Assembly (NCBI RefSeq): GCF_004010195.1
Contig: NC_057719.1
Coordinates: 8,178,190-8,241,035, forward strand
DNA: 62,846 bases
Source of the DNA: Chiloscyllium plagiosum
Lineage: Eukaryota
Reading direction: 5' to 3'
Shown here: positions 1-62,846 of the stretch, one piece after another
Position numbering within the stretch: the stretch's first letter is position 1
Layout: every line of letters starts with the position of its first letter
The notes under the pieces: model-generated
The model's input: only the letters and a program-made list of their open reading frames with translations
The model's database searches: none
What the model was told of the DNA's origin: nothing
Made by a program: the position numbers and the translations under genes

Positions 1-86
1 CCACTAAATTACTGCTGCAAAGCATGCCAACATCAGAGGTTCAAGATGAAGAACTGCCACCAGCTCCTCGGGGAAACTGGAAACAG
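1..86 (+). CDS. Candidate coding exon of an unidentified gene (open at window edge; TKLLLQSMPTSEVQDEELPPAPRGNWKQ)
   Basis: Open frame from base 3, ends CAG|gttata (phase 0). Followed by a 100 bp AT-rich intron-like segment with pyrimidine tract and AG at 185-186. No homology recognised. Confidence 0.35.
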
Positions 87-186
87 GTTATAAATATTAA
101 CCTCAAAAGGTCCTGATGAAAGAGAAGTTGACTACTTTGTGTTTCTTAAACTGATTTTGTTTTTAATAACCCTCCCTGATAATCAG

Positions 187-295
187 GAAGAAGAGTCTGA
201 CACTATCTTAAGGAGGGAGAGGTTGGAAAGTCTTCCTGTTGCACTATACAATCAAAACGATTCCCCTCCTAGCTGTTCCACTCCAAAAACAGGCT
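187..295 (+). CDS. Candidate coding exon (EEESDTILRRERLESLPVALYNQNDSPPSCSTPKTG)
   Basis: Acceptor ...ccctgataatcag|, strong donor |gtgagt at 296. Frame compatible with exon 1-86; non-repetitive sequence. Confidence 0.4.
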
Positions 296-628
296 GTGAG
301 TATACGCAGGGTTCTCTCAACCCACACCCTAATGTGTCAAGTGCAGCATTATGATAAAAGTGGGATCTTGGTAATGGTCAGTGTTTCTGTAATGATTAAT
401 ATCTCTAATTACAAAGTTGCTGACAAGAATCTCATGAGTGTTTAAGACTGGTTTTCTTCAGTGATAGCCATTGTGCCAATCCTAACACAACATTTGCAAA
501 AGCATTTCTGCTCTGTCGGGAGCAGATTACTTTTACAGAAATCTCAGTGAGGTACCAATGGGCATGTTTCCATTGTTTCTGCACACAACTGTTTGAAGAA
601 GAGTCACAAGTCCCAAGTATACTACGTG

Positions 629-1227
629 TATACACACACACACACGCACACACATGCACACACACATGCCCACACATTTAAGTCTATAGGGTGAATTTGC
701 ATTTGCAGAATTGTATTTGCAGGTACATTCTATTTTGCTCAAAAAGCACACAATCGACAGGCAGTCAATGCAGGCCGTCAATCCACGTGACATTTTATAA
801 ATTCCTACTTTGGAAATAGAACCAGTCTGACTCAAGATTAGAATACAGACAGACTAACCTCACACGTTTTAACTCATTGTCTGAGCTGAGATGTCACCTT
901 CTTTTATAAAACCCTAAGTTACCTCAGGATTGTGTCTTGAAAGAAGTTCTGGAATTTATATATTAATAAATCGAAGCCTGCAACCCATTCTAAAAGATGA
1001 AAGACTTAACAACAATCTAGGTTTGTTCAATATATCGTATCAGTTGCATGACACAATGATCTTGTGCTATAAATTCTGTGTCTTATGATCCCGTCTCATT
1101 ACCTACCTGATGAAGGAGCAGCACTCTGAAAGCTCGTGCTTCCAATTAAACCTGTTGGACTATAACCTGGTGTTGTGTGATCTTTAATTTCGTCCACCCC
1201 AGTCCAACACCGGCAGTTCCTCATCAT
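629..1227 (+). mobile_element. Penelope-like element terminal region (family A) with (CA)n tract and hammerhead motif
   Basis: Shares the terminus ctgatgaaggagcagc..gaaagct..gtgcttccaattaaacctgttggactataacctggtgttgtgtga..ccccagtccaacaccgg with copies at 4740, 5680, 57095 and 61325. Confidence 0.7.
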
Positions 1228-1538
1228 GGTGGCACGGTGGCACAGTGGTTAGCACTGCTGCCTCACAGCGCCAGGGAACCGGGTTCAATCCCTGCATCGG
1301 GCAACTGTCTATGTGGAGTTTGCACATTCTCCCTGTGTCTGCATGGGTTTCCTCCGGGTGCTCTGGTTTCCTCCCACAGTCCAAAGATGTGCAGGTTAGG
1401 TGAAATGGTCATGCTAAATTGCCCATAGTGTTAGATGAAGGGGTAAATATGGGGGAATGGCTCTGGGTGGGTTGCTTTTCGGAGGGTCGGTGTGGACTTG
1501 TTGGGCCGAAGGGCCTGTTTCCACACTAAGTAATCTAA
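1228..1538 (+). mobile_element. HE1-like tRNA-derived SINE
   Basis: Pol III A box tggcacagtgg (1238-1248), B box ggttcaatcc (1282-1291), CR1-like 3' tail gggcctgtttccacac; four further copies in the window. Confidence 0.9.
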
Positions 1539-1802
1539 ACGAGAGAAAGTGTGTGTTTTTTATCCAAATAACCACTCTTTGGTCATATTGCTATACAGTT
1601 ATGCACATCTTGAAGGGTACATGGGTGTTTCCTGACTCTTTGCTACACTGAGTAGGCACATTCAGGATAACCAAGACACCCTTCCCCTCCAAAATACAGC
1701 TCAAAAAAAAACATTATTGAGTGGAGGGTGAAGGATGTCAGTGTCATTAACTTCTTTCTGCAGGAATATCACTTAGCTTGTTGTAATTCTCTTTCCTTGC
1801 AG

Positions 1803-1924
1803 CACCAGATGACAGCAGCAGACGCAGAAATCTGCCTTTCAGAAAGGAAGATGCAAGCCAAGGACAAGAGCTCAGCAGGGCAGCTAATGGAAGAAAGTCT
1901 CCTGCAGAAAAAGACAAGTATTAG
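1803..1924 (+). CDS. Candidate (possibly terminal) coding exon (..PDDSSRRRNLPFRKEDASQGQELSRAANGRKSPAEKDKY*)
   Basis: Strong acceptor ttctctttccttgcag|. Phase-1 continuation from exon 187-295 is open to TAG at 1922-1924. Another frame is also open, so the frame is uncertain. Confidence 0.3.
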
Positions 1925-2834
1925 ACCGTAAAGTCCGAGTCTGTGTGTTTTTCCAGCAGCTTTAATGGATGTCAGCTTACCTTGTATCAAGCAGGGTGGC
2001 TGAGAGCATTTACTGAAATGTGTTCCCATCCATTATATACGAGACAGCAGCAGGCAGTCCGAGTGCCTTTAAAAACAGTCTTTTCAATTTATTTTCTTTG
2101 TATTTACCAACACCAGAAGTGTGTGCTGAAATTAATATTGGAAAGAGTACAACTTATTAGGGATTATTACTGATGGGCAATAATTGCTGTCTTAGCCAGC
2201 AACACCCACATCCCATGAACGAATATATTTTTTTTTGAAAATGTAAAACCCTACATTTGCATTGGTTCCATCCGATGCAGTTCATGGAGGAGGGTGTTAG
2301 CTTGGTAATGGCCAGAGGTTCTTGGTTTCAGATATTCAAGGAAGCTTTAAAAATGATCCCTCAGAGCAATTTAAAAGCAGAGGTAATGTGTGAGAAGGGT
2401 CTGTTCTTCAACATTAGATCTGTCTCATTGAAGATAACATAAGGAGCTGCAGTGAAGTTCTAGGCTGGAAGAACAGAATGACGCCCTTGTCTCTCTCTGT
2501 ATCTGCTCTTTTTTGTGAGGGAGGCCATTATTTTGACAACTTCCCTTAATGAAGCTGCAATTTGGGGCATCTGTCAATCCTGTGATGAAGAGGTGCCCTC
2601 CACTCATCTGCTGTTATCCTATTCTCTTTCAGGCATTCAGCTTTACTGAAACGCAGACAATTCTAAAACCCTTAAGTAAATGAAAGTTTTGCTCAGTTAT
2701 GTCCCAGGCATAAACAAATTGGAGATGGGGCAGAACCACAACTGACTGGAAGAGTATCAGCCATTTCCAAATGCTCCACTCTTGTTCATTTGTCAGAAAC
2801 CCACAGAGGAAGTTTTTTGTTAGAGTTCTAATTT

Positions 2835-3015
2835 TAAAAAGACAGAAATTGCTGGAAAATCTCAGCAAGTCTGGCAGTACCCGTGGAGAGAAATTAGAAT
2901 TAACGTTCCTTGTTCTGAGCAAGGGTCATGGGACCCAAAACATTAACACTGATTTCTCTCCACAGATGCTGCCAGACCTGCTGAGATTTTCCAGCAATTT
3001 CTGTTTTTGTTTCAG
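2835..3015. mobile_element. Palindromic Penelope-derived short element (family C)
   Basis: Inverted arms acagaaattgctggaaaatctcagca.. / ..tgctgagattttccagcaatttctgt with a decayed hammerhead core (ctgagcaagggtc..gacccaaaac) near the centre. Confidence 0.7.
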
Positions 3016-4739
3016 CTGTCTAGCACCTGCATTTCTTTTGGGGTTTTTTTCTCTCTAAAAATATTGGCTTTGCAATTCATTGAGGTAACACCTCACAAGT
3101 TTACTTCTGTCCTTTCTTTCGGACCCTCCAAACCTGAAAGGGTTTGGTTGCTATTTTTGAAACAAAAATGAATGTTGTGGTGGGAGCAGATGGGCATACT
3201 ATGAGCCTGATTTTCATAGTCTCATGGAGACAGCCTTGGAAGTGCGTGGGGCCTCGAAATGGGGAGAAAGCTGCATTGGGACAGCTCCCTCAGGGAGCTG
3301 ACTCTGGTCCTATACTACTGCACATGTGACAATAGCCATGCTGTGCTGTAGCTCAATAATGCTCACCCCTCCTCCTCCCTTCTTTTCAGAGATTATCCAT
3401 AAAGTTCAAAAGTAAGAAAAGTTGCAGTGAAACTTTATTTAAAAACTGCTTCAGCAACCAACTAACGCATCCAATTCTAGCTACCATGCTTTAGGAAGGA
3501 TTTGACAGTGTGGGAGAGGGTGGAGAAGAGATTTACAAGAATTGTTACAAAGATGAGGGACTTCATTTGGAGGAGCTGGGGCTGTAGTCCTGGAAGGTTG
3601 AGGGGTTCTTTGATAGATGTGTTCCAAATCATATGAGATCTGGACAGAAAGTAGGTGGAGAGAAACTGTTTGTGTTAGTAGAAGTTGGCTAAAGAATGAA
3701 AGGTTATATGAAGAAAAGACATTTTTACACAATGGGAGGTTAGATCTGGAGTGCATGCTGAGACTACAAGCTCAGTGGAGGCAGCTTCCCTGCTATGGGC
3801 TGCTGTTGGAGCAGGTAAGCAGGCAAGGCCACACTCTCAGACCAAGCTGATACTTGTGGAAGAGTTTGCCTTACGCTCTGATATACAGGATTACCTCTGG
3901 GCCTCTTGATTTGTGTCTCTGCATCTCTGAGGGCACATTCAGGAAGATTGGACTATTGGGTGTTGCAGTGGAAAGTTGGGTTCAGACTCCATGTGGACCT
4001 GATGTCGGGTTGAAAAGCCTGCAGTCAAACTCAGACCCTTATTTAGCTTTGCGTTGTCTAGTAAGATTAGGCAGGTGAGGGTCTGTGAAAGTTGCCTATA
4101 TTAGGTGCATGAAATTCAGTATGGTCTTTAGCAGAGGTAAGATCTTGTTCCTTCTCCTTCTCCTGTAATCTTCCTATTTGGTTCAACAAAGTGCTGTAAG
4201 TGCTAGCTTTGACCTTGCCAACTTATACCATCCAGACACAGCCCTCATGGATGAGGTCCAGCCATTCTGCACATTGTTCTGAATTGTAGAAAGGTCAGGC
4301 ATTTATGTCTTCAGGCCTTATTAACCTGTTAGTTGATCCTCTCATCGGTCATCAGGTGGGACCTTATTTCCGACGGTCCATGGAGAAACGTTGCTCTGCT
4401 TCAGACTGATGGCCAAAAATCATGGCAGCTATCGTCAATTTCAGAAGATGATGATCTTGCAGTTCATAGAATGCCAAAGTCATTATGTGTACAAGATCCC
4501 ATACATCTCAGAAGTTGTATTTCTTGTATCCATTTAGGTTGATTTAACTGCGTCGAAGACCATCTGTCACACTGCACTGAGTGTAAAGAGTCGGTTGAGT
4601 CTCATGCGGTTCTTCAGAAACCTTGCACTTAAATGCCCCACTGGGGAAACATACTAAAAACTGCAGAAATTGTGAGGCGGGGAGAAAGTGTTCAACTGCT
4701 GCGTGCACCAAATGTCTGAAGAAATTTGAAGAGAATCAA

Positions 4740-4895
4740 GTTAAAAGTCGCACAACATCAGGTTATAGTCCAACAGGATGAAGGAGCAGCACTCCGAAAG
4801 CTAGTGCTTCCAATTAAACCTTTTGGACTATAACCTGGTGTTGTGTGATTTTTAACTTTGTACACCCCAGTCCAACCACCGGCATCTCCAAATCA
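4740..4895. mobile_element. Penelope family A terminus with 5' inverted segment
   Basis: gttaaaagtcgcacaacatcaggttatagtccaacagg is the reverse complement of the downstream ..ttggactataacctggtgttgtgtgatttttaac. Confidence 0.75.
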
Positions 4896-5679
4896 TGAGG
4901 AGAACAAGTTTGAATGAAGCAGCATTGTTCACAACCCTGATATTAAGAAACAGGATGTTTGGAGCTGGTCTACAGAAATTGAGGCCAATCTTTGGAATTC
5001 CATTGATCGTTGAAGTGCCTTGTACAATACTGAATTCGAATGATTGATTGACTTCCTTTGCGCAATCAGCGTCTTCCTTACACAATATCCTCAGGTGGGC
5101 AAACTACAGATTTTTGCTGAGCCAATGGCTCAGGTGGAGCATCACTTATTTGGTTCCAAATCAGCTGGGATGTCTTATTCGCCTGTCATTTAATATTGGA
5201 GAGCTTTAGCAAAATAAGATATACTGTTTTATTTAATGTAAAGGTATGTTTTAAGCCTACAGCTGATTCCTAATTACTGTCCATCTCATCCCAGCAAAGA
5301 CTTTTCAAGATATTAAATACATCATATTAATACTGTCAAGCAGTGGACAAAATCAGCATCTATCATTTTCCAAAATTTCCAGTCCTAATACATAAAATGA
5401 TTATCCATTCTCACAGTATTCACAGTCATTTGGAGGATTAATTAATTTGCCAAAACCCCAATTCCCACTTCCATTAATTAGGCTTCGTAATGGTCCTGTA
5501 AGTTACTTGAATATCATGCTTACATTGTCATTCAAGCCAAAAATGGCCAAGAGGTAATTTCTTTCCAACGCTTCATTTCACCAGCCTCAATGAGTAATTT
5601 TCTCACCAGTCAGAAAGCCTCATAATGCTTTACTCAAAACACTTCCTGAAGTTGTTGTTTAAAGTCAGTACTTTATACA

Positions 5680-5890
5680 GTTAAAAGTCACAACACCAAA
5701 TTAGAGTCCAACAGGTTTATTTGAAATCACAAGCTTTCAGAGTGCTGCTCCTTCGTCAGGTGAAATGCGCTTCACCGAATGAATGAGCAGCGCTCAGAAA
5801 GCTTGCGATTTCAAATAGATCTGTTGAACTATAACCTGGTGTTGTGTGACTTCTGACTTTGTCCACCCCAGTCCAACACCTCCACGTCCT
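5680..5890. mobile_element. Palindromic Penelope family A short element
   Basis: Inverted arms of ~85 bp centred near 5765; hammerhead-like core on minus (5734-5759) and a decayed one on plus. Confidence 0.75.
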
Positions 5891-7274
5891 GACTTTATAC
5901 AGTCTTGCTGGCTGTAGTGGTGCACGCTTGAGAGCAAATTAATCTGAGTCATATTTGGCCTCGTCCTGTGCTGTAAATTGATTAGTCCTTGTGTACTGGC
6001 CAGCATTTTACACACTGTCTAATTCTGTGTGCAATCCCTAATGCAAGATTGTTGGCAAGTGTTGCTGCTGAGCGCTGGCTCTGTGGCCACCCATGTTCTG
6101 ACGAGACATTTGTTGCCATTCTCTCTGGCAGTACCACATTACAGCACCAGATGTGCAGAGCCAAGATGTAAAATACTCAGTGTGGCAGTGTTTCACGTAT
6201 GTTCACCCATTCTAGTGAGTTGTCAAACTGAGGTCTGAGCTGCCTATTCTGGTGGGCCAGATAGACATTAGTGAACCCTCTGACATGTTTTGAGGAGGAG
6301 CTATTTCCAAGCCTCGGTCAGAAATCATGCCTCAACTAATGTCTCTTGAAAATATATCAGCATAGTGTCATGGAGGTGACATCTTCCCAATTGTATTTTG
6401 CATAATCCTGTGTGTTTTGTGCTTTGAGATATCTTCATGTGATTAGATACCATATAAATTTAAAAACCTATTTATTTACTGACACCATAACTTGCATTTT
6501 ACATGACAAAGTATTTAATCTTTGTAGAATTTGAAGAGTCAAGGTGCACAGAAATATAACTTTTATTTTCCACCTGAAATTAATCGGACATCCTGCTCCC
6601 AGTATTTAATTCGTTATGGATTTACTTGGATTGAGCTGTAATTTGCCACTCAGGTTATTTAAAGCATATTTGACTTGCTGTTTGAATAAAATCACTGTGC
6701 AGATTGATTTAGTGATTGTTGGAATACTGATTTTTAAAGAAATGAATAAGATGAAAAGAATTTTAATAAATGCTGTATTTACAACTTTAATGACTGAAGA
6801 AACCTGTTCATTTCCCAAAGGATCTTCATCTGCGCAGTAAAGGGTAGGGAATGATCAGCTCATTTCACAGATGGATGGACCATGTTAACAACTGGTTACT
6901 TTTGTTACCCAGCACCTGCATCCAGCAATCCCAAGTCAGGCATAATACTTGTCATATGCAGCAAAGATTTGTCTGAAAGCATTTCTTCTGATTCCATCAG
7001 TTTGAACATGCACATAACCTTTCCTGTAGCCTCTGGGCATTGGTTTCACTTCTCAGGTTTGGAGTCTAGAAGAGCTTATTGAATCTGACATTGACCCTTG
7101 ACATTTGAAGCTGAAAGGATGTTTCCCCTTCTGGGACAGGCGAACACAGGAAGGGGCAGTCAAGTGGATCTGTCAGTATCCTTTGAGTACATCTATCTTT
7201 TTGATGTAGGGTGTATTAATTACCCTAGCTATGCAATCTTCCAGCTGAGGTATTGGATAGAAATCAGCTACAGT

Positions 7275-7615
7275 CATTGTAGTAGGGGGAGACTGTTAAT
7301 CCAGAGATCCAGCCAATGTTGTGAGAACCCGGGTTCAAATCCTGCCACAACAGATGGTGAAATTGAATCCAATAAATATCTGGAATTAAGAGTCTAACCA
7401 TGACTATGAATCCATTGTCATTCGTCAAAAAAATCTATGTGATTCACTCATGCGCATTAGGGAAGGGAATCTGCCATCTTTACCTAGTCTGGCCTGCATG
7501 TGACTCCAGATCCACAGCATTGTGGTTGACTCTTACCTACCAACAGGGCATTTAGGGATGGGCAATGTATGCTGGCCTAGCCAGTGATGTCCTCTTCCTG
7601 TGAATGAATAAAAGA
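7275..7615 (+). mobile_element. SacSINE1/DeuSINE-like SINE
   Basis: B box ggttcaaatcc, body ..gaatccaataaatatctggaattaagagtc..tgtgactccaga.., and 3' tail gggcatttagggatgggcaat..gaatgaataaaa shared with the LINE at 25330-27570. Confidence 0.7.
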
Positions 7616-7639
7616 AGCTAGTGGAGATGTCCACCTGAG

Positions 7640-8263
7640 CTTACCAGGGAGCTCCAGCTACTGCTGCTAAACTCTCTGAGTTGGTGCTCCAACATGTATT
7701 TAATTGCCTCTGGAACCTGGGAGAATTTTACTGGGTGTAGAAAATAGAGAGGTTGCCTCATGGAAGGAGCCTCTATCACATCCACACCATGTGGAATGAG
7801 GGTGGTGGAGCTTGGCATTTCTCTGCTTAAACTTTTTAAATGCAGTGAACAGCATCAGCAAGTCTGTGCTGCGCTTAGATGGGTGAGTAAGGAATCTAAC
7901 TTTGAGAGTATTTCTGTATTGGTTAGTATCAATGTGGGTCTCTCCCATGTCTTCCTCCAGTTGTCCCCAGGGCTACCCTCATCCTCTAAGGCAATAGGAC
8001 AGACTGTTACCCACTTGTCCATTTCTTGATGGTGGTTTGGCTTTATCAAGTTGGCATGATACAGCCTCTTTTTGTCACTGTCTGGTGTCTCAGTGGGGCA
8101 GTTCACTACCCTGAGCTGCTTTGCTGCTGTGGGCAGGTCATTGAACTGGGCATTGAGGCAGGACCACTAACACCTGATCTCCTGGCTGAAATGTTCAGGC
8201 CCTAGCATATTTGTCTCCCTATTTTATCATAGCTGATTGGGAGATTTCTTACTATGTTAAGGC
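7640..8263 (-). mobile_element. Gmr1-like Gypsy LTR retrotransposon pol relic (integrase C-terminus followed by RT N-terminus)
   Basis: Minus translation DKYARA*TFQPGDQVLVVL..VVNCPTETPDSDKKRLYHANLIKP (integrase GPY/F region), then HGVDVIEAPSMRQPLY..EAIKYMLEHQLREFSSSSWSS (RT start). Stops and frameshifts present. Confidence 0.75.
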
Positions 8264-8265
8264 TA

Positions 8266-9835
8266 CAGGTCAATCTGCTATAATGCGGCAGTTGTGTTCC
8301 TCTGCACCCTTGCACTTTGGATATTACACTGTGGAAAACCGCTATAAAATATCACACTATGGACAACCGCTATAGAATATCACACTGTGGACAACCGCTA
8401 TAGAATATCACACTGTGGACAACTGCTATGGAAAATCATGCTATGGAAAATCACGCCATGGACAACCGCTATGGAAAATCACGCCGTGGACAACCGCTAT
8501 AGATTATCACACTGTGGACAACTGCTATGGAAAATCACGCTATGGAAAATCATGCCGTGGACTACCGCTATGGAAAACCGCTATGGAAAATCACACTGTG
8601 GACAACCGCTATGGAAAATCACACTGTGGAAAACCACTATGGAAAACCGCTATGGAAAATCACACTTTGGAAAACCACTATGGAAAACCGCTATGGAAAA
8701 TCACACTGTGGAAAACCACTATGGAAAACCGCTATGGAAAATCACACTGTGGAAAACCACTATGGAAAACCGCTATGGAAAATCACATGGACAACTGCTA
8801 TGGAAAATCATGCTATGGAAAATCATGCTATGGAAAATCACACCATGGACAACCGCTATGGAAAATCACACTGTGGACAACCGCTATAGATTATCACACT
8901 GTGGACAACTGCTATGGAAAATCACACTATGGAAAATCACGCGATGGAAAATCACGCCGTGGACTACCGCTATGGAAAACCGCTATGGAAAATCACACTG
9001 TGGACAACCCCTATGGAAAATCACACTGTGGAAAACCACTATGGAAAACCGCTATGGAAAATCACACTTTGGACAACCGCTATGGAAAACCACACTGTGG
9101 AAAACCACTATGGAAAATCATGCGATAGAAAATCGCACTATGGAAAACTGCTATAGAAAATCACGTTATGAAAAATTACTATATAAAATTGCGTTATGGA
9201 AATCAGCGATAGAAAATCACAGTATGGAAAACTGCTATGGAAAGTCACTCTATGGGAAACCACTGTGGAAAATCACACTGTGGAAAACCACTATGGAAAA
9301 TCATGCAATGGAAAACCACTATGGGAAATCACACTATGGAAAATCACGCTGTTGAAAACCACTATGGAAAATCATGCAATGGAAAACCGCTATGGAAAAT
9401 CACCCTATGGAAAACTGCTATAGAAAATCATGCTATGGAAAACCACTATAGAAAATTGTGTTATGGAAAACATTTATAGAAAATCACACCATGGAAAACC
9501 GCTATGGAAAACCACTGTGGAAAACCACTATAGAAAATTGTGCTTTGGAAAACATTTATAGAAAATCACACTGTGGATAACTGCTGTAGAAAATTATGCT
9601 ATGGAAAATCACGCTATGGAAAATCACGCGATTAAAAATCGCTACAGAAAATCGTGCTGTGGAAAATCGCTACGGAAAATCATGCTATGGAAATGCACAG
9701 AATGGAAAAACGCTATAGAAAATCTCTATGCCCGTTCAGTAGAAAGTTTGCGTTATCCAAGTAACATCCACAATTTGATAATTGCATTATAGCCAATTCA
9801 TGCTGGTGCAATGTGCATTATAACAGAACAACCTA
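8266..9835. mobile_element. Tc1/mariner-pogo (Tigger-like) MITE with internally expanded tandem array
   Basis: 21 bp terminal inverted repeats caggtcaatctgctataatgc (8266-8286) / gcattataacagaacaaccta (9815-9835), 16/21 match, flanked by TA (8264-8265, 9836-9837). Removing the element restores the Gypsy integrase frame. Confidence 0.75.
8325..9730 (+). repeat. Compound minisatellite of 13 bp (CTATGGAAAACCG) and 15 bp (CTATGGAAAATCACA) units
   Basis: Directly visible. Higher-order ~390-400 bp duplication marked by variants agattatc (8501, 8888), ggactacc (8559, 8961) and cactttgg (8663, 9065). Confidence 0.95.
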
Positions 9836-9837
9836 TA

Positions 9838-10060
9838 TATCACAGGCTGTTATAAGTCACTGCCTGATCTCTTGTTTTGTTGTCTAATATGGAGATTTCC
9901 TCCTCCTGTTCTAGAAGCCTCTTCTTGGTTGGATTCAGAGGCCACATGGTGCCAGAAAGTACATACAATGGAATAAACTCAATAGACACATTGAATGAGT
10001 CCCTGGTGTCACACAGAAGAGAACCTAGTCCTTGACCCCAGTCATACTTGCCTGGCCCCT
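9838..10060 (-). mobile_element. Gmr1-like Gypsy integrase relic, upstream part
   Basis: Minus translation KYDWGQGLGSLLCDTRDSFNVSIEFIP..KKRLLEQEEEISILD..LITACDIA resembles the end of a Gypsy integrase core; contiguous with 8263 across the MITE. Confidence 0.65.
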
Positions 10061-10189
10061 GTTGCTCTTTGTTCCTTTAAGTGTGTTATTAGCGGGAAGG
10101 GTGTGGAGTTCTTACATTTCTCACTGATTATTTTGTGGAGGTTTCTGGAGATGATTTCCACTTCTTACAATTCTTGCACAGGATGTATG

Positions 10190-10530
10190 TAGGGCATCAC
10201 TGGCAGGTCTAGCATTTGTTATCTGCCCCTAATTGCCCTTGAACTGAATGTCTTACTAGGCAGAGGACAGTTAAAGTCAACCACATTCCTCTATAGGCCT
10301 AGAGTCACGTGTAGGCTAGATCAGGTAACTACAGCTTCTTTTTTCCCTGAAGGACATTAATGAGTCAGATGGGTTTTTTTATAGCAATCGATGGTGATTG
10401 CATGGTTGAGATTAAACTTGCTTTTTAATTGTAGATTTTTAAAATTCAAATTTCACCATCTTCTAAGCTGGGATTTGAACCAATGTTCGCAGACGATTAG
10501 GGTGGAGCTCTTGGTTACTAATCCAGAGAG
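10190..10530 (-). mobile_element. SacSINE1/DeuSINE-like SINE (decayed)
   Basis: Reverse complement of the family at 7275 (gccctaattgccc, gagtcacgtgtaggc, gggatttgaacc B box). Confidence 0.65.
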
Positions 10531-10944
10531 TGTCTCCTAGAAGTTCCAATTCACAATTGGATACCCTCAAATGAATGTACTTCTAAGTGAGGAGTGATGA
10601 TCTGTTTTCCCTTCTTAATTCAATCCCTCTCTGAGTTGGTTACTGCACAGTTAATTTAAAAGGCACCCCTTCTCTGTAGATACCTTTCCCCAGTCCAAAT
10701 TTTGCAAGGAATTAAATCACCCTTTAATTCAAGAAAGTCTGGGTGAGGTTTTTTGCTGCTAAATGCTAGAAAAGGTAACATAATGCAACACACATTCGCA
10801 AAGATTACAATGTGAATTGAGTGAAAAGATAACAATTAAGAAGATATACTAATCAGACCCTGGATTGCGGAGAAGAGTGGGTGATGGATCATTACACCAT
10901 TAACTTGGATGATAACAAGAACACTGATATGGTAGTCTGTCCAA

Positions 10945-11115
10945 CTGTTCTCTCTCTTTGAGCTCTATCACCACCCATCATTTACTCTTTAGTCTCCTTC
11001 CCAACACTATTTTCTGCATATAAACCATCAGTTCTGAGGAAGGGTCATTCAACCCAAAATGTTAAGTGTGTTTTCAGTCCAGAGCTTTTCCAGCAATGTT
11101 GTTTTTGTTTGTGAT
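10945..11115 (+). mobile_element. Penelope family C terminal fragment
   Basis: ctgaggaagggtcattcaacccaaaatgtt core followed by gagcttttccagcaat..gtttttgttt. Confidence 0.6.
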
Positions 11116-11432
11116 ATGGTGGTAAAGCAGTTCAACTTGAGATATTTGGCTTTCAAAGTTTGCTGACAGGTTTTTTTTCCTGTTTCCTGATTTCAGTGGT
11201 TGACCTGGCTTCCTGCAGTTAGAATAATTTACCTGCACTGCAAGGGTATCTAATGGCTGTCCTCAAGCTGTGAGCTTCACAGCGCACAGCTCTCTCAAGT
11301 ACATCAGCCCACTAGCACACTAAGATTGGGTTTGAAGGGAATTTTGACCCCTGTTATTGTGTATTCCTGAGAGAAAAACATAAACATGTCTTTAAGACTC
11401 GTCCACAGTCTGGGGTATAACCCTGCTGAGAG

Positions 11433-11961
11433 GAGTCATAAAGTCATAGAGATGTACAGCACAGAAGCTGCCCCTTCGGTCCAATCCATTCCAACCAGAT
11501 ATCCCAACCCAATCTAGTCCCACCTGCCAGCACCTAGCCTATATCCGTCCAAACCCTTCCTGTTCATGTACCCATTCAGATGCCTTTTAAATGTTGCAAT
11601 TGTACCAGCTTCCACCAATTCCTCTGGCAGCTTATTCCACACACACACCACCCTCTGCATGAAAAAGTTGCCCCTTAGGTCTTTTTTATATCTTTCCCCT
11701 CTCACCCTAAACATATGCCCTCCAGTTCTGGATTCCCCGACCCTAGGGAAAAGACTTTGGCTATTTATCCGATCCATTTCCCTCAATTTTGTAAACCTCT
11801 ATAATGTCACCCCTCAGCCTCCAACACTCCAGGGAAAACAGCCCCAGCCTGTTCAGCCCCTCCCAATGGCTCAAATCCTCCAACTCTGGCAACACGCTTA
11901 TAAATCTTTTCTGAACCCTTTCAAGTTTCACAACATCTTTCCGATAGGAAGGAGACCAGAA
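11433..11961 (-). mobile_element. CR1 (HER1-like) LINE 3' fragment
   Basis: ORF2 C-terminus (LFPRVGESRTGGH..RGNFF..VWNKLP) and (ctatgact)n-type tail. Confidence 0.9.
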
Positions 11962-12875
11962 ACAGTTTTTTTCCTTGCACCGCTTCGTTTTAAGTCCAAA
12001 GTTTCCCCGATGCTCTGAAGTTGTAACATTCTATGTGTTCACACAGGGCCTTTCAGCAGTCAGTGATTTCTATTCTCAGGATGAACATGCCTTTGTTGGT
12101 TTGACAGTTCAAACTATTTGAAGTAATTTGGGATTAGGATTCATGGTCATGGCAAGGGTCAAACTGCATTAATTGTGAGGTGATACTTCCCTAAGAGGTC
12201 TATTGGTGGACTGTCTACTTGACTGTTGAAGTCCTCATGCTGATGGTGTTCCCACAGTGGTATTGGGTAAGAAATTCAGGATTTTGCTTTGGCAGTAATG
12301 ATGTGCTTCTAAAATTGGGATGGTGTGAAATATAGAGAAATATGTGGGTGTGATGATCCTTTGACAGTGTTGCTCAGCACTGTTAGCGATGGCAGGTTAC
12401 TAGGGTGTTGTTAAAGTGTCTTCTTCAATACTGCTCTTCTTCAACCACAGCACCCCATTGTTGCAAAGTGTTGCATGTTTGGTACATTTGTAGGGATAAC
12501 ACTCAAACACACTTCTGTATTCTAGCCTGTTTTAAGATTACTGGTTAGAACAGTCCTAAAGTATCAATGTACCTACTGCAAATGACATTATAATTGGCTG
12601 ATCTTGCTTTCCTTAGATCATTTCCAGAGCTTCCTTTCATTAATGTGAATAAGTAGGAGGAGGCCTTTTAGCGCCTTGAACTCATTGAATGAGAACATAG
12701 TTCACCTGTCTCTCAATTCCATCCATTCATCTCCATTTCCTTTAATACCCTTGGCTGGCAAAATATTAACAATATGAATAACAGGCATCAATTTACTCAC
12801 TTTTATAAGACTTTGTTTTACACTTGGAAGAAGCATTTCCTGGCATCTCCCCTGAATAGCTTGGTTCTGGTTTTA

Positions 12876-14104
12876 ATAGAATAGAATAAAAAAGTTGAGC
12901 ACAGAACAGGCCCTTTGGCCCACGATGTTGTGCCGAGGTCTAATCCTAATGTCAAATATAGTAACTTAACCTATGCACCCCTCAACTCACTGCTATCCAT
13001 GTGCATGTCCAGCAATCGCTTAGATGTCCCCAATGACTCTGCTTCCACCACCGCCGCTGGCAACGCATTCCAGGCATTCACAACTCTCTGCGTAAAGAAC
13101 CTATCTCTGACGACTCCTTTATACCTACCTCCTAGTATCTTAAAACTATGACTTTTTTTACCAGTCAATCCTGCCCTGGGGAAAAGTCTCTGGCTATTGA
13201 CTCTATCTATTCTTCTCATTATTTTGTACACCTCGATCAGGTCTCCTCTCTTCCTCCTTCTCTCCAGAGAGAAAAATCTGAANNNNNNNNNNNNNNNNNN
13301 NNNNNNNNNNNNNNNNNNNNNNNNNNNNNNNNNNNNNNNNNNNNNNNNNNNNNNNNNNNNNNNNNNNNNNNNNNNNNNNNNNNNNNNNNNNNNNNNNNNN
13401 NNNNNNNNNNNNNNNNNNNNNNNNNNNNNNNNNNNNNNNNNNNNNNNNNNNNNNNNNNNNNNNNNNNNNNNNNNNNNNNNNNNNNNNNNNNNNNNNNNNN
13501 NNNNNNNNNNNNNNNNNNNNNNNNNNNNNNNNNNNNNNNNNNNNNNNNNNNNNNNNNNNNNNNNNNNNNNNNNNNNNNNNNNNNNNNNNNNNNNNNNNNN
13601 NNNNNNNNNNNNNNNNNNNNNNNNNNNNNNNNNNNNNNNNNNNNNNNNNNNNNNNNNNNNNNNNNNNNCTGTATCCCATACTTCCTGACTTTATGAATGG
13701 GCCTACCATGGGGAACCCTATCAAATGCCTTGCTGAAGTCCATATACACCACATCCACTGCTCGACCGTCGTCGACCTGTCTTGACACCTCAAAGAACTC
13801 AATAAGATTTGTGAGGCATGACTTGCCCCTCACAAAGCCATGCTGACTGCCTTTAATCATACTATGCTTTGCCAAATAGTCATAAATCCTATCTCTCAGA
13901 ATTCTTTCCAAAACTTTGCTGACGACAGATGTAAGACTGACTGGTCTGTAATTGCTGGGGATTTCCCTATTACCCTTCTTGAAAAGAGGAACAACATTCG
14001 CCTCCTTCCAATCCTCCGGTATGACTCCTGTGGAGAGTGAAGAGGCAAATATCCTTGCCAGCGGCTTAGCAACCTCCTTTCTCGCTTCCCAGAGCAGCCT
14101 AGGA
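12876..14104 (-). mobile_element. CR1 LINE, second subfamily, RT to 3' end (contains gap)
   Basis: SQHGFVRGKSCLTNLIEFFE..VDVVYMDFSKAFDRVPH, and C-terminus RFFTQRVVNAWNALP. Confidence 0.9.
13283..13668. other. Assembly gap
   Basis: Run of N. Confidence 1.
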
Positions 14105-15523
14105 TTATACTGTTATGTCTTAGACTTCCTACCATGGGTATCTTCTTTATTTAGCTATTCCATCCATTCCTTTCAAAGAAACAAAGGATTTAGAAGGAGG
14201 AATAGGCCATTTGACCCTTCAGGTCACTCCCACCATTCAATAGAAACATGACTGATTGGGCCAATCACCTACCTTATCTACATTAGGTTCAGATAAAACA
14301 ACAATTTATTTTGCAAAGATATTGATCAGCATAGTTTTAAATATGTAAGCACAAACACCTAATCTCCTAATTAACTGAGCACACACACACACTAGGCAAC
14401 AGAAGTGTCTGTGCAGAACAACTTTCTGGGAAAACGCAGTTTGGCCATTAATTTATTTTGTTCCTGAAGAAATGCACCAAGCACGCAAAGGGTCCTCCTC
14501 TCTCTATCCCAACACACTACAGCACATATGCACAAACACACACACATGCACAAACATACACCAGCAGGTAATAGCAGCTGTGGGATGAAAATGCCAACTT
14601 GAGAGCTTCAATTGGCAGCAGAAGGAAAAGGAGTTCTGTGGCAGTTCCTGCTACACACATAATTCTGGACATAGGAAGGTAGCAGAGACCCCACCCGTCA
14701 AACTCCTACTTGATGAAATACCCCTGGATAAGAAGGGTATATTAAAATGAACTATGAACCTGCACTCCAAGGTCTTTTTGTTTGGCAGCACTCCCCAGGA
14801 CTTTACCATTAAGTGTATTAAGTTGTCAGTGAAAGAAAGTTAGTCAAAATAGCTAATGGACTGTTAGTCTTTATAAACGAAGGACTCGAATTTAAAAGGG
14901 GAGAGGTTTTATTACAACTACCTTTGTTCAAACAGATCTGGAAAACACTACAGTTCTGGATATTGGCTAAAACTTAAACAGATGCCTTGCTCTTGGAAGG
15001 AGTGCAGTCTGGATTCAATAGAATGTTACCAGGGATCAAAGATTTACATGAAGAGATTTCATAGTCCAGTTTGTATGGCTTGGAAAGTGGGTTAGAAGGC
15101 GATGTAATGAAGATGCTTACTTATTAATATTTTTGAGGCTTCATGCTTAGAGGATAGTGGGCAGTGGTACAATTGAAAACTGAGGAGATAAATGCCCTGT
15201 TTTGCTTTTAAAAGGGATTGTTTAAAGAGTACATTGAGACAGTGTTCGTTTGAAAGACTCTTCTTGGAAGTCACGTGGTTTAGCTCCAAAACAGATAGGA
15301 GCAGAAGCTGGCCATTCAGTCCATCGATGCTGTTTCACTTTTCAGTGAGGTCATGGCTGATCTAATCATCCCCAACTCCACTTTCCTGCCTTTTCCCCAC
15401 AACCCGCGATTCCCTTATTGGTACAAATCTGTCCATCCTAACCTTGAATGTAATTAATAACTCAGCCTCAACAGCCCTCCATGGTAAAGAATTCCACAGA
15501 TTCACCACTCTCTAACAGAAGAT

Positions 15524-15970
15524 ATGGAGGCACTAGCTATGAGGAGAGGTTGAGTAGATTAGGATTATTTTCATTAGAAAGATGGAGGTTGAGGGGGGTA
15601 CTCATAGAGGTTTACAAAATCATGAGAGGTATAGATAGGGTGGATAGCAAGATGCTTTTTTCCCCAGAGTGGGGGGCTCAATTATTAGGGTTTCACGAGT
15701 TCAAGATGAGAGGGGAAAAGGTTAAGGGTGATATGTGTGGAAAGTTCTTTACACAGAGGTTGGTGAATGTCTGGAACACATTGCCAGTGGAGTGGTAGAG
15801 GCGGCATGATAGTGTCATTTAAGATGTATCTAGACAGATATATGAATGGGCAGGGAGCAGAGGGATACAGATCCTGAGAAAATAGGTGACAGGTTTAGAT
15901 AGAGGATCTGGATCGGAGCAGGTTTGGAGGGCTGAAGGGCCTGTTCCTCTGGTGTAATTTTCTTTGTTCT
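15524..15970 (+). mobile_element. CR1 LINE 3' fragment
   Basis: SYEERLSRLGLFSLERWRLRGVLIEVYKIMRG..FFTQRLVNVWNTLP; 3' tail gggctgaagggcctgttcct. Confidence 0.85.
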
Positions 15971-16001
15971 TTATCAAACACACTCCAAAAGCTAGAACCT
16001 T

Positions 16002-16378
16002 GAAGATTAGGGGGTGAATTCATAGAAGTACATAAAATTATGAGAAGCATGGATAAGATGGATTTTTTTTCCCAGGGTGGGAATGTCAAATACTAAGGGA
16101 CATTGGCTTAAAGTGAGGGGGAAAAGTTTAAGAGAGATGTGCGAGGAAGATTTTTACACAGAGGGTGGTAGGTGCCTGGAACACGCTGCTAGGGGAGGTG
16201 GTAGAAGCAGATACAGTAGCAATGTTTCAGAGGCATTTAGGTAGACAGATGAATGGGCAGAGAATCGAGAAATACAGACCCGGTGCAGGCAGATGGGTTT
16301 AGAATGGCATCATGGTTCGCATATACATGCTGGGCCAAAGGGCCTGTTCCTGTGCTGTACCAATCTATGTTCAATGTT
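16002..16378 (+). mobile_element. CR1 LINE 3' fragment
   Basis: ..tttttacacagagggtggtaggtgcctggaac.., tail gggccaaagggcctgttcctgtgctgtac..ctatgttc. Confidence 0.8.
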
Positions 16379-16779
16379 CAACCCAAATCTCCTGCTACCC
16401 CAACTAATTCCTAGGACTAAGTTTTCTTATTGCTTTGTTTTCTTTTAAGCCTATGGTCGCGACAGCAACACCAGGATGAGCCAGACATGGCTCCAATCTA
16501 ACCCGGGGTCTCCCAGTAAATGAGGAACAGCTCCTGGGCTGACTCCCCTGGCCTAGACTCACAGGTTAGGCCAAGGCTCCAGATCCAGATCCTCAGCTAG
16601 GCCCAGACACCTGAAGAAGGAGAAAGGCAGTCTCTGCCCACGTGGCAGTCTCAGCCTGGCGTGGTGATTTTGTCCCGGCGTAATGGTCTTGTCCTGGCAT
16701 GATGCTCATGTCCCCAAGTGCAGGCCATCTTCATCTTCAGCTCCCAGGTATCCCAGCGGCTTGACAGGCCACCTTGTAC

Positions 16780-17581
16780 AGAACGCCCCTAGTGCTCACC
16801 TTCCACCCTACCAACCTTTGCATAAACCAAATCATCTGCCGACATTTCCGCCACCTCCAAACGGACTCCACCACCAGGGATATATTTGCCTCCCTACCCC
16901 TTTTTGCCTTCCGCAAGACCGTTCCCTCCGTGACTACCTGGTCAGGTCCACGTACGCCCCCCCCCCCCCTACAAAACCTCCCTCCTGTCCTGGCACCTTC
17001 CCCTGCCACCGCAGGAATTGCAAAACCTGTGCCCACACCTCCTCCCTTACCTCCATCCAAGGCCCTAAAGGAGCCTTCCACACCCATCAAAGTTTTACCT
17101 GCACATTCACCAATATCATTTATTGTACTTTTTGCTCCCGATGCGGTCTCTTCTATATTGGGGAGACTGGATGCCACCTCGCAGAGCGCTTTAGGGAACA
17201 TCTCTGGGACACCCGCACCAATCAACCCCACCGCCCTGTGGCCCAACATTTCAACTCCCCCTCCCACTCGCTCAGCACTGTCCCCATGACTTGTCCTACC
17301 TGCCTATCTCCTTTTCCACCTATCCACTCCACCCTCCTCCCTGACCTATCACCTTCATCCCCTCCCTCACTCATCTATTGTACTCTATGCTACTTTCTCC
17401 ACAACCCCACCCTCATCTCATTTATCTCTCCACCCTTCAGGCACTCTGCCTGTATTCCTGATGAATGGCTTTTGCCCGAAACATCGATTTTATTGCTCCT
17501 TGGATGCTGCCTGAACTGTTGTGCTTTTCCAGCACCACTAATCCAGAATCTGGTTTCCAGCATCTGCAGTCATTGTTTTTA
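16780..17581 (+). mobile_element. 5'-truncated Penelope-like element (family B) with GIY-YIG endonuclease remnant and hammerhead
   Basis: RTPLVLTFHP../GTFPCHRRNCKTC..NIIYCTFCSRCGLFYIGETGCHLAERFREHL..VAQHFN (frameshifted). Core ctgatga..gcccgaaacatc at 17458-17485. 11 bp TSD ccaccttgtac (16769-16779, 17582-17592). Confidence 0.9.
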
Positions 17582-18989
17582 CCACCTTGTACCAAAGTAC
17601 TGGTCTCAGCCTGGCATGGTGATGTTCTTCAGCAGAGGCTTCTGGTCTCATATCCAGCAGTGTGGCATGGTGATCTTATCCCAGCTGTGTCTCCATTGTT
17701 CCGAAATCAGCTTTCTCCCAGCCCAGGAGCCATTAACCGAACTGTGATGAACTCTCTCTTAATTTTACTTTTTTTTATTATTATGTATGACTTGTGTCAT
17801 TGATGTAGGCACTGGAGTGGGGTGACCTATAAAATGTTTCACTATTTTTCATGTAAAAGTACACGTGACAATTAATTTATTTCCTGTTCTATTCTAATTT
17901 AGTAAAACTACCAGTCTAGCTTTACGGCTGAGAGGAATTAGATTTTGTTTTTTAGATCTTGGTCAGAGTTTCACTGGCAGCTACACACGCCAGAAATCTA
18001 TCTTAGATTCTAAAATTCTGAAATAGATTCTATCTTAGATTTCTTCAGGAACGAAGAGACTGGGGCTGTGTGTGCCGTGCTCCTGAAATTGAAGATCACA
18101 CACGGTTAAATGCAATGAAAGTCTCCTTTTGTAAAGAAGTGATGGGCTACAATGATCAAACTGGTTAATTCTGGCTATTTTTTCCATAAGCTGCTGTGTT
18201 TTGTATTTTTAATGATGGGCTGACAGGTCTGTATGAGATGTTCATGCTGCAAGCACTACGGGCAAGCCCGTGTGGGGTTGTTTGTGGGCCTGGAGGGGAA
18301 ACCAGTGTCTGATGGAGGGACACGATGCCAGCTGAGGGAGATCCAGCTGAAAGCCAGCATTTAGCTCTTACTGACGGGCACTGCTCACCTCTTATTCCAT
18401 CACCCACTCTCACCATCACTCACCTGTGGAATATTAATCCTTAGATGGGTATCCCAGGGCCAGCAATCACTGCACGCCCAATGGCATTGCTGTTCTGTCG
18501 AGTCGCCAGCCTCCCCAATTAGCCAGCCACCCTTGGCGGGCAGGACTGCCTTTTATCCCAGGGAAGGCACACTGCTGTCCGACTGGCACTGAATGCTGCA
18601 AACTTTCCTGAAACAAGGTGATGACAGGCTCTTGCCAGTCTCCAGCCGACAGTGAGACCTCCCTTAACTTATTACCCCTTTCATCTGTTGATATCTCTGC
18701 GATTTGCTCCTGTCTGCACAGCTGACTGTGCCACCAATCGATATGCCATCAGAAAAGTTGGATACATGACTCTCCATATTGTTATTCAAGTCCTGATTAA
18801 ATATACTGAGTAGATGAGGCCTAAGCACAAGCGTGAGGTGAACTGGAAACGTGGCCTCAGCAGTGACAGCGTGTGGTACTAATTCGGAACCTCTCAAAAA
18901 AGACAAAACAAAACCCTGTATTTTGTATATCAAGGGATAAATATTGATCAGGACACTAGAGATCACTGTAATTCTCTTCAAAACAATTT

Positions 18990-19075
18990 GTCTTCAATTT
19001 AACATCTCAGCACCTGCAGCAGTGCAGCACTCTCTCAGCACTGCATTGGAGTGTTAACCTTTTGTGCTCAAATCT
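18990..19075 (-). mobile_element. LF-SINE-like fragment
   Basis: cagtgcagcactctctcagcactgcattggagtgt resembles the reverse complement of the LF-SINE body; recognition only. Confidence 0.4.
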
Positions 19076-20417
19076 CAAAGTCATAGAGATGTACAGCATG
19101 GAAGCAGACTTTCAGTCCAACCTGTCCATGCCGACCAGATATCCCAACCCAATCTAGTCCCACCTGCCAGCACCCGGCCCATATCCCTCCAAACCCTTCC
19201 TATTCATATACCCATCCAAATGCCTCTTAAATGTTGCAATTGTACCAGCCTCCACCACATTCTCTGGCAGCTCATTCCATACACATACCACCCTCTGCGT
19301 GAAAAGGTTGCCCCTTAGGTCTCTTTTACATCTTTCCCCTCTCACCCTAAACCTATGCCCTCTAGTTCTGGACTCCCCAACCCCAGGGAAAAGACTTTGT
19401 CGATTTATCCTATCCATGCCCCTCATAATTTTGTAAACCTCAATAAGGTCACCCCTCAGCCTCTGACACTCCAGGGAAAACAGTCCCAGCCTGCTCAGCC
19501 TCCCCCTACAGCTCAAATCCTCCAACCCTGGCAACATCCCTGAAAATCCCTCTGAACCCCTCCAAGTCCCACAACATCCCTCCGACAGGAAGGAGACCAG
19601 GCTGCACACAACATTTCAAGAGTGGCCTAACCAATGTCCTGTACAGCTACAACACAACCCTCCCACTCCTGTACTCAACACTGACCAATAAAGGAAAGCA
19701 TACCAAACACCTTCTTCACTATCCTATCACCCTGCGACTCCACTTTCAAGGAGCTATGAACCTGTACTCCAAGGTCTCTGTTCAGCAACACTCCCATAAC
19801 CTTACCATTATGTGTACAAGTCCTGCTCTGATCTGCTTCTCCAAAATGCAGCACCTCACATCCGTCCGAATCAAACTCCATCTGCCACATCACAGCCCAC
19901 CGGCCCATCTGGTCAAGATCCCACCGTAACCCGAGGCAACCCTCCTCGCTGTCCACCACACCTCCAACCCTGGTGTCGTCTGCAAACCCACCAACCACAC
20001 CTCTTATGCTCACATCCAAATCATCCATATAAATGATGAAAAGCAGAACTGATCCTTGTGGCACTCCACTGGTCATAGGCCTCCAGTCTGAAAATCAACC
20101 CTCCACCACCACCCTCTGTCTTCTACCTTTGAGCCAGTTCTGTATCCACATGGCTAGTTCTCCCTGTATTCCATGAGATCTAACCTTGCTAATCAGTATC
20201 CCATGGGGAACCTTGTTGAACGCCTTACTCAAGTCCATATAGATCACATCTACCGCTCTGCCCTTATCAATCCTCTTTGTAACTTCCTCAAAAAACTCAA
20301 TCAAGTTTGTGAGACATGATTTCCCATGCACAAAGCCATGTTGACTATCCCTGATCAGTCCTTGCCTTTCCAATACATGTAGATCCTGTCCCTCAGGATT
20401 CCCTCCAACAACTTAGT

Positions 20418-20577
20418 GGGCGGCACGGTGGCACAGTGGTTAGCACTGCTGCCTCACAGCGCCTGAGACCCGGGTTCAATTCTCGCCTCAGGCGACTGAC
20501 TGTGTGGAGTTTGCACGTTCTCCCCGTGTCTGCGTGGGTTTCCTCCGGGTGCTCCGGTTTCCTCCCACAGTCCAAAG
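20418..20577 (+). mobile_element. HE1-like SINE (CpG-rich, probably young) inserted in CR1, truncated by gap
   Basis: gggcggcacggtggcacagtggttagcactgctgcctcacagcgcc..ggttcaattc. Confidence 0.9.
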
Positions 20578-21341
20578 NNNNNNNNNNNNNNNNNNNNNNN
20601 NNNNNNNNNNNNNNNNNNNNNNNNNNNNNNNNNNNNNNNNNNNNNNNNNNNNNNNNNNNNNNNNNNNNNNNNNNNNNNNNNNNNNNNNNNNNNNNNNNNN
20701 NNNNNNNNNNNNNNNNNNNNNNNNNNNNNNNNNNNNNNNNNNNNNNNNNNNNNNNNNNNNNNNNNNNNNNNNNNNNNNNNNNNNNNNNNNNNNNNNNNNN
20801 NNNNNNNNNNNNNNNNNNNNNNNNNNNNNNNNNNNNNNNNNNNNNNNNNNNNNNNNNNNNNNNNNNNNNNNNNNNNNNNNNNNNNNNNNNNNNNNNNNNN
20901 NNNNNNNNNNNNNNNNNNNNNNNNNNNNNNNNNNNNNNNNNNNNNNNNNNNNNNNNNNNNNNNNNNNNNNNNNNNNNNNNNNNNNNNNNNNNNNNNNNNN
21001 NNNNNNNNNNNNNNNNNNNNNNNNNNNNNNNNNNNNNNNNNNNNNNNNNNNNNNNNNNNNNNNNNNNNNNNNNNNNNNNNNNNNNNNNNNNNNNNNNNNN
21101 NNNNNNNNNNNNNNNNNNNNNNNNNNNNNNNNNNNNNNNNNNNNNNNNNNNNNNNNNNNNNNNNNNNNNNNNNNNNNNNNNNNNNNNNNNNNNNNNNNNN
21201 NNNNNNNNNNNNNNNNNNNNNNNNNNNNNNNNNNNNNNNNNNNNNNNNNNNNNNNNNNNNNNNNNNNNNNNNNNNNNNNNNNNNNNNNNNNNNNNNNNNN
21301 NNNNNNNNNNNNNNNNNNNNNNNNNNNNNNNNNNNNNNNNN
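20578..21341. other. Assembly gap
   Basis: Run of N. Confidence 1.
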
Positions 21342-21955
21342 NCTTAACAAATTCCTCTCCATCTAAATCCTTAACACTATGGCAGTCCCAGTTAATGTTT
21401 GGAAAGTTAAAATCCCCTACCATAATCACCCTATTATTCTTACAGATAGCTGAGATGTCCTTACAAGTTTATCTCTCAATTTCCCTGTGACTATTGGGGG
21501 GGTCTATAATAAATCCCAACAAGGTGATTATCCCTTTCTTATTTCTCAGTTCCACCCAAGTAACTTCCCTGGATGTATTTCCAGGAATATCCTCCCTCAG
21601 CACAGCTGTAATGCTATCCCTTATCAAAAACGCCACTCCCCCTCCTCTCTTACCTCCCTTTCTATCCTTCCTGTAGCATTTGTATCCTCGAACACCAAGC
21701 TGTCAGTCCTGCCCATCCCTGAGCCATTTTCTGTAATTGCTATGATATCCCAGTCTCATGTTCCTAACCATGCCCTGAGTTTATCTGCCTTCCCTATTCG
21801 GCCCCTTGCATTGAAATAAATGCAGTTTAATTTATTAGTCCTACTTGACTCTGCCATGCTCTGAGTGTTTGACTCTCTTCTGTTCTCAACTGTACCAGTC
21901 CCAGATTAATCTCTTTCCTCACTATCTCCCTGGGTTTCCCCCCCCCACAACTTTA

Positions 21956-22628
21956 TTAGTTTAAATCCTCCCGAGCACCTGCCAGTATATTAGTCCCCTT
22001 CCAATTTAGGTGCAATCCGTCCTTCTTGTACAGGTCACTTCTACTCCGAAAGAGATTCCAATGAACCAAAAATGTGAATCCTTCTCTCATACACCAGCTC
22101 CTCAGCCATGCATTCATCTGCTCTATCCTCCTATTCCTGCCCTCACTAGCTCGTAGCACCCTGAGTAATCCAGATATTACTACTCTCGAGGATCTCCTTT
22201 CTAAATCCCTGCCTAACCCTCTGTAATCTCCCTTCAGAATCTCAACCTTTTCCCTTCCTATGTCAATGATTCTAACGTGGACAATCACCTCTTGATGGCC
22301 CCTCTCCCCCTTGAGAACATTCTGCACCCTCTCTGCGACATCCTTGATCCTGGCACCAGGGAAGCAACACCCCCTTCTGCATTTTTGCTGCTGGCCACAG
22401 AAACGTCTGTCTGTACCTCTGACTAGAGAATCCCCTAACACAATTGATCTCTTGGAACCTGACATACCCCTCGTTGCATTCGAACCAGTCTCAATACCAG
22501 AGACTTGGCTACGTTTCCCTGTGAATCGATCACCCCCTACATTTTCTAAAACAGTATACTTGTTTGAATTGGGGATAGCCACAGAAGATTCCTGCACTAC
22601 CTGCTTACCCCTCTTACCTTTCCTGGTG
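21956..22628 (-). pseudogene. CR1 ORF1 SGNH/GDSL esterase domain (5' truncated)
   Basis: IVLGDSLVRG..CFPGARIKDV..VVISGLL..NAWLRSWC..YKKDGLHLNWKG, typical of CR1 ORF1p esterase. Confidence 0.85.
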
Positions 22629-23354
22629 ATCTTAAACCCGTGACCTGTTGACGTAGGGATGAAAGTGCTACTTATCAAACTGCGGCTTGCTTTATTGAAA
22701 TGGTATCAGCACTAAAAACATTGGCCAGTGCGTTGACCAGTCTCTCTGATTCAGAATTTCCAGAAACAATGTGTTTCTTTGAATCAACAACATGCCATCA
22801 ATGCCATTTGTCTGTTCACCAGTCTGTCAGTAGCGATCTTTCCACAGTGTCAGATAGATCATGGGGTCCAATTCAAGAACAATACAGCAAAGGAACAGAC
22901 CCTTCAGCCCACCATGGCTGCATGACACATGATGTCTTTCTAAACTAAAAAAAACTTTTGCCTCTACACTATCCGTATCCCTCTACTCCCTGTCTATTCA
23001 AATGTAGAAAACTGAAAACATGACCTGTACTGATATTTTGCATCATTACATTGTCCGATAAAGCATTAAACTGGAACATAGGACTTAGCCATTTCGCTCT
23101 TTGGGTCTGCTCTACCATTCAATAAGATCATGGCTGAGCTGGTTGTGTTCTCAGGTCCACTTTCTTGGCTGTACCCCTCAACCCTCCTGTTTATCAAAAA
23201 TCCATCTGACTCAGCTACATTTAAACGTCCAGCCTTCCATGACCCTCTGGGGAAGAGAATTCCACGTCACAGGAAATCCATGCCCTTGCAGCTCTCTCCA
23301 ATGGATGTAAACAATGCTATTATGGAGGAGGGCAAGCAGATTCTCTTAAGTGTG

Positions 23355-23552
23355 GAAGTGGGTACTGCAGATGCTGGAGATTAGAGTCAAGATCAGAGTG
23401 GTGCTGGAAAAGCACAGCAGGTCAGGCAGCATCTGAGGAGCAGGAAAATTGACGTTTTGGGCAAAAGCAAAGGGCTTTCGCCCAAAATGTTGATTTTCCT
23501 GCTCCTCGGATGCTGCCTGACCTGCTGTGCTTTTCCAGCACCACTCTGATCA
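23355..23552. mobile_element. Palindromic Penelope family B short element
   Basis: Arms gatcagagtggtgctggaaaagcacagcaggtcaggcagcatc.. / ..gatgctgcctgacctgctgtgcttttccagcaccactctgatc. Confidence 0.8.
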
Positions 23553-23994
23553 AGATTCTCTCCCGTGGTCTGGATTAAATAATCCCACAAACAGCCTCAC
23601 TCGTCATTCTCAAATTGTGGTCTTGCTATGCACATGTTGACTATTTGCAATTCCAACAACAGTGCCGATACTGCAGAGGGCCGACAGTGTTGTGGGGATC
23701 CTGCAAGTTCCTCTTTTCAGTACAAAGGCTGCAACGTCTTCCTTCCAGTGAGGAAGGAGGAGGAAATAATTGGGCGTGTTGGATAAGATGACATTTGTCT
23801 ACCTCTTCTAACTACTTCCCCAATGAAAAATGTTGTGAGAGACTTTCTCCACTGACCTGCAATTAAGGCCTTTAAGGAGTTAATTAGGGGCCTCAACTGG
23901 TCACCTCACATTGGCCAGCAGCTTCTGTTAAGCTAGGAGAATACTGTCGAGGTTTGTGATAGGTGTCAATGCTTAACATGTGTGCTACAACTCC

Positions 23995-24338
23995 CACCCA
24001 ACTCATACACAGGTACACTCTCTCATGTGAACGCACACATTCACACACACACACACACACAATTTGTCTCACACACATACGGTCATACACACACAAACTC
24101 TCACACATGCACACACACATACACACACACACATTCTATCATACATGTACGCATTCTCTCTCACACATACACACATATACCCACAATCTACCTTACTCAC
24201 ACAGACACTCTGTCTCATGTTTATACCCATACACACACACAAACTCTCGCACATGCACACACTCAAATATACACACTCTCTATCTCTCGCACACGCACAC
24301 GTACACGTACATACACTCTAATACACACACACACTTAC
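23995..24338 (+). repeat. Degenerate (CA)n microsatellite
   Basis: Directly visible. Confidence 0.9.
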
Positions 24339-25329
24339 AGTGGCTGAGACTTTCTCTTTTCCTTAGATGGTCATTTAATCAAGATCCAATTTTGGTCTTG
24401 CATTTCAGAGCCATGGATAGTTAAGTTAAATCAGCCTGTTAATTAATGTCCTGTGACTTTTAGCAACAGACGCACTTACCTCTGAATATGATGAAACCAA
24501 AGGTACCAATTTCACATAGCAGACAGAGCCCAGCTATCAAACCCTGCCCTGTGGTCACGAAGTAAAATGGGACCTTTGTTTGGCTCTGCATGATGAAAGT
24601 GGCCTGGGCCTGATAACAGGATACTTTGCACATGGGAGGAATTGATAACCTGGAGAGTAATAATCCACATTCTTTTAGATAGTCGTGTTGACGGTCGTGT
24701 TGTCTTTTCATACCCTTTTATCTGCTCCCCAACCCCCTCCACCCCAATGAAGTCTCAAACTCAGCAGATATTTTCAACCTTGGGCTCCAAGCCTTTGACT
24801 TGGGAGGACTCTTTATTCTTTATTTAAGAAAGTAGTTTATTTTTCACCTGTTATTCCTGCATTCAGCAACAGATCAAACCATTACTGGAGAATGAAGTAG
24901 CTTATTCTTTAATGAATAATATTTTTAAAAGGCTATTCTCTGGAACTAGCTTTCCAGTTGTTAGTTGCTTGAAATGTTTAAAGTAGTTTTAGTGGAATAA
25001 ATATATGATTGATGAGGTTTTAATGAATGCTAGATTGTATGAGATTTTTTTACTTGATTACGGAGAATCTACTGTGTAGGAACGGGCCATTTGACCCAAT
25101 GCTAGGTGTTATGCTTCACTTGCATATCCTCCATCTTCTATGTTCTGCTATCAGCAATACTGTCTTCCTATATCCCTCACATGCTTGCCTAGCCTCCTTT
25201 ACTATTCATCACGATGACTCCCTCTGATAGTGAGCTTCACTCACCACGCCGTGGGTAAAGAAGTTCCTTTAGAATTTCCAATAGGATTTCTTAAAAACGT
25301 CAGCCAGAAGTGTCAAGTGGCTGATCCAT

Positions 25330-27570
25330 CTCAGAACTCTGCAGTGGTCCCCAGCATCACAAAAGTCAGTCTTCAGCCAATTTGAAGATATGTGATATGA
25401 AGAAACTGTTGAAGAAACTGGATGCCCTAAAGATTATCGATTCTGACAGCACCTTGGTAATAGAACTGAAGACCTGTGCTCCAGAACTTGCCATTCCCCT
25501 AGCCAACAATACTGACATCTACCCGACAATGTGGAAAATTGCCCAGGAATGTTCTGTACAGGAACAGCAGAATGAATCCAACCTATCAGTGTACTCTCGA
25601 TCATGTGTAAAGTGATGGATGGTGTCATCAACAGTGCTGTCAAGCAGCACCTGCTCAGCAATAGCCTGCTCAGTGACGCCCAGTTTGGGTTCTGCCAGTG
25701 TCACTCAGCTCCTGATCTCATTACAGCCTTGGCTCAAATATGGATGAAAGAGTTGAATTCCAGAGGTGAGGTGAGAGTGACAGGCTTTGATATTAAGGCT
25801 ACATTCGACTGAGTGTGGCATCAAGGAGCCCGAGCAAAACTGGAATCAATGAGTATTGGGGGCAAACTCTTTGCTGGTTAGAGTCATACCTGACACATGG
25901 GAAGATGGTTGTGGTTATTGGAGGTCAGTCATCTCAGCTACAGGACATCTCTGCAGGAGTTCCTCAAGGTCTTGTCCAAGACCCAACCATTTTCAGCTGC
26001 TTCATCAATGACCTTCCCTCCATCATAAGGTCAAAATTGGGGATGTTCACCGATAACAACACAATGTTCAGCACTATTCACAATGACTAATACTGAAAAT
26101 AGAACAATACAGCGCAGAACAGGCCCTTCGGCCCTCGATGTTGCACTTACCTGTGAACTATTCTCAGCTCGTCCTCCTCCACTATCCCATAATCATCCAT
26201 GTGCTTATCCAAATAGACCATTTTCAAATTGAACAAGAGCTGGACGATATCCAGACTTGGGCGGACAAGTGGTAAGCAACATTCGCTCCACACAAATACC
26301 AGGTTGTGACAAACTGCATTAAGTGACAATCCAACCACAATTCCCCTTGACATTCAGTGGTGTTACCATCACTGAATTCCCCCACTAGCAACATCCTAGG
26401 GCTTACCGTTTACAGGAAATTCAACTGGATTCACCACATAAACACAGTGGCTACAAGAGCAGGTCAGAGGTTAAGAATACTGTGGCGAATAACTCATCTC
26501 CTGACACACACACACACACCACCCCACCCAAAGCCTGTCTACTGTCTACAAAGCACAAATCAGGAGTATGATGGAATACCCCCTGTTTGTCTGGGTGGGT
26601 GCAACTCCAACAACACTCAAGAAACTTAACACCCTCCAGGACAAAGTAGCCCACTTGATTGGCACTACATCCACAAGCATCCACTCCTTCAACCACTAAC
26701 CCTCAGTAGCAGCAGTGTGCACTATCTAAAAGGTACACTGCAGAAATCCACCAGAGATCCTCGGATAGCACCTTCCAAATAAAAGGACCACTTCCATCTA
26801 GAAGGACAAGGGCAGCAGATACATGGGAACAACAGCACCTGCAAGTTCCAAGCCACACACCACCCTGACTTGGAAATATATTAATGTTCCTTCATTTCAA
26901 TGGCTCTTCACAGACAACAAGCAGAACTAATGTCATTTACAAAATACTGTGCAAGGACTGTAACAAACACTACATTGGACAAACAAGCAGAAAATTAGCC
27001 ACCAGGATACATGAACACCAACTAGCCACAAAATGACATGACCCTCTCTCACTACATATAGCTAAGGAAGAACACCACTTCGACTGGGGCAACACATCCA
27101 TCCAAGCCAAACAGAGACATGCACGAGAATTCCTAGAAGCATGGCATTCCAACCGGAACTCTATCAACAAACACATTGAGTTAGAACCCATCTATCAACT
27201 GCTGAGAAAAAGAACAGGAAATGACATCACCAAAGGAGATGACATCGCCAACTCAAAGAAACCCAAACATAAAATTAAAAAGCAGGAATTATCAGCAGTG
27301 CTTTGCCCGGAGGCCCACTGAAGATGTTACCTAGTAGGGTGACAAAATGTCTGGAAATGAACCTTCCAGCTCAGCAGGCCAAACCTACATCCAGTTGGGT
27401 CAAAATCCTGGAATTTCCTCCCTAATGGCATTGTGGGTCCACCCATGGCAGGTGGACTGCAGCGGTTCAAGAAGGCAGCTCACCACCACCTTCTCAAGGG
27501 CAACTGGGGACGGGCAATAAATGTTGGCCCAGCCAGCAATCCTCACGTCCAACAAAAATGAATAAAAATA
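25330..27570 (+). mobile_element. Decayed LINE of a second CR1/L2-group family (RT to 3' end), interrupted by a CR1 tail (~26095-26215) and a Penelope
   Basis: LKTCAPELAIPL..MWKIA..QFGFCQCHSAPDLITAL..FDIKATFD..AGVPQG..FSCFINDL; 3' tail gggcaactgggacgggcaataaatgttggcc..aatgaataaaa. Confidence 0.8.
26905..27392 (+). mobile_element. Penelope-like element 3' fragment, distinct GIY-YIG lineage
   Basis: From 26929: NVIYKILCKDCNKHYIGQTSRKLATRIHEHQ..HHFDWGNT..REFLEAWHS..SINKHIEL. Hammerhead-like ctgaaga tgttacc tagtag ggtgac aaaatgtc at 27318-27351. Confidence 0.85.
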
Positions 27571-27874
27571 AAGTACTGAGATTGTTAATCATCAGCTTGG
27601 GCATATTAATACAAGACAGATGAGGTTTTGCATTATGACAATGGCAGACATTTTGCATTATATATTCCAGGCCAAATGAGAGCAACACATTGGGAAAAAG
27701 TAAGGAATATTTTCAGAAAAGCCAGCAAAAATATTGGGGCTAGAAGCCTGGATAATGCAGGGGACTTTAGTCAAAAGGAAGTTTTGGGAAAGCAGTGGTC
27801 TCACTGCAAGCAGCTGAATCATTTTGCACATAAATATTTAGTGAGACAGAAGCAAAGAGAAACTATCTGATAGC

Positions 27875-28265
27875 TCTTTGAAAGTTACATCACAGGTAGA
27901 CAGTGGTTAAGAAAGCATTTAGCACACTTACCTTCATTGCTCAGATCACTGAGTGTAGAACTTGGGATGTCATGTTGCGTTTGCGCAGGATATTGGTGGG
28001 GCCACGTCTGGAGTGCTGGGTACAGTTCTGGCCACCTTGTTATAGGAAGGATATTATTAAATTGGAGAGGGTTCAGAAAAGATTTAACAGGCTGTTGCCA
28101 GGGCTGGAAGGTTTGACTTACAAGGAGAGGCTGTATAAGCTGGGGCTTTTTTCACTGGAGTATAGGAGGCCAAATGCAGGCAATTAAAATTAATTTAGTT
28201 TGAGAAACTTTGTCAGCATGGACAAGTTGGACTGAAGGGTCTGTTTCCATGCTGTGTGACTCTAT
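27875..28265 (+). mobile_element. CR1 LINE 3' fragment with internal deletion
   Basis: VKKAF..LVGPRLECWVQFWPPCYRKDIIKLERVQKRF..LGLFSLE, then tail. Confidence 0.85.
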
Positions 28266-30959
28266 AAATGGCTGCTGGAGAAATGTCAGACAAGTATTCA
28301 GATGGATCGCTGAACACCAAACAACAGGTTGACGTTCAGGTTTGAAGGTGGTAAATGGTTTGTGGCTGTTAGAATGATGACTCCAGAAGGAGAGGTCCAA
28401 GTGGGAATTGTCAGATAGGCACCAGTGCAAGATATAACACAGGCTTGTGCAAAATGGTTCGAGATGGTCACCCAGAAATGCAGCTGAGAACCCAATGCAA
28501 TGGGAAGAATGAAGATCTGGATTTCCAGACAAAAGACATGAGGTACAATTCAACTGAAGTATATATGAATCATGGACTGATAACTCTACATATACGAGGA
28601 GAGATTTGCAATGTTTTTCAGGTCATTATATGATTAACTGATGAACAGATCCTTGAAGATTACACCAGAAGGTATTTTTTACAGGTCTTGTATGTCCTTC
28701 CTTGTACATATCGTCACATGGTAGATGCGAGTGTGAGACCAGGTCAGCAACTCAGCATCAGGTCTCCCAGATCCCAGTAAGGTGAGTGTTGTATCAGAGA
28801 TCCCAACCGATGTAAAAGCAACATAATGATATCTCTGATTAGTGAACTATTTAGCAATTTGTGCCAAATTTGTCTCCAGAATGTCAGCATATATGTGAGT
28901 TCACCACTATCGCAGCACAGAGCAAGATGCTAATTTCACTAGAATCGAGCATCTAGTGTTGAAGTTGCCAGTGCCTAGGAACTACAATGTCAAGGAATAA
29001 GTCACTTTGCAATGTGATGGCAGTGAGACAAATCTGAACTCAGTTTGCAATAACACCCTAGATGCAAATGTAACTGGATGTCTCTGCTGCATAAAAGGTC
29101 TCTCCTACTGCGGGTACACTCAGCTTGAGAAAGAATGCATATTGTCTTTAATGTGTGTGCAATGAAAACCTGTTTGAGAGAGATAGAGTAACAGCAGAGT
29201 GCGACCACAAGCCATTTCAAAGCATCTAAAACTGTTTGCAATGAATGTAATTTCATTTATTTATTTTGTGGATATGACACACCAACAAGGGATATTAAAG
29301 ACCTATTGGCGAGAGGAGCCCTCACTGTGAAGAAAGCTCCAGATGCTAAGACACCATGTGAAATCTGCGAGATGCAATGAGAAGCCACAGCTCAGTATAT
29401 TGTGGAAGATATCAGTGCAGCAGGGAATCTCAGTCTGAAAGGCAACAGTCTCACTTTAATGAAACACTCACCACAGGACAGGCACTTGTGGGAAGAAATG
29501 TCGCCCCAGGAACAAGTACATACCAGATATTCTGATAACAACTTGCGGGTTGTCATTAAAGGGCCTGAACATTTTTAGAAATAATGAATGGAATGCATGC
29601 GCAGAGCCTGATGGATGTGAGATTGACTAGAAGTAACATGCAATTTGTTCATTAATCATAACTTTCTTGGGTTGACCATGCGATTTAATAAATTGTAGCA
29701 ATAAAGGGTCATGCATGCCATTTGTCTTTGTTTATTTATGAAGAGGGGGACATTTGCAGAAATGCATTTGCAAGTAGTGTACTCGCTGGCTTTCCAAGGT
29801 AATGTGACCTCTACTTTTATTGAAAGTGTTTTCACTTTGGTTTATGGCAACCATTGAACATATTGCATAAAGCAGATTTATTTCACCTACCGTGATGTTG
29901 GTTCTGTGGCTAATTTCTGGTTAAGACTAAGTTTGCTTGTGATTGGTTTCTCCTATCTATCAAGATAATTGGGCGTGGGTGTTAGTCTTTATAAAAATAG
30001 ATACTGTTGAGTTCTCAGTGCAGATAAATGAGGGACTCTAATCTAAGTCTATGCAGTCAGAATGAAAGGTATACCCTTACTGATTGTGTTATCTGACTCA
30101 TTCTTGAATGAGTTCATTCTTTTTATTTCCTATCCTGAAGTACAGTCTGTTTTTTATATGAAAAAGTTAGTCTACCATTTGTCCTACAATGTACCTTTCC
30201 TAATCCTGTAGGTACAGGTTTAAGGTCCACTTTACATATAAAATAGGAATTTAGCTGGAAGAGGAAATTCAGTAAAGAGGGAAAAAGAGATGTTTTGCCT
30301 TAAGGCTATAGCAAGAAGTAAAGTGTGTTGAGTGAGGACTGTGGTGAAGAGAGGGGAGGTGACTTTCTTTCAGTAAGTTATTCATTGGTAAGAAACTGCT
30401 ATTACAGACTGCGTTTAGATTGCTGCAAACTATATAAAGTGTATTACTTTTAAAGAAGTAGTTGCACTTGGATTTAACTGGGACATATTAGAGATTAGGG
30501 AAAGTCAGGGCTATATGCAATCTGAGACTAGTACAGCTGAGAACATAAGAGAGTCAAACAGTCAGGGCAGGCAGGGACAAGGTAGGACTAATAAATTCAA
30601 CTGCATTTATTTCAATGCAAGGGGCCTAACAGGGAAGGCAGGTGAACTCAGGGCATGGTTAGGAACATGGGACTGGGATATCAAAGCAATTACAGAAACA
30701 TGGCTCAGGGATGGGCAGGACTGGCAGCTTAATGTTCCAGGATACAAATGCTACAGGAAAGATAGAAAGGGAGGCAAGACAGGAAGGGGAGTGGTGTTTT
30801 TGATGAGGGATAGCATTACAGCTGTGTTGAGGGAGGATATTCCTGGAAATACATCCAGGGAAGTTATTTGGGTGGAACTGAGAAATAAGAAAGGGATGAT
30901 CACCTTATTGGGATTGTAATATAGACCCCCCAATAGTCAGAGGGAAATTGAGAAACAAA

Positions 30960-31622
30960 NNNNNNNNNNNNNNNNNNNNNNNNNNNNNNNNNNNNNNNNN
31001 NNNNNNNNNNNNNNNNNNNNNNNNNNNNNNNNNNNNNNNNNNNNNNNNNNNNNNNNNNNNNNNNNNNNNNNNNNNNNNNNNNNNNNNNNNNNNNNNNNNN
31101 NNNNNNNNNNNNNNNNNNNNNNNNNNNNNNNNNNNNNNNNNNNNNNNNNNNNNNNNNNNNNNNNNNNNNNNNNNNNNNNNNNNNNNNNNNNNNNNNNNNN
31201 NNNNNNNNNNNNNNNNNNNNNNNNNNNNNNNNNNNNNNNNNNNNNNNNNNNNNNNNNNNNNNNNNNNNNNNNNNNNNNNNNNNNNNNNNNNNNNNNNNNN
31301 NNNNNNNNNNNNNNNNNNNNNNNNNNNNNNNNNNNNNNNNNNNNNNNNNNNNNNNNNNNNNNNNNNNNNNNNNNNNNNNNNNNNNNNNNNNNNNNNNNNN
31401 NNNNNNNNNNNNNNNNNNNNNNNNNNNNNNNNNNNNNNNNNNNNNNNNNNNNNNNNNNNNNNNNNNNNNNNNNNNNNNNNNNNNNNNNNNNNNNNNNNNN
31501 NNNNNNNNNNNNNNNNNNNNNNNNNNNNNNNNNNNNNNNNNNNNNNNNNNNNNNNNNNNNNNNNNNNNNNNNNNNNNNNNNNNNNNNNNNNNNNNNNNNN
31601 NNNNNNNNNNNNNNNNNNNNNN
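30960..31622. other. Assembly gap
   Basis: Run of N. Confidence 1.
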
Positions 31623-32947
31623 AGAGAAGGTGCAAACCTTGACCTACTCTTGGGAAATAAGTCAGGGCAGGTGACTGAGGTGTCAGTGGGGGAGCACTTT
31701 GGGGCCAGCGACCATAATTCTATTAGTTTTAAAATAGCGATTGAAAAGGATAGACCAGATCTAAAAGTTGAAGTTCTAAATTACCGCCAATTTTGACGGT
31801 ATTAGGCAAGAACTTTCAAAAGTTGATTGGAGGCAGATGTTCGCAGGTAAAGGGACGGCTGGAAAATGGGAAGCCTTCAGAAATGAGATAACGAGAATCC
31901 AGAGAAAGTATATTTCTGTGAGGGTGAAAGGAAAGGCGGGTAGGTACAGGGAATGCTGGATGACTAAAGAAATTGAGGGTTTTGTTAAGAAAAAGAAGGA
32001 AGCATATGTAAGGTATAGACAGGATAGATCGAGTGAATCCTTAGAAGGGTATAAAGGAAGTAGCAGTATACTTAAGACAGAAATCAGAAGGGCAAAAAGG
32101 GGACATGAGATAGCTTTGGCAAATCCAAAGGGTTTTTACAAATACATTAAGGAGAAAAGGGTAACTAGGGAGAGAATAGGGCCCCTCAAAGATCAGCAAG
32201 GTGGCCTTTGTGTGGAGCTGCTGACATGGGGGAGATACTAAACGAGTATTTTGCATCAGTATTTACTGTGGAAAAGGATATGGAAGACTTAGACAGTAGA
32301 GAAATAGATAGTGACATCATGCAAAATGTCCAGATTACAGAGGAGGAAGTGCTGGATGCCTTGAAACGGTTAGAGGTGGATAAATCCCCAGGACATGATC
32401 AGGTGTACCTGAGAACTCCGTGAGAAGCTAGAGAAGTGATTGCTGGGCCTCTTGCTGAGATATTTGCAACATCGATAGTCACAGGTGAAGTGCCGGAAGA
32501 CTGGAGGTTGGCTAACGTGGTGCCACTGTTTAAGAAGGGCGGTAAGGACAAGCCAGGGGACTATAGGCTGGTGAGCCTGACCTCGGTGGTGGACAAGTTG
32601 TTGGAAGGAATCCTGAGGGACAGGATCTACATGTATTTGGAAAGACGAGGACTGATTAGGGATAGTCAACATGGCTTTGTGCGTGGGAAATCATGTCTCA
32701 CAAACTTGATTGAGTTTTTTGAAGAAGTAACAAAGAGGATTGATGAGGGGAGGACATGATCTATATGGACTTCAGGAAGCATTCAACAAGGTTCCCCATG
32801 GGACATTGGTTACCAAGGTTAGACCTCAGTTGAAAGGGTTCTCTAAAGATTTACAAGCATGTTGTCAGGGTTGGAGGATTTGAGCTATAGGGAGAAGCTG
32901 AATAGGCTGGGGCTGTTTTCCCTGGAGCGTCAGAGGTTGAAGGGTGA

Positions 32948-33309
32948 NNNNNNNNNNNNNNNNNNNNNNNNNNNNNNNNNNNNNNNNNNNNNNNNNNNNN
33001 NNNNNNNNNNNNNNNNNNNNNNNNNNNNNNNNNNNNNNNNNNNNNNNNNNNNNNNNNNNNNNNNNNNNNNNNNNNNNNNNNNNNNNNNNNNNNNNNNNNN
33101 NNNNNNNNNNNNNNNNNNNNNNNNNNNNNNNNNNNNNNNNNNNNNNNNNNNNNNNNNNNNNNNNNNNNNNNNNNNNNNNNNNNNNNNNNNNNNNNNNNNN
33201 NNNNNNNNNNNNNNNNNNNNNNNNNNNNNNNNNNNNNNNNNNNNNNNNNNNNNNNNNNNNNNNNNNNNNNNNNNNNNNNNNNNNNNNNNNNNNNNNNNNN
33301 NNNNNNNNN
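32948..33309. other. Assembly gap
   Basis: Run of N. Confidence 1.
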
Positions 33310-33802
33310 TTATAGAGGTTTACAAAATTATGAGGGGCATGGATAGGTAAATAGGCAAAGTCTTTTTCCTGGGGTCGGGGAGTCCAGAACCAGAGGGACA
33401 TAGGTTTAGGGTGAGAGGGGAAAGATATTAAAGAGACCTAAGGGGCAACCTTTTCACACAGAGGGTGGTACGTGTATGGAATGAGCTGCCAGAGGATGTG
33501 GTGGATGCTGGTACAATTGCAACATTGAAGAGGCATTTGGATGGGTATATGAATAGGAAGGGTTTGGAGGGGTATGGGCTGGGTGCTGGCAGGTGGGACT
33601 AGATTGGGTTGGGATATCTGGTCGGCATGGATGGGTTGGACTGAAGGGTCTGTTTCCATTGTGTACATCTCTCTGACTCTATGACTCTCATATAATAAAG
33701 TAACAGAAGTAATCCAAAGCAAACTAAAGTAACTGTAAGAGAACTAAAGTTAAGGCTTGGCAGTGTAGTTTGGTCAAGTGGAATGTGCGAGCTTTAATAT
33801 AG

Positions 33803-34145
33803 GGAGGCAATGGTCTAGTAGTGTTATTGTTGTACTGTTAATCCAGAAGCCCAGCTAAATTCACTGCTTCAGTAGGCTGTGGAGGCCAGGTTATTGAGTA
33901 CATTTAAGACAGAAATAGATAGGTTCTTGATTATTAACGGGATTAAGGGGTACAGGGAGAAAGTGGGAGAATGGGGTTGAGAAACTTATCAGCCATGATT
34001 GAATGGCAGAGCAGACTCGATGGGCTGAATGGCCTAATTTCTGCTCTTGTGTCTTATGGTGTAATGTTCTGGGGACCTGGGTTCAAATCCCCCCATGGCA
34101 GATGGTAGAATTTGAATTCAACAAAAATCTGGAATTAAGAATCTA
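33803..34145 (+). mobile_element. SacSINE1-like SINE head split by a CR1 3' fragment (~33865-34058)
   Basis: gggaggcaatggtctagtag..aatccagaagcccagctaa | insert ending cttgtgtcttatgg | taatgttctggggacctgggttcaaatcc. Confidence 0.65.
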
Positions 34146-34504
34146 TTTAAGGGGATCAAAGATTATGGGGAGAAGGCAGGAAAAACAAAGTCAGAAATTG
34201 CTGGGAATTAACTCGTTAACTCTGCTTTCTCTCCACAGATACTTCCAGACCTGCTGAGTTTATATTTTTGTTTCAGGTCTCCAGCATCCACAGTTTATTT
34301 TTTATTTAGGGATTGGGAAACACATCAGCCGTGATTGAATGATGGATCAGACTCAGTAGGCGGAAAAGCCTAATTCTGCTCCTGTGTCTTATGGGGAGGA
34401 TCGGGGAGTGTTAGATTCCTAGGAGAAGCTCTGAGGGAGGGGGGACCTGTATAAACCGGGTGGGTTCTACTGAACAGGACAGAACAGTTCTGAAGAACAG
34501 GCTG

Positions 34505-34765
34505 AAGTGGGTACTGCAGATGCTGGAGATCAGAGTCAAGATTAGAGTGATGCTGGAAAAGCACAGCAGGTCAGGCAGCATCCGAGGAGCAGGAAAATCG
34601 ACATTTCGGGCAAAAGCCCTTCATCAGGAATCAGCTCTGAAGAACAGTTGACTGGACTCAAAACATTAAATCTCTTTCTCTCTCCATAGATTCTGCCTGA
34701 CCTGTTGACTTTCTTCAGCACCTTCTATGTTTATTTCAGATTTCCAACATCTGAAGATTTTGCTT
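34505..34765. mobile_element. Penelope family B terminus (minus) adjacent to family C terminus (plus)
   Basis: actgcagatgctggagatcagagtc..cccttcatcagg, then ctgaagaacag..ggactcaaaacattaa..gatttccaacatctg. Confidence 0.75.
34600..34627 (-). ncRNA. Minimal hammerhead ribozyme core (Penelope family B)
   Basis: Minus strand CUGAUGA-A-GGGC-UUUU-GCCC-GAAAUGUC: catalytic boxes, 4 bp stem II, GUC site. Confidence 0.6.
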
Positions 34766-34850
34766 TTATTTGAGAGATCAACATTGATGTGCTCATGACA
34801 GAATATGTCAACTTGAAGGGTTACGCCACTAAGTTGCTCTTGGGCTAAGT

Positions 34851-35188
34851 GGGCAGCATGGTGGCTCAGTGGTTTGCACTGCTGCCTCACAGCACCAGGG
34901 ACCTGGGCGACTGTCTGTGTGCAGTTTGCACATTCTTCCCGTGTCTGCGTGGGTTTCTTCCAGGTGCTCCGGTTTCCTCCTACATTCCTAAGATGTACAG
35001 GTTAGGTGAATTGGCCATGCTAAATTGCCCGTAGTGTTCAGGGATGTGTGGGTTAGGTACATTAATCAGGGGTAAATGTAGAGTAATAAGGTAGGGGAAT
35101 GAGTCTGGGTAGGTTACTTTGCAGAGGGTCAGTATAGACTTGTTGGGCCAAATGGCCTGTTTCCACACTGTAGGGGTTCTATGGTTCT
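34851..35188 (+). mobile_element. HE1-like SINE (B box deleted)
   Basis: Homologous to 1228-1538. Confidence 0.85.
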
Positions 35189-35909
35189 AAGTTGCTCTTC
35201 TTGGCTTCATTAAATCTTTCAGAGAAACTCCATGTCCATTTTGCACTCTCTCCTTCCTCGCTTCTGTCCTTTCCCATATTCAGGGCTAACTCACCATCCT
35301 GACAGAGGTTACTGTTTCAATGAAGGCATTAGTCTGAGTCTTATTCAGGTCAAATCTGTCTACCCTCCACAATCTGATCTTTCCCCAGTACTAGCCAAGG
35401 AACCTGAAAGTTTGTCTTCCTACACTTTCCGCCCAGTTATGAAGGATTTAATTTTGCTAATCCTAGACCAATTGTCAGGCAATTTCAGTAGTAATACTGA
35501 AATTATTGAATTTAATCATTTTTAAAACATCAGTTCAATTTCTTCTGTCCATTTGGAAATTCATTGCTCATTAATTTAAAAATCTCACACAGATGAATAA
35601 CTAACAATGATAAAGGAAACAGCAACATTTGCAATGAACAATGTCAGGACACCACAATCTTATCTCGACAAACACAGACAATACTCAGGCAAGTCCTGCT
35701 TCTTTGCAGTGTGACAATTGGGAGAGGGAATGACAGGAGAAAGCTATCCCAGGGTGGCCCTCCCAGATACGGGAGAAGCAATGCCCTTCGTATGAATACA
35801 TCCTACACCTCACTCAATCTCCAAGTTACTAAAAACTTCCTTTTTTCTCTCTGTTTGGGCTCCACTGTTGTGGCTAATCTGACTAAACTCCATTTCCCGG
35901 ACACGTCCC

Positions 35910-36122
35910 TTAGATGCAAGAACAGCTTCTTCCCCACTGTTATCAGACTTTTGAATAGACCTCTCGATTGTTAATTCTGATCCCTCTCTCTGCAGCTGTA
36001 ACACTGTATTCTGCTCTCTTCATTACCCTGATGCACTTTGTATGGCATGCTCTGCCTGTAGAGCACGCAAAACAACACTTCTCACTATCTTGGGACATGT
36101 GACAACAATAGATCAATTAATT
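35910..36122 (+). mobile_element. Rex1/Babar LINE 3' fragment
   Basis: RCKNSFFPTVIRLLN and 3' UTR homologous to 50840-51052. Confidence 0.7.
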
Positions 36123-36776
36123 AATGAAGCAGATAGCTGCAATGAAATTGGAGATCACCTGGTCAAATGTCAGGCCAAGTGGTGCCTTTAGTCCTTGGAT
36201 TGTTTGACTGTGAATGTGGCGACTTAGCATTGGCACAGCAGGCTTAAAGGGAAAGGATTAGGAGATTGGCCTGCTCTACGTGACCCGCCACTCTTACTAA
36301 ATGCATTTTGGGCAATTTAACGGCCAATTTTCCCAGTGCAGCTTGAATTATTGCGACGCTGGGGAATTGCTCCAGACTGACACGTACATTGTATCTAAAG
36401 GCTCACTCAGTTGTGCCGAGACTGCAATTTCTTCACTCTGCTTTGACTTAAGCTCACAAACAATGCCGTCGTTGGCAGAAATCTGGGTCGCGTTCCGTTC
36501 CAATCAGTCATGTGAAACAGGCTTCTTTCAGATATTGATAGTTAATCCCACGAACCACCACTTTTGTTTGTTAAACTGATTAAGGATTTATATTTGTGTT
36601 GATTTAAGACCTGCATACTTTGGTGTGTCAACAGAACACCCACAATAGCTGTTTAACTTTGAGAAAAAAAATCCCCACATACCTGAAGCAAATTTATAAT
36701 CTTCGCTAAAACCAGTTGAGATGATTGTACAAAGATCACTGAAGGAACTCAAACTTCGTCTTTGTATCTTTGTGGT

Positions 36777-37051
36777 GGGCGGCACGGTGGCTCAGTGGTT
36801 AGCACTGCTGCCACACAGCGCCAGAGACCCGGCTTCAATTCCCGCCTCAGGCGACCGACTGTATGGAGTTTGCACATTGTCTGTGTGGGTTTGCTCCGGT
36901 TTCCTCCCACAGTCCAAAAATGTGCAGGTTAGCTGAATTGACCAGGCTAAATTGCCCGTAGTGTTAGGGGCAGGGGAATGGATCTGGGTGCGGGTCGGTG
37001 TGGACTTGTTGGGCCGAAGGGCCTGTTTCCACACTGTAAGTAATCTAATCT
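36777..37051 (+). mobile_element. HE1-like SINE
   Basis: A/B boxes, body and tail gggcctgtttccacactgtaagtaatctaatc. Confidence 0.9.
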
Positions 37052-37517
37052 TTATCGTTTGCTGTCCAACCAAGATGACAAGAAGATCGGAATTTGTCTC
37101 TATTCAAGGCTGAAGTTATAAACCCTGTGACCTGTTAAGTTCATGCTCAATTTCCTATAATCCTTTGATACATTGTGCCTCAAGGTTGAAAGATGTTGAG
37201 ACTGCCGATTGTACTAACCTTATTTTTGAAGGCTTGGCACCCACAAAGTGAGCCCAAAAGAAAACAGGTAACTCCGTGAGTGAAGGATCTAAAGGGGCAA
37301 TGGGCGAGAGGCAGGATTTAGTTGTCTCGAAAGACTGGAAATGGACATGAACCTAACCAACTGCACTAACAGTTATAGCTGAGGAAACCACCCACCGTCA
37401 TCTCCTGTACCTGTCTCACTCTCATTCCTGGAGGAAGGTGGCGGACAGAGGCATGACCCATGTGTGCTGCCTGACATGCATTTCCTCACCCCTTTATGAG
37501 GAGTGGATCCTGACTGT

Positions 37518-37640
37518 CCTGAGGAAGGGTCACCGCACTCGAAATGTAACTCTGATTTCTCTGCACAGATGCTGCTGGACCTGCTGAGCTTTTCCAGCAA
37601 TTTCTGTTTTCCTTTCTGATTTACAACATCCGCAGTTCTT
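37518..37640 (+). mobile_element. Penelope family C terminus
   Basis: ctgaggaagggtcaccgcactcgaaatg..cagatgctgctggacctgctgagcttttccagcaatttctg. Confidence 0.7.
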
Positions 37641-38689
37641 TCTGATCCTGACTGTGACGACCCCAAGGTGGCCCCTGACTGGGATTGGACACTGTCCTTG
37701 ATTTACTGTGCAGGGATCCTCTGAGAGAAGGCTGTAGCTCTTGACGTGACTGATGCCTCCTGTCCACCATGACAACCTTTCAGGCTTTGTATCCACAGTA
37801 AATGGCACAATGAGACAGCAGTGACATGAACCTGGTATCTCTGGCTGATGGGGAAAAGTGTAAAAAGACAAGGCAAGGTGAGCATTCAGATGGACTCAGA
37901 GTGAGTTGTACTAGGAGAGTGAGCAAAGAGCCTGAAGATGCAGCCTCGTGCAGATCTTGAGCTGAGGGTGTGTCCCTGATCACACTGTCCTTGCCGTAGT
38001 GTTACACTGAGAGTTACCAGTCCAGCCCAATGGGCAGCACTGAAGCGCAGAAACATTCTGTAAGTGTAAGGATATAAAAACTATAGTCCTCAGTTTTGTG
38101 TTGCTGCAAACATCACAGAATGAGAGACTAGTTCACAAACCTCTGTCCTATAATATAATCCTCTGTGACCATTTCAGCAGCTGAATACTGGACCGACTGA
38201 AGAGGAAGCAATCCTAATCCAAGATCGGAGATGTGCCATGAGGGTATTAAACATGTTGTGTGTCCTGTGCCCCCAGAGCAAGCCCTGAGATGTTGCTGCC
38301 CGGTTTCCAATGTGTGGGTCACTTTGGAGCAAGCGACTGGGCTGATGCCGCCAGGTACCTGCTCTGTTTTCCTTGGCACATTTTCCCAATGTTAACAGGT
38401 TTGGTAAAATGGGAGTCTGAAAATTAATGGAGCAAGTTGTGGCACTAACTAAACATTTAATAATCAGTAAAGAAGTCAATTGTCGTCTTGCTGCTGCTGA
38501 ATGAAAATTTCACCACGTCGTCAGTGGCAGGTGTAAAAGGTGGAGTGCGATGATCTCAACCTTGAGGTGGGTGTTCACCACAAAGCTCAGCATTGCTCAT
38601 GGCACTCAGAACCCTGTGAGATTCCACCCATTTGTAATAAAGCATTGTTCACAGGCTGTAGCCAGCTGGCATTATCACCCATACAAATT

Positions 38690-39175
38690 ATCCTGCAGGA
38701 GGTGGTGGTGAGCTGCCTTCTCAAATTGCTCCAGTCTGTGGGGAGTAGGAACCCTACAACTCTGTTAGGGAGCAAGCTTCAAGATTTTAACCCAGTGATG
38801 GGAAAGGAACAGCGATATATTTGCAAGTCAGGATTTTGTTTGACTTGGAGCAGAACATGTGATGTTCCCATGTCTTCTGTCCCATTCCTTCTTGGTGATA
38901 GAGGTCATGGATTTGGAAGGTGCTGATGGGAGTGTCTTTGGTGAGTTACTACAGTGCATCTTGTAGAAAGTACACACTGGGCATTTGGCGATGGAGGGAG
39001 TGAACATTGAAGGTGGTGGATGGGGTGTCAGTCAAATGGGCTGCTTTCCTCTGGACAGTGCAGAGCTTTAAGAATATTATTTAACCTGTACCCTTCCAGA
39101 CAAATGGAGAATGTTCTGTCACACTCCTGGCTGGTACTTTGTAGATGATTGACTGGCTTCAGGCAGTCGGGGGTT
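38690..39175 (-). mobile_element. Decayed 3' region of the LINE family seen at 25330-27570
   Basis: ggaggtggtggtgagctgccttct is the reverse complement of gaaggcagctcaccaccacctt (27471); further collinear matches. Confidence 0.7.
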
Positions 39176-39656
39176 TTAAATTCCTACACTCTGGCAAACC
39201 TCCCATTTTCTGTTTGCTTTATTCTATCGGACTTAATGAACTTTCCATTTTTATCTCATGGCAATGCCCAACTGTAATTAGTGCAATGTGTAGCCTACTC
39301 TATATCTTCCCAATAATATTTAAGAACTCACAGAAATTAGGAATATGAGTAGGCCATTCGGCCCTTCAATCCTGTTCCACCTTTCAATATCATCATGTTG
39401 ATCATCCAATCAGCCCTCTGCTCCCACTTTCTCCCCATACCCTGCGATTCTTTTCACCCTAAGAATTATATCTAACTCTTTCTTGAAAACATTCAATGTT
39501 TTGGCCTGAGCTATTTTCTGTGGCGACTTTACTGTGCAACAGAAGTAAAGTTTGTTGATCCAAAACACTACTTCCTTTCCACTTCAGTTATCGATTTTGC
39601 CTATCTCTCCAAAATGTTCCTTGTCCTCAATATTTAATTCAACTTCTCATTTCACT

Positions 39657-40053
39657 TAGAGTCATAGAGATGTACAGCATGGAAACAGACCCTTCAATCC
39701 AACTTGTCCATGCCGACCAGATATCCTAACCTTACCTACTCCCATTTGCCAGCACTTGGCCCATATCCCTCCAAACCCTTCCTATTCATATACCCATCCA
39801 GATGCTTTTTAAATACTATAATTGTACCAGCCTCCACCACTTCCTCTGGCAACTCATTCCATACATGTACCACCCTCTGTGTAAAAAAGTTGCCCCTTAG
39901 GCCCTTTTAATTTTTTCCCCTTTCAACCCTAAACCCTCTAGTTCTGGACTCCCCCATCCCAGGGAAAAGACTTTGCCTATCCATGTCCCTCATGATTTTA
40001 TAAACCTCTAAAAGGTCACCTCTCAGCTTTCAATGCTCCAGGGAAAATAGCCC
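39657..40053 (-). mobile_element. CR1 (HER1-like) 3' fragment
   Basis: tagagtcatagagatgtacagcatggaaacagaccc.. homologous to 19078 and 44120. Confidence 0.9.
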
Positions 40054-41041
40054 TTCCATTAAGACAGAGATTTAACAAAATATAAACAGGTTAACATTGC
40101 AAAGAAGGATAGCGTTAAGTGTTTGCTGTGCAAGTAGCCAAAACATGAGTGTAGAGCATGTGTACTTTGCGGCACTGAATATTTTTAAAGCCTCCCTCCT
40201 GTTTGCAACTTACTCTTACGGACAGATACTTATCAAGTCAGTGTGGCGTAAGTTTTACTCTGAACCCACACCAACCGGTCTCACTGAAGTCGCTATGAAG
40301 ATAGAGTCACATACATTCGCACTCGCGTAAAGTTAGCCGCATCATGTTAGTCAGGCAGGAGTCAAATCCAGCCCCTGGAGTGACAGGACAGAATAATAAG
40401 CTGTGCTCTTCACTGCCTATAATCATTGCAATTCTCGTAGAATAAAATGATAGTTATGTTTCTTTCATACAAAGCAAGCTTGCAAAAGGTTTAAACTTGG
40501 GTCTTACCTTAATGTTGTAGACACAATTTTAAAAGGGAACTGAATAAATGTACTGACTTTTGGATGGCAATGCCCCTATTATTTGATTCATAAACCCTAT
40601 AATCACTGTCATGTTCAGTCTGCAGGATGTGCTGAAGATGTATTTCTGGTCATTTGATGGGACTCGATGAGGTTTTTCAGTCAATGTCTAGCTGGTGGCA
40701 TTGTTTGTATTGAGTTACTCACTATAAGTTTGCTCATTTGAATGATACATTTTCCATCATTCAGTCCACTGTATATGTGCTGGCTTTTGGAAAGGGGTAT
40801 TCAATGTGTCCCAGTCTCCCACTCTTTCACCTTAGCCCTGCAATTTTCAAATATTTATCTATTTTTGTTAGAAAGTTACCAGTGAATCAGCCGTCATAAT
40901 ATCTCCCTCCATGGTATAATTTCTCCCCAACCCCCTTCTTAGTTTTGCCACTTATCTTAAATTTGTATCCTCTGATTCCTGACTGTTCTGCTAGTGGAAA
41001 CAGTTTCTTTCTGTTTATGGGTTAGACATGGTGGTAATATC

Positions 41042-41430
41042 AGAAAACAAAATGCTGGAGATCACAACGGGTCAGGGCGTATCTATGGAGAGAGAACAAG
41101 CTAACGTTTCATGTCTAGATAGCTCTTCGTCAGAGCTGAAGTGAAGTGTGGAGGGGGCAGTATTTATGCGATAGTACTGGGGGGTGTGGGCAGGAGACCT
41201 GGGGGAGAAAGGATGTTGATAGTTCAGATTAAAGAAACAACTGGAATTTCTGTCGGAGGGAAGCTCAAAACTTGTTCAAAGCTCCTCAAAGAAATATGGC
41301 AATTGATGAAACACAAATTACTGCAGATGCTGGAATCTGTTCGGAAAACAACAAATGCAGGACAGGCAGCATCCATTGAGAAAGAGACCAAGCTAACATT
41401 GCCTGTCTGATGACTCTTCCTCAGAGCTGA
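41042..41430 (-). mobile_element. Two Penelope-type termini (family D)
   Basis: aaatgctggagatcac..gctaacgtttc..ctcttcgtcagagctg and ..gctaacatt..ctcttcctcagagctg (decayed hammerhead cores on minus). Confidence 0.55.
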
Positions 41431-41864
41431 TGTGCAGTATCACAGGCCTAGTAAACAGAGGACCAATTGGTGTACAGGCACAGGATGCAATCCTGCAAAG
41501 GCAGTTGGTGGGATTTTAAATGCAATTAATGAATGCAGTAAATTTGATATTGAAAGCTGGTCTGGTTAACTGCACTCTGAATTGGCTTAACAAGCCACTC
41601 CGTTTTACCAAACTGCCTCAGGTTCAGATGAACTGCAGCTGTTCAATAAGGCCACCTTCTTGCGCACATTTCCTGATAAACTTTAAAAAAACACATCAGG
41701 GCACTTCCTGATTTCAAACACCTTTATTAATTTTCCTGGCAATTTTGCCAGCTCTTCGTAAAATTATCTCAACCTCACTAGTCTTCCCACACAACTGATT
41801 CTGTCGTCCTTCTCATCTTCCTGTCTCAGCAATGAACAATCACCACCATAGCCACTAATAGTGT

Positions 41865-42195
41865 TAATTTAATTTAATAGAATCCCCACTGTGTGGAAAC
41901 AGGCCATTTGGCCCAACAAGTCCACATTGACCCTCCAAAGAGTAACCCACCCAGACCCATTCTGCTATCCTATTACCCAAGTCTAATGCATCCAATCCAT
42001 ACATCCCTGAACACTATGGGCAATATAGCATGACCAATCCACATAACCTGCATACCTTTGGACTGTGGGAGGAAAACAAAGTAGACATGGGGAGAATGTC
42101 TGTGTGGAGCTTGCACAATCGGCCAAGGCTGGAATCGAACCTGGGTCCCTGGCCCTATGAGGCAGTAGTGTTAACCACAGAGCCACCGTGCTACC
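41865..42195 (-). mobile_element. HE1-like SINE
   Basis: Reverse complement of the HE1-type head, body and tail. Confidence 0.85.
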
Positions 42196-42243
42196 TTCAT
42201 AATGAATTACATTAGAGCAATTATAAGCAACTCTCCAGTGAAG

Positions 42244-42707
42244 TAGAATCAGATAGCATGGAAACAGTCCCTTCGGTTCAACCAGTCCATGCCAAACATA
42301 ATCCCAAAGTAAACTAGTCCCACCTGCCTGCTCCCGGTCCATATCCCTCCAAACCTTTCCTATTCATGTACTTATCCAAATGTCTTTTAAATGTTGTAAT
42401 TTTGTACTCGCATCCAAAACTTTCTGTGGAAATTCATTCCACATGTGAACCACCCTCTAATAAAAATTTGATCCTGACATTATTTTTAATACTTTCTCCT
42501 CTCACCTTAAAAATGCGCCCCTTAGTCTTGAGATAACCCATTGTTGGGAAAAGACAGCTACCATTAACTCCATCTATATCCCTCATTATTTTATAAACTT
42601 CTATCAGGATGCATCTCAACCTCCTACACTCCAGTGAAAGAAGTCCTTTCCTTATAACTCAAACCTTCCATACCCAGCAACGTCCTGGCAAATCTCATCT
42701 GAACCTT
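42244..42707 (-). mobile_element. CR1 3' fragment
   Basis: LIEVYKIMRDIDG..LFP..FKVRGE; tail motif. Confidence 0.8.
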
Positions 42708-43865
42708 CCTTCTGAGTTCCCCTCCAAGTTGCACACCATCCTCCCTTCAGTATTGCTGGGTGATAATCAATGATTGTGATGTGCTGCATTTTGTGGCTTC
42801 CCCTCTATCCTTCTTCTCATAAATGCCAACAGATTTCCCATAAAGATCATAAGGTAATTTTTTTTCCTGACATTTCAAGCCTTAGTTTTCGGTTTATTGG
42901 ACCAATAACAGGCACAGTTTGTTACGATACGGTTTCAGCTGCTCTTGGCCAGGGGAGTCCAATCTAAATCAAATCAGGGGAAATCAAAAAGCTCAGTTGG
43001 TCTGACTCCAATTTAGTAAGCAATTGAATCATTTTATTTTCTCCATGTATTTGGCCTTTAAAAATCTGGTCGGAGTGTTTTGGATATAACACAATGTGTT
43101 CAATTGAGTGAAGTTACTGGATTTGATTGTTCTTTTAATGTGGAGCCATTTGATCCATGCCTCTATGGTATATCAGTCCAAGTGGAAATAGAAGTATTTT
43201 TGGCAGAAAGACAAGTTTCTCAGTTAGCAAATGCCCATTAGCTTGCTTTTTGTGTTCCACATAAATTGAAACATCTGATGAACATGACTGTACTGTTTCA
43301 TTCATTAAGTGTTTGGAGGCAGGGGACCACAGCACAGAGACCAGGTAAAATGTCCAATTATCCCAACAAGAATCAATCCTCTCCTAACTGAAGGTTTCGG
43401 AAAACAAGCAGCGGGAGAAAATGCAACTCCCCTGAAGCGTGACAAGCTTTTCCAGTGAAGAATTGAGTCATTCAGAGGAAAAAGGTCGGTGGCTCCTGTT
43501 TGCTCCTAGTTAGCTCATCACTCTTAAGGTCAACGATACAATCGGATGTTACAAGTGAGAAATAATGGGCCATTGTGTTACAAGATTACATGATGCTCAC
43601 GAATGAGAAAGGCCATTCAGTCCATCTATCCATAACATTCCCTGCTGGTTTGAACCTGCATCCCATTCGCCCAGTATTTTGTTTATTCTAATGAAGAATT
43701 ATTGCTACAATCTAATTGATAGATGATAATTCCAGATCATTTTACTGTCTTGCATATCTGTCAGATGGCAGCCTTTTCCAAGAGCTGACTTATTCGAGTC
43801 TTCTCTCATGAAACACATGCCTAACAAAAGAGCCCACTTAGAGTCAGAGAGATGTCATAGAGACA

Positions 43866-44120
43866 TTAGGGGAAAGGTATAAAGGAGACGTCAGAGATAG
43901 GTTCTTTATGCAGTGAGTTGTGAATGCATGGAATGTGTTGCCAGCGGTGGTGGTGGAAGCAGAGTCATTGGGACATCTAAGTGACTGCTGGACAGGAACA
44001 TGGAGAGCAGTGAGTTGAGGGGTGGGAAGGTTAAGTTATTATTTTTTACATTAGGATTAAACCTCGGCACGACACTGTGGGCCAAAGGGCCTGTTCTGTG
44101 CTGTACTTTTCTATGTTCTA
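43866..44120 (+). mobile_element. CR1 second-subfamily 3' fragment inserted into the tail of the adjacent HER1-like copy
   Basis: Homologous to 12876-13145. The host tail is split into agagtcagagagatgt (43840-43855) and atgtacagcatgg (44120). Confidence 0.8.
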
Positions 44121-45250
44121 TGTACAGCATGGAAACAAACCCTTCGGTCCAACCTGTCCATGCCGACCAGATATCCCAACCCAATCTAGTCCCACCTGCC
44201 AGTACCCAGCCCATATCCTTCCAAACCCTTCCTATTCATATACCCATCCAGATGCCTTTTAAATGTTGCAATTGTACCAGCCTCCAACACTTCCTCTGGC
44301 AGCTCATTCCATACACGCATCACCTTCTGTGTGAAAATGTTACCCCTTATGTTTCTTTTATATCTTTCCCCTTCTCAGCCTAAACCTATGCCCTCTAGTT
44401 CTAGACTCCCCCACCCCAGGGAAGAGACTTTGTCTATTTATCCTATCCGTGACCCTCATGATTTTATAAACCTCCATAAGGTCATCCCTCAACCTCCGAG
44501 GCTCCAGGGAAAACAGCCCTAGTCTCTTCAACCTCTCCGTATAGCTCAAATCCTCCGACCCTGGCAACATCCTTGTAGATCTTTTCTGAACCCTTTCAAG
44601 TTTCACAACATCCTCCTGATAGGAAGGAGACCAGAATTGCACGCAATATTCCAACAGTGGCCTAACCAACAGCCACAACATGACCTCCCAACTCCTGTAC
44701 TCAGTACTCTGACCAATAAAGTAAAGCATACCAAACGCCTTCTTCATTATCCTATCTACCTGTGACTCCACTTTCAAGGAGCTATGAAGCTGCACTCCAA
44801 GGTCTCTTTGTTTAGCAACACTCCCTAGGACCTTATCATTAAATGTATATGTCCTGCTAAGATTTGCTTTCTCAAAATGCAGCACCTCACATTTATCTAA
44901 ACTAAACTCCATCTGCCAGTTCTCAGGCCATTGGCCAATCTAGTCAAGATCCTGTTGTAATCCGAGGTAACCTTATTTCCTGTCCACTACACCTCCAATT
45001 TTGATGTCATCTGCAAACTTACTAACTACACCTCCTATGTTCATATCCAAATCATTTATATAAACGATGAAAAGTGATGGACCCAGCACCGATCCTTGTG
45101 GCACTCCATTGGTCACTGGCCTCCAGTCTGAAAAACAACCCTCGACCACCACCCTCTGTCTTATACCTTTGAGCTAGTTCTCCCTGTATTCCATGAGATC
45201 TGACCTTGCCAACCAGTCTCCCATGGGGAACCTTGTCGAACGCCTTGTCC
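44120..45250 (-). mobile_element. CR1 (HER1-like) RT to 3' end
   Basis: KAFDKVPHG..MEFSLDKCEVLHF..LEYCVQFWSP..LGLFSLE. Confidence 0.9.
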
Positions 45251-45324
45251 ACTTCTTGTCTTCTCTTTGCATATCTCTAATGCCTGAACGTTTTTATACG
45301 TCCATGGGAAAGAGTCGTCACTGA

Positions 45325-45607
45325 CCAGACCGACATTTATTGCCCATTCCTCATTGCCACAGGTCTGAAGTCATGTGTAGACCAGGTAAGGATGGTAGTT
45401 TCCTTCCCTAAAGGGCATTGGTGAACCAGATGGGAATTGACGATGGATTCATGGTAATCATTAGACTCTTAATTCCAGATTTTATTTTTCAATTGAATTC
45501 AAATTCTACTATCTGCTGTGGTGGGATTATGAACCTGAATTCCCAGGATGTTACCTGGGTCTTTGGATTAACAGTCCAGCGATAATACCATGAGGCCATC
45601 ACCTCCC
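45325..45607 (-). mobile_element. SacSINE1/DeuSINE-like SINE
   Basis: Reverse complement of the family at 7275. Confidence 0.7.
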
Positions 45608-45645
45608 CAGTGAATGTCCTTACTCCTCGCGGAAAAAACACAAGA

Positions 45646-46639
45646 ACCGTATGGGATCTAACCAGGTTACTGAGGCGAGTGAGAGAGGAAATAGCTGGGG
45701 CTTTAACAGATATCTTTGCAGCACCTTTGAACATGGAGGGGGGGAGGTCCCAGAGGACTGGAGAATTGCTGATGTTGTCCCCGTGCTTAAGAAGGGTAAC
45801 AGGGATAATCCTGTGAGCCTGACACCAGTGATAAGGAAGCTACTGAAGAAGATACTAAGGGATAGGATATATACCCATTTGGAAGAAAATGGGCTTATCA
45901 ATGATAGGCAGCATGGTTTTGTGCAGGGAAGGTCATGTCTTACAAACCTAATAGAATTCTCTGAAGAGGTGACAAGGTTGATTGATGAGGGAAGGGATGT
46001 AGATGTCATACACATGGACTTTAGCAAGGCGTTTGATAAGGTTCACCGTGGTAGGCTGATGAAGAAGGTGAAGTCGCGTGGGGTCTAGGGTGTTCTAGCT
46101 CGAGAATAGAGAACCCTTTGGGCAACAGGAGACAGAGAGTAGTAGTGGAAGGGAGCTTCTCAAAATGGAGACCTGTGACCAGTGATGTCCCACAGGGATT
46201 CGCGCTGGGACCACTGTTGTTTGTGATAAACGTGAATGATTTGGAGGAAGGTGTAGGTTGCCTCATTAACAAGTTTGTAGATGATACTAAGATTGATGGA
46301 GTAGCCGATACTGAAGGGGACTGTCAGAGAATTCAGCAGAATATAGATAGATTGGAGAGTTGGGCAGAGAAATGGCAGGTGGAGTTCAATCTGGACAAAT
46401 GCGAGGTGATACATTTTGGAAGATGCAATTCCAGAGCGAACTATACAGTAAATGGAAAAGTCCTGGGGAAAATTGATGTACAGAGAGATCCAGATGTTCA
46501 GGTCCATTATTTCCTGAAGGTGGTAACACAGGTCAGTAGAGTGATCAGGAAGACATACGGCATAGGACAGCGTATCGAGTACAAGAGTTGGCAGGTCATG
46601 TTACACTTGTATAAGACTTTGGTTCGGCCACATTTAGAA
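45646..46639 (+). mobile_element. CR1 LINE RT fragment
   Basis: PEDWRIADVVPVLKKG..RQHGFVQGRSCLTNL..DFSKAFDKV..VPQG..KFVDDTK..LVRPHLE. Confidence 0.9.
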
Positions 46640-47782
46640 TCCTGGCCTCCACAGCCTTCAGGAGAATTCCATAGATTCCCCACTCTCTGGCTGGAGAAGT
46701 TTGTCCTTATGTCCATTCTAAAAAGTCTTCCCTTTACTCTAAGGTTGTGCTCACAGATGATGAGTAGCACTTTGTTGAGGTACCTATAGATTTAACAATC
46801 TGGGATGAGGACTAGATGGATTAGAATGACATATTCCAGTTATTGGAGGGTTGGTAACTAGTGTTTTCAGATTGAATGTGATTGGAAAAGGAGCCTGTGG
46901 GGATCTGAGGGAAATGTTGTTTTTGCAGAATCATAGAAGTGTTACGGTGCAGAGGAGGCCATTTAGTTCACAGCCTGTGAATTAGGGCCAGACTCTTCAG
47001 GAGAGATGTTCAGAAGTATTTCTAAATACGAAGGATGGTAGATGTTCGGAACTGTCTTCCACAAACAATAGTTAATGCTGGATCAGTTGTTAGTTTTAAA
47101 TCTGAAGTAGATAGGTGTTTGTTAAGCAATGATAGTAAAGGATATGGGCCAAACTTAGGCCTCCGATCAACCACGATCCCATTGAGCAGGCTTGAGGGGC
47201 TGAATGGCCTACTCCTGTTCTGATGTTGAACCCATTGTGTCTGCACAGGTTCTGCAAACTAACATTATGCCTAAATGCTTATCTTTTCCCTATACCTTTC
47301 CATATTATTGAAATATAAAGAATCATCCAATGGCTTCTTTGAACTGCCATGTTTTCAGCCAGTGCATCCCAGACTCCAATCTCTTGTTCACGACGGCTTT
47401 TGTCTCACCACGTTTCTTCCTTTTGCAAATCAGTTAAAATCAATGCCCTCTTGTTCCTGTTCCTTTAGTCAGCAAGATTAGATCCAGAATTCTGATCTCA
47501 GAGTAGGATAAAAGGCCAGCACAACATGCCGGGCTGAAGGGCCTGTACTGCGCTATACTGATCTACATTCTATGTATAATCTGCTGCCAAAAAAGAGAGT
47601 GGAATCTGATTCAATTCCAAAAGGGAGTAAGTGGTATACTTAAAAAGCAAAAACAAAACACAGGGCTTTTGCAGAGCGAATGGGGCACTAATTGCCTAGC
47701 TCTCTCAAAGGGCTTGTGCAGGCCCGATGGGTGAATGGCCTCTCTCTTGGCTCTATCACTCTATTTATTCCATCTCAGATGG

Positions 47783-47955
47783 TGAAGTTTGAATTCAATA
47801 AAATTATGGAATAAAATATTAGTAGCTGTCAATTGCTGTAAAAGCCCATCTGAATCATGTCTTTTCGGGAAGGAAACTGCCAACCTTACCAGGTCTGGCC
47901 TACACGTGACTCCAGACCCACAGGATCTGGAGTCACAGTCAATCCAAAATAACTG
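47783..47955 (+). repeat. Arm 1 of a perfect 173 bp inverted duplication (decayed SacSINE1-like body)
   Basis: Identical by eye to the reverse complement of 48588-48760. Confidence 0.9.
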
Positions 47956-47964
47956 CCCTCTGGG

Positions 47965-48466
47965 ATAGAACAGAGAACAGTACAGCATAGGAACAGGCCA
48001 TTCGGCCCACCATGTTGGTGCCAACCATGACACCATTCTAAACTAATCACATTTGCCTACACATGGTCCATGCCACTGTATTCTCTGTCTGTTCATGTGT
48101 CTGTCTAAATGCCTGTAAAACATTGCTTTTGTATCTGCTGCCCACCAATTTTCCTGGCAGAGCATTCCCGGCACCATTACTCTCTGTGTTCAAATTTCTC
48201 GCACATCTCCTATAAAATCAGCTCCACCTCGCCTCGCCTTAAACCTATGTCCCCTAGTGTTTGGCATTTCCACCTTGGGAAAAAGACTCTGCCTATCCAC
48301 CTGATCCAGGCCTCTCATAATTTTATACACTTCTATCAGATTGCCTCTCAGCTCCAGCAAAAACAATCCATGTTTGTCTAACCTCTCCTTATAGCGAATC
48401 CACTCCAATCCAGACAGCATCCTAATGAACCTCTTTTCCAAAGCCTCCACATCCTTCCTGTAGTGT
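47965..48466 (-). mobile_element. CR1 3' fragment inserted in a SacSINE1-like SINE
   Basis: PHYRKDVEALEKRFIRML..LIEVYKIMRGLD; the SINE tail resumes at ~48467 (gggatgggcagtaaatgctg). Confidence 0.8.
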
Positions 48467-48587
48467 GGGGATGGGCAGTAAATGCTGACCATGCCAGTCA
48501 TATCCATACCTCATGAACAAGTAAAGGAAAAATGTCTTTAATGCGAAGGTTTAAAGCTCAGGGTTCTTCTTCATTACTAATTTGGTT

Positions 48588-48760
48588 CAGTTATTTTGGA
48601 TTGACTGTGACTCCAGATCCTGTGGGTCTGGAGTCACGTGTAGGCCAGACCTGGTAAGGTTGGCAGTTTCCTTCCCGAAAAGACATGATTCAGATGGGCT
48701 TTTACAGCAATTGACAGCTACTAATATTTTATTCCATAATTTTATTGAATTCAAACTTCA
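48588..48760 (-). repeat. Arm 2 of the perfect 173 bp inverted duplication
   Basis: Reverse complement of 47783-47955, including copy-specific variants. Confidence 0.9.
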
Positions 48761-48769
48761 AACTTCATG

Positions 48770-49292
48770 GAATCAATTTATGTAAAGGGGCAGTACAGAG
48801 AGATCTGGGTGTTCTTGTACACCAGTCAATGAAGGCAAGCATGCAGGTACAGCAGGTAGTGAAGAAGGCTAACAGCATGCTGGCCTTCATAACAAGAGGA
48901 ATTGAGTATAGAAGCAAAGAGGTGCTTCTGCAGCTGTACAGGGCCCTGGTGAGACCACACCTGGAGTACTGTCAACAGTTTTGGTCTCCTGACTGTCTCC
49001 AATACCAGTTTCTTCAGATAAGGTTAGTTAGGCTGAGCCCAGGAATGGAGAGACTGTCTTATGAGGAGACGTGGTACAGGTTGGAATATTGCCACAGGGG
49101 GCAGTAGAGGCCCACTCACTGGATTCATTTAAGAAGGAGTTGGATAGAGCTCTCAAAGATAGTGGAATCAAGGGTTATGGAGATAAGGCAGGAACAGGAT
49201 ACTGATTAGGAATGATCAGCCATGATTATATTGAATGGCGGTGCAGGCTCGAAGGGCTGAATGGCCTACTCCTGCATCTATTGTCTATTGTC
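48770..49292 (+). mobile_element. 5'-truncated CR1 fragment with internal deletions
   Basis: VQRDLGVLVH..KKANSMLAFITRGIEYRSKEVLLQLYRALVRPHLEYC; tail gggctgaatggcctactcctgcatctattgtctattgtc. Confidence 0.85.
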
Positions 49293-49459
49293 ATAGTCGG
49301 TGGCATTCTGAGCAATGAGTCAGAAAGTTGTGGGTCAAGACTCATTCTCAGATTTGGGTTTTGATTGTGCATTGCATCACTGCATTGCTAGCCTTTGAGC
49401 GAGGTTTTAGACCAAAGTCCTGTCGACAGATTCAGATAGACATCCATGGTCTTGGTACG

Positions 49460-49865
49460 AAAGCAGAAATTACTGAAGAAACTCAGCACGTCTGGTAGCA
49501 TCTGTGGAGAGTAAGGATGATCTGTCCTACCTGCCAATCTTCCTTCCCAGATAGCCACCCTCGTCTCTGACCTATCACCTTCGTCCTCACCTCCATCCAC
49601 CTATTGTACTCTTTGCTACCTTCCCCCCAGTCCCACCCCCCTCCCATTTATCTCTCCACCCCGGAGGCTCCCTGCCTTCATTCCTGATGAAGAGCTTTTG
49701 CCTGAAATGTCGATTCTCTTGCTCCCCGGATGCTGCCTGACCTGCTGTGCTTTTCCAGCACCACACTCTCGACTCTGATCTCCAGCATCTGCAGTCCTCA
49801 CCTTTGCCCTCTTTGGAGGGAGAGCAGAATCAGCGTTGAGAGTCCAGTGACCTTTCGTCAGAATT
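49460..49865. mobile_element. Penelope family B 3' region (plus, ~49520-49810) nested in a family C terminus (minus)
   Basis: ctgatgaagagcttttgcctgaaatgtc at 49684; the flanks join into a family C terminus. Confidence 0.7.
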
Positions 49866-50264
49866 CACAAACATGATCCTGGTACCATGGTTGAGGGAAA
49901 AAACCCAGAAATACCATCAAGTACTCTTTCCACCTTTCTACCCTCACGTTTATCCCAACAAGAACTTGAATTTATGTTGCATCTTTAATGGAATCAAACA
50001 TTCCAATGTCCTTTGTGAGGGATGTTTCAAACTGAGTTTGATATGGAGTCACATCAGAAGGTGTTAGGGTAAATGACCAAAAATGTACAGGGGCACAAAT
50101 GAATATCCACCTCTGTGTATAAACTTAAAGATAACTGAAGACAATTAACATAGAATTGACGAATAGAACTTGGTGCATATAAGGACAAAAGTTGTGGAAT
50201 GTCAGGTTTTCAGAGGCTGAGAGGGCAGGAAGCTGGCCAAGATTGTATTGGAATAATGGTCACA

Positions 50265-51052
50265 TGATGGCCACGGAAGCTCAACGATGTGTCTACTTCC
50301 TCAGGAGGCTAAGGAAATTCAGCATGCCCACAATGACACTTATCAATTTTTGTAAATATACCATGGAAAGCAGGCTATCTGGATACATCACGGCTTGGTA
50401 CAGTAACTACTCTGCCCAAAACCGCAAGAAACTACAGAGCGTTTTGAACACAGCCCGAACAATCACACAGACCAGCCTTCCATCCACTCACTCCATCTAT
50501 ACTTCCTGCTGTCTCAGGAAAGCAGCCAACATCATCAAAGAGCTGAAAATGTGTTGCTGGAAAAGCGCAGCAGGTCAGGCAGCATCCAAGGAACAGGAGA
50601 ATCGACGTTTTGGGCATAAGCCCTTCTTCAGGAATCATGCCCGAAACGTTGATTCTCCTGCTCCTTGGATGCTGCCTGACCTGCTGCGCTTTTCCAGCAA
50701 CACATTTTCAGCTCTGATCTCCAGCATCTGCAGTCCTCACTTTCTCCTCGAACATCATCAAAGACCCCACCACTCCAGTTAAACTCTCTTCCATCCTCTT
50801 CCCTCGGGCAGAAGATATAAAAGTATGAATACAAATACCAACAGATTCAAGAATAGCTTCTTCCCCGCTTTTTTATTAACAGACCTGTCAATTGTAAATT
50901 CTGATCTCTCTCTTGCACCTTTCCTGTGGCTGTAACACTTCTTCTCTGCTACCCCAATGCATTTTGTATGGTACAATCTGCATGTAGAGCACACAGAACA
51001 ATACTTTTCACTGTATCTCAAAACATGCAACAACAATAAATCAATCAATCAA
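50265..51052 (+). mobile_element. Rex1/Babar LINE 3' fragment
   Basis: AQRCVYFLRRLRKF..ESRLSGYITAWY..RKKLQSV..CLRKAANIIK|DPT..LPSGRRY..NRFKNSFFP; (aatc)n tail. Confidence 0.85.
50542..50750. mobile_element. Palindromic Penelope family B short element with 14 bp TSD
   Basis: Inverted arms of ~75 bp. TSD aacatcatcaaaga at 50528-50541 and 50751-50764; interrupts the Rex/Babar ORF. Confidence 0.9.
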
Positions 51053-51194
51053 AGTCCTGAAGAGCTTTGGAGGGTTTCACCAGGAGATGAGCTGACTCGG
51101 GCAGAGTTGGATAATGTCAGAGGGACAGTTTTAATGATCGTGTGATAGTGTGGTCGGTACATGCCCTCAGTATCACTTGTGAAACAGAATTATT

Positions 51195-51822
51195 TGTGAT
51201 GTTATGGACTACGCCAGACCACTCAAAACATTCATAAGCAGGCAGTCCAGATCGTAACTTTGAAATTTGTTTCAGTAAGTGTACAGTGAAAATTACTCGG
51301 AGTAAGTTAGCTAGGTTGATTACCAGGTTTTAAAACAGACAAAAAGTTTTTCACAAAATTACAGAATGAAACACAAAGAACAGAATTTAAAATACCCCGA
51401 GAACGAAGACTATCCCAAACTAGACTTAATTATGTTGGTTCCAAATATGCACAACAGCCCCAATAAACAAACCCCTTACACGCATTAAAAATAAAACAAA
51501 GGTTGAAGTTACAAGGGCAAAAGGAAAGAGAGTCTAGCAGCCTGTTTCCACATGGCCCCCTGCTGAACTGACTCAAACAAAGCTCCCGTTTTTAGACTGA
51601 CCACTCCCCCTTCATTATCCAGGTCACTTTGAAAGCATAAGCTTTGGCCTAAGGTCTCATCCGTTTACATATAAATAAAAAGGCCTCCCAATACGCTTTT
51701 CATCTCTTGTACCAAACCAGTCGATTCGGAGCCTGAGTGGTTTATGATCCCTTTGAAAAAAAAAACAAGGACACAGTATCCTGGAGAAAAGCCTTCAGAG
51801 AAAAGGGACCAGCGTTGTGACA
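51195..51822. mobile_element. Possible solo LTR
   Basis: ~630 bp segment bounded by TGTGA..TGACA with LTR-like composition; no convincing TSD found. Confidence 0.35.
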
Positions 51823-52129
51823 GCTGCCAGGCAGATGGATGGAGATGGTGGATAGGAAATTGAATTAGTTATGGGGACCAAAGGCAATTATTTTGTTCAT
51901 CCCAAAATTTGATTGGGGGGATTAAAGAACAAAGGACATTCTGAATCCCTCCATTCCCCACCTTTTCAATCTGCCATCGCGCTGTCCAGGTCTTCAGCCT
52001 ATCTGTATCCTGCTGTATCCTCTGACAATCCTCTTCACTACCCACTGCACCCCCAATCTTTGTGCCTTCCACAAATTTACTAATCAGACCACCCACAGTC
52101 TCCTCCAAAGGCAACCAATTTGTGCTTTT

Positions 52130-52670
52130 ACAACATCTTCCGCTTGGGGACCCTGAAGCATCCAGGACTCAATATTAAGTTCAATAATTATAGGGCCTGA
52201 GCACCTTCTCCCATGTCCTTTACTCACTCCCGCACTCTAGGCCCTGTTATCACATGGGCTGCTTTCACAACAGCCAACCCATTTTCACCTACTCATTATC
52301 TCCATTATCAGCTTTTTATCCTTCCCTGGCATACTATCAACCATCCCTTTGTCTGTCAAACCTTCTTTTACTCTGTCTGCCCTCTGTCTCCACCTATCTG
52401 CTCACTCCTACCCCATGTCTTCGACATATATCCCACCTTTTCTTAGCTACTATCAATTCTGAAGGAGGGTCACTGGACCTGAAATTTTGGTTTAGATCAG
52501 AGTGGTGCTGGTACAGCACAGCAGGTCAGGCAGCATCCAAGAAGCAGGAAAATCGACGTTTCAGGCAAAAGCCTTTCATCAGGAATCCGAAATGTTAACT
52601 CTGCTTTGTCTCCACAGATGCTACCAGACCTGCTGAGTTTCTCCAGGAATTTCTATTTTTGTGAGTTTCA
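52130..52670 (+). mobile_element. Penelope family C 3' end with nested family B fragment (~52490-52586, minus)
   Basis: IFRLGTLKHPGLNIKFNN (C-terminal motif of Penelope GIY-YIG ORFs), then UTR, ctgaaggagggtcactggacctgaaa core and family C terminus. Confidence 0.75.
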
Positions 52671-53040
52671 GATCAACATTGCTCCATTGTGGAATTTAAG
52701 GTGTGCAGTATCTGGGTGACTGGACCAGTGTCAGGTTCGCTACCTTTCTCGTGTTAAACATTGATGGGTTTGGCCTGTCTGCTGAAGGCATGTTCCCTAC
52801 ACACAGATTGGGACCAAATTTAAACAGTGAAGCTCCACAGCGTCAAGGTTTAAAATGAGACCCTTGTCATTTTTGTTATTCATTTCTATAAAATGCTTTT
52901 CCACTTTATCAAAAAGATCAGATTGATTTTGTATTTAAAAGAAAACTTTACACAATGTTAAAGTAGATTTTGATATAAAATCTTTACAAGTGGTGCTGAC
53001 CAGGGAGTATTCAGTGACATGCCTTGTCTGATGAAGGGCT

Positions 53041-53255
53041 CCAAGCCTACTGCCACCGGGAGTTCAGGCTCCAAGCCTACTGCCACCGAGAGTCCAGGCT
53101 ATGGGCCTACCGCCACTGGCAGTCCAGTTTCCAGACCTACTGCTTTGGGAGTCCAGGCTCCGGCACCTATTGCTGCCGGGAGTCCAGGCTCTGGGCCTAC
53201 TGCCATTGGGACTCCATGCTCTGGGCTTACTGCCACCAAGAGTCCAGGCTTTGGG
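53041..53255 (+). repeat. 30 bp GC-rich minisatellite (~7 units, ccaagcctactgccaccgggagtccaggct)
   Basis: Directly visible. Confidence 0.9.
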
Positions 53256-55109
53256 CACCATCAACCCTGCCAGGATTCTCGACCTACTGATGCCGCTCAA
53301 GACTCGAAGATGAAGAAGAAAGGAAGAAGAAGAATAAAGACAAAAAGTAAATAGAGAAAACAATGCTGCCGGCCTGGAGCAGACAGACTCCGATGAGCCT
53401 GTGCACTGCCTACTGTGCTGGCACCATCTTGACTTTAATATGTATCAAGTTATGAAGAGATGGGAGAGAGTGAGTGTAGAGGAACGGGTGGTTCCCAGAG
53501 ACTAGGAGGTGGAGAATGAGGAAGATATAAAGAAAAGATTAAATATTAGAAGTTTGTTGCAGAAAGGAGGAGAAGAGACAATTGAGGGTTGAGAGGCTGT
53601 GACCAATGAGTGTAGCAAAGACTGTGGGCAGGAGACCCAGCAGGATTGTTGAACGGTTGCTTCTGATTTCCAGCACACGCTGTTTTTGGGGGTTTTTTTG
53701 TTGAAAGGCATGAAGAGTTTAGATTCCCAGAATCTGATAGGAATAGGAGTCTCACAGCAGCCAAATGAGTCTGGCATCATCCTGTAGATACTTCCAAGCT
53801 GTGGTGATGGAAGATGTCAAGAGCGGGAGAATGTCCTGGTTAGCTATCCTCGACAAAACAATGGCAGACCAAACTCAATGTGAGGCCCATGGGTGTTGAT
53901 CAGCCCAATGGAGATTTGTGGCCTGAACCTTTGGGATCAAGGGCAGGGGCAAAAGAAGATGTATGGGATGTTAGCTTGACATTCAATGGATTCAATGGGG
54001 ATCCCAGGCCAATATTTGACAGGGACTAACCTGGTGGCCTGTCTTCCCACAGACCAGTCAAGGATGGTGGTTGTATGTGTTTACAGTATTTATCCTTTCA
54101 GAGTCTTTCACCCCTATCCAATCCAGCAATGGGACTGACACAAAAGTATCGCCTGAAATGGTCACACGGGTCCCTCAGTTCGAGGGGAACTAGGGCTGGG
54201 CAACAAATACTGGCCTTGCCGATGTCACCCACATCCCCACACAGATAGAGAGAGAAAGTAATGATACTCTCTGACTAAAAGCAACTGAATCACCGGAAAA
54301 GCCTTTCCCCGATTGAACGTATTGTGTCGTCACATCTTCTGGAGTGTGTCACCAAACAGTATCACAACAGAGAGCTCATAAACCAGGGGTAGGTTCACAT
54401 CTCAGCACTTTAACAACTTGGCAATGTTACAGTGTTTAAAAAAAAACACTCCATGATGGTAGTGATCTACTTTGAGCAGTTACACAGTGCAGGCCCTTCG
54501 GCCCCTGATGTTGTACTGACCCTTTATCCTACTTTTACAGTGGACTGGAGCCGAGCGCCTTTCGATATAAAAAAAACCAAAGAACTGGGAATGTTGGAAA
54601 TCAGAAGCAATCGTTCAACAAATCCTTTTTATTTGAAGTTGATGTGATTCTTGCAGCGAAGCAGTGTTTACTGCACTGCCACTAGAAAGGGGGCATGGAT
54701 AGATGGATAACGTCTGGCCTGCAGTGCAATATGTTTAATATTGCCAGTTGTGAGTCTCATCCACTTCCATGTGCTTGTCGATTGTGATTCATCTTGTTAA
54801 ACCTACTTCTTATGCTCCAGGCTTTGTCATGGCCTTCAAATGACTCTTAGAAATAGGTCTTCGACTGAAGACGCAATGTCAGAAGAAAAGCCTTCGTTAC
54901 TGTTTCAAAGGCATGCATGAATAGCCCAGTCCTGTTCCATCAACATCAGCATGCTGTGAGATCATTATCAATGTGCAGAGGCCATCTATAGTTCCTTTCT
55001 AGTGGGAAGGGGCTGGGGTTTGCTTCCCGACTGAGAATGATCATTAAGCTGACGGGATCTAACTAAAGCTGAAAGAGAACAACGAGTTTTTCGCAATATA
55101 AGAGGAAGT

Positions 55110-55540
55110 TGCACTTATAAAACACTTTTAATGTTCCCTAGCTGATTTATAAGCTGGTTTTCAACCAGAATTTTATGCTCATAGTCAGAAAGATGGCCAA
55201 AAACAAAGAGGCGTATTTTAAGGAGAGTCTTAAAGGATCAGAGAGAGAGGGGTTTAGTTAAAGAATTGCAGAGCTTAAGGCCAGAGCAGCTGAAAGTGGG
55301 TGGTTAAGCAATAGAAATTGGGGACGTTCATGGTGTTTGAATGTGATAGCCACAGGGATCGTGGAGGTTCGTCAGGCTGGAAGAGGTGATAGAGATAGGG
55401 AAGGACAAGGCTCTGATTTGAAAACAATGAGATGAGAATCCTAAAATTGAAACGATGTTGAAATGGGAGCCAACGTAGATCAGAAAACACAGGAGTGAGG
55501 GCTGAGGTAGGGCATGCAGCAGAGTTTGAAGTTAAGGCTT
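55110..55540 (-). mobile_element. L2 LINE 3' fragment
   Basis: LTPVFSDLRWLPFQHRFNFRIL matches the L2 C-terminal motif TPxLxxLHWLPxxxRIxFKIL. Confidence 0.7.
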
Positions 55541-56252
55541 ACTGAAGAGTGAAATATAAGCTGTAAGAAGTCACCATCAATGTGCAGAGAGCTTTGGTCA
55601 GACCGTACCTTGAAAGGTCACCATTCCACAGGGGAGAGATTGTTGACAGTGCAGTTGTGTTCCCACCACCCGAAACTGGAAGTGCTAGAAAACAACTGAA
55701 GAGATATGAGCTCCAAATACTCAAAAGGACCTGTCCCCAGGAGTAATCCCCAATGAGTGTGTCAGATGTTTAAGAAAGTAATTACAGTATTTACTTCAAC
55801 ATTGAATGTTAGAATACAAAAGGAGACACAGGTTCGAAGAGTTAAAAAGGACTTTCAGAATAAAATTTGGAAGGTGTTCCGAGACTGAATTTGCAGACAC
55901 AATAGTCCCAGTTTTCATACAAGTTACAAAGCGGGCAGGCAGGAAGTTCCCTGGGACATTATCATCGGGAGGTAAGACATTTCTAATGCCCAGGTCACAT
56001 GGGCATGTTACAACTCCCAGTCACAGAGTGAACTGAGGAGCCCATCCAGATGGCAGAAGTCATAGAGTCATCTGTCCAATCGTCAGGCTTTGTGAGGCCA
56101 CTATAAAACCCTTGTTTGGATTTGCGATTGTACAACTCTCTGTGAAGCCTAAAGCCATCGTTGTCCCAAGGCATGTCCTGTCCCACCAGCAGGACAGACC
56201 CATTAGGACAGACCCAGCAGGACAAACCCAGCACAATGCTGAATAGCCAGCT

Positions 56253-56585
56253 CGAGAGCGTGGTAATGCAAAAGCACAGCAGGACAGGCAGCATCTGAGG
56301 AGCAGGAGAGTCGACATTTTAGGCAAAAGCCCTTCATCAGGAATGAGGCTGGGAGCTGAGGGGGTGGTGAGATAAATGAGAGGAGCACGGGGCTAGGGGG
56401 AGGTATCTGAGAGTGCGATAGGTGGATGGAGGTGGGGGTAAAGGTGATAAGTCGGAGAGGAGGGTGGAGCGGACAGGTGGGTAGGAAGATGGACAGGTGG
56501 GACGGGTCATGAGGGCAGTGCCGAGTTGGAAAGTTGGATCTGGGATAAAGTGGGGGAGAGGAAAACGAGGAAACTGGTGAATGGT
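56253..56585 (-). mobile_element. Penelope family B 3' region
   Basis: Reverse complement of the UTR at 17280-17540; core at 56313-56340. Confidence 0.75.
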
Positions 56586-56699
56586 CGCCAGGTAGCAGTG
56601 GCTGTGGGAATCCACAACACTCACCTTGGACACCATGAGGCACAAGGTGAAAATGACAAGGGAACCTCCTGCTGATTGCCGCGATCACCTCCGCCACCA

Positions 56700-58600
56700 C
56701 TTAGTGGATGAATGTATATTCCTCTGTGTTGCACACCACTTAAAAGAAGCACTAAGGGTAGTAATGGCACACAATGTGCTTCAGCTGGGGGACTTCAGTG
56801 TCCACCACGAAAATACCTTGGTCGCAGCATTACCAACGGATGTGAATGTGTCCTGAAGGACTTTGCTGTTAGGCTGAGGAACCATCACAAGGGAAGACTT
56901 TGCCTGATACCGTCCTTGCCAATCTGTCCGTCGCAATTTAGCTTTCTGTTCCATTGGGAGAAGTGACCACTGTGCAGACACTATGGGCAGAAAGGCCAGT
57001 GTTCACACTGAGGAAACTTTCCATTGTGTTGTGTGGCACTACCATTACACTAAATGAGATGGAGTTAGAACTGGTCTAACAGCTCAAAAACTGCATGAAT
57101 CCATGTAAGATTCTGTAAATCCCTTTTTTAGAAATAGAATCAGTCTGAACATTGGGACACCTCACACCTTCACTGCATTATCTGGGCTGACATGTCACCT
57201 ATTGTTAAAGTCCACTTGAGAATGTAACTTTTAAAAAAGTTCTGCAATTTACATATGAAAGAACTGAAACCAACATGGTCATTCTAAAAGATGAGAGACT
57301 TAACAAACAACCCAGGTCCTTTTCAATATATAATCTCAGTTACATCACACTGTAAACTATAAATTCTGTGTCTTACAATCTTATATTCCACAACCACCTG
57401 ATGAAGGAGCAGTGCTCTGAAAGCTAGTGCTTCCAGTTAAACCTGTTGGATTATAACCTGGTATTGTGTGATTTTTAATTTTGTACACCCCAGTCCAGCA
57501 CCGGTATCTCCAAATCAAGCTGGAAGCTAGACATCCAGGAGCCGTTGGGTCAGCAGCAGGATTGTATTAACCACAATCAGTAATGACCAGGCCTATCCTC
57601 CACTCTACTGTTACAATCAACCAGGGGCTTCCCTGATGCAATAAGGAGTGAATGAAGACATGCCAGAAGCAGCATCAGAACCACCTCAAAATAAGGTGCT
57701 CAACACAGATTTGTGCCAAAAAGCAGAAGTGTCCTGCTATTGACAAAGCTTTCTGATCTCTCAACCAATGGATCAGATCTAAGCTGTCTTGCCACATCCA
57801 GTCGTGAGTGATGAGGGACAATTGAATAACTCACTCGAGGAGGATGCTCTATTAAAAACCAATTGCAATGATTGGGGAGCCCAGCACATCAGTGCAAAAG
57901 ACAAGGATAAAGCACTTGCAGCAATCTTCAGCCAGAAATCCTGAGTCGCGATCCATCTCAGGCTCTTCCAAGCAGACAGTCATTCTACGTGATATCAAGA
58001 AATGGCTGAAGGCACCGGATTCTAAAAGGCTATGGGCCCTGACAATATTCCAGGTATACTACTGAAGACCTGTGCTCCAGAACTTGTGGACCAAAGGCTG
58101 GGAATTCTGCAATGAGTAACTCCTCTCTTAACTGCCCAGAATCTTCGCACCACCTGCAGAACACACAAATCCAGTATTTTCTTCTCTCCTGAAGCTCAAA
58201 ATCACGGAGAACAAGCATTGGATTAGTGTTTTGTCGATTAACACCACCATTCACCCCCTCCCCCGATGCTCTGTGTGTAACCTGCAAGAAGCCCTGCAGC
58301 ATCTTGTCAATGTTCCTTCAATAACAACCTCCAAACTCAAAACATCTGTCATCTAGAAAGACGAGGGCTGCAGATACATGGGAACTCCACCATCTTCAAG
58401 TTCCCCTCCAAACCACTCGCCATCCTGACTTGGATCGAACTTTGCCGCTGTTGCTGGGTTCAAATCCCTCTCTAGTCTCACCGGAGGTTTATTTCTACCC
58501 CGAAGGACAGCAGCTATTCAGGAAGGTAGCTCTGTAGTACCATCTTGCCAAGGGCAATTAGGAATGGGCAAAAATACAGGGCATTCTACATCCCATTAAA
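56700..58600 (+). mobile_element. Decayed LINE (family of 25330-27570), interrupted by Penelope family A
   Basis: LGDFSVHH APE-like motif, ..actgaagacctgtgctccagaactt.. and 3' tail gggcaattaggaatgggc. Confidence 0.65.
57095..57516 (+). mobile_element. Penelope family A terminal region
   Basis: Homologous to 810-1227; core ctgatgaaggagcagtgctctgaaagcta at 57398-57426. Confidence 0.8.
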
Positions 58601-58719
58601 CAGAAATGAGGACCCCATGCATGTCTGCTCAGCCAACATTGATCTTCCCAGCTGATTGGCATTGGAAGGAAGATGGCATTAACCATGTCCGTATTTGGTC
58701 AGTGATAAGGTGTTGACAT

Positions 58720-59708
58720 GGAATCATACAGCATAGAAACAGACACTTCGGTCCAACCAGTCCATACTGACCATAATCCCAAACTAAACTCGTCCCACCT
58801 GCTTGCTCCTGACCCAGATCCCTCCAAACTTTTCCTACTCATGTCTTTTAAATGTTGTAGCTGTACCTGTACCTGTATGTTGTAACTGTATGTTGTAACC
58901 TGTATGTTGTAACTGTACCTAAATGTTGTAGCTGTACCTGTATCCACCACTCCCTCTGGAAGTTCATTCCACACACGAATCACTCTCTGTGTAAAAACAT
59001 TGCCCCTCGGGTCTTTTGTAAATCTTTCTCCTCTCACCTTAAAAATATGCCACCATGGCCATGAAATTCTCCATCCTTGGGTAAGATACCTGCCATTCAA
59101 AATATCTATATGCCTCATGCTTTTATAAACCTCTATAAGGTCACCCCTCAGCCTCCGACGTTCCAGGGAAAACAGCCCCAGGCTGTTCAGCCTCTCCCTG
59201 TAGCTCAAACCCTACAACCCTGGCAACATCCTTGTAAATCTTTTCTGAACATTTTCAAGTTTCACAACATCCTCCTGATAGGAAGGAGACCAGAATTGCA
59301 CGCAGTATTCCAACAGTGGCCTAACCAATGTCCTGTACAGCCGCAACATGACCTCCCAACTTCTGTACTCAATGCTCTCACCAATAAAGGAAAGCATACC
59401 AAACGCCTTCTTCACTATCCTATCAACCTGTGACTCCACTTTCAAGGAGCTATGAACCTGCACTCCAAGGTATCTTTGTTCAGCAACACTCTCCAGGACC
59501 TTACCATTAAGTGTATAGGTCCTCCTCTGATTTGCCTTTCCAAAATGCAGCACCTCACATTTATCTGAATTAAACTCCATCTGCCACTCCTTAGCCCATT
59601 GGCCCATCAGGTTAAGATCCTGTGGTGATCTGAGACAACCTTCTTCGCTGTCCATGACACCTCCGATTTTGGTGTCATCTGCAAACTTACTAAATGTAAC
59701 TCCTATAC
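58720..59708 (-). mobile_element. CR1 (HER1-like) RT to 3' end with a local microsatellite expansion (58855-58940)
   Basis: KFADDTKIGG..WQMEFNSDKCEVLHFG..LEYCVQFWSP..LGLFSLERRRLRGDLIEVYK. Confidence 0.9.
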
Positions 59709-59709
59709 T

Positions 59710-60003
59710 AACTATACTGAAAAGTGTGAACAATGAAGGCACACATGCTAAACACCTTCTTAACCACCCTACCTGATACAAAGTTCAGTACCTGAAACGC
59801 GAGGTCCCTCTGTTCTACAACACTACCCAAGGCCCTACCCAAGGCAGTATAAGTTCTGCCCCAATAATCCAAATTAAACTCCATCTGCCGCTCTTCAGCC
59901 CATTGACCCAACTGATCGAGATCTCTTTGTAATCTGAGATAACCTCTATACCACCAATCTTGGGTGTCATCCACTAACGTATTAAGCATTCCCTCTATAC
60001 CTT
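59710..60003 (-). mobile_element. Older CR1 RT fragment
   Basis: VDDTQ..GYLRLQRDLDQLGQWAEERQMEFN..VEQRDL. Confidence 0.7.
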
Positions 60004-60794
60004 CAGGTTTTGCTGGAGATGTCTGAAGCAGTGTTTGTGTAAACCATTTCCCCCGCCGCCCACCCCCCCCCCCCAAATATTAACTTCTTCTTACAAAAAA
60101 CAACTACCCTCTGAACAGCCACACACCACCCCCGACCCCTACGCCCCACAAATCCGTCTATGGCCATGTCATTTTGAAGGAAAAACCAGTAAAACTCGCG
60201 AATGACGCATACTGGTCTGACTGGTACCTCACAACAGTGCTCCAGTGTGACCAGTATGTTCAAGTGGTACTGGGATTTTACTGTTTTTTTTTTACCCTGA
60301 AGCCAGAGGTTTCTATTATTTATTTATAAAGCACCCCCTTCCCCATGACCACTGCAGGAGAAATCTGACAGCACGTTAAGGTCACTCACTGAGATTGCTC
60401 TGAGCTCTCAGACCCACACGTGCTCCAGGGTTGAGGCAATCTGTTAGTTTCTGGGTCCCTAGGGCACACTTGGGCACAAGAGGTGTGCTGGGGAGGCCTG
60501 CCGAGTGATTCATATGAAACAGGCAGAAGGAACCTTAAGAGCCACTATTGAAAGTAATTTAAATGTAAATGAGGCCCAGCAGAAAGCCATAGGGAAATCG
60601 GACTGAGCAGCCACAGGAAATAGAAATCTTCAGCCCTCTCTAGGCACGATGCGACAGCCCAGGCACCTTCACTGTTTGTAACCCTTTGGCAAAGTCAGGC
60701 AGCAGCGGCTTTGAGAAACTCCCCAACTGCTCCAGCATAGACTCGGCCCTGATGCCCACCTCCCACCGTCTGGACTTGGGGTGGTCAATAGGTT

Positions 60795-61012
60795 TTGTTG
60801 TGGTGTCGTCACAGTCTTACCAGACCACAGGGACTGCTCTCTCATTAGAGAGAAGCAACTGCTGGTGATTTAACCTGATGGCCATTAGACCTCAGGCAAG
60901 GGAAGAGGTTGAGAAGGAGACTCCTTCATGGTAACCTCAAATCGGTGATGGGAATTGAACTCATGTCATTGGCATTACACCACTCAGTGAGCCAATGATG
61001 TAGCCAACCGAC
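60795..61012 (-). mobile_element. Decayed tRNA-derived SINE
   Basis: Minus head ggttggctac..gagttcaattccc (B box-like); family not recognised. Confidence 0.45.
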
Positions 61013-61090
61013 AGTACAGGCTACCTCAGGTGAGGGGTGAGATGCTGCACTGTCAGGGGTGAGGGGGGGTGGAGAACAGAATACAATAGG

Positions 61091-61234
61091 GTAAAAACAA
61101 TGACTGCAGATGCTGGAAACCAGATTCTGGATTAGAGTGGTGCTGGAAAAGCACAGCAGTTCAGGCAGCATCCTGCCCCTTGGATGCTGCCTGAACTGCT
61201 GTGCTTTTCCAGCACCACTCTAATCCAGAAACAC
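61091..61234. mobile_element. Palindromic Penelope family B short element with 11 bp TSD
   Basis: Arms ttctggattagagtggtgctggaaaagcacagcagttcaggcagcatcc / reverse complement. TSD aatacaatagg at 61080-61090 and 61235-61245. Confidence 0.85.
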
Positions 61235-61324
61235 AATACAATAGGCATCAGTTGTCTCTTGCACCACAGTGAGAAGTGTTGAAGTCGTATTGTCACGGCG
61301 CCTATATTCATAATGTGGGGGGGG

Positions 61325-61714
61325 CTGGTGTTGGACTGGGGTGGACGAAATTAAAAATCACACAACACCAGGTTATTGGAAGCACTAGCTTTCGGAGTGC
61401 TGCTCCTTCATCAGGTGGTTGTGGAGCAGGATGATAAGACACAGAGTATAGAGCAGCAGGTTTGCAGTGGCATGGGATGTAATATTAAACAAACTTAGCT
61501 TCCAGAACTGAAACTAACATGGTCATTCTAAAAGATGAAAGACGTAAGCTAAATTTGTTTAATATTACATCCCATGACACTGCAATCCTGGTGCTATAAA
61601 GTCTGTGTCTTATGATTCTGCTCCATTATCACCAGATGAAGGAGCAGCACTCTGAAAGCTAGTGCTTCCAAATAAACCTGTTGGACTATAACCTGGTGTT
61701 GTGTCATTTTTAAC
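61325..61714. mobile_element. Inverted pair of Penelope family A termini
   Basis: Minus copy ~61325-61500 and plus copy ~61505-61714, with long inverted arms. Confidence 0.8.
61380..61420 (-). ncRNA. Minimal hammerhead ribozyme (Penelope family A), best-preserved copy
   Basis: Minus RNA AACCAC-CUGAUGA-A-GGAG-CAGCA-CUCC-GAAAGCUA-GUGCUU: stem I 5/6 bp, stem II 4 bp, palindromic AGCU stem III, CUA site. Confidence 0.65.
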
Positions 61715-61836
61715 AATATTCCTAATGGAAGGCATAGCTAAGGAAAGTATTTAAAAATTAAGGCAAAGTACAATGTAGTTAAATTCACAGCTCCTGGGTT
61801 CAGGAAAAGACAGTACCACTGCAAGACCACCATGCC

Positions 61837-62113
61837 AGGCTGCTGGGATACCGGGCTGCTGGAATTCTGGGCTGCTGGAATCCAAGGCCAATGGAATCTA
61901 GGGCTGCTGGGATACCGGGCTCCTGGAATACCGGGCCGATGGAATACTGGGCTGCTGGAATCCTGGGTCGATGGAATCTAGGGCTGCTGGAATCCTGGGC
62001 CGATGGAATCTAGGGCTGCTGGAATACTGAGCTGCTGGTATTCCAGGCTGCTAGAATCCTAGGCTGATGGAATACTGGGCTGCTGGAATCCTGGGCCGCA
62101 GGAATACCAGGCC
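61837..62113 (+). repeat. 16 bp minisatellite (~17 units, gggctgctggaatcct)
   Basis: Directly visible. Confidence 0.9.
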
Positions 62114-62524
62114 AGATGACACTGCGGAAGCCACCCCAAAGGTCAGTCTTGTCACCAGTCGCCGACCCCAGGAAGGAAGTCATCACAAAAACCGCCCAAA
62201 GGAATCCCAGGAGAAACCAGCTCATCACTGAAGCTGCCACTGACCTGTCCAATGGAATCATGGGCAATGTTGCTGAAGCAGACCATCATCGGATACCATG
62301 GCAACGGCCATCACCGTCATAGCAACCTCCCAAAAACATCCCTCCTCCACCCCCGATGTAGCCAGGAGTGAGGGGAATTGGGGGGAGGAGATGCTGCTCT
62401 GTTGGGGGGTGTGGGTGGAGGGGGAGATGTTGCACTGATGGGGTTTATGGGGAAAGCGATGTACTTTTGGGGGGTGTGGGGGAAGGGAGAGATGCTGCAC
62501 TGTTTGGGGAGGAGATGTTTCACT

Positions 62525-62846
62525 AGGCAAAAGTAAGGACTGCAGATGCTGGAGATTAGAGTCAAGATTCCTCGGATGCTACCTGACCTGCTGTGCTTTT
62601 CCAGCAACACGCTGTAGACTCTAATCTCCAGCATCTGCAGTCCTCACTTTTGCCTGACAGGATAGCAGCCTCAAGATTAGAGTGGTGCTGGAAAAGCACA
62701 GCAGGTCAGGAAGCATCCGAGGAGCAGGAGAATCGACGTTTCAGGCAAAAGCCCTTCAGCAAGAATAGGGCTGTCCTCGGATGCTGCCTGACCTGCTGTG
62801 CTTTTCCAGCACCACACTCTCGACTCTGATCTCCAGCATCTGCAGT
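62525..62846. mobile_element. Two palindromic Penelope family B short elements
   Basis: 62525-62657 (aggcaaaagtaaggactgcagatgctggagattagagtc / gactctaatctccagcatctgcagtcctcacttttgcct) and 62672 to the window end. Confidence 0.8.

What the first reader, a model, noticed from the sequence alone, without database searches (positions are those of the whole stretch)
19490..20030. CR1 LINE copy with clustered, strand-specific A-to-G hypermutation: possible genomic fossil of ADAR hyper-editing
Seen: compared with sister copies in this window (11433-11961, 44120-45250, 58720-59708), this copy has two dense patches (~19492-19680 and ~19815-20027). Most differences there are T>C on plus, i.e. A>G on the LINE sense strand, roughly 40-45 by hand count. 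Examples on plus: ccaattttggtg>ccaaccctggtg, aaacttactaac>aaacccaccaac, caagtttcac>caagtcccac, atcatttata>atcatccata. The RT changes accordingly: IN>MD, SKFADDTKI>GGFADDTRV, FNSDK>FDSDG, GKAN>GEAD. Flanking parts of the same copy match the sisters normally. The direction is opposite to CpG decay and to APOBEC G>A editing. Established: ADAR deaminates clusters of A to I in dsRNA, and reverse transcriptases read I as G. Inference: the LINE RNA was partly double-stranded, hyper-edited and then retrotransposed into the germline, recording RNA editing in DNA. I am not aware of this being described for shark CR1, but I cannot search.
Basis: partly seen in the sequence, partly recalled or inferred. 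Interest (0 to 1): 0.8.

Follow-up and report, generated by a model that had tools for sequence, protein, structure and literature searches.

The report
ADAR-edited LINE copy fossilised in DNA
One copy of a shark-type CR1-like jumping gene carries 45 adenine-to-guanine changes packed into two short patches on its RNA-sense strand, the mark expected if its RNA was heavily edited by the enzyme ADAR before being copied back into the genome; the mechanism is known, so this is a clean new example and not a new principle.

Summary
The reference is 31 sister copies, polarised by column majority. Against them the minus-strand LINE copy at 19079-20414 has 100 differences in 1322 columns. 49 are T>C on plus (A>G on the LINE sense strand) and 6 are the reverse. 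45 of the 49 lie in two patches, 19494-19679 and 19817-20026. There 45 of 123 sense adenines changed, against 4 of 236 elsewhere in the copy. Sisters have 0-17 such changes.

No other copy shares more than 9 of the 45 G states. Genome searches with each patch gave 84% and 86% as best non-self identity, so this is not a subfamily.

Edited adenines are depleted for a 5' G (6 of 39, against A 21 of 33 and U 13 of 22), which is the ADAR preference. Downstream G is not enriched.

A second, independent copy (L047, another chromosome) shows the same signature: 40 of 75 adenines in two different patches.

The best reading is ADAR hyper-editing of LINE RNA followed by retrotransposition (confidence about 0.8). 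The dsRNA partner is unknown. Read-level support could not be checked, and the genome-wide strand test remains undone. The kind is known from retroviruses, so this is a new member of a known kind.

The parts
19079..20414 (-). 3' part of a CR1-like LINE copy: C-terminal half of the reverse transcriptase, the ORF2 end, the 3' UTR and an octamer tail. This is the copy that carries the edits.
   Evidence: RVT_1 scores 37.4 bits on 20095-20412(-) and 19.6 bits on 19675-20094(-). 29 genome sisters align over 19079-20414 at 86-88%. The sense 3' end is CTCTATGA repeated 1-3 times with no poly(A), and the flanks differ in every copy.
19494..19679 (-). Edited patch 1: 18 sense-strand A>G changes among about 50 adenines.
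   Evidence: 18 of 51 plus T became C; 1 of 55 plus A became G. Positions are listed.
19691..19814 (-). Unedited spacer between the patches.
   Evidence: 0 of 30 plus T changed. P = 7.5e-7 if the patch rate applied.
19817..20026 (-). Edited patch 2: 27 sense-strand A>G changes among about 70 adenines. It covers the RT active-site (FADD) region.
   Evidence: 27 of 72 plus T became C; 2 of 54 plus A became G. Protein changes are confirmed.
20416..20577 (.). A different, SINE-like repeat that abuts the LINE sequence. The assembly breaks into an N run just after it.
   Evidence: It matches 94-96% in several unrelated loci in both orientations. Most LINE sisters stop aligning at 20414. The N run is 20578-21342.
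21343..22500 (-). Upstream continuation of the same LINE beyond the N run (endonuclease region). No editing cluster is visible in the part that could be polarised.
   Evidence: Sisters match 21343-22500 at 86-90%. Exo_endo_phos_2 scores 22.3 bits, below its cut-off, on 21343-21468(-). In 21343-21936, 5 of 34 differences are T>C over 515 columns, with only 3-7 sisters per column.
30519..33678 (+). Inverted copy of the same family about 8-13 kb away. It lacks the equivalent of 19549-20173, so it cannot pair with most of the edited patches.
   Evidence: HSPs: 19079-19446 with 33678-33310 (93%), 19449-19548 with 32947-32848, 20174-20414 with 32828-32595, and 21468-21907 with 30959-30519.

Best explanation
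A sense-strand RNA of this CR1-like LINE formed long, near-perfect double-stranded segments with a complementary RNA. The partner was most likely an antisense copy of the same abundant 3' region, either in trans or in the same transcript. An ADAR enzyme deaminated about 37% of the adenosines in two duplexed stretches of about 190 and 210 nt to inosine.

[quoted passage not shown] The new insertion therefore carries G where the family has A. It has since aged like its sisters.

Shown: the strand-specific clustered A>G pattern, its uniqueness to this copy, the 5' neighbour bias, the RNA-mediated nature of the element, the presence of ADAR-type deaminase genes, and a second independent case.

Inferred: the enzyme, the timing (editing before insertion), and the identity of the dsRNA partner.
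For: 1. 49 T>C against 6 A>G on plus, of 100 differences in 1322 columns. 45 of the 49 lie in two patches, where 45 of 123 majority-T sites became C, against 4 of 236 outside. Binomial p = 2.4e-21 against the sisters' spectrum.
2. At sense A in the patches there are 45 transitions and 3 transversions. The other three bases are almost unchanged.
3. Edit rate by 5' neighbour: U 13/22, A 21/33, C 5/26, G 6/39 (G against the rest, p = 5.5e-4). That is the order U~A>C>G. Strong upstream-G depletion is the shared ADAR motif across Metazoa (passages of PMC5625713; PMC2873906 reports 7.85% against 30.3%).
4. It is not a subfamily. The best non-self identity is 84% for patch 2 and 86% for patch 1, with 40 scored of 5110 and 4018 first-look candidates. 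Of 74 other fragments in hand, none shares more than 9 of the 45 states.
5. A second copy, L047:1086-1800 on another chromosome with its own flank, has 40 of 75 sense adenines changed in patches equivalent to 19275-19434 and 19513-19586. It has 0 of 101 changed outside and 0-1 of the reverse class. It shows the same 5' bias: G 6/26 against A 19/25 and U 11/15, p = 2e-4; pooled p = 3.6e-7. It shares only 1 non-T>C difference with the focal copy, so the two are independent events.
6. The element replicates through RNA (RVT_1; octamer tail and unique flanks).
7. A_deamin (PF02137) exons over the cut-off occur at six loci of this genome.
8. Hyper-editing of RNA is abundant in elephant shark brain. 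Chicken CR1 3' fragments are massively edited because they pair with each other (passages of PMC5625713).
Against: The variants rest on one assembly, in a contig bounded by N runs.
2. No dsRNA partner was found. The two patches are not complementary to each other (duplex z of -0.5 to -1.6 in four sisters). The sense RNA of a sister has no helix longer than 11 stacked pairs. The inverted copy nearby lacks the patch region.
3. Downstream G, preferred by mammalian and reptile ADARs, is not enriched (focal 14/41; pooled 31/69, p = 0.88). In the focal copy downstream A is enriched (20/34; 18/31, p = 0.009). PMC5625713 reports A as the preference of amphibians and invertebrates. I did not see which group its shark falls in.
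4. The 5' A/U preference is also what a WA-type polymerase error signature would give. C against G at the 5' position (9/35 against 12/65) does not separate the two.
5. The second copy was retrieved with an edited patch as query, so the search favoured the same direction. The strand asymmetry in the whole genome is untested.
6. In cell culture, no A-to-I change was found in about half of a human L1 RNA with ADAR2 over-expressed (passages of PMC8677026).
Confidence: 0.8

Rival explanations
1. DNA-level, strand-coordinated mutagenesis of the inserted copy or of its single-stranded cDNA. Candidates are an error-prone polymerase with a WA>WG signature or damage to exposed single-stranded DNA. No RNA editing would be involved.
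For: Edited sites prefer a 5' A or U (pooled 64 of 95, against 21 of 100 after C or G), which also fits a WA motif. The changes are clustered and confined to one strand.
Against: 37% and 53% of all adenines changed over 75-210 nt in two separate insertions. That is far denser than any polymerase patch I know of (recalled). There are 45 and 40 transitions against 3 and 3 transversions at the target base, whereas error-prone synthesis at A gives a large share of transversions (recalled). The patch borders are sharp (0 of 30 in the spacer). No known deaminase gives T>C on cDNA (recalled).
Confidence: 0.07
2. Misincorporation by the LINE reverse transcriptase under a skewed nucleotide pool (dC opposite template A), giving A>G hypermutation without a deaminase.
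For: The result would also be specific to the sense strand and to transitions. Hypermutation by reverse transcriptases under biased dNTP pools is known in vitro (recalled).
Against: A pool effect should act along the whole cDNA. Here 4 of 236 sites changed outside the patches and 0 of 30 between them, and there is no cluster in 21343-21936. The depletion of 5' G is the ADAR motif.
Confidence: 0.05
3. Assembly or sequencing artefact: the C states are not in the animal's DNA.
For: The contig is bounded by N runs at 13283-13668 and 20578-21342, and the family has thousands of copies (23139 first-look candidates). No read check was possible.
Against: I know of no error mode that turns 37% of T into C on one strand in 200-nt patches with an ADAR-like neighbour bias (recalled). 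A collapse or chimera of family copies would give majority states, not 45 states that no other copy has. A second locus on another chromosome shows the same pattern at other positions.
Confidence: 0.05
4. The patches come from a diverged subfamily or from gene conversion by one, or the copy keeps ancestral CpG that decayed in all sisters.
For: Mosaic LINE copies exist in other genomes (recalled). Other kinds of difference are somewhat denser in and between the patches (5.0%, 5.5% and 4.9%) than in the flanks (2.2% and 3.7%).
Against: No donor was found: best non-self identity is 84% and 86%, and no copy shares more than 9 of 45 states. Divergence between subfamilies would not be one substitution type on one strand. 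Only 5 of 45 new C precede G.
Confidence: 0.02

Closest known systems
ADAR hyper-editing of retroviral RNA fixed in proviral DNA (RAV-1, Felder et al. 1994; avian leukosis virus, Hajjar and Linial 1995). Both are known to me only through passages of the review PMC8586724.
   Same: Clustered A>G on the RNA sense strand, written into DNA by a reverse transcriptase that reads inosine as G.
   Different: Here the element is a non-LTR LINE that reverse-transcribes at the chromosomal target. The event is an old germline insertion, not a viral clone. No inverted repeat that would give the dsRNA is seen in the copy.
APOBEC-type DNA editing of retrotransposons preserved in genomes (passages of PMC4866542, and PMC2873906).
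   Same: A hypermutated retroelement that still integrated, detected as a cluster of one mismatch type against sister copies.
   Different: APOBEC gives G>A on the sense strand by deaminating C in the cDNA. Here the change is A>G, and G>A is at background: 3 C>T on plus among 127 majority-C sites in the patches.
RNA-level hyper-editing of CR1 and other repeats (Porath et al. 2017, passages of PMC5625713).
   Same: The same kind of substrate (3' parts of CR1 copies pairing with each other), the same upstream-G depletion, and abundant hyper-editing in a cartilaginous fish.
   Different: That work sees the editing in RNA reads only. Here the edited state is in the genome itself.
ADAR1 and ADAR2 as restrictors of human L1 (passages of PMC8677026; review PMC4982230).
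   Same: ADARs meet LINE RNA.
   Different: In those assays restriction needed little or no catalysis, and no A-to-I change was found in about half of the L1 RNA. The 2016 review calls a role of ADAR editing in Alu evolution 'not yet determined'. The present copy is sequence evidence that a heavily edited LINE RNA completed insertion.
[quoted passage not shown] The paper is not held. I saw only its citation, for hyper-editing in mammalian transposons, in PMC5850729.
   Same: By its title and by recollection it treats editing of retrotransposons as a source of genome change.
   Different: I could not read it. Whether it already lists genomic A>G-clustered LINE insertions is unknown to me.

Membership tests
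ADAR hyper-editing footprint | A>G changes only, on one strand, which is the RNA sense strand | tested here: met
   49 T>C against 6 A>G on plus. In the patches, 45 A>G against 3 transversions at sense A. The RT reads on the minus strand.
ADAR hyper-editing footprint | Dense clusters in which a large share of adenosines in a stretch are edited | tested here: met
   45 of 120 (38%) in the focal patches and 40 of 75 (53%) in L047. 4 of 236 outside the patches.
ADAR hyper-editing footprint | G depleted immediately 5' of edited A | tested here: met
   Focal G 6/39 against U 13/22 and A 21/33, p = 5.5e-4. L047 p = 2e-4. Pooled p = 3.6e-7. The motif is taken from passages of PMC2873906 and PMC5625713.
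ADAR hyper-editing footprint | Preference at the 3' neighbour (G in mammals and reptiles, A in amphibians and invertebrates, per PMC5625713) | tested here: inconclusive
   3' G is not enriched (pooled 31/69, p = 0.88). 3' A is enriched in the focal copy only (20/34; 18/31, p = 0.009). The preference of this species' ADARs is unknown to me.
ADAR hyper-editing footprint | A long double-stranded RNA substrate | tested here: inconclusive
   No intramolecular duplex was found. Patch-to-patch duplex z is -0.5 to -1.6, and the longest stack is 11 pairs. The nearby inverted copy lacks the patch region. A partner in trans or at the unknown source locus cannot be tested.
ADAR hyper-editing footprint | The host encodes ADAR-type deaminases | tested here: met
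   PF02137 exons over the cut-off at six loci (C5, C7, C17, C32, C41, C51). I did not determine which of them are ADAR1/2 as opposed to ADAD or ADAT1.
ADAR hyper-editing footprint | An RNA-to-DNA route (reverse transcription) for the edited molecule | tested here: met
   RVT_1. The 3' octamer tail and unrelated flanks in 16 of 16 copies inspected mark independent retrotranspositions.
CR1 clade of LINEs | ORF2 with an AP-type endonuclease and a reverse transcriptase | tested here: inconclusive
   RVT_1 is over its cut-off (37.4 against 29.6). Exo_endo_phos_2 scores only 22.3 against 27.4, on a 42-aa piece next to the N run.
CR1 clade of LINEs | The 3' end is a short direct repeat (octamer) with no poly(A). 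That this defines CR1 is recalled. | tested here: met
   The sense 3' ends read CTCTATGA one to three times and then unrelated flank, in 16 of 16 copies inspected.
CR1 clade of LINEs | The RT groups with CR1 in a phylogeny | not tested
   There is only an automatic label: the nearest Atlas clusters are chordate 'mobile element jockey-like' RTs, score 0.96.
APOBEC-type DNA editing | Clustered G>A on the element's sense strand | tested here: not met
   Plus C>T is 3 of 127 majority-C sites in the focal patches and 5 of 82 in L047.

The most novel reading that the evidence does not exclude
Hyper-edited insertions are a recurrent class in this CR1 family and not a one-off. Two independent copies were edited in overlapping zones. 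In the zone equivalent to 19529-19590 they share 9 edited sites of 20 adenines, against 6 expected (p = 0.01). If this holds genome-wide, the patch maps of such copies record which parts of the LINE RNA were double-stranded in the ancient germline. Examples would be sense-antisense pairs of the over-represented 3' region. ADAR editing would then act on non-LTR elements as a mutagenic restriction, the counterpart of APOBEC on LTR elements, and would feed new sequence into the genome.
Probability: 0.3. Interest if true: 0.6.

Novelty: new member of a known kind. Interest (0 to 1): 0.45.

Why it matters
RNA editing is normally invisible in genomes. A retrotransposed, hyper-edited LINE is a dated, heritable record that the element's RNA was double-stranded and met ADAR in the germline, and that inosine-rich RNA can still complete target-primed reverse transcription.

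The reviews and cell-culture work I could read leave open whether ADAR editing shapes non-LTR elements at all. PMC4982230 says the role is 'not yet determined' for Alu. PMC8677026 found no editing in about half of an L1 RNA.

The family has thousands of copies and an easily scored signature. A genome-wide count of A>G against U>C clusters is therefore a cheap, decisive test. It would also give the rate at which editing feeds new sequence into a cartilaginous-fish genome.

Tried and rejected
A random, unbiased sample of family copies could therefore not be drawn.
2. Read support. The look-up of sequencing runs listed 9 runs holding half or more of 94 sampled words, under organism labels A to C. 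The retry beside that part met the cap. Nothing was laid, so these shares are not evidence either way. Unedited parts of the stretch could supply most of the shared words.
3. Intramolecular hairpin between the two patches: rejected.
4. The in-window inverted copy as the editing partner: rejected, because it lacks the equivalent of 19549-20173.
5. More edited patches upstream (21343-21936): none seen, but only 3-7 sisters per column were available. The 765-base N run hides the rest.
6. Queries made from edited patches of the focal copy and of L047 found only each other. L053 has 8 T>C between equivalents 19326 and 19518, and 7 of its 11 T>C are shared with L047. It was chosen for likeness to L047, so I did not count it.
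7. All-against-all BLAST of the 244,100 bases in hand examined 4851 HSPs of 150 bp or more at 75% identity or more. Every pair flagged for a one-type mismatch cluster (at least 12 mismatches and at least half of all) involved the focal copy or L047. No other repeat family and no G>A cluster was flagged.
8. Literature: eight searches found no paper describing genomic A>G-clustered CR1 or shark LINE insertions. Knisbacher and Levanon 2015 is not held and may bear on this.
9. Earlier notes of this scan: none for this genome or sequence. One similar case exists in another genome.

Full report
**What is at the coordinates.** Window 19079-20414 is the 3' part of a non-LTR retrotransposon lying on the minus strand. 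Stop-to-stop frames on the minus strand carry the RT motifs, including SGVPQGSVL and the FADD box. Pfam RVT_1 scores 37.4 bits on 20095-20412(-) and 19.6 bits on 19675-20094(-).

The sense 3' end has no poly(A). It ends in the octamer CTCTATGA, repeated one to three times, followed by flank that is unrelated in all 16 copies inspected. That is the CR1 type of 3' end (the definition is recalled) and it marks independent insertions. The nearest protein-atlas clusters are chordate 'jockey-like' RTs.

At 20416-20577 a different, SINE-like repeat abuts the LINE. An N run covers 20578-21342. The LINE resumes at 21343 and runs to at least 22500, where sisters match at 86-90%, with a weak endonuclease match. 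The copy is therefore at least about 3.4 kb long. The genome is 3.56 Gb, and the family has at least 23,139 first-look candidates.

**Checking the observation.** I aligned the copy with 31 sisters: 29 loci and two in-window copies. HSPs under 700 bp were dropped, as were locus HSPs under 80% identity. Each difference was polarised by the column majority, requiring at least 8 sisters and at least 70% agreement, which left 1322 columns.

The copy has 100 differences. 49 are T>C on plus, which is A>G on the LINE sense strand, and only 6 are A>G on plus. T>C by region:

| Region | T>C / plus-strand T |
|---|---|
| 19490-19690 (patch 1) | 18 of 51 |
| 19815-20035 (patch 2) | 27 of 72 |
| 19079-19489 | 1 of 100 |
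| 19691-19814 (spacer) | 0 of 30 |
| 20036-20414 | 3 of 106 |

The first and last edited positions give patches of 19494-19679 and 19817-20026. Sisters treated the same way have 0-17 T>C and at most 10 per 200 bp, against 26 here. Against the sisters' pooled spectrum (168 T>C of 1537 differences), 49 of 100 has p = 2.4e-21.

Within the patches the target base shows 45 transitions and 3 transversions, and the other three bases are nearly untouched. Only 5 of the 45 new C precede G, so retained CpG is not the cause.

**Is it a subfamily?** Searching the genome with each patch alone returned the locus itself. The next best matches were 84% (patch 2) and 86% (patch 1), with 40 scored of 5110 and 4018 first-look candidates. 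Unedited sisters are expected at about that level. Among 74 other family fragments in hand, the largest number of the 45 G states shared by any one copy is 9. The caveat is that only the best-ranked candidates are scored by the search.

**Neighbour preference.** I used the majority state of the neighbours. The edit rate of sense adenines in the patches by 5' base is U 13/22, A 21/33, C 5/26 and G 6/39 (G against the rest, p = 5.5e-4). This is the ADAR order. Strong depletion of upstream G is the motif shared across Metazoa (passages of PMC5625713; PMC2873906 gives 7.85% against 30.3%).

Downstream G is not enriched (14/41). Downstream A is enriched in this copy (20/34). PMC5625713 reports that the downstream preference differs between animal groups: G in mammals and reptiles, A in amphibians and invertebrates. 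The missing 3' G is therefore a weak point and not a contradiction. I did not see where that paper places its shark.

**A second case.** All 75 family fragments present in the window and the fetched loci were aligned. One other fragment stood out: L047:1086-1800, on another chromosome. It is a 5'-truncated copy of about 715 bp with its own flank. It has 39-40 T>C and 0-1 A>G on the equivalent strand. All of these lie in two patches equivalent to 19275-19434 and 19513-19586, where 40 of 75 adenines changed, against 0 of 101 outside.

L047 shows the same 5' bias: G 6/26, A 19/25, U 11/15, p = 2e-4 (pooled with the focal copy, p = 3.6e-7). It shares 9 edited sites with the focal copy, mostly in the short zone where the patches overlap, but only 1 of the other differences. 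The two are therefore separate events on separate RNAs. Its own edited region is unique too: its best non-self match is the focal copy at 84%.

There is a retrieval bias to note. L047 came from the search that used focal patch 1 as query, so retrieval favoured copies edited in the same direction.

In the less biased remainder, no fragment has a cluster in either direction. An all-against-all comparison of the 244,100 bases in hand (4851 HSPs) flagged only pairs that involve these two copies. So the events are rare among copies.

**Where was the double-stranded RNA?** It was not within the visible element. The two patches are no more complementary to each other than shuffled controls (z of -0.5 to -1.6 in four sisters). 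The sense RNA of an unedited sister has no helix longer than 11 stacked pairs.

An inverted copy of the same family lies 8-13 kb away at 30519-33678. It lacks the equivalent of 19549-20173. In any case, pairing at today's locus could not change DNA. By inference, the partner was an antisense copy of the same 3' region, in trans or in the transcript of the unknown source locus.

This fits what is reported for chicken CR1. Its many 3' fragments pair with each other and are massively hyper-edited. Hyper-editing is also abundant in elephant shark brain (passages of PMC5625713).

The upstream part 21343-21936 shows no cluster (5 T>C of 34 differences, few sisters). The N run hides 765 bases.

**Rivals.**
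- *DNA-level strand-coordinated mutagenesis or a WA-type polymerase signature.* This shares the 5' A/U preference. It does not fit the density (38% and 53% of adenines), the near-absence of transversions or the sharp borders.
- *Misincorporation by the RT under a skewed nucleotide pool.* This should not stop and start within one cDNA.
- *A diverged donor subfamily.* This is excluded as far as the searches reach.
It would have to create 45 states that no family copy has, on one strand, with an ADAR-like context, and do so again at another locus.

The genome has A_deamin exons at six loci, so the enzyme family is present.

**Comparison with what is known.** ADAR hyper-editing written into DNA by reverse transcription is in print for avian retroviruses (Felder 1994; Hajjar and Linial 1995; both seen only as cited in passages of PMC8586724). 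The mirror case, APOBEC G>A clusters preserved in genomic retroelements, is well studied (passages of PMC4866542 and PMC2873906).

For non-LTR elements the papers I could read are more cautious. A 2016 review says a role of ADAR editing in Alu evolution 'has not yet been determined' (PMC4982230). ADAR2 bound human L1 RNA, but no A-to-I change was found in about half of it (PMC8677026).

Knisbacher and Levanon 2015 is not held. It is cited for hyper-editing of mammalian transposons in PMC5850729 and may already describe such genomic copies. Eight full-text searches found nothing on shark or CR1 genomic copies with this signature. This scan has one earlier, similar note in another genome, e1-7810917: an edited hairpin inside a LINE. 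I did not test it.

**Verdict.** The pattern is real, far beyond chance and private to this copy. Its strand, purity, density, borders and 5' context are those of ADAR hyper-editing of the LINE RNA before insertion (confidence about 0.8). It is a new member of a known kind. It is a clean and useful example, made more interesting by a second independent copy, but it is not a new mechanism. Interest: 0.45.

Noticed in passing
L047:1086-1800 (G000 contig C21, about 17.44 Mb): A second, independent hyper-edited copy of the same family. 40 of 75 sense adenines changed to G in two patches (window equivalents 19275-19434 and 19513-19586), and none of 101 outside. No other genomic copy is closer than 84% to its edited region.
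   Followed up: yes
L053:899-1675 (minus): A possible lightly edited third copy. It has 11 T>C against 3 A>G, 8 of them between window equivalents 19326 and 19518. 7 of the 11 are at sites also edited in L047. It was retrieved by likeness to L047, so chance plus selection is not excluded.
   Followed up: partly
window 30519-33678 (+ sense), with N runs at 30960-31622 and 32948-33309: A long inverted copy of the same LINE family 8-13 kb from the focal copy. About 625 bp (equivalent to 19549-20173) is missing, with only about 20 bp in its place. If the two copies are co-transcribed today, they could form dsRNA over their shared parts.
   Followed up: partly
window 20416-20577; also L007, L009, L010, L016, L017, L039, L050: A SINE-like repeat of about 160 bp, 94-96% identical between loci, in both orientations and often close to LINE copies. 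In L007 it abuts the LINE at the same point as in the window, so it may be part of a LINE variant rather than an insertion.
   Followed up: no
L002:1579-3006(-), L009:1302-2669(-), L003:1474-2775(+), L023:1579-2826(-): Several sister copies keep open frames of 416-476 aa through the RT C-terminal half. Private divergence from the column majority is only about 3-5%. The family was active fairly recently.
   Followed up: no
window 13283-13668, 20578-21342, 30960-31622, 32948-33309: Four N runs of uneven length (386, 765, 663 and 362 bases) in 63 kb.
   Followed up: no
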